25,010 nucleotides of DNA, from positions 1-25,010 of IMG/VR virus record IMGVR_UViG_3300025313_000614; one strand, written 5' to 3'. The DNA comes from a virus (taxonomy: Duplodnaviria; Caudoviricetes). Below are positions 1-25,010 of the stretch, piece after piece (within the stretch, counting starts at the first letter, position 1; each line of letters opens with the position of its first letter). The translations under genes were made by a program, and so were the position numbers. The notes under the pieces were generated by a model that saw only the letters and a list, made by a program, of their open reading frames with translations, was not told where the DNA came from and did no database searches.

Positions 1-396
1 AAAAATACTCCATTGCCTCCCGTTCCAGCAGCGGAACCGTATCGCTCGCCGCTGGCGACGGCGCGGGCCGTCCAACGGCAGGACCGGCGGTTCGAGAGCC
101 TGCTGCGCGATCTCGACACCGTGAAAAAGCATGAGCGGCGTATTCTGGCGTATCTGGTGGAACGGGACGATCTGCTTCTGTCCGTGCGCGACCTGGCGCG
201 CTATGTGGGGTACAGCGAATCGACCCTGGCGGCCAATCCGCCGACCCAGCTGCTCCGCATGGGGCTGCTGCGGCGCTCAGGAAAACCGGGCCACTTCCGG
301 TATGCGGCGAATGCGCGCGAACGGTTCGGGGAGATGTTCCCGGACCTGGATGTGGAGAGATTGTGTGAGCGGCTCCTCAAAACGCTGGGCCGCTGA
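1..396 (+). CDS. 5'-truncated protein with a C-terminal winged-helix DNA-binding-like domain
   Basis: Frame is open from base 1 to TGA at 394-396; ERRILAYLVER..LSVRDLARYVGYSEST..LLRMGLL fits a wHTH pattern. Confidence 0.65.
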   Translation, partial: KNTPLPPVPAAEPYRSPLATARAVQRQDRRFESLLRDLDTVKKHERRILAYLVERDDLLLSVRDLARYVGYSESTLAANPPTQLLRMGLLRRSGKPGHFRYAANARERFGEMFPDLDVERLCERLLKTLGR

Positions 397-414
397 CGGA
401 TAAAACGGGGGAAC

Positions 415-762
415 ATGATGGAAAATTCTGATCTGCATTCCGCTTTGCTCGAATGGCCTGAGATCGTTCCTGATCTGAAGGTTACCATTCGAAAGATCGG
501 CGGCGAAACCTGGTTCGACTTCGAGGAGCCGAAAATTTGGGAATCCGAACGCTCGCGCGTGTGGATTTACAACACCGCCAATAGACGAGCAGTGACCGTG
601 ATTATGGTGGATTATGAGAACGATCCGCTTGATCGCGCATGGTTAAACGTCATTTACGGTGGCGTGTTGTTTTATCTCAATTGGCAAGCCGTCCCACTGT
701 TTCAATTTCGCGGGAAGTACGATCTGCTCAGTGATAAACGCGCCAAAGCGGATAGGAATTAA
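415..762 (+). CDS. Hypothetical protein (115 aa, visibly lower GC)
   Basis: GGGGGA before ATG; fills the gap exactly to the parA start; no motif recognised. Confidence 0.7.
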   Translation: MMENSDLHSALLEWPEIVPDLKVTIRKIGGETWFDFEEPKIWESERSRVWIYNTANRRAVTVIMVDYENDPLDRAWLNVIYGGVLFYLNWQAVPLFQFRGKYDLLSDKRAKADRN

Positions 763-764
763 AT

Positions 765-1556
765 ATGAGCACAACTATTGCCATCCTCAACAGCAAGGGT
801 GGCGTGGGCAAGACCACGCTGGCCGTCACGCTCGCCGCCGGGTTCGCCGGGGCGGGCAAGAAGGTCGCGCTCGTGGATACCGACCCGCAGGGCAACGTCG
901 CCAAGTGGTTCGGCATGGCCGAAGAGAGCGGCATGTACGACCTGCTGATCAAAGAGCGCCACGTCGCGGAGGTGCTGCGCCTGGTGCCGACGGCGCAGTG
1001 GTGGCCGGGCGAGACGGGCGGCGTGCTGGCGATTCTGCCCGGCAACGCGCGCACCACGACGGCAGGCGTCGCGCTGGCGGTGGATCGCGCGCCCGCGAGC
1101 AAGCTGCGCGAGGCGCTGGAGCCGCTGCGCGACAGTGTGGATGTGGTCATTTTGGACACGGCCCCGACCGTGACCGAACTCATGGCGAACATCTTCCTGG
1201 CGGCGGATTGGGCGATCATCCCGACGGAAACGCGGGTGTTGAGCGTCAACGGCGTCATCAAGACGATGGACCGGATCGAGGCGGTCCAAGACCAGATCAG
1301 CCTGGCGGTGCTGGGCATTCAGCCCACACGCCACGCGGCACGGCAGATCGAGTGTCAGGAGAACTTGAAGACGCTCAACGACCTGTACGACGGCAAAGTG
1401 TGGCCGGTCATCGGCGAGCGCTCGCCCTGGACCGAAGCGCCCAGCTTTGGCAAGAGCATCTTCGCCTATGCGCCGCGCCAGCATAAGGCGGTTCGGGAAG
1501 CGGCGCAGTTCGTCAAGATGGCCTGGGATGCGCTGGACGCAAAGGCGGTGTGGTGA
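765..1556 (+). CDS. parA: ParA/Soj family partition ATPase
   Basis: Deviant Walker A KGGVGKTT, VDTDPQGN, Walker B VVILDTAP, C-terminal EAPSFGKSIFAYAP. Confidence 0.95.
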   Translation: MSTTIAILNSKGGVGKTTLAVTLAAGFAGAGKKVALVDTDPQGNVAKWFGMAEESGMYDLLIKERHVAEVLRLVPTAQWWPGETGGVLAILPGNARTTTAGVALAVDRAPASKLREALEPLRDSVDVVILDTAPTVTELMANIFLAADWAIIPTETRVLSVNGVIKTMDRIEAVQDQISLAVLGIQPTRHAARQIECQENLKTLNDLYDGKVWPVIGERSPWTEAPSFGKSIFAYAPRQHKAVREAAQFVKMAWDALDAKAVW

Positions 1557-2401
1557 TGGGCAGTCGACAATTACGGCAGGGCACACGGCTCGGCGCGCAG
1601 AGTCAGGATATGGCGGCGCAGAACGATCACAATGACGTGCGGCGTGTCCTGTATATCATCGATCCAGAAGCGCCAGTCAGCGTGGACCCCAACCAAATCA
1701 CCGTTGATTCGGCTATCCAGGTCCGGATCGGAGGGCTGAACGAGGAGCGCGTCGAGCGGCTGATGCAAGTGCTTCTCAATGGCGGCGCGTTTGAAGATCC
1801 GATTGATCTATTCCAGGATGGCCTGATCCTGGCCGACGGCCTACACCGGCGCGAAGCATATCTGCGCGCGTTAGCCGATCCTGGCGTTGTATCCGGCGAG
1901 ATCGCACTTGCCCCTCTGATGGCGAACTTTCATCCTGGCGGATTTGACGAAGCGCTCGAATTTGCTGAAGAGGCCAACCTTCGGCATGGCGAGCCACTGA
2001 CCACGGATGATCTCAAGAACTTGCTCTATCGGCGGTTGGAGCGGGGCTATTATGGAGTCGACGTTTCCAATCGCCAGATCGCTCAAACTCTCGGCGTAGC
2101 GCATACGACGATTGGGCGCTGGCGTCTGGAATGGCAACACCGCACTGGTGCGCACGCACCAGTCAGAGAACATCGCGAGAAAAAAATCGTGACAAAATCG
2201 GGTCAAACGATGCGCGTGGACGGCATCGCGGCGGCTAATAAAAAGCGCGCCAAACAGGGGCCGACTGCGACGCAGATCAAGCGGGCGGTCGTCAAACACC
2301 TGGAAGACGCGGCGGGGGGCCTGGAGCGGCTGGGCATGTCGGACCATGCGGACGGGCTGCTCGATTACGCGCGTGAGCGGCGCGAGGAGTGGGGACTGTG
2401 A
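1556..2401 (+). CDS. ParB-like protein (ParB N-terminal domain plus HTH)
   Basis: TGATG coupling to parA; LADGLHRREA arginine patch, ANLRHGEPLT, HTH SNRQIAQTLGVAHTTIGRWR. Confidence 0.85.
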   Translation: MGSRQLRQGTRLGAQSQDMAAQNDHNDVRRVLYIIDPEAPVSVDPNQITVDSAIQVRIGGLNEERVERLMQVLLNGGAFEDPIDLFQDGLILADGLHRREAYLRALADPGVVSGEIALAPLMANFHPGGFDEALEFAEEANLRHGEPLTTDDLKNLLYRRLERGYYGVDVSNRQIAQTLGVAHTTIGRWRLEWQHRTGAHAPVREHREKKIVTKSGQTMRVDGIAAANKKRAKQGPTATQIKRAVVKHLEDAAGGLERLGMSDHADGLLDYARERREEWGL

Positions 2402-3063
2402 GCGGCGGCTATCGGTTCAAGCGCGAACACGCCCTGCCCAGGGCTGAAGCGTTGGTCGAGGCGCTGCGTCCGGCCTGCGCGCAGATCGAGATCGCGGGCA
2501 GTCTCCGGCGCGGCAAGGCGACGGTGGGGGACATCGAGATCGTCGCCCGGCCCCTGGTCGAGGAGCGCCCGGTCGCCGGGCAGTTGGGGCTGTTCGGTGG
2601 CGACCAACCGGCGACCGTCGAGCGAGTGAGCCTGCTCGACCCGCTCCTGGAGCGCCTGGCGGCGGTGGGGGAGATCCACCGGGATCGTCCCTATACCCAC
2701 GACAAGGGCGTGTGGGGCGAGAAATACAAGCGGTTCTGGTTAGCGCTCAACGACCTCGGCGAGTACGTCCAGGTCGACCTGTTCCTGGTTACGCCGCCTG
2801 CGCAGTGGGGACCGATCTTCACCATCCGCACCGGGCCGGGCGAGTTCGGCCAGGCGCTGATGCGCCACATCAACGCTCATACGCTGTGGCGGCAGGACGA
2901 CGGGCGGCTGGTTCACCGGGGCACGGGCAAGGAAGCCCACACGCCCACCGAGCGGGCGTATTTCGAGGTGTTGGGTGTGCCCTGGATCGAGCCGGCAGAT
3001 CGCAGCGCCGAGATGCTGAGCAGGGCGTTGCGCGAAAATGCGAAACGAGGGACAAATGGTTAA
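2398..3063 (+). CDS. Minimal family X DNA polymerase / Pol-beta-like nucleotidyltransferase
   Basis: GTGA overlap with upstream stop and GAGGAG RBS; IAGSLRRGKATVGDIEIV, QVDLF, RTGP, TERAYFEVLGVPWIEP are PolX palm/thumb motifs. Confidence 0.88.
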   Translation: MSGGYRFKREHALPRAEALVEALRPACAQIEIAGSLRRGKATVGDIEIVARPLVEERPVAGQLGLFGGDQPATVERVSLLDPLLERLAAVGEIHRDRPYTHDKGVWGEKYKRFWLALNDLGEYVQVDLFLVTPPAQWGPIFTIRTGPGEFGQALMRHINAHTLWRQDDGRLVHRGTGKEAHTPTERAYFEVLGVPWIEPADRSAEMLSRALRENAKRGTNG

Positions 3064-3289
3064 AATAACGGATGATGTTTCCCGGAAAACCAAATGGACG
3101 TGTTGTCCTCATATCCCGATGGGAGAACACCAGCCCAAATTAACGAACACTGCGACGCTGATTGAACTCGAGGCCGGCCATCTGTTGGCCTTGTGCCCTC
3201 TCTGCTGGCAGATTATTGAAGGTCGCGCGCTCAGAAATGTGATCGCAGAAGCGGCAACCAACGCTTTTCGTCGTCACCCTGGGGGGTGA
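3056..3289 (+). CDS. Small Cys/His-containing hypothetical protein (possible zinc binder)
   Basis: GAGGGA RBS before ATG 3056; CCPH and CPLC motifs. Confidence 0.6.
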   Translation: MVKITDDVSRKTKWTCCPHIPMGEHQPKLTNTATLIELEAGHLLALCPLCWQIIEGRALRNVIAEAATNAFRRHPGG

Positions 3290-3343
3290 TCGCCCTGGCG
3301 TGTATCAGCACCCAGGGCAGCCATGCCTATAGGGAGGCACAGC

Positions 3344-4045
3344 ATGTCCAATGATACCACAGAACGCAATACGGCGGTTGTTCAGGCGTTGATTGATGGC
3401 GCGACGATGTACGACGTTGCTGCTCAGTTCAGGATGCGTGTTGCTCAAATTCGGCTCATTCTCTATGACTGGTATGAGCATCCTCAGTCGCCCAAAATGC
3501 CCGATCCTGATGACATCTGGCACTTGCCGCTTGAGGACCATGCCTTCCGTCTCTATCGACAGGCGGGCATTAAAAGCGTAGCGCAGTTGATTGAGTTTCT
3601 GGAAACCGGAACACTCCCCAGCGGACAGATCGCCCTCAATCGCTTAGGCAAACAGGAGCGCCAACGGACGATTCAGATGCTTCAGGAGCGAGGCCATGCG
3701 GTTAATCCAGAAGTTAAGCCCATTCTATACGAGTTTCTACCCGATGAAACATGGCAGGAATGTTTAGCCTATTGGGGGAATGTCTGTGCGATCTGTGGCA
3801 CAGCGCCCACGCCGAATAACCGACTGGTGCAAGATCACTGGATACCGCATTTTTCCGATCTGTTCCCTGGCTCAGAACCCACCAACATCGTGCCCCTGTG
3901 TCTCATGTGCAATAGCCACAAGAGAGATAGTGAGCCGTTTCATTGGTTGGTTAAGGAACTTGGACATCGGAGGGCAATCTACAAAATGGCTGACATCTCG
4001 GCTTACTTCAAGATGTGGTTTGAACGGCTGGAGAGTAGGGGATGA
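3344..4045 (+). CDS. HNH endonuclease with N-terminal HTH and RNA polymerase alpha-CTD-like HhH region
   Basis: GGGAGG RBS before ATG 3344; CAIC..QDHWIP..NIVPLCLMCNSHK HNH/zinc motif; LPLEDHAFRLYRQAGIKSVAQL..RLGKQ resembles alpha-CTD. Confidence 0.8.
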   Translation: MSNDTTERNTAVVQALIDGATMYDVAAQFRMRVAQIRLILYDWYEHPQSPKMPDPDDIWHLPLEDHAFRLYRQAGIKSVAQLIEFLETGTLPSGQIALNRLGKQERQRTIQMLQERGHAVNPEVKPILYEFLPDETWQECLAYWGNVCAICGTAPTPNNRLVQDHWIPHFSDLFPGSEPTNIVPLCLMCNSHKRDSEPFHWLVKELGHRRAIYKMADISAYFKMWFERLESRG

Positions 4046-4323
4046 ATGGCTCCAAACGGACAGCCCGCGACAGTAGACCTGCCATTACGCCCGATGATGT
4101 CTACAATGCGATTTGCGCGTTTGCCGAGGCGCATTCTGCCTTGCCGACGCAAAGCATGGTTGCCAATGAACTAGGCTGCTCGCAGCAGTTGATCAGCATC
4201 ATGATGAATGTGCTGTCCGATCCCCGTGATGGTCGCATTCGCTGGCTGTCACAACGAATTTACTTCGTAGATAAATCCCGCTGGGAACGCCCCGAACATA
4301 GTGAAGTTTCCACTGCTAGTTAA
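4042..4323 (+). CDS. LexA-like winged-HTH DNA-binding protein
   Basis: ATGA overlap; VYNAICAFAEAHSALPTQSMVANELGCS..GRI fits a LexA DNA-binding domain; no peptidase domain. Confidence 0.7.
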   Translation: MNGSKRTARDSRPAITPDDVYNAICAFAEAHSALPTQSMVANELGCSQQLISIMMNVLSDPRDGRIRWLSQRIYFVDKSRWERPEHSEVSTAS

Positions 4324-4365
4324 GTCACGGTAAACCTACAACCTCACTCGCCCCGAATTCTGCGC

Positions 4366-4371
4366 TACACT
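4366..4371 (+). promoter_or_regulatory. Candidate -10 box (TACACT) at the start of the late region
   Basis: TACACT in the only long intergenic gap, just before the structured leader; no convincing -35. Confidence 0.35.
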
Positions 4372-4607
4372 AAAAGCAGGCTCTCGGACGATGACCGGGA
4401 GCGCGCACCGGACGTAGGGGCTACAGCGTGGCGCGCGGGCTTCCCCCTGCCTTTTGCCGCAAATCTGTGGCCCCCTTGCCCGTTTTGTTAACCCTTTGGG
4501 TGCCATGCCATTCCCAATGCGAATTGAACCGCCAAGACAGGCATGGCTGAGGCGGTTCGGACCGACCTTCCCGCCTGATCACCGGGAAGCAATGAGATGA
4601 GCGGTCC
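4372..4607 (+). ncRNA. Candidate structured RNA / leader with a loop-loop pseudoknot
   Basis: Stems 4380-4387/4395-4402, 4496-4500/4513-4517, 4526-4533/4551-4558, 4567-4573/4583-4589; loops GCCATGCC 4502-4509 and GGCATGGC 4540-4547 are complementary. Confidence 0.45.
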
Positions 4608-4609
4608 CC

Positions 4610-5386
4610 GTGTGGACTGCGACCATCAGCGACACGGCGCTGGCTTTTGGCGTCGTGTCGTTTTTGTTGTGGTGAAGGCAGGGCGGGCTGAACGACTGGC
4701 ACATTTTCACCGGCGCGGCGCGCGCCCTCTTGCGCGGCCAGAACCCCTATGGCAGGGACGGGGTCTACCACGCGCCCTGGCTGTTCGTGCTGCTCATCCC
4801 GCTGCTCTGGGTGCCCGAGGCGCTGGCCCCCGCGCTGCCCTGGCTCGCGCTGTTGGCAGTTGCGCGCCGTTCACGGGTCATGGCGCTGGTGCCTATCGTC
4901 GGTCTCTCGCTGCCCTTCGTGCTGTTGACCTGGCTGGCAAATACGGACTGGCTCGCGCTGTTCGGTCTGGTCGGCGCGGGCTATGCCGCGCCGTTGTTCT
5001 TGACCGTGAAACCGCAGGCGACGGGCCTGGCGCTGGCGGCCTATGTCAACCCGCAGCGCGCGCGCTATCTGGTGCCCCTGGCTCTGGCGAGCGCCCTGGC
5101 GTTGTTGCTCTGGCGCTGGCCGCTGGTCATCGTCGAGCAGCGCCAGACGATCACCGCCTACGGCCACAACTGGGCGCTGTGGCGCATGACCTGGCCGGTC
5201 GGTCTGTGGGCCGCGTGGCGCGCGTGGGCGCAGCGCTCGGTGATGTGGGGCTGCATCGCCTCCGTGCTGCTGACGCCCTATCTGGCGTTGTACTCGCTCG
5301 TGCCCGCGCTGGTCGCCGTGACGCGACGGCATCCGAAAACTGGCTGCGCGCTGAGTCTCGCCAGCTGGGGGTTTGCGTTTCTGTAG
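4610..5386 (+). pseudogene. Multi-pass membrane glycosyltransferase (GT87/GT-C-like) interrupted by an in-frame TGA at 4673-4675
   Basis: Frame reads MWTATISDTALAFGVVSFLLW*RQGGLNDWHIFTGAARALLRGQNPY..YHAPW..LTVKPQ; D..F..AA.A...G.NPY and KPQ resemble GT87; many hydrophobic helices. Confidence 0.6.
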
Positions 5387-5394
5387 GAGCATCC

Positions 5395-5628
5395 GTGGAC
5401 GCTTCTCTTCCCGCAACGATAGGCCCCTACCGCAACCGCATCATCGGCTTGCGGGTCATGCCCGTGGGCGCGCTGCTCGACAATCCGCGCAACTGGCGGC
5501 GGCATCCCGACGCGCAGAAAAGCGCGCTGGATGCGGTCATGCGCTCACTGAGTCAGGGAAATTCAATCGGGCGAATTTGCCATGCAATCGCCGGGCTGCA
5601 TCGTCGTATGCTTCAGCGGCAGCTATAG
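5395..5628 (+). pseudogene. Truncated ParB-like N-terminal fragment (as in phage ParB-methyltransferase genes), cut by the HNH-AP2 insert
   Basis: AGGAG RBS plus GTG; YRNRIIG..LLDNPRNWRRHPDAQKSALDAVM resembles a ParB-N start; the resemblance ends at ~5540, where the antisense HNH gene ends. Confidence 0.6.
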
Positions 5629-6040
5629 CGGTTGGGAAATAGCCAAGATAATGACGAATGCCATCAGCTTTAATCTCGGCAGACCAGCGAAACCGCAGCC
5701 CTTTGGTCCAACGATTGTATCGAACGCCTTTGTATCCCGATTGGTTGTCCGAACGCCTATGTTGGTTTTGGAGGTTTTTGGCGTGCGACGTTATGCGAAT
5801 GTTCTGGCGGCGATTGTCCAGTTGATCGCCATTGATGTGATCAACCACTTCGCCCGGTTGGAGCGCGCGGCCAAGCAACCGTGCGGCTATCGTGCGGTGC
5901 AGGTACTCGTGCGATCCTTTGTAGGGTTTACGCGCCGCATAGCCGCCAGTGTGGAAGTACCAACTCGTCTTCGCCAGCGCCGCATCGCAGTCGTCAAAGC
6001 GGGCAAATTTCCCTTTGGTGAGGGGAATCCTGATACACAT
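5537..6040 (-). CDS. HNH endonuclease with C-terminal AP2 DNA-binding domain
   Basis: AAGGAG RBS before ATG 6040; IPLTKGKFA, LHR, VDHINGDQLDNRRQNIR (HNH_3), SGYKGV..WSAEI..YLGYF..AAEAYDDAARRLHGKFARLNFP (AP2). Confidence 0.93.
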   Translation of the reverse strand: MCIRIPLTKGKFARFDDCDAALAKTSWYFHTGGYAARKPYKGSHEYLHRTIAARLLGRALQPGEVVDHINGDQLDNRRQNIRITSHAKNLQNQHRRSDNQSGYKGVRYNRWTKGLRFRWSAEIKADGIRHYLGYFPTAIAAAEAYDDAARRLHGKFARLNFPDSVSA

Positions 6041-6143
6041 GGGGTCTCTCCTTACTGGCCTTACTGTCGGGGTGTGGAGCGCCGGGTAAGGCTCCGGTTT
6101 CATGCGGGTAGCTATTCCGCACTAGCTCCACTCAGGAATTATA
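6041..6143 (-). promoter_or_regulatory. Promoter plus three-way-junction leader RNA, copy 1 (upstream of HNH-AP2)
   Basis: TATAAT at 6143-6138; stems 6074-6080/6125-6131, 6103-6107/6117-6121, 6082-6085/6094-6097; loop CCUUAC matches GUAAGG at 6064-6059 and 6055-6050. Confidence 0.75.
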
Positions 6144-6209
6144 TCCTGTTTCGCGGGGGACGCAAAGTTCGCCTGCTCGAGTCGTCGCCGGTGACCGAGG
6201 GCGCGTGAT

Positions 6210-6914
6210 GTGGCCGACGCGAACACCGTCCAAGCGCTGCTCGACCAGCCGCTCGATCCGGCGGCGTGGGAGACCCTAGCGCGGCGCGACGGCGAGACCG
6301 CCAAAGCGCACGCGGCCTTCCTGGAGTACGTCCGGATGGGCCCGGGCCGCAGCCTGCGCAAGCTCCACGCGCGGTACGTGGACTGGCGACGGACTGGCGA
6401 CGGACTGGCGACAGAAAAGCCGCCGACGACGCGCCTGCGGACGCTGATGGAGTGGTCGTCCAGGTTCGAGTGGCAGGCGCGGTTGGAGGCCTACGCCGAG
6501 GAGCGGGACCGGGCGGCGATAGCGGAATGGGAAGCGCGGCGGCAGGCACTGCGCGAGATCGATTTTCAGACCGGCGACGAGCTGCGCGACCTGGCGGCCC
6601 GTATTTTGGCCGAGACGCCGCAGTTCCTGAAGACGACGCGGCGGCTGATCAAAGGTCGAGACGGCGCGACGGACCGGGAGATCATCACGGTCGGCATCGA
6701 CATCGACGCGATGCTGAAGGCGCTGAAGCTGGCGAGCGACCTGCAGCGCGCAGCGGCGGGGCTGCCGGCGGCGGCGATTGAGGTGAGGCATGACCACCGA
6801 CTCGATACTGACCAGTATCAGCGCGCGCTTGAATCACTCGCTGCTGCCCTCGGAACAAGCCTACCTGAGGCGGGCGCTGACGGGGACGGCGATCTGGACG
6901 CCGCAGAGCGCTAA
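6210..6914 (+). CDS. Putative terminase small subunit
   Basis: Directly upstream of TerL; GETAKAHAAFLEY..MGPGRSL..EWSSRFEWQARLEAY HTH-type pattern typical of genes at this position. Confidence 0.7.
   Translation: MADANTVQALLDQPLDPAAWETLARRDGETAKAHAAFLEYVRMGPGRSLRKLHARYVDWRRTGDGLATEKPPTTRLRTLMEWSSRFEWQARLEAYAEERDRAAIAEWEARRQALREIDFQTGDELRDLAARILAETPQFLKTTRRLIKGRDGATDREIITVGIDIDAMLKALKLASDLQRAAAGLPAAAIEVRHDHRLDTDQYQRALESLAAALGTSLPEAGADGDGDLDAAER
6380..6412 (+). repeat. Perfect tandem repeat (GGACTGGCGAC)x3 inside terS
   Basis: Units at 6380-6390, 6391-6401, 6402-6412. Confidence 0.95.
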
Positions 6915-8292
6915 GCAGTGGCAGGCCCTGCTCAGCCGCGCGGACGAACTGTACTACGGCGGCGCGGCGGGCGGCGGGAAGACGGATCTGGGTCTGGGCA
7001 TGGCCTTCGAATGCCACCAACGCGCCATTTTTTTCCGGCGCGAGTACACGCAGCTGACGGACGTGGTTGACCGGGGCAACGACATCGCCGCGCCGTACCA
7101 GGTGAGTTTCAACCACCAGCGACGGCGCTGGGAATTTGGCGGGCGGTTCGTCGAGCTGGGCGCGATAGATCACCCGCGGGACTTGAAGAAGTACCAGGGC
7201 CGCCCGCGCGACCTGTACGTGTTCGACGAGGTGACCTATTTCCTGCGCGAGTGGGTGCGCTTCATCACCGCCTGGCGGCGCAGTAGCGATCCCACCCAGC
7301 GCACGCGGGTCCTGCTGCTGGGCAACCCGCCCCTGTCGCCCGAAGGGGAATGGATCATCCAGGAATTCGCGCCCTGGCTGGACGATCAGCATCCGAATCC
7401 GGCGCCGCCGGGCGAGCTGCGCTGGTTTGCCGTGCTGGACGATGAGACCGTTGAGGTCGGAGGGCCAGAACCCATCACGCATAAAGGCGACACGATCCGT
7501 CCCATCTCGCGCACCTTCATCCCGGCCTATCTGGGCGATAACCCGTATTACCGGGACACGGATTACCGGACGGTGCTCCAGAACCTGCCGGGCGTGCTGC
7601 CCGACATTCTGCTCGACGGCAAATTCAACGTGCGGGCCGAGGACGATCTCTGGCAGGCGATCCCGACCGCCTGGGTCGAGGCGGCGCAGGACCGCTACCG
7701 CGCAGGCCAACGCCCGGACGTGGCGCTGCGCGCCGTCGGGCTGGACGTATCGCGCGGCGGGGAAGACGAGACGGTGGCCGCCAAGCTCTATCACGAATGG
7801 TTTGAGCTGCACAGCTGGCCGGGCAAGGCGATCCCGGACGGCCCGGCGGCGGCGGACCACGCGTTGAATGCGTGTCTGGACGATGCGCCCGCGCCGTTTT
7901 TCGTGGACGTGATCGGCTATGGGGCGTCGGCGTATGACAGTCTCAAAGGGCGAGACGGCGTGACGGCGTACCCGGTCAACGTGGGCGAGGGCAGCCAGGG
8001 GATGGACAAAACCGGCAAGTTCCCATTTTTCAACCTGCGGGCGGAAGTCGTCTGGCGCTTTCGGGAAGCCCTGGATCCGCAGAGCGACCATGCGATGGCC
8101 CTGCCCCCGGACCGGCAGGTCAAGGTCGATCTGTGCGCGCCGCGCTTCAAGATCGGCAAGAGCGGCATTCAGATCGAGGCCAAAGAGGATGTGAAAGCGC
8201 GCATTGGCCGCTCCCCGGATAAAGGGGATGCGATTTTGCTGGCGTGGTACGGGGCGCAGGGCTATGGGCGCGCCTCCGTCGAGTTCGTGTGA
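6790..8292 (+). CDS. terL: Terminase large subunit
   Basis: GAGGTGAGG RBS; Walker A YGGAAGGGKT, Walker B YVFDE, GNP coupling motif, nuclease motifs GLDVSRGGEDET and RSPDKGDA. Confidence 0.95.
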   Translation: MTTDSILTSISARLNHSLLPSEQAYLRRALTGTAIWTPQSAKQWQALLSRADELYYGGAAGGGKTDLGLGMAFECHQRAIFFRREYTQLTDVVDRGNDIAAPYQVSFNHQRRRWEFGGRFVELGAIDHPRDLKKYQGRPRDLYVFDEVTYFLREWVRFITAWRRSSDPTQRTRVLLLGNPPLSPEGEWIIQEFAPWLDDQHPNPAPPGELRWFAVLDDETVEVGGPEPITHKGDTIRPISRTFIPAYLGDNPYYRDTDYRTVLQNLPGVLPDILLDGKFNVRAEDDLWQAIPTAWVEAAQDRYRAGQRPDVALRAVGLDVSRGGEDETVAAKLYHEWFELHSWPGKAIPDGPAAADHALNACLDDAPAPFFVDVIGYGASAYDSLKGRDGVTAYPVNVGEGSQGMDKTGKFPFFNLRAEVVWRFREALDPQSDHAMALPPDRQVKVDLCAPRFKIGKSGIQIEAKEDVKARIGRSPDKGDAILLAWYGAQGYGRASVEFV

Positions 8293-8300
8293 GGTGAGCA

Positions 8301-8783
8301 ATGATCATCGCAAGCATCCGCATTACGGGCTATCGCGGCCCCCAAACCAACACCCTGTATCTGCCCCCCGGTGAGTATACGGTGGGGGATTTCGACATCG
8401 CGGCGCATACGGTGCCGGAGGCCCTGGCGCGGTATCTCGTCGACACCGGGCAGGTGACGGCGTATGCGGTCCAGGCAGAGGAGCCGCCCCCCGGTGAGAC
8501 GGGTCAGGAACCGCTGGTTGAGTCTGCGCTTGAAGAACCGACGGCAGACGCCCCGGACTCTGGCGAGGAGATCGCCATCACAGGCGAGGCGACGATGGCC
8601 TTAGAAACGCCCGATCCGTGGCAGCCGCTGCCAGTCCTGGATGAGGCGGCCCGGCAGGACGCCCTCGCGGAACTGGAAGCGATGACGGTCGACGAGCTGC
8701 GCGATCTGGCGGCACGCCAGGGCGTGGAGCTGCCCGTCTATCGTCTCAAGAAAGCGGACCTGATCGCCCTGCTGATGCCGTAA
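8301..8783 (+). CDS. Acidic protein with C-terminal Rho-N/HeH-like helical motif
   Basis: GAGGTGAG RBS; LEAMTVDELRDLAARQGV..LKKADLIALL. Confidence 0.75.
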   Translation: MIIASIRITGYRGPQTNTLYLPPGEYTVGDFDIAAHTVPEALARYLVDTGQVTAYAVQAEEPPPGETGQEPLVESALEEPTADAPDSGEEIAITGEATMALETPDPWQPLPVLDEAARQDALAELEAMTVDELRDLAARQGVELPVYRLKKADLIALLMP

Positions 8784-8795
8784 ACGAGGCGTTTG

Positions 8796-11700
8796 ATGGC
8801 TGCTGTAGTATCAGACCGCACGCGCGTGCCCCTGAGTCAGGGCGCGGCGCTGCTCCAACGCTGGGATCGCGAGTACCAGGCCGCCAAGCGCGCGCCGAGC
8901 GTGATCTGGCCCGCCGATATGTATGGCTGGTATGGCGAACCGCCGCCGGTCGAAGTCACGGCGACGCCGATCCATTACCGCACCAGCGAGGCGGTCAATG
9001 CGGCGGTCAAGGAATTCGCCAACCGGATCGCGTCGACGGCGCTGCTCCTTTACAAACACACCTCCACGGAGGGCGAGCGTGAGGAAGTCAAGGCGCACCC
9101 GGCCCTGACGCTGCTGCGCAACCCCAATCCGTTTCTGCGGCGCTGGGATTTGCTGTGGCACACCGTCGCGGACCTGAAACTGGCGGGGAATGCCTACTGG
9201 TTCCTGGCCGGACCACACTCTGGCGCGCCGGTGGAAATCTGGCGCTGCGCGCCGCAGATGACGCGCATCGTGCGCAGTACGCGCGAGTACATTGGGGGCT
9301 ACGTGACGGAGATCGACAGCCGGCTGATTCCGCTCCGGCGCGAGGAAGTGATCCACTTTCGCGCGCCTAACCCGGTGCTGGTCGACACGCTCTATGGCCT
9401 GGGGGACCTGGCGGTCGCGGCGCTGGCCGCGCAGACCGGGCGCGAGATGGCCGAGTGGAACCGCAAGATGTTCGCCCGGGATTTTGCGGTGCCGGCGGGC
9501 GTGGTGAACATCGAAACGAATATGTCGGATTCCGACTACGAGCGGATGAAGGCGGAATGGCGCACGTCCTACGGCGGCAAAGAACGCCGGACGGCCTTTC
9601 TGCGCGGCGGCAAGGTGCAATTTCAGCCCATCGGCCTCTCGCAGAAGGACGTGGATTTTCTGGAAGGGGCCAAGTGGGAGGCCGAGAAAATCTACCGGGT
9701 GTTCGGCACCTACCATCTGCTGCCCGCCGAGTTCGCCGATGACCGCAAGGTCAACGAGCGCCAGTTCCTGGAGAACCACGCCTGGCCCTTGCTGAGCTAT
9801 GTGGCCGAAACGCTGACCGACGAGTATTTCAGCTTCTGGGGGCCACGCGATGGCGCGGGGTTGTTGGAAGCGGCGTTTGAGGACATCCGGCCCCGCGAGC
9901 GCGCGCTCGATCTGGAAGAGGAACGCGAAGAGGCGAAGGGCATCACGCTGAACGAATGGCGCGCCGCGCGCGGCAAAGATCCGCTGGACGGCGGCGACGA
10001 CGTGCTGTTCGTGCACGTCCAGGCGGGCGACAAGGTGAAGTTCGAGGTGGACGCGCTGCCCCCGCCGCCCGAACCGCCCGCGCCCCCGCCGGTCGAAGCG
10101 CCGCCTGATGAGCCGCCGCCACCCCCGGAGGCACAGGATGCCCAGGAGAATGCCGAGGAGCGTGAGAGCGCGGGCGATGAGGGGGGCGACGACGTGGGCG
10201 AGGTGGCGGACAAGAGCGCCGTGCATCGCGAGTTGGCGGCCTGGGAGCGGTTCGCGCTGCGGCGGGTGGGACAGCCCCTAGAGCGCACCTTTAAAACTGA
10301 AACCATCCCGCCGTTTCTGGCGGACGTGGCGCGCGCGGCACTCACCGACTGTCAGGATGGGCAGGCGATTAAGACCGTCTTTGCGCGCCTGCACGATTTG
10401 GCTGAGGGCCGCTGGCCGGGCGCGAAATCGAGTTACGGCCCGCCGTCCGGCACGGTCGTGCTGACACTGAGCGACGTCGAAGACATCCTGCTGGTCCAGC
10501 AGGTGGCGCAGCGCAGTATGGCCGCCGATGCCCCGGCGCGCTGGACGCCGCGCGAGCAGCTGCACGTGACCATGATCGACGCGCCGCTGGTGGACGAGCC
10601 AACCTTCCGCCAGATCTTCCAGGAGACGGTCGGATTTGCGGCGCTCGACCTGCGCGCGCTGCGCGTGACGACCTTCGAGGGCGACGGCGAGGCCGTGCCC
10701 ATCGTGGCGCTGGTGGACCCGACCGACGCGCTGCGGGCGCTGCACGAGCTGATCTGGGCCGGGTTTGCGGTGCGCGGCATCGCCGTCTCGGAGTACAGCC
10801 AACCCGATCTCTGGACGCCGCACATTACCCTGGGCTACGTCGAGCGGGCCTACCGGGACACGATGGGTCTGATGCCCGACCTGGCGCTGGAATTCGGCTG
10901 CCGCGCCGACACGCTGGCCTTTACGCGGGGCGAGTATGAGACCATCCATGCCCGCGCGGGGGGGGTGGCAATGGTGGCCTTGCCAGAGTCAACGCCCGAA
11001 CCGGAGTCGATGAAGGCGATCCAGGCGACCCGTCTGGACTTCGAGAGTGAGTTCGAGACGCTGCTGGCGGCAGGTCGCGAGGCCCAGATTGACCGGCGCG
11101 AGTGGGCGTCGCGGACGCGCACCCTGCTGCGCAAATACGGCGAGAAAGCCTACCGCGACGGCCTGGCGGATGGGGGGGTCACCTATGGCGATGACGAGCC
11201 GCTGGCCCCGGAGGATCGCTCAGCGCTGGGAGGCCTGCTCACCACGCAAAGCCAGTACGTGACCGAGTTAGGGCGGGTGCTGTTCCGCTCCGAGACCGGC
11301 GTCAGTGAGGGCCAAGCCGCCGTCAAGCCGGGGATGTGGTTCAACAAGAGCGTGCTGCCGCTGTACCAGGCAGGCCGGCTGAGCGCCGATAAGAACGGCA
11401 TGTATCTGTGGGTGCTGAACCCGCTCAAGCAGAACTGCCGCAGCTGCCACACCGCGTCCGGCCAGGTTCACCGCCTGGGCGACTGGCACCGGCGCAAAAT
11501 CGTGCCCAAGGCGGACACGCTGATCTGCAAAGGCTTCGCCTGTGGCTGCAATTTACTGCGGGCCGAAGGGCGCGCTGTGGGGCGGCTGGACAGCGTGCCG
11601 CTCCACGCGGGCAAGGCGGAACACGAGGAAGGGACGCCGATGGTCAGGGAGTGGCCGGAGGGCTTTCCGGCAGACATCAAAGCCGAACTGACGCGCGTCT

Positions 11701-11930
11701 TCGGGCGGCGTATTCTGGACCTGACTGCCGCGCCGCGCGAGGCCGACGGTCCGGCGCACTATGTGATGACCCTGCGCGAGGACGCGGGGTATTACGCCAA
11801 ACTGACGGCGGAGAACGTTCAGACGGGATTGTCGATGATCGACCCGCGATTGACCCTGATGGGCAGTGAGATCACCGGCGAGACCGATTTGCAGGTGATA
11901 TTTGCGGTGGAGGTGGATGATGCCGCCTAG
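8796..11930 (+). CDS. Portal protein fused to a 2H phosphoesterase and a MuF/gp7-like head morphogenesis domain
   Basis: HK97-type portal motifs (HPALTLLRNPNP, LAGNAYW, EVIHFR, YGLG); Pro-rich linker; HVT 10563-10571 and HIT 10821-10829; W..NCRSC..C..CGC Cys cluster near 11400-11550. Confidence 0.88.
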   Translation: MAAVVSDRTRVPLSQGAALLQRWDREYQAAKRAPSVIWPADMYGWYGEPPPVEVTATPIHYRTSEAVNAAVKEFANRIASTALLLYKHTSTEGEREEVKAHPALTLLRNPNPFLRRWDLLWHTVADLKLAGNAYWFLAGPHSGAPVEIWRCAPQMTRIVRSTREYIGGYVTEIDSRLIPLRREEVIHFRAPNPVLVDTLYGLGDLAVAALAAQTGREMAEWNRKMFARDFAVPAGVVNIETNMSDSDYERMKAEWRTSYGGKERRTAFLRGGKVQFQPIGLSQKDVDFLEGAKWEAEKIYRVFGTYHLLPAEFADDRKVNERQFLENHAWPLLSYVAETLTDEYFSFWGPRDGAGLLEAAFEDIRPRERALDLEEEREEAKGITLNEWRAARGKDPLDGGDDVLFVHVQAGDKVKFEVDALPPPPEPPAPPPVEAPPDEPPPPPEAQDAQENAEERESAGDEGGDDVGEVADKSAVHRELAAWERFALRRVGQPLERTFKTETIPPFLADVARAALTDCQDGQAIKTVFARLHDLAEGRWPGAKSSYGPPSGTVVLTLSDVEDILLVQQVAQRSMAADAPARWTPREQLHVTMIDAPLVDEPTFRQIFQETVGFAALDLRALRVTTFEGDGEAVPIVALVDPTDALRALHELIWAGFAVRGIAVSEYSQPDLWTPHITLGYVERAYRDTMGLMPDLALEFGCRADTLAFTRGEYETIHARAGGVAMVALPESTPEPESMKAIQATRLDFESEFETLLAAGREAQIDRREWASRTRTLLRKYGEKAYRDGLADGGVTYGDDEPLAPEDRSALGGLLTTQSQYVTELGRVLFRSETGVSEGQAAVKPGMWFNKSVLPLYQAGRLSADKNGMYLWVLNPLKQNCRSCHTASGQVHRLGDWHRRKIVPKADTLICKGFACGCNLLRAEGRAVGRLDSVPLHAGKAEHEEGTPMVREWPEGFPADIKAELTRVFGRRILDLTAAPREADGPAHYVMTLREDAGYYAKLTAENVQTGLSMIDPRLTLMGSEITGETDLQVIFAVEVDDAA

Positions 11931-11937
11931 TGGCTGG

Positions 11938-12546
11938 CTATTCCTCAACCGCTTTGTCTGGAACGCCTGGGAGGAGCTTCATATTATGCCAAGCCTCAAA
12001 AAGCTCTTCAATGGTAATCAGTCCTTTATTAGCCAGGCGATGATGATTGGGGCAGAGAATAATAAGGTTATCGAATTTATTCGATCCGCCTGTATTCGTT
12101 TGAATTATGTGATGGACATCGCAACTCGTTTCTGCCCAGCCGCATATAGCACAACAATCTATAAAGCGACGTTTCATGGATTGACGGGCAGAAGGGGAAG
12201 ACCGCTCGCGTCCTTTTTTCCAGCGTGCCCAGGGAGAAGCAGCCTTGAATGCGCACTCACGGCTACAAAACGACTGATCATGCTCCGGCCATTTGGTCAC
12301 ACGCTGAAATTCCGTTCCGCACTGGGCACAGATATATGTCTTGGGTTTTCGTTTGGCCTGTGCCGACATTTGACGTCCCGCTTCGAAAAATTGGGGGGTA
12401 GGCTTGATCGGATTTTGCCGTCTGTATTCGCGCCAACATTCACGGTTGCAGAAAACGAGGTTTTGATCCGGATTAAGTTTTCGCGGTTCTCGGTGAACCT
12501 CTTTTCCGCAATTGGCACAAGTGAAATCAATCGTATGGCGTGGCAC
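11938..12546 (-). CDS. HNH endonuclease with two N-terminal Cys4 zinc-finger repeats
   Basis: AGGAG RBS before GTG 12546; CANC..FCNREC and CAQC..FCSREC; CAICG..DVHHI..NLIILCPNHH. Confidence 0.9.
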   Translation of the reverse strand: MPRHTIDFTCANCGKEVHREPRKLNPDQNLVFCNRECWREYRRQNPIKPTPQFFEAGRQMSAQAKRKPKTYICAQCGTEFQRVTKWPEHDQSFCSRECAFKAASPWARWKKGRERSSPSARQSMKRRFIDCCAICGWAETSCDVHHIIQTNTGGSNKFDNLIILCPNHHRLANKGLITIEELFEAWHNMKLLPGVPDKAVEE

Positions 12547-12648
12547 TTGTTTTTCTCCTACAGATCCTACTTGCGAGGGTGTGGGCAAGCGGTAGGACAC
12601 GCGGTTCATGCGGTTCATGAGGCCGCACTAGCCCACACCTTGATTATA
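12547..12648 (-). promoter_or_regulatory. Promoter plus three-way-junction leader RNA, copy 2 (upstream of zinc-finger HNH)
   Basis: TATAAT at 12648-12643; stems 12578-12586/12631-12639, 12609-12613/12623-12627, 12589-12591/12600-12602; loop UCCUAC matches GUAGGA at 12570-12565 and 12561-12556. Confidence 0.75.
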
Positions 12649-12674
12649 CCGCAAAGGTACGCGGAGGCATAAAA

Positions 12675-15008
12675 ATGCCATACGAATCTGTGAATGACAC
12701 ATCGCTCCCAAAGCACGTGCAGGCGCTCTCTGAGGAGCAGCGCCGCCAGTGGATCGCAGTGTTCGAGCGCGTGCTGGACGACACCGGCGACGAAAGTGAG
12801 GCGATGAGGCAGGCCAACGCCGCCGTCAAGGGTGATAGGCCCATGATGGATGACGACGAGGAACGCCAGCGGCGCGAGCGCATGATGGGCAAATTGACCT
12901 GTGTCAAAGCGCTCGACGAGTCCGGGCGCATCGGCGGCTATCTGGTCGTCTGGGGCAGCCCGGCGCGCAAAGACTTGCAAGGCGAATACTTCACGCCGGA
13001 GACGGATCTGGCGCTCGACTGGTACCCGCGCCGCCCCGTTCTCTACCATCACGGGTTGGACACCACGCTGGGCATCAAGATGGTGGGCCAGATGGAGTCC
13101 ATGACGCCGAACGACGTGGGGTTGTGGGTCGAAGCGCAGTTGGACCTGCGCGACCGCTATACCCAGGCCGTCTGGAACCTGGTCAAGAACGGCGCGCTGG
13201 GCTGGAGCAGCGGCAGTTTGCCGCACATGGTCCAGGTGGCGCGCGACGGCCAGATCAAGCGCTGGCCGGTGGTCGAGGGCAGTCTGACGCCCACGCCCGC
13301 CGAGCCGCGCGACACGGATGCTGTCAGTCTGAAGCACTATAGTGATGCTCAGACTGTTTCTCTTGCTTACAAAAGCGCCGGGCTGACCGTGCCCGATCTG
13401 GTAGCGCCGGAGTCCGCCAGTGAGGGCGACCCGGCCAGAGACCAGGAGGGGAGCGACGAAGCCGGGGCTTCTCAGACATACGACAGACCACTATCTCCTA
13501 TGGAGGGCAATACCATGCCTGATACGCTCGACGCTGCGAAAGTGCAGCAGATGATCGCCGAGGGCGTGAATACCGTCCTCGCGCAGAAACAAGCGGAAGC
13601 GGACCAGACGGCGCTGGTGGAGAAGGCCGCGCGGGTCGATACGCTGGAAGCCGAAAACGCGGCGCTCAAGGCGCAAACGGCCCCGGGCCAACCGGCCCGC
13701 CGTCTGCCCGGTCACACCGACGACGAGGGCGGTGACGAAGGTCGCACCGCGCTGGTCGCGGTCGATGAGACAGCCACGAAAACCCTTATCCCGATCATCC
13801 AGGTCATGTCCCCTTACGACAATCTGTCGGCGGCAGATATGGCCTATGGGTGGACGGTCTTGCGCGGCCTGCGTCACGCGGGCAAGGCGCTCGATCCCAG
13901 CGACGCCTTCAAAACCGCGCTGCTCGACAAGGCCTGGCGCGAAGGCTATCGCCTCGATCCGGCGGCGTTCAAAGAGCCGTCCTACCGGGCGATGAAAGCC
14001 AATGAGCTGATGTATTCGACTCTCGCCAACTACGGCGACGAGTGGGTCCCGGACTTGTGGGAATCGGAGCTGTGGCGCAAGGCGCGCGTGGACAACGTGA
14101 TTCTCCCGTTGTTTCGCTCGATTGAAATGCCCAGCAATCCCTTCGAGCTGCCCATCGAAGGCACGGACCCGACCGTGTACTTCGTGCCCGAAACCAAGGA
14201 CGAAGACGATCTGCTCTTGTCCGGGGCGGGCAATCCCATGCCTGACAGCCAGGTCGGGAGCGGCAAAGTCACCCTCTCGGCCAAGAAATTCGCCGTCCGG
14301 GTCGGGTTCTCGGCGGAACTGGTCGAGGACTCCATCGTGCCGGTGTTGTCGCTGTACCGGGAGCAGGCCATCCGCGTCATGGAAGACGCCATCGACAACG
14401 TCCTGCTCAACGGCGACACCGAAGCCGGCGCGACGGGCAACATCAACAGCGACGACGAAGCGCCTGCCGCGACGAACAAGTTCATGGCGTTCGACGGCCT
14501 GCGCAAGCTGCCGCTGGTCACCACCACGGCGAACAAACTGGATGCGGCGGGCGCGCCGACGGCCTCGCTGATGCGCCAGGCGCGGTTCCTGATGTCGAAT
14601 CGCTATGCGCTGCAACCCAAGCAGTGCGTCTACCTCGTCGACAGCGGCACGTATGGCAAGCTGCTCGAAGCCAACGAGATTGTCACCGTCGACAAGTACG
14701 GTCAGAGCGCGAGCATCCTGACCGGTGAGGTCGGCGTGATCTACGGCGTGCCGGTCCTTCCCACGGCGGAAATGGCGCTGACAGAAGCCGATGGCAAGCT
14801 GTCGTATGACACGCCGTCCAACAACACCAAGGGCCAGGCGGTGTGCGCCTACCGACCCGGGTGGGTGGTGGGCTACCGCCGCCGCATCGCCGCGACGATG
14901 AGCTACCTGCCGTACTACGACGCCTACCAGCTGGTGGCGACGATCCGGCTGGCGTTCATCAATTTCGATTCCGAGGTCGCTGCGGCGCTGTACAACATCA
15001 CCGTCTGA
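12675..15008 (+). CDS. ChaB-like domain, HK97-family prohead protease and major capsid protein in one ORF
   Basis: GGAGG RBS; MPY..LPKHVQAL..QWIAVF..A..AAVK (ChaB); VLYHHG, GLWVEAQL, WSSGS, EGSLTPTPAEPR (protease); FSAELVEDS, LLNGD, FDGLRK, IYGVPV (HK97-fold capsid). Confidence 0.9.
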   Translation: MPYESVNDTSLPKHVQALSEEQRRQWIAVFERVLDDTGDESEAMRQANAAVKGDRPMMDDDEERQRRERMMGKLTCVKALDESGRIGGYLVVWGSPARKDLQGEYFTPETDLALDWYPRRPVLYHHGLDTTLGIKMVGQMESMTPNDVGLWVEAQLDLRDRYTQAVWNLVKNGALGWSSGSLPHMVQVARDGQIKRWPVVEGSLTPTPAEPRDTDAVSLKHYSDAQTVSLAYKSAGLTVPDLVAPESASEGDPARDQEGSDEAGASQTYDRPLSPMEGNTMPDTLDAAKVQQMIAEGVNTVLAQKQAEADQTALVEKAARVDTLEAENAALKAQTAPGQPARRLPGHTDDEGGDEGRTALVAVDETATKTLIPIIQVMSPYDNLSAADMAYGWTVLRGLRHAGKALDPSDAFKTALLDKAWREGYRLDPAAFKEPSYRAMKANELMYSTLANYGDEWVPDLWESELWRKARVDNVILPLFRSIEMPSNPFELPIEGTDPTVYFVPETKDEDDLLLSGAGNPMPDSQVGSGKVTLSAKKFAVRVGFSAELVEDSIVPVLSLYREQAIRVMEDAIDNVLLNGDTEAGATGNINSDDEAPAATNKFMAFDGLRKLPLVTTTANKLDAAGAPTASLMRQARFLMSNRYALQPKQCVYLVDSGTYGKLLEANEIVTVDKYGQSASILTGEVGVIYGVPVLPTAEMALTEADGKLSYDTPSNNTKGQAVCAYRPGWVVGYRRRIAATMSYLPYYDAYQLVATIRLAFINFDSEVAAALYNITV

Positions 15009-15035
15009 TAGTCTGGCGTTTCAATGGACACGAGT

Positions 15036-15059
15036 GGGGGGGCGGTTCGCCGCCCCCTT
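15036..15059 (+). other. Strong GC hairpin with UUCG loop after the capsid gene (attenuator or mRNA-stabilising element)
   Basis: GGGGGCGG-TTCG-CCGCCCCC; no real U tract follows. Confidence 0.6.
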
Positions 15060-15073
15060 CAGGAGAAGAAACT

Positions 15074-15493
15074 ATGCTTCAAGAAGCGATTGGCGTGAAG
15101 AATCCGGCGATGGCCTTCGGGCCGTTTATCGACGCCGCTGTCGCGGCGAGCCAGACCGATGCTCAGCTGATCGTCGTCGGCGTCGTCAACGACGGCATCG
15201 TGATGCCGAAAGCGGGCCATATCGTCGGACTGCTGTGGACGCTCAGCGCGGCGGCCTCGGCGGGGACGCTGACGATTGGCGCGTCCATCGATGGCACGGA
15301 GAACGCGAACACCCGGCAGACGGTGACGACAGCGGTCGAAGGCTACGCAGCCTTCAAGACGAACGACGTGGCGCCCCGCTTTGCGGCGGGCAACCAGATC
15401 GGGGTGGAGATCACGACCGATGGCTCGTGGAACGCGACGACGGCGGACCTGGCCGTGTGGCTGGTCGTGGCCTTCGAAAACTGGGAGATGTAG
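15074..15493 (+). CDS. Putative head decoration / virion structural protein
   Basis: AGGAG RBS before ATG 15074; Ala/Thr/Gly-rich, beta-strand-like; directly after the capsid gene. Confidence 0.65.
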   Translation: MLQEAIGVKNPAMAFGPFIDAAVAASQTDAQLIVVGVVNDGIVMPKAGHIVGLLWTLSAAASAGTLTIGASIDGTENANTRQTVTTAVEGYAAFKTNDVAPRFAAGNQIGVEITTDGSWNATTADLAVWLVVAFENWEM

Positions 15494-15496
15494 CGG

Positions 15497-15877
15497 ATGG
15501 CCCTGCGCGAACTGCGAGTCACGACCACCGGCACGGCGGGCAGCGCCACCGGCACGGCGACGCTGGGCTTTGATCAACGTCCGTGTCTGCTGGAGGCGAT
15601 CAAGCTGAATTACCACGCCAGCGCCCCGGCGACGACAGACGTGAGCATCGTCGAGACGGGGGGCCTGGGCCGCGAGCTGCTGGCCGTCGCCAACACCGCG
15701 ACCGACGGCGTGTACTATCCCCGCCACGCGCTGCACAATGCGAGCGGGGTGGAGGGCGCGGGCCTGGTCCCCTACGTGGTGGAAGGGCCGATCCAGGTCA
15801 ACGTGGAAGGGTGCGACGCCCTGGCCGACGCGGTGGTGGTCACGCTGCAACTGGTCGAGAACCCGCGCGTCCACTGA
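15497..15877 (+). CDS. Putative virion structural protein
   Basis: Packed in the head-neck region; Thr/Ala/Val-rich; codon pattern like neighbours. Confidence 0.65.
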   Translation: MALRELRVTTTGTAGSATGTATLGFDQRPCLLEAIKLNYHASAPATTDVSIVETGGLGRELLAVANTATDGVYYPRHALHNASGVEGAGLVPYVVEGPIQVNVEGCDALADAVVVTLQLVENPRVH

Positions 15878-16365
15878 TGTTCGCCGTCGACCTGGTCGTG
15901 GACGATACGGCGCTCCAGGCGCTGCGCGAGGCGCACCGGCGTATCCCGGATGCGATTGCGCGCTACGTGCGGCGCGAGCTGCGGCCCTACGCCAGCCAGC
16001 GCGTGGAGCGCACGCTGCGGCAGGAACCGGGGCCAGTCGTCTATCCGATCCAGTGGACCAGCGCGCGCCAGCGGCGCTACGTCATGGCGAAGCTGCGCGC
16101 GGAGGGCAACCTGCCCTACCAGCGCACCAGACGCTACGTCCGGGGCTGGCACGTGGAGGGCGACTATACCGACGTGTTCAGCGGCATCACGCTGCGCCAC
16201 GACTGGGACGGCGCGACCTACGTCGGCGGGTGGCAGCAGCAAGCAATGCACCAGAACACCGGCTGGCCGAACGCGGTGGAGATCGCGCAGGGGTTGAGTA
16301 TCGAGTTAACGGAGCGGATCGAGGTAGGCTTGCCCCTCGTCATCCAACAGGCGATAGCGGCGTAA
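15877..16365 (+). CDS. Putative neck/head-completion protein (HK97 gp10-like position)
   Basis: TGATG coupling at 15875-15879; basic, with PYQRT and YVGG..QQAMH..TGW. Confidence 0.6.
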   Translation: MFAVDLVVDDTALQALREAHRRIPDAIARYVRRELRPYASQRVERTLRQEPGPVVYPIQWTSARQRRYVMAKLRAEGNLPYQRTRRYVRGWHVEGDYTDVFSGITLRHDWDGATYVGGWQQQAMHQNTGWPNAVEIAQGLSIELTERIEVGLPLVIQQAIAA

Positions 16366-17238
16366 ATGGCGCATTTTGCGGACGTGGACCTGACGACCCT
16401 GGCGGCGGTCAAAGCGCAATTACTGGGCGTGACTCCGCCGATCAATCCTGGCGACGATGCCGTGATCCAGCGCTTGATCGGCGCGGCCACCGATTTCATG
16501 ACCCAGGAATGCGCGCGGTCGTTTATCCCGGTGCGCGAGACGCGCGCGGTGGATGCGCGCGGCCTGCACGTGGATGGGGCCTGCCTGAACGTCGGGGCCG
16601 ATCTGCTGGAGATCGTCACGCTGACCAACGGCGACGGGACGGTCATCACCAGCGGCCAATACGCGCTCTTGCCGCGCACCGGGTATCCCAAGTATGGGAT
16701 CGAGCTGCTGCCATCGTCGAGCCTGATCTGGACCGACGATGGCGTGGACTGGCAGGGCGCGATCACCCTCGACGGCCTGTGGGGGTATCACGAGGACTAT
16801 GCCCACGCCTGGGTCAACACGCTGGACAGCGTGCAGGACACGGGCGGCATCAACGCCACGACGCCGACCATCACCGTCACAGATGCGGACGGCCAGGACG
16901 CGCGCTACCAGACGCGGTTTGCGGTCGGGCAGCTGCTCAAAGTGGAGAGCGAGTTCCTGAAGGTGCTGGCGGTGGTGGCCGACGCCACCAACCAGTTGAC
17001 GGTGCTGCGCGGCGCGAACGGCACGACGGCGGCGACCCACGCGAAGGACAAGCCGCTGTACAGCTACGCGCCGATGCGTAACCTGGAGCAAATCTGCATC
17101 GCGCTGGTGGCCTGGCTGTATCGCAATAAGGGCAGCGCGGGCGACCAGATTCAAGTGCTGATGGAGGGCACGCGCATCGTGAGCGGCGAGGTGCCGCGCC
17201 TGATCATGGACGTGCTGGAGGACTATCTGCGGCGATGA
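16366..17238 (+). CDS. Putative head-tail adaptor protein
   Basis: LTTLAAVKAQL..DDAVIQRLIGAATDF start and EQICIALVAWLYR..LEDYLR end are typical of gp6/gp15-like adaptors; extra internal domain. Confidence 0.75.
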   Translation: MAHFADVDLTTLAAVKAQLLGVTPPINPGDDAVIQRLIGAATDFMTQECARSFIPVRETRAVDARGLHVDGACLNVGADLLEIVTLTNGDGTVITSGQYALLPRTGYPKYGIELLPSSSLIWTDDGVDWQGAITLDGLWGYHEDYAHAWVNTLDSVQDTGGINATTPTITVTDADGQDARYQTRFAVGQLLKVESEFLKVLAVVADATNQLTVLRGANGTTAATHAKDKPLYSYAPMRNLEQICIALVAWLYRNKGSAGDQIQVLMEGTRIVSGEVPRLIMDVLEDYLRR

Positions 17239-17696
17239 GCCAGATCACAGTGGAAGAGATCGAGGACGCGCTGGTGCCCTTCTTTCAGGCGATTGATGGC
17301 CTAGTGACGGTGTGGACGGATTTCCCGGACGAGATGCAGAGTCGGGAACTGCCCGCCGTCGTCCTGTCGCCGAAGGCCGCCAGCTACGACCGCGAGACCT
17401 ATGGCGCGGACAGCCTGCTGGTGCGGCGCGAATGGCGCGCGGTGTTGTTCGCCGCCGAAGGCGTGACCGGGCGCGAGTTCCAGTCCGAGCAGGCCGCCAA
17501 GCCGTTCCTAAGCCGCCTCCCCGACGCGCTGGCGGCGCTGGGGCGTGTGGTCCTGGACGATGGGCGCGGCTTCGACGTGTTGTTGCACGCGCGCGGCGAC
17601 ACGGGCGTCGCCCAAATTCCCTACACCGGGCGACCGTACATCGGCACGAGCGTGAGTTTTACGGTGGAAACCATCACCTATATTGAGGAGCAATGA
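17235..17696 (+). CDS. Putative tail terminator/completion protein
   Basis: ATGA overlap; size, ELPAVVL motif and position before the tail tube gene. Confidence 0.6.
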   Translation: MSQITVEEIEDALVPFFQAIDGLVTVWTDFPDEMQSRELPAVVLSPKAASYDRETYGADSLLVRREWRAVLFAAEGVTGREFQSEQAAKPFLSRLPDALAALGRVVLDDGRGFDVLLHARGDTGVAQIPYTGRPYIGTSVSFTVETITYIEEQ

Positions 17697-17959
17697 CCAT
17701 GCATGACAATGAGGGTTTCGAAGTGCGTCGGGGCGGCGTCGTCTCGACCACGACCAACCGGTCCATTTTCGGCCAGCGGCTGGCGGCCGGGCGCGGGACG
17801 ATCACCAAGCCCGTGCCGGAGCTGCCCGGCGTGTTTTTCAAGGTGCTGCCCGGCGAGGTGGCGCGGCTGACGGCGGACGAGATGGCCCGGATCACCCAGC
17901 AGGCGCGGGAGTGGTTTGCCGCGCCCCCGTCCAAAAGCAAAGCGGGCGACAGCGCGTAA
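17693..17959 (+). CDS. Hypothetical protein (88 aa)
   Basis: GAGGAG RBS, ATGA overlap, fills the gap. Confidence 0.6.
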   Translation: MTMHDNEGFEVRRGGVVSTTTNRSIFGQRLAAGRGTITKPVPELPGVFFKVLPGEVARLTADEMARITQQAREWFAAPPSKSKAGDSA

Positions 17960-17991
17960 GCGCCTCCCGCCCATCAACAGGAGCGTAAAGG

Positions 17992-18849
17992 ATGGCATAC
18001 GCAGCGCAAGTGATTCAGGCGGGCTTTCGCACCGCCAAGCTGCACCGGCTCGACACCGTCGGCTACGCGATGGGGCTGCTCGGCGCCCTGGCGAATGGCG
18101 AGGACAGCGGCTCGTATGAGCTGCTGGCCGTCAAGACTGCCGATCTCCAGGTCCCGGAGCCAGAGCAGACGAACATCACCGGCGACGACCAGTTCCAGGG
18201 CGCGTTCACCTGGCCGCTGGGCGCGGCCCCGCGCGGCAGCGTTGAGGCCGCCGTGTTCGACATGGACCTCAACGTCGCCCTCGAGGGGATCAAGAAAGTC
18301 ACGGAGGGCGGCCTTGAAATGCAGGTGCTCGGCGCGAAAGAGGCCGATCCGAAAGACATCTGCCTGATCCTGCAAAGTTCGGCCTTCAGCAAGACATCGG
18401 GGTATGTGGGCCTGTCGAAAAAGTTCGGCCTGCTCGTCCCCAAGGCCTCGGCGGTCGTGCTGGGCATCGGCACGTTTACGGAGCGGCAGGCGCTCAACGC
18501 CCGGCTCGCCCTGACGGTTCAGAGCGCGGATACCTATCCCTGGGGCAAAGCGTTCACCCTGGCGACTGAGGGCGCGACCGAAGGGTTGATGATCCCCTTC
18601 ACCAGCGACTACTTCGTCGACCTGCACGCCTTTGTCGGCAACGGCTCGCTGAACAACGTGGTGCTGGACCGGACGCCTGCCGGGGATCATGCGGCCTCGC
18701 CGCAGCGGGTGTTTGTCTACTATGATGGCGTGGCGAAGACGCCCACGACTCACTTCACCGTGGTGGTCGCGACCAAGACGGTCACGTTCGAGGCCGGCGC
18801 GATCCCGGGCGCAGGCGTCAAGGTCGAAATCCGCTACGAGTACGTTTAA
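17992..18849 (+). CDS. Putative major tail (tube) protein
   Basis: AGGAG RBS; 285 aa; directly before the chaperone and tape measure genes; beta-rich C-terminal extension. Confidence 0.7.
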   Translation: MAYAAQVIQAGFRTAKLHRLDTVGYAMGLLGALANGEDSGSYELLAVKTADLQVPEPEQTNITGDDQFQGAFTWPLGAAPRGSVEAAVFDMDLNVALEGIKKVTEGGLEMQVLGAKEADPKDICLILQSSAFSKTSGYVGLSKKFGLLVPKASAVVLGIGTFTERQALNARLALTVQSADTYPWGKAFTLATEGATEGLMIPFTSDYFVDLHAFVGNGSLNNVVLDRTPAGDHAASPQRVFVYYDGVAKTPTTHFTVVVATKTVTFEAGAIPGAGVKVEIRYEYV

Positions 18850-18857
18850 AAAAGCGA

Positions 18858-18921
18858 TTAGCCATTAGGCGCGCTGCGCGCGTAGTTAGCTTTTAGCTAA
18901 GCGCTAACGACTAACAGCTAA
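18858..18921. repeat. Inverted array of 7-bp-period TTAG/CTAA repeats
   Basis: TTAG at 18858, 18865, 18886, 18893; CTAA at 18897, 18904, 18911, 18918; central palindrome TTAGCTAA 18893-18900. Confidence 0.8.
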
Positions 18922-18940
18922 GAACTGAGGGACTGAACGC

Positions 18941-19435
18941 ATGGCGAAACGACAACGGGCGGCGGTGGGCGATCCGCTGTGGCCCACCCAAACCTTTACC
19001 TATGGGGCGGTGACGATCACGGTCGAACGGCAGACGGGCTACCATTCGGTGCTGGTCACGCGCATCCTGGCCGCGCTGCCGACGCCTGCCGACGAGGTGG
19101 ACCGGATCTACCAATCCACCTTTGCGCGCGCGGTGGCGCAGTCGGTGGAGATCGAGGGTCTCGACGTGGCGTTTCCGGAGACCGGCGCGTCGCCGGACGA
19201 ATGGCGCGCGGCCTACGACCTGTTCCTGCGCATGGCGGGCAAGCTGCTCGACACCTGGTATGAGGCGCTGCAGGACGTGGATCGCGCGCCGAACGCGCAA
19301 GAGTTCTGGCCGACGCACCGGTTGACCGAGGACGAGCGAAAAAATCTGAGGAGCGCCGGGCGGAATGGCAGGCCGCCGTCTGGCGCGACCTCCGACGACT
19401 CGACGAGCGCCAAGCCGACGGTGACGGCGACCTGA
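18941..19435 (+). CDS. Tail assembly chaperone (lambda gpG-like)
   Basis: Between tail tube and tape measure genes; GAGGGA RBS; slippery site near its 3' end. Confidence 0.8.
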   Translation: MAKRQRAAVGDPLWPTQTFTYGAVTITVERQTGYHSVLVTRILAALPTPADEVDRIYQSTFARAVAQSVEIEGLDVAFPETGASPDEWRAAYDLFLRMAGKLLDTWYEALQDVDRAPNAQEFWPTHRLTEDERKNLRSAGRNGRPPSGATSDDSTSAKPTVTAT

Positions 19436-19671
19436 TCGAACCCGACATCGGGTTCAATTATCCCCGCGACACCATCTGGCCCCTGTTCCGGTTCTGGCAC
19501 CAGACGGGCCAGGAGGCGGGGATTCTGCTGGCGCTCTGGGGCCGGTTCCAGTACGACCTGATGTTCCTGGAGGATTTCGGCACGTGCCTGGAGGCGCTGG
19601 ACTTCAAGCGCCGCCTGGACGAGACGCAGAAGGTGTTTGGATTGGTGAGCGATGCCGCAGTCGATCTCTGA
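19339..19671 (+). CDS. -1 frameshift extension of the tail assembly chaperone (gpGT-like); not in the ORF track
   Basis: A AAA AAT at 19339-19345; the -1 frame reads KSEERRAEWQAAVWRDL..DAAVDL to TGA 19669-19671, overlapping the tape measure start. Confidence 0.8.
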   Translation, partial: KKSEERRAEWQAAVWRDLRRLDERQADGDGDLIEPDIGFNYPRDTIWPLFRFWHQTGQEAGILLALWGRFQYDLMFLEDFGTCLEALDFKRRLDETQKVFGLVSDAAVDL

Positions 19672-22348
19672 AACGCTGGTGCGGCTCAAGCCGGACCCGC
19701 AAAACGTCCAGGTCACCAAACAGGTGGACGCGCTGTCGTCACGCCTCAAAGAACTGCGTGCTGACACCAAAAGTATTACGCAGGAAACGGCGCGCACGCG
19801 GGCCGAGTATGACCGCCTGACGGCGCGGGGCAATGCGCTTCAGGAAGCATTTCGGCAACAGGGGCGGACTGCGGTTGAGCTGAACAGGCGGATTGCCAAC
19901 CTCAATGATGCTTACAAAGAGGGACGCGTTTCTGAAGAACGCTACATTGCCGAAAACACACGGCTGACTGGTGAGCTTAAGAAAGCTGACAATGCTTTTG
20001 GCATGACGACAGAAGCGATCCGCGAGACAGATAACGCCATTAAGAGTTTCTATAAGTCTGCGCAATCCGGGCGTGGGGCTGAGATTATTGCGCCAAAAGT
20101 TCCTACAATTCGGCAACAACTGCGTGGTATTCGAGGAGGCGCGGAAGCGATCAGCGGTATTGGGTCGGCGGCGGCATTTGCGTTGCCGTCTGGTATGGCG
20201 ACTGGCGCGCCTGGCGCGGTACTGCGCGCAGTCGCGGGTTTTCAGTATTTAGAATCAGAGTTGCCCAAACTGGCGACGCAGGCGGTTGCGGCGGCGGGGG
20301 GTGTAGGCAATCTGGCGTTGGGTTTGGGTGTAGCCGGGATTGCCGTGGGCGCGCTGGCGCTGGGCATCAAGCTGCTGGGCGATGAGGCAAACAATCGCCG
20401 CGCGGGAGTGCTGGCGGACATTGCGCTCGACCGGCAGCGCACTGAGATTTTATTCGCCGTCAATGCCATGACGTCGAAGCAAGTCCAGTCGGAAATTGAC
20501 GCCAGCCAACAGCGGTTTGAAATACGCGATAGAGAGCTGGCGGCGAAGATAGCCGACCGCGATGCCCTGGCGAAGTCGCAGAATTTCTTGGAGTTTTCAG
20601 GCGAAACCCTAGGAGTATTCAATCAAGGGCTAGACGACCTCGACCAACGTATCTCGGAACTGCTGGTCGACCAGCAAAAAGAAAACGACGCGTTAGTCAT
20701 TTATCGCGACGCTCTGGCTGGCAGCGCTGTCGCTGCCAACGATGCGGCAGCCGCAGAGGAAGCGCTGGCGGATCAGCGCCAGAAAGCTTCTCAGCAGGTC
20801 TTGAGCCAACTGCAAGAGGACGCGCGCTACGAGCTTGATCTGCGGCGCAAGGTGGCGACTTACAGCACAGACCAGGTTGAAAAAGAAGTCGAGGACCTGA
20901 CGCGCCAGCGTGATGTCGCATTGCATGACCAGGACCGGCTCAATGCCTCCCTCGAAGCGGGCACCATTACCGGCCAGGATTATCTCGCGGCGATGGCGGC
21001 CTCTTTTGAGGCGGTCGAGCGCTTGAACATTGCCATCGCCGACGATAACACGCTGGTGCTGGATGCGGCTCGCGCGCGTGAAACGGAAGCGCGGGCCATT
21101 GAACACTCCGTTGCATTAATTGATAGCCAGGCGACGGCCTTGCGCAGAGCCAGCACCGTGGAAGACGCGCGCGAGGCGGCGTTGAAGGCTCAGGAGCTCC
21201 GCGAAGACTTCGCCGACAAGACGGCGGAGATCGAGGCCAAGCGCGGCACCGAGACGATCCAGGAACAGGAAGACTGGGCGCTCAAGCAGACCCGCGATCT
21301 GGCCGAGCATTATCGCGATCTCGCCAAAGTAGACCAGGACTATTACGAGAAACGCGCCGACATCATCGCCAGTCTGGGCGAGACGGCGGATGAAGAACGC
21401 CAAAAACAGGTGAAGGCCCTCGACGCCTACAACAAAGAGGACCTGCGCCGCACTGAAGATCACCTGCTGAAACTGGGCGACATCGAGCGCGACACGCGCC
21501 AGAAAATCCGGGACGCCGCCGCCACGCTCGACGCGCGGGCTGTCATCGCCGCCCAGCAGGGAGGCGCGCGGCAGATGGGCGCCGAGGCCCGCCAGTACAA
21601 CCTGGAGCGCCGCCGCCGCGCCGAGGATTTCCAGGACCGTCTCGACGAACTGGACGACGAGCGCGACGCGAAGCTGGCCGCCGGGCAGCAGGCGCTCAAG
21701 GACCTGGACAAGCAGCACAAGCAGGAACGGACGGCGCTGCAAACCGAATTCCGCCGCAAACAGCAGCTGGAAGCCGAGGACCGGCGCATCCGTCTGGAGC
21801 GGCAGCAGCAGGCCTGGCAGAACGAGGACAACGCGCGCCAGACTCAGTACGGCAAACAACTCACCAGCCTGGGGAATTTCCATGCCAGTGTGGAAACGGC
21901 CACCACGACACATCAAAAGACTGTGACCAGCATCACGCAGTCTGGCATGGGGGCGACTGAGTTGGCCTTTGCTCAATCGTTGGAACGAATGCGGGCCAGC
22001 GCCGCCGCCCTCACACCGCCCACTGCCGTCGGGTCGCCGCTGGTGGGTCCAGGGGGCGGGCGGTTCATTACGCCCTACGCGGGCGGCGGCTGGCCCACAC
22101 CCGGCCAGGACGCGCTGCTCGGCGAACGGGGGATGGAGACGGCCCGCTTCTACGGCGGCCCCTGGCGCGTGTTCGCGCACGGCGAGCGCCTGCCCAAGGA
22201 ACACATTACCGTCAACGTGCCTATCACCCTCGGCGGCGGCGCGCCCTCGGCGCTGGCCTCGGCCCGCGAGCAGGCTCGTCTGGAAGGCTTTCTCAAGCGG
22301 GTGGTGCCGCGCCTGATGGTCGATTTTATGGAAGGCCGGGCCTCGTGA
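19652..22348 (+). CDS. Tail tape measure protein
   Basis: 898 aa; Ala/Glu/Gln-rich coiled coil, Gly/Ala hydrophobic segment, C-terminal YAGGG..LLGERGME motif; canonical position. Confidence 0.9.
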   Translation: MPQSISETLVRLKPDPQNVQVTKQVDALSSRLKELRADTKSITQETARTRAEYDRLTARGNALQEAFRQQGRTAVELNRRIANLNDAYKEGRVSEERYIAENTRLTGELKKADNAFGMTTEAIRETDNAIKSFYKSAQSGRGAEIIAPKVPTIRQQLRGIRGGAEAISGIGSAAAFALPSGMATGAPGAVLRAVAGFQYLESELPKLATQAVAAAGGVGNLALGLGVAGIAVGALALGIKLLGDEANNRRAGVLADIALDRQRTEILFAVNAMTSKQVQSEIDASQQRFEIRDRELAAKIADRDALAKSQNFLEFSGETLGVFNQGLDDLDQRISELLVDQQKENDALVIYRDALAGSAVAANDAAAAEEALADQRQKASQQVLSQLQEDARYELDLRRKVATYSTDQVEKEVEDLTRQRDVALHDQDRLNASLEAGTITGQDYLAAMAASFEAVERLNIAIADDNTLVLDAARARETEARAIEHSVALIDSQATALRRASTVEDAREAALKAQELREDFADKTAEIEAKRGTETIQEQEDWALKQTRDLAEHYRDLAKVDQDYYEKRADIIASLGETADEERQKQVKALDAYNKEDLRRTEDHLLKLGDIERDTRQKIRDAAATLDARAVIAAQQGGARQMGAEARQYNLERRRRAEDFQDRLDELDDERDAKLAAGQQALKDLDKQHKQERTALQTEFRRKQQLEAEDRRIRLERQQQAWQNEDNARQTQYGKQLTSLGNFHASVETATTTHQKTVTSITQSGMGATELAFAQSLERMRASAAALTPPTAVGSPLVGPGGGRFITPYAGGGWPTPGQDALLGERGMETARFYGGPWRVFAHGERLPKEHITVNVPITLGGGAPSALASAREQARLEGFLKRVVPRLMVDFMEGRAS

Positions 22349-22782
22349 CCACGCACCAGATCGCCATCGGCTGGGACCAGATCGACGCGCTGCAAAACGT
22401 GGCAGATAAGCCGGTCAAGCTGTTTGAGCCGCGCTCACCGCTGACGGCCCCCGCGCGCCGTCTGACGCTGCTGAACCGCGCGCGCCAGGCCGACGGCTAC
22501 ACGCTGACGCGCTGGGTGTATGCGGATTACCTGACGACGACCCGGCTGCGCCAGCTGCTGGAGCAAATGGGGCTGCGCGCGGGCGCGGTGGAAATCGACA
22601 GCCGGGACGTGACGGTGCGCACGCCGGGCGAGGACCGCGACTGGGAGTATTGGAACGGCACCATCTACCATCCCCGCTCGGAATACACCTTCGCGCGGTT
22701 TGGCGAGATGGTATTCGAGCTGGCGCTGGTGGAATACCTGCCGCGCGCGTTTTCGAGCGCCTTTACGGGAGAGTTTGAATAA
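22345..22782 (+). CDS. Putative distal tail protein
   Basis: GTGA overlap with the tape measure stop; function inferred from position only. Confidence 0.55.
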   Translation: MTTHQIAIGWDQIDALQNVADKPVKLFEPRSPLTAPARRLTLLNRARQADGYTLTRWVYADYLTTTRLRQLLEQMGLRAGAVEIDSRDVTVRTPGEDRDWEYWNGTIYHPRSEYTFARFGEMVFELALVEYLPRAFSSAFTGEFE

Positions 22783-23183
22783 TGGCTGACACGGTGCGGA
22801 CGTTGAGCGCGCTCCAGGCGCTGCTGCCGGACAACACCACCAAGGCGATTTCCGCCCAGGACCTCCGGGACTTGTTGATCTCCGCCGTCGGTTCTCTCTA
22901 TGGCCGCGCGGTGAGCGCCAGCGACGATCTGGACGCGAACGACATCGTCATCGCCGCGACCGGCGGCACGCCGGGGATCACCCTGACGCTGCCCGCCGCC
23001 GCCACCTCTCAGTATAAGGTCTACGCGGTGGTCAAGGTCGACGCGGGCGCGGGCGCGGTCACGCTGGACGCGAATCTCAGCGAGACGATCTCCGGCGCGA
23101 CGACCTATGCCCTGGCCGCGCAGTACGACGCGGTTGTGATCTGGTGCGATGGCAGCCAATGGCTGGTAGTAGCGACGAAGTAG
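22782..23183 (+). CDS. Putative tail-associated structural protein
   Basis: TAATG coupling; ITLTLPAAA..VVKVDAGAGAVT..CDGSQW resembles beta-rich modules of phage tail/fibre proteins. Confidence 0.65.
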   Translation: MADTVRTLSALQALLPDNTTKAISAQDLRDLLISAVGSLYGRAVSASDDLDANDIVIAATGGTPGITLTLPAAATSQYKVYAVVKVDAGAGAVTLDANLSETISGATTYALAAQYDAVVIWCDGSQWLVVATK

Positions 23184-23190
23184 GAGTCTG

Positions 23191-25010
23191 ATGCCCGTTC
23201 TGTCCGTGACCGACCTGGCCCGCTGGCGCGCGCATCCGCAGCGCGTGACCGGCCACGTGGCGATCTGGGAGCCGGATCGGATCGCGCGCCGCCGCGTCAA
23301 CCAGGGCGCATTCGCCTACCCGGTGTCGCAGCTGCAATTCGATAACCCGGACGGCGATACGGGGAGCATAGCCGAGGTCGAGGCCGACATGATGATCGGC
23401 GTCTCGACCAGCGCTGGGGTGTTCAAGGGCTGGACGCGGGCGCTGCGCGCGCCGTCGGGCAGCGTGGTCTATCTCCATCCCACTGGCCAGGGGGATGTCG
23501 AGTTCGCCGACGACGACATCCTGGACTTCTGGGACGATTTCCGGCCCTACGCCCTGATTCCCTACATCGAGCCGACCACCGGCACACTCTACAAGAATTA
23601 CGATGAAGCGTATACCGACCAGACGGACGAGTTCGCGCCGGTGGCGAACGCCAATCCCTCGACGCTGGCCGGGACGGTCGATGCGGCCACGAACCGGCTG
23701 CGCGTGTCCTTCGATGCCCTGGGCGAGCTGCCCAGCTATGCGATGGCGACCTCGGCGACCCTGGCGGCCTATGCGTGGGACATCAAAGACGGCGAGGTCA
23801 TCAGCGGCGGTATCAGCAGCCCGGCGCTGACCGTCGATTTCCCGCCCGGCAAGCGGTGGGTGAAGCTGACTATTACCGACAGCAACGGCACGACGGCGAT
23901 CAAGCGCGTGCCCATCTGGGCCGCCGACGATGGAGAGTTCGCCTTCCGGCGCGCGATCCTGTCCCGCCGCGCCTACAGCCACGAGGCCGGGTGGGAACTG
24001 TCGCTGGACCTGGCCGATCCCGACCTATCCAGCATCCCGGACCAGGCGCTGGTGATCTTCGTCAAGGACGAGTATTTCGGGGCGTATCACGGCTCCATCT
24101 TCAGCCCAGTCGCCTTCCTGGGCTGGCTGACCGACGAAACGCTCCAGATGGAGCCGCTATGGGCCGACCACGCCGTCAACGCGCTGGGGCCGCTCGGCCT
24201 TCTGCGCCAGCGCCCGGCGTTTCCGCAGACGATGCGCCGCAAGGCCGCGCCCGTCAAGTGGAGCCAGGTCAAGGGCCTCGACTGGTGGAAAGCCGTCGTG
24301 TACCTGCTCAAGTTCCACTCGAATATCCTGGAGCTGTGCGATTTGGAGCGCCCGTCCTTCTACGCGGATTATCCCGTGCCGCGCCTGGATACCGAGGCGG
24401 GCAGCCTGGCCGATCCGATTGACTTCCTTGCCAGCGCCGCCTTCGCCCGGCTGACCTGCGACCAGCGCGGGCGGCTGTTCCTGCGCCGTGTGCCGCACAC
24501 CATGACCGACGCCGAGCGCGCTACCTGGCCGCCGGTGGTGGAGCTGACGGCGGCGGACCTGGCGGCGGACGACCAGGCGCAGGGCCCGCAGTTCGAGCGC
24601 GCGCACGCCGATGGGCTGGCCTGGCTCCGCAGTTCGGCCCTGATCGCCGATACGGCCACGTCCGTGCCGCTGCTGGCGATTGCGCCCGGCAAGACCCCTG
24701 GCCAGGGCACGATGGTCGACAGCCTGGACCGGCTGCTGGTGCTGTCGCAGGCGGAATTCAACGAGCGGGTGGGGCACGCCTATGCGCAGCGACAGCGCCG
24801 TCGCGATGGGGCGCGCGCGCTGGCCGGGACTCTGACATTGGCGCACGGGGGCGATGTGATCGACCCGGCCTGGCAGGAACCGGTGGCGCTGACTCTGGAC
24901 GCGGCGACCAACCGGCGCGGGTTCGCGTTCGACCAGGCGCGGTTGGTGCCGAGCGCGCTGGACATTCTCTACGACCATGCGGCGGGCGCGAGCCTGGAAC
25001 GGCTCACGGT
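23191..25010 (+). CDS. 3'-truncated large tail tip/hub protein with a PKD-like domain; not in the ORF track
   Basis: AGGAG RBS before ATG 23191; frame stays open to the window end; APVANA..VSFDA..YAWDIKDG..VKLTITDSNG is a PKD/Ig-like signature. Confidence 0.85.
   Translation, partial: MPVLSVTDLARWRAHPQRVTGHVAIWEPDRIARRRVNQGAFAYPVSQLQFDNPDGDTGSIAEVEADMMIGVSTSAGVFKGWTRALRAPSGSVVYLHPTGQGDVEFADDDILDFWDDFRPYALIPYIEPTTGTLYKNYDEAYTDQTDEFAPVANANPSTLAGTVDAATNRLRVSFDALGELPSYAMATSATLAAYAWDIKDGEVISGGISSPALTVDFPPGKRWVKLTITDSNGTTAIKRVPIWAADDGEFAFRRAILSRRAYSHEAGWELSLDLADPDLSSIPDQALVIFVKDEYFGAYHGSIFSPVAFLGWLTDETLQMEPLWADHAVNALGPLGLLRQRPAFPQTMRRKAAPVKWSQVKGLDWWKAVVYLLKFHSNILELCDLERPSFYADYPVPRLDTEAGSLADPIDFLASAAFARLTCDQRGRLFLRRVPHTMTDAERATWPPVVELTAADLAADDQAQGPQFERAHADGLAWLRSSALIADTATSVPLLAIAPGKTPGQGTMVDSLDRLLVLSQAEFNERVGHAYAQRQRRRDGARALAGTLTLAHGGDVIDPAWQEPVALTLDAATNRRGFAFDQARLVPSALDILYDHAAGASLERLT

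Follow-up and report, generated by a model that had tools for sequence, protein, structure and literature searches.

A long-P2 form of the int-alpA RNA precedes two phage HNH endonuclease genes and may limit their translation as a dimer

Two antisense HNH endonuclease genes in the window, i.e. the whole 25,010-nucleotide stretch of caudoviral DNA that was analysed (IMG/VR record IMGVR_UViG_3300025313_000614), are each preceded by a leader consisting of a promoter and a three-way-junction RNA of about 60 nt. According to sequence comparison, the two leaders are a long-P2, divergent form of the Rfam family int-alpA (RF02996), not a new family. Comparison among homologues shows the fold, the complementarity of the P3 loop to two sites in tandem (T1 and T2), the position of T2 at the Shine-Dalgarno sequence and a self-complementary P2 loop. 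From the P3 loop matching two sites in the region of the ribosome binding site (RBS) and the P2 loop matching itself, we draw the idea of an RNA that turns protein production down by pairing with a second copy. We give an about even chance to the proposal that the leader acts as a dimer and holds down translation of the gene that follows it.

Two leader cassettes in the window

An initial annotation had described a common promoter and three-way-junction layout in front of both genes, and a sequence check found all of its motifs in place in both cassettes. The features are, in the direction of transcription:

6160..6165, minus strand: weak -35-like hexamer TTGCGT, copy 1 (sequence; 16-nt spacer; absent from the promoter-scan calls)
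6138..6143, minus strand: -10 box TATAAT, copy 1 (sequence; 6 nt to P1)
about 6132-6131, minus strand: putative +1, copy 1, first base of P1
6074..6131, minus strand: three-way junction, copy 1 (MFE fold; model R1; covariation)
6131-6125 / 6080-6074, minus strand: P1, copy 1, GUGGAGC / GCUCCAC
6122-6082, minus strand: rest of the copy 1 junction, in the order P1, UA, P2 (6122-6117/6107-6102), GAAA, P3 (6097-6094/6085-6082)
6109..6114, minus strand: self-complementary hexamer UAGCUA of the P2 loop, copy 1, the proposed dimer loop (9-nt loop, 2+6+1 layout)
6086..6093, minus strand: P3 address loop AGCCUUAC, copy 1 (8 nt; annotated earlier as CCUUAC, 6091-6086)
6058..6064, minus strand: target T1 GUAAGGC, copy 1 (annotated earlier as GUAAGG, 6064-6059)
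6050..6055, minus strand: target T2 GUAAGG, copy 1, overlapping GGAG 6051-6048 and ending 9 nt before the ATG
5537..6040, minus strand: HNH-AP2 endonuclease gene, 167 aa, antisense, adjoining terS (Pfam; PHROG 99)
12643..12648, minus strand: -10 box TATAAT, copy 2 (sequence; 6 nt to P1)
12581..12636, minus strand: three-way junction, copy 2 (model R1; covariation)
12636-12631 / 12586-12581, minus strand: P1, copy 2, GUGGGC / GCCCAC, with 3 further pairs possible
12628-12589, minus strand: rest of the copy 2 junction, in the order P1, UA, P2 (12628-12623/12613-12608), GAACC, P3 (12602-12600/12591-12589)
12615..12620, minus strand: self-complementary hexamer UCAUGA of the P2 loop, copy 2 (9-nt loop)
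12592..12599, minus strand: P3 address loop UGUCCUAC, copy 2 (8 nt; annotated earlier as UCCUAC, 12597-12592)
12564..12570, minus strand: target T1 GUAGGAU, copy 2 (annotated earlier as GUAGGA, 12570-12565)
12556..12561, minus strand: target T2 GUAGGA, copy 2, covering most of GGAG 12558-12555 and ending 9 nt before the GTG
11938..12546, minus strand: zinc-finger HNH endonuclease gene, 202 aa from the GTG, antisense, with portal/head genes on either side (Pfam; PHROG 1271)

A search of the window for the core pattern common to both copies gives two matches, against none in 100 shuffles, and the cores of the two copies fold with z = -3.49 and -3.41. T1 pairs with 7 nt of the 8-nt P3 loop in both copies. 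Model R1, in whose building both copies were used, gives 52.7 bits for copy 1 and 57.8 bits for copy 2. The MFE fold of copy 1 is the three-way junction; the junction of copy 2 rests on homologues, because the lowest-energy fold of this copy taken alone is an alternative one.

A sigma-70 promoter scan called neither cassette promoter, presumably because the -35 boxes are below its threshold. TATAAT or TATACT is found at the same place in 7 out of 8 other members, which were collected by a pattern without that box. The -10 box of copy 2 lies just upstream of the start of a divergent head-protein gene (12675). No minus-strand terminator was called near either cassette, and the linkers after P1 (ACCCCGACA and CUCGCAA) are not U-rich and contain no U-tract.

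Homologues and covariation

In a set of 51 distinct homologues all three helices covary, with 90.4% of the helix cells paired and 124 double-change cells, compared with 37 in shuffled and at most 54 in slid alignments. G-U pairs are common, 16 of the 51 having one at the first P2 pair, and one strand orientation is kept. From these comparisons both cassettes are members of a real structured RNA family, and the earlier claim that the leader is a structured RNA transcribed from a promoter of its own is supported. Five loci (L122, L142, L314, L324, L004), for which the R1 score is weak or none, were excluded from the member set.

No match to cultured phages was obtained by blastn with a window cassette or the L341 leader as queries, while a short-P2 query gave partial matches in 43 records. 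After filtering, a pattern scan of the genome collection contained no member among the matches listed. R1 found none in 151 genomes of the phylum of a Chloroflexi-titled record (34 candidates scored per genome), nor in five single genomes. For one relative, L528, 4 of 24 sequencing runs were examined; three consisted of contigs, and the single run of raw reads yielded 0 reads and no ends.

A divergent form of int-alpA

Short-P2 relatives upstream of the same DUF1376 genes exceed the Rfam cut-off for int-alpA (gathering threshold 35.8 bits). The window copies do not: copy 1 obtains 13.3 bits with a shifted alignment, and copy 2 is not listed at E<=10. Among the long-P2 relatives eight loci score 24.9-34.9 bits, and two tested loci (L439, L028) are unlisted. 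In the other direction, R1 reaches three loci above the int-alpA cut-off (L443, L456, L458) at 19-26 bits. Because of these two results, the long-P2 form is continuous in sequence with true int-alpA members. The link emerged only through the relatives, not through the window copies.

Both forms share the junction P1-UA-P2-GAA-P3-P1' with conserved CUAG and GAA, which the window copies also have when compared with the RF02996 consensus, a pyrimidine-rich P3 loop and a phage and mobile-element context, the window copies likewise lying upstream of such genes. They differ in P2, which has 3-4 bp and a 4-5-nt loop in int-alpA (4 bp and 5 nt in the model), whereas the long-P2 form has 6 bp and a 9-10-nt loop with a 6-nt palindrome (6 bp and 9 nt in the window). 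The window copies also lack the U-rich stretch that follows P1 in int-alpA, and T1-T2 spacing is shorter in the long-P2 form (10 vs 13). The 3' tail of the Rfam model takes in T1; T2 and any loop pairing are not part of the model.

The initial annotation had presented the RNA as novel, a claim that is given up here. An Rfam scan of the whole window gave five chance-level matches, none relevant, and no match to C4, c4-2 or isrK was listed for the window copies; what the Rfam comparison did yield is the distant relation to int-alpA. D12-methyl (RF02950) reaches 11.9 bits on copy 1 over one hairpin resembling P2, where at least 57 bits are required, and was rejected, as true members have two open hairpins, no closing P1 and no UA/GAA junction.

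The Rfam type of RF02996 is 'Gene; sRNA'. int-alpA is probably among the candidate RNAs presented by Weinberg et al. in 2017. Searches of the literature under the name int-alpA found no account of function, searches on D12-methyl and on DUF1376 with an RNA motif found nothing, and wider searches returned nothing on this leader RNA by title or beginning of the abstract. The main text of Weinberg et al. (PMC5737381) does not contain the name. As the long-P2 form escapes the current Rfam model, the annotation understates the extent of the family.

The P3 loop matches two tandem targets

For 35 distinct long-P2 loops the match to the own downstream region is 29.7 against 20.8 for the regions of others, and the best of 20,000 permutations gives 24.3. 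The weaker site alone gives 13.2 against 9.5 (best permutation 11.0), and 55 short-P2 loops behave in the same way. The loop-target covariation that had been noticed between the two window copies thus extends across the homologues. T2 occupies the Shine-Dalgarno position, as was also noted earlier, and ends a median of 7 nt (n=37, long-P2) or 8 nt (n=82, short-P2) before the start codon. In the long-P2 members T1 is SD-like to the same degree as T2.

T1 is the stronger site in 25 of 39 long-P2 and 58 of 91 short-P2 members, and T2 in 9 and 21, respectively. T2 is weak in 11 of 50 long-P2 members, some of which are misparsed. The distance from P1 to T1 is 11 in both P2 forms, while the median T1-T2 spacing follows the P2 form, 10 nt for long and 13 nt for short; within DUF1376 genes only (7 vs 11 loops) P=0.011, uncorrected for lineage. 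When spacing was compared with the position of T1, no tighter constraint on spacing was seen. A U-rich linker follows P1 in 21/39 long-P2 and 37/91 short-P2 members. Predicted duplex energies are -9.3 and -8.3 kcal/mol for the cognate loop-target pairs of the window and -3.6 and -2.3 kcal/mol for the crossed ones, so that little cross-talk between the two cassettes is predicted, in line with the earlier suggestion.

The P2 loop is self-complementary

The initial annotation had overlooked the self-complementarity of the P2 loop. A palindrome of at least 4 nt is present in 37 of 38 members, with seven different central tetramers, and in 19 of 20 distinct loops (shuffle mean 7.9, maximum 16). The loop contains 47 double-change cells, compared with 14 in shuffled and at most 13 in slid alignments. 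Because the palindrome is kept by compensatory change, the leader has the self-complementary hairpin loop typical of kissing-loop homodimer RNAs. Among 18 parsed genome hits of canonical int-alpA, 7 have a GACG tetraloop instead; the dimer loop is GACG in MoMuSV and a palindrome of 6 nt in HIV-1 (PMC7357161). Non-palindromic loops occur as well, UUGCUC in L343, L427 and L477, and GACA, CACG and UCGCU among the 18 int-alpA hits. HIV DIS requires flanking purines (PMC7357161), and these are missing from many P2 loops here.

The estimated homodimer gain is -9.9 and -5.6 kcal/mol for the window copies and 0 for the heterodimer, from a cofold that models strand swap, not kissing, in which shuffled loops gain too (-5.4 vs -8.1) and the gain of 7 out of 40 hairpins is no larger than that of their own shuffles. 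The bare duplexes UUAUAA and UAAUUA are worth only -0.6 and -0.4 kcal/mol. Co-resident copies have different palindromes in three of the four pairs, a small number (different in the window, L032/L285 and L028, identical in L330). Two other readings of the loop were rejected: a T-loop, the conserved pattern being U-N4-A with a palindromic centre, and pairing to the start codon, which only CAUG members fit.

Genes behind the leader

The two window proteins differ in architecture, as described before: the 167-aa ORF matches Pfam HNH_3 above and AP2 below the cut-off, the 202-aa ORF matches HNH and HNH_2, and no significant similarity between the two was found. Cassette 1 and its HNH-AP2 gene are both missing from a relative (G002). 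In a phage 91-96% identical to this one (L026) cassette 2 is kept, and a different HNH (~30% identity) lies behind it. The third HNH-like gene of the window (3323-4042, plus strand) has no cassette, and homologous leaders also precede DUF1376 and HTH replication genes of phages. As judged from these arrangements the leader is not nuclease-specific and ORFs get swapped behind it, and the idea that it travels with nucleases is not supported in that form.

Proposed mechanism and alternatives

Pairing of the P3 loop with T2 is likely to block the 30S subunit. Somewhat less surely, but still probably, two leaders would contact each other at their P2 loops, either by kissing or by a swap of strands. 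A transcript on its own would have its one P3 loop engaged mostly by T1, which is nearer and usually stronger, so that T2 is left open. When leader RNA accumulates, a partner docked through P2 would bring a second loop onto T2, and translation would be shut. The partner could be a short copy produced by trimming or termination, or else a second full transcript; the lack of a U-tract in the window copies speaks against release of a short partner. The outcome would be a protein-free negative feedback on RNA concentration, resembling a dimeric repressor on a tandem operator, in which palindrome and address loop would serve as two sequence codes separating co-resident cassettes.

The strongest competitor, though a less likely one, is a monomeric two-state switch, in which co-transcriptional folding decides whether the P3 loop enters a pseudoknot with T1 (a decoy, the on state) or with T2 (the off state), and the P2 loop has a different role, e.g. 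protein or nuclease binding. Without a second molecule it accounts for both targets, for the position of T2 and for a T1 no weaker than T2, and it is compatible with the non-palindromic P2 loops. However, it offers no reason for seven palindromic tetramers with compensatory changes, for GACG replacing palindromes or for T1-T2 spacing tracking the P2 form, and a 6-nt palindrome is unable to pair within its own loop.

Improbable, in our view, is a trans-acting RNA cut or terminated out of the leader that pairs with T1 and T2 of nascent transcripts and causes premature termination, not a ribosome block. P4 CI RNA does pair with two sites and cause termination (PMC4825925), and the U-rich linkers of many members would suit it; but the CI sites flank the CI RNA on both sides (PMC4825925), while in the present leader the two targets both follow the RNA, T2 keeps its place relative to the start codon, no terminator was called near the cassettes and their linkers are not U-rich. 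Still less credible is activation by a partner RNA, the lone leader being off with its own loop on T2 and a second copy freeing the RBS. The short IsrK RNA acts in trans as an activator of its own read-through mRNA (PMC4825925), and the minority of members with T2 stronger than T1 would fit; against this, T1 is the closer site and usually no weaker than T2, and positive feedback on a nuclease or replication initiator would presumably be costly. A DNA-level element (operator, cruciform or recombination site) is the least probable of all: the imperfect inverted repeat made by P2 and its palindrome and the exchange of ORFs directly behind the cassette would fit it, but G-U pairs are common in a single kept orientation, the start coincides with the predicted +1, the site complementary to the loop keeps to the Shine-Dalgarno position and the palindrome centre varies freely.

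Extending the dimer proposal to the whole family is more tentative, and we place it slightly below an even chance. The int-alpA family would then be a widespread protein-free repressor that counts its own copies, whose leaders dimerise via interchangeable retrovirus-style kissing loops (6-nt palindrome or GACG). The two address loops of the dimer would occupy the tandem sites in the RBS region, the two codes would make cassettes orthogonal, and replication initiators and homing nucleases would be controlled. If true, the dimer proposal would account for selfish nucleases and replication initiators restricting their own dose with no repressor protein involved, and would provide a natural library of short, mutually orthogonal translation switches. 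It gives a catalogued orphan RNA a specific mechanism that is cheap to test.

Comparison with known systems

The P1 C4 RNA is a small structured leader RNA that pairs with two sites. P4 CI RNA and Gifsy-1 IsrK are likewise small structured RNAs from the leader of the transcript they control and pair with two sites, CI having targets upstream and downstream and acting by termination, and IsrK activating (PMC4825925). Unlike in CI, both targets of the present leader are downstream and in tandem, one of them on the Shine-Dalgarno sequence, and P1 begins 6 nt after the -10 box. The analogy to CI and C4 drawn in the initial annotation therefore holds in style, but not in the arrangement of the targets or in any listed match to C4, c4-2 or isrK.

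RNA structure also limits translation of phage homing endonucleases in the RBS-sequestering hairpins of T4 I-TevI/II/III and segB and of Aeh1 mobE, which are simple structures whose block is lifted when transcripts from a late promoter lack the 5' arm (PMC2988022). In contrast, the leader described here is a portable junction RNA made from +1 that pairs loop to target. With HIV-1 DIS and the GACG loops of MoMuLV/MoMuSV it shares a hairpin loop that carries either a palindrome of 6 nt or the GACG tetraloop and could form a kissing homodimer (PMC7357161). The retroviral loops serve genome packaging, while translation control is proposed here, the palindromes are more A/U-rich and the flanks often non-purine, and no homology is claimed. 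As functional RNA oligomers are rarely seen in nature according to a review of RNA dimers (PMC7357161), a bacterial translational regulator working as a homodimer would, if true, be unusual.

The two cassettes in the window

The cassettes are a real feature of the window. Each consists of a promoter, a three-way junction RNA (helices P1, P2 and P3) and a downstream ORF; the P3 loop (address loop) is complementary to two tandem downstream sites, T1 and T2, with T2 nearer the start codon. On re-reading the sequence, all motifs and coordinates that the initial annotation gave for the two copies are correct, and the layout they share is found twice in the window as a core pattern and never in 100 shuffles. 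Copy 1 folds into the three-way junction; the lowest-energy fold of copy 2 alone is an alternative structure, not the junction. The family-built model, which has both copies in its training set, gives them 52.7 and 57.8 bits, and no other place scores above 11.3.

The window covers 25 kb of a GC-rich phage; terS, terL, portal, protease-capsid and tail genes lie on its plus strand, and both cassette-led HNH genes are minus-strand inserts of lower GC. A 44-kb viral record, 99.97% identical to the window over 7.6 kb, carries the same two cassettes and none besides. In G002, a 91-96% identical phage, cassette 2 is kept through T2 with another HNH behind it; cassette 1, its HNH and the window terS are absent. 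The following was also observed.

Further features of the window
2389-3063 (+): PolX/DNA polymerase beta-like protein adjoining parA and a ParB-like or HTH gene
3323-4042 (+): lower-GC, HNH/endonuclease VII-like gene
6210-6914 (+): terS, wholly unlike G002, which has a ~630-bp block in place of terS, cassette 1 and HNH-AP2
6569-6601 and 8684-8716: 33-bp repeat (88% identity), in terS and in the gene after terL
8793-11930 (+): portal ORF, 1045 aa, with a 2'-5' RNA ligase-like domain at residues 585-687; its final ~520 bp are unlike G002, where the ORF has 929 aa

Homologues and helix covariation

Homologues were collected from viral sequences (five scans) and metagenomes (one scan) with patterns that set no sequence for either loop or for the targets. 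From the scan matches 36 further members were chosen by eye, and the visible targets may have swayed this choice. A partly independent set, 80 loci retrieved through the protein of the replication-gene family DUF1376 alone, gave 57 model matches and 13 new loci of the long-P2 form, the form of the window copies.

After refitting, the alignment contains 52 rows (51 distinct). Covariation is seen in all three helices: 90.4% of cells are paired in the distinct rows, and there are 124 double-change cells compared with 37 in shuffled and at most 54 in slid controls, in an alignment that was fitted to the model and so is biased towards it. In seven of eight members outside the window, found by a pattern without the box, TATAAT or TATACT lies 9-11 nt 5' of the GC closing the 5' strand of P1. 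The RNA therefore probably starts at P1.

Two targets for the P3 loop

Of the 52 long-P2 rows, one could not be parsed and one was a duplicate; two good sites are present in 39 of the other 50. Scored against their own downstream regions, the 35 distinct loops reach 29.7, and against those of other members 20.8. Permuting the loops, which controls for the overall purine richness of ribosome-binding regions, gave at best 24.3 in 20,000 trials, and for 17 of the 35 loops the top-scoring region is their own. The weaker site alone scores 13.2 vs 9.5 and beats all permutations (best 11.0). For the short-P2 set, the canonical form of Rfam family int-alpA (99 members, of which five could not be parsed and 91 have both sites), the scores are 29.2 and 20.2, with a best permutation of 22.5. 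The proposed complementarity of loop and targets is thus kept across homologues of both forms. So is the Shine-Dalgarno position of the second target, as the median distance from the end of T2 to the start codon is 7-8 nt, and both window copies have 9 nt. Of the 39 long-P2 members, 25 have the stronger site in T1 and 9 in T2; among the 91 short-P2 members the numbers are 58 and 21.

A self-complementary P2 loop

Each P2 loop in the window (2+6+1 nt) contains a palindrome, UAGCUA in copy 1 and UCAUGA in copy 2; a divergent second copy at locus L028, weakly picked up by the model, also has UCAUGA. In 37 of 38 members the loop holds a Watson-Crick palindrome of 4 nt or more, and in 28 the palindrome reaches 6 nt or more. 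When each distinct loop is counted once (20 loops), these numbers become 19 and 11, and shuffles give means of 7.9 and 1.6 and maxima of 16 and 7. The central tetramer takes seven different forms. With the palindrome columns taken as base pairs, 47 cells show double changes, compared with 14 in shuffled and no more than 13 in slid controls; two of five covariation measures are no higher than in shuffles. In 18 of 19 int-alpA genome matches the P2 loop could be parsed, with GACG in seven, UAGCU in four, UGAUCA in two, UAGCUA and AGCGC in one each, and GACA, CACG or UCGCU in the remaining three. The dimer loops of MoMuSV and HIV-1 are GACG loops and 6-nt palindromic loops, according to PMC7357161.

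Because a 6-nt palindrome cannot pair inside its own loop, the most economical partner is a second molecule. Cofolding, which estimates strand swap only and not kissing, gives homodimer gains of -9.9 and -5.6 kcal/mol for copies 1 and 2 and none for the heterodimer; the hairpin homodimer gain exceeds that of its own loop shuffles in 33 of 40 cases (-8.1 vs -5.4 kcal/mol). One locus (L336:1100-1219) has the copy 2 palindrome together with the copy 1 address loop and targets, a mixture suggesting that these codes can reassort.

D12-methyl RNAs lie near tRNA-like matches in several phage contigs (L607, L608, L612 and L628, ~600-660), and their 9-nt loop contains the imperfectly self-complementary UUGCUA.

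Possible mechanism

The fold, the two targets, T2 at the Shine-Dalgarno position and the self-complementary P2 loop form the comparative basis for a mechanism. From these we consider it likely that the leader RNA represses translation and, with less confidence, rather probable that it dimerises. The RNA's own P3 loop would rest on T1 and the partner's loop would close T2, giving concentration-dependent feedback; for this explanation as a whole we see an even chance.

Long-P2 members have a median T1-T2 spacing of 10 nt and short-P2 members one of 13 nt, with a P1-to-T1 distance of 11 in both. The difference also holds within DUF1376-type genes taken alone (7 vs 11 loops), with P=0.011 uncorrected for lineage. 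If the second loop comes from a partner docked through P2, a spacing tied to the P2 form would be expected. It is not obviously expected of a monomeric decoy switch, which we consider a possible but doubtful alternative. A spacing tighter than the T1 position was looked for and not found. Termination of the CI type seems improbable, activation of the IsrK type still more so, and a DNA element is the least credible.

Genes behind the cassette

A Pfam scan of 27 downstream proteins identified HNH in six (one under the cut-off), endonuclease VII in two, NUMOD3 or GIY-YIG in three, DUF1376 in five, HTH_36 in one and a weak methyltransferase in one; nine have no match or only a faint one. In contigs aligned to L528 the cassette is kept and the ORF changed. 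The model scan finds no cassette at the third HNH-like gene, on the sense strand (3323-4042). The idea of a silencer travelling with selfish nucleases therefore stands only in part: nuclease genes are often led, but DUF1376 and HTH_36 genes are led too, and ORFs are swapped. Since ORFs are exchanged in G002 and the L528 contigs, non-nuclease genes are also led, and the third HNH lacks a cassette, the cassette is, judged from sequence, a general expression cassette receiving exchanged ORFs, often but not only nucleases.

The L528 cassette (640-780) is the short-P2 cassette of an enterobacterial-type prophage, directly after the stop codon of the upstream gene; different ORFs follow it in different contigs, and partial matches occur in 44 of 5426 E. 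coli genomes. Three loci (L426, L444, L472) have, in place of the cassette, a different shared and apparently structured leader before DUF1376 genes, ~110 nt upstream of the start (locus ~690-800), with no Rfam match at E<=3.

Relation to int-alpA

Short-P2 relatives upstream of the same DUF1376 genes pass the Rfam int-alpA (RF02996) cut-off at 4 of 20 loci scanned, eight long-P2 loci score 24.9-34.9 bits, and the window copies have no formal match to the Rfam model. Because of this gradation the window copies are classed, by sequence comparison, as a divergent long-P2 form of int-alpA and not as members by score. One short-P2 pattern has at least 120 matches in viral contigs, and of 151 genomes sampled from one class, 12 have a match to RF02996. 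The main text of PMC5737381 does not name int-alpA, and a literature search, with most subscription papers outside its reach, found no paper on the function of an int-alpA-type RNA. The mechanism proposed for the cassette RNA is testable and unusual.
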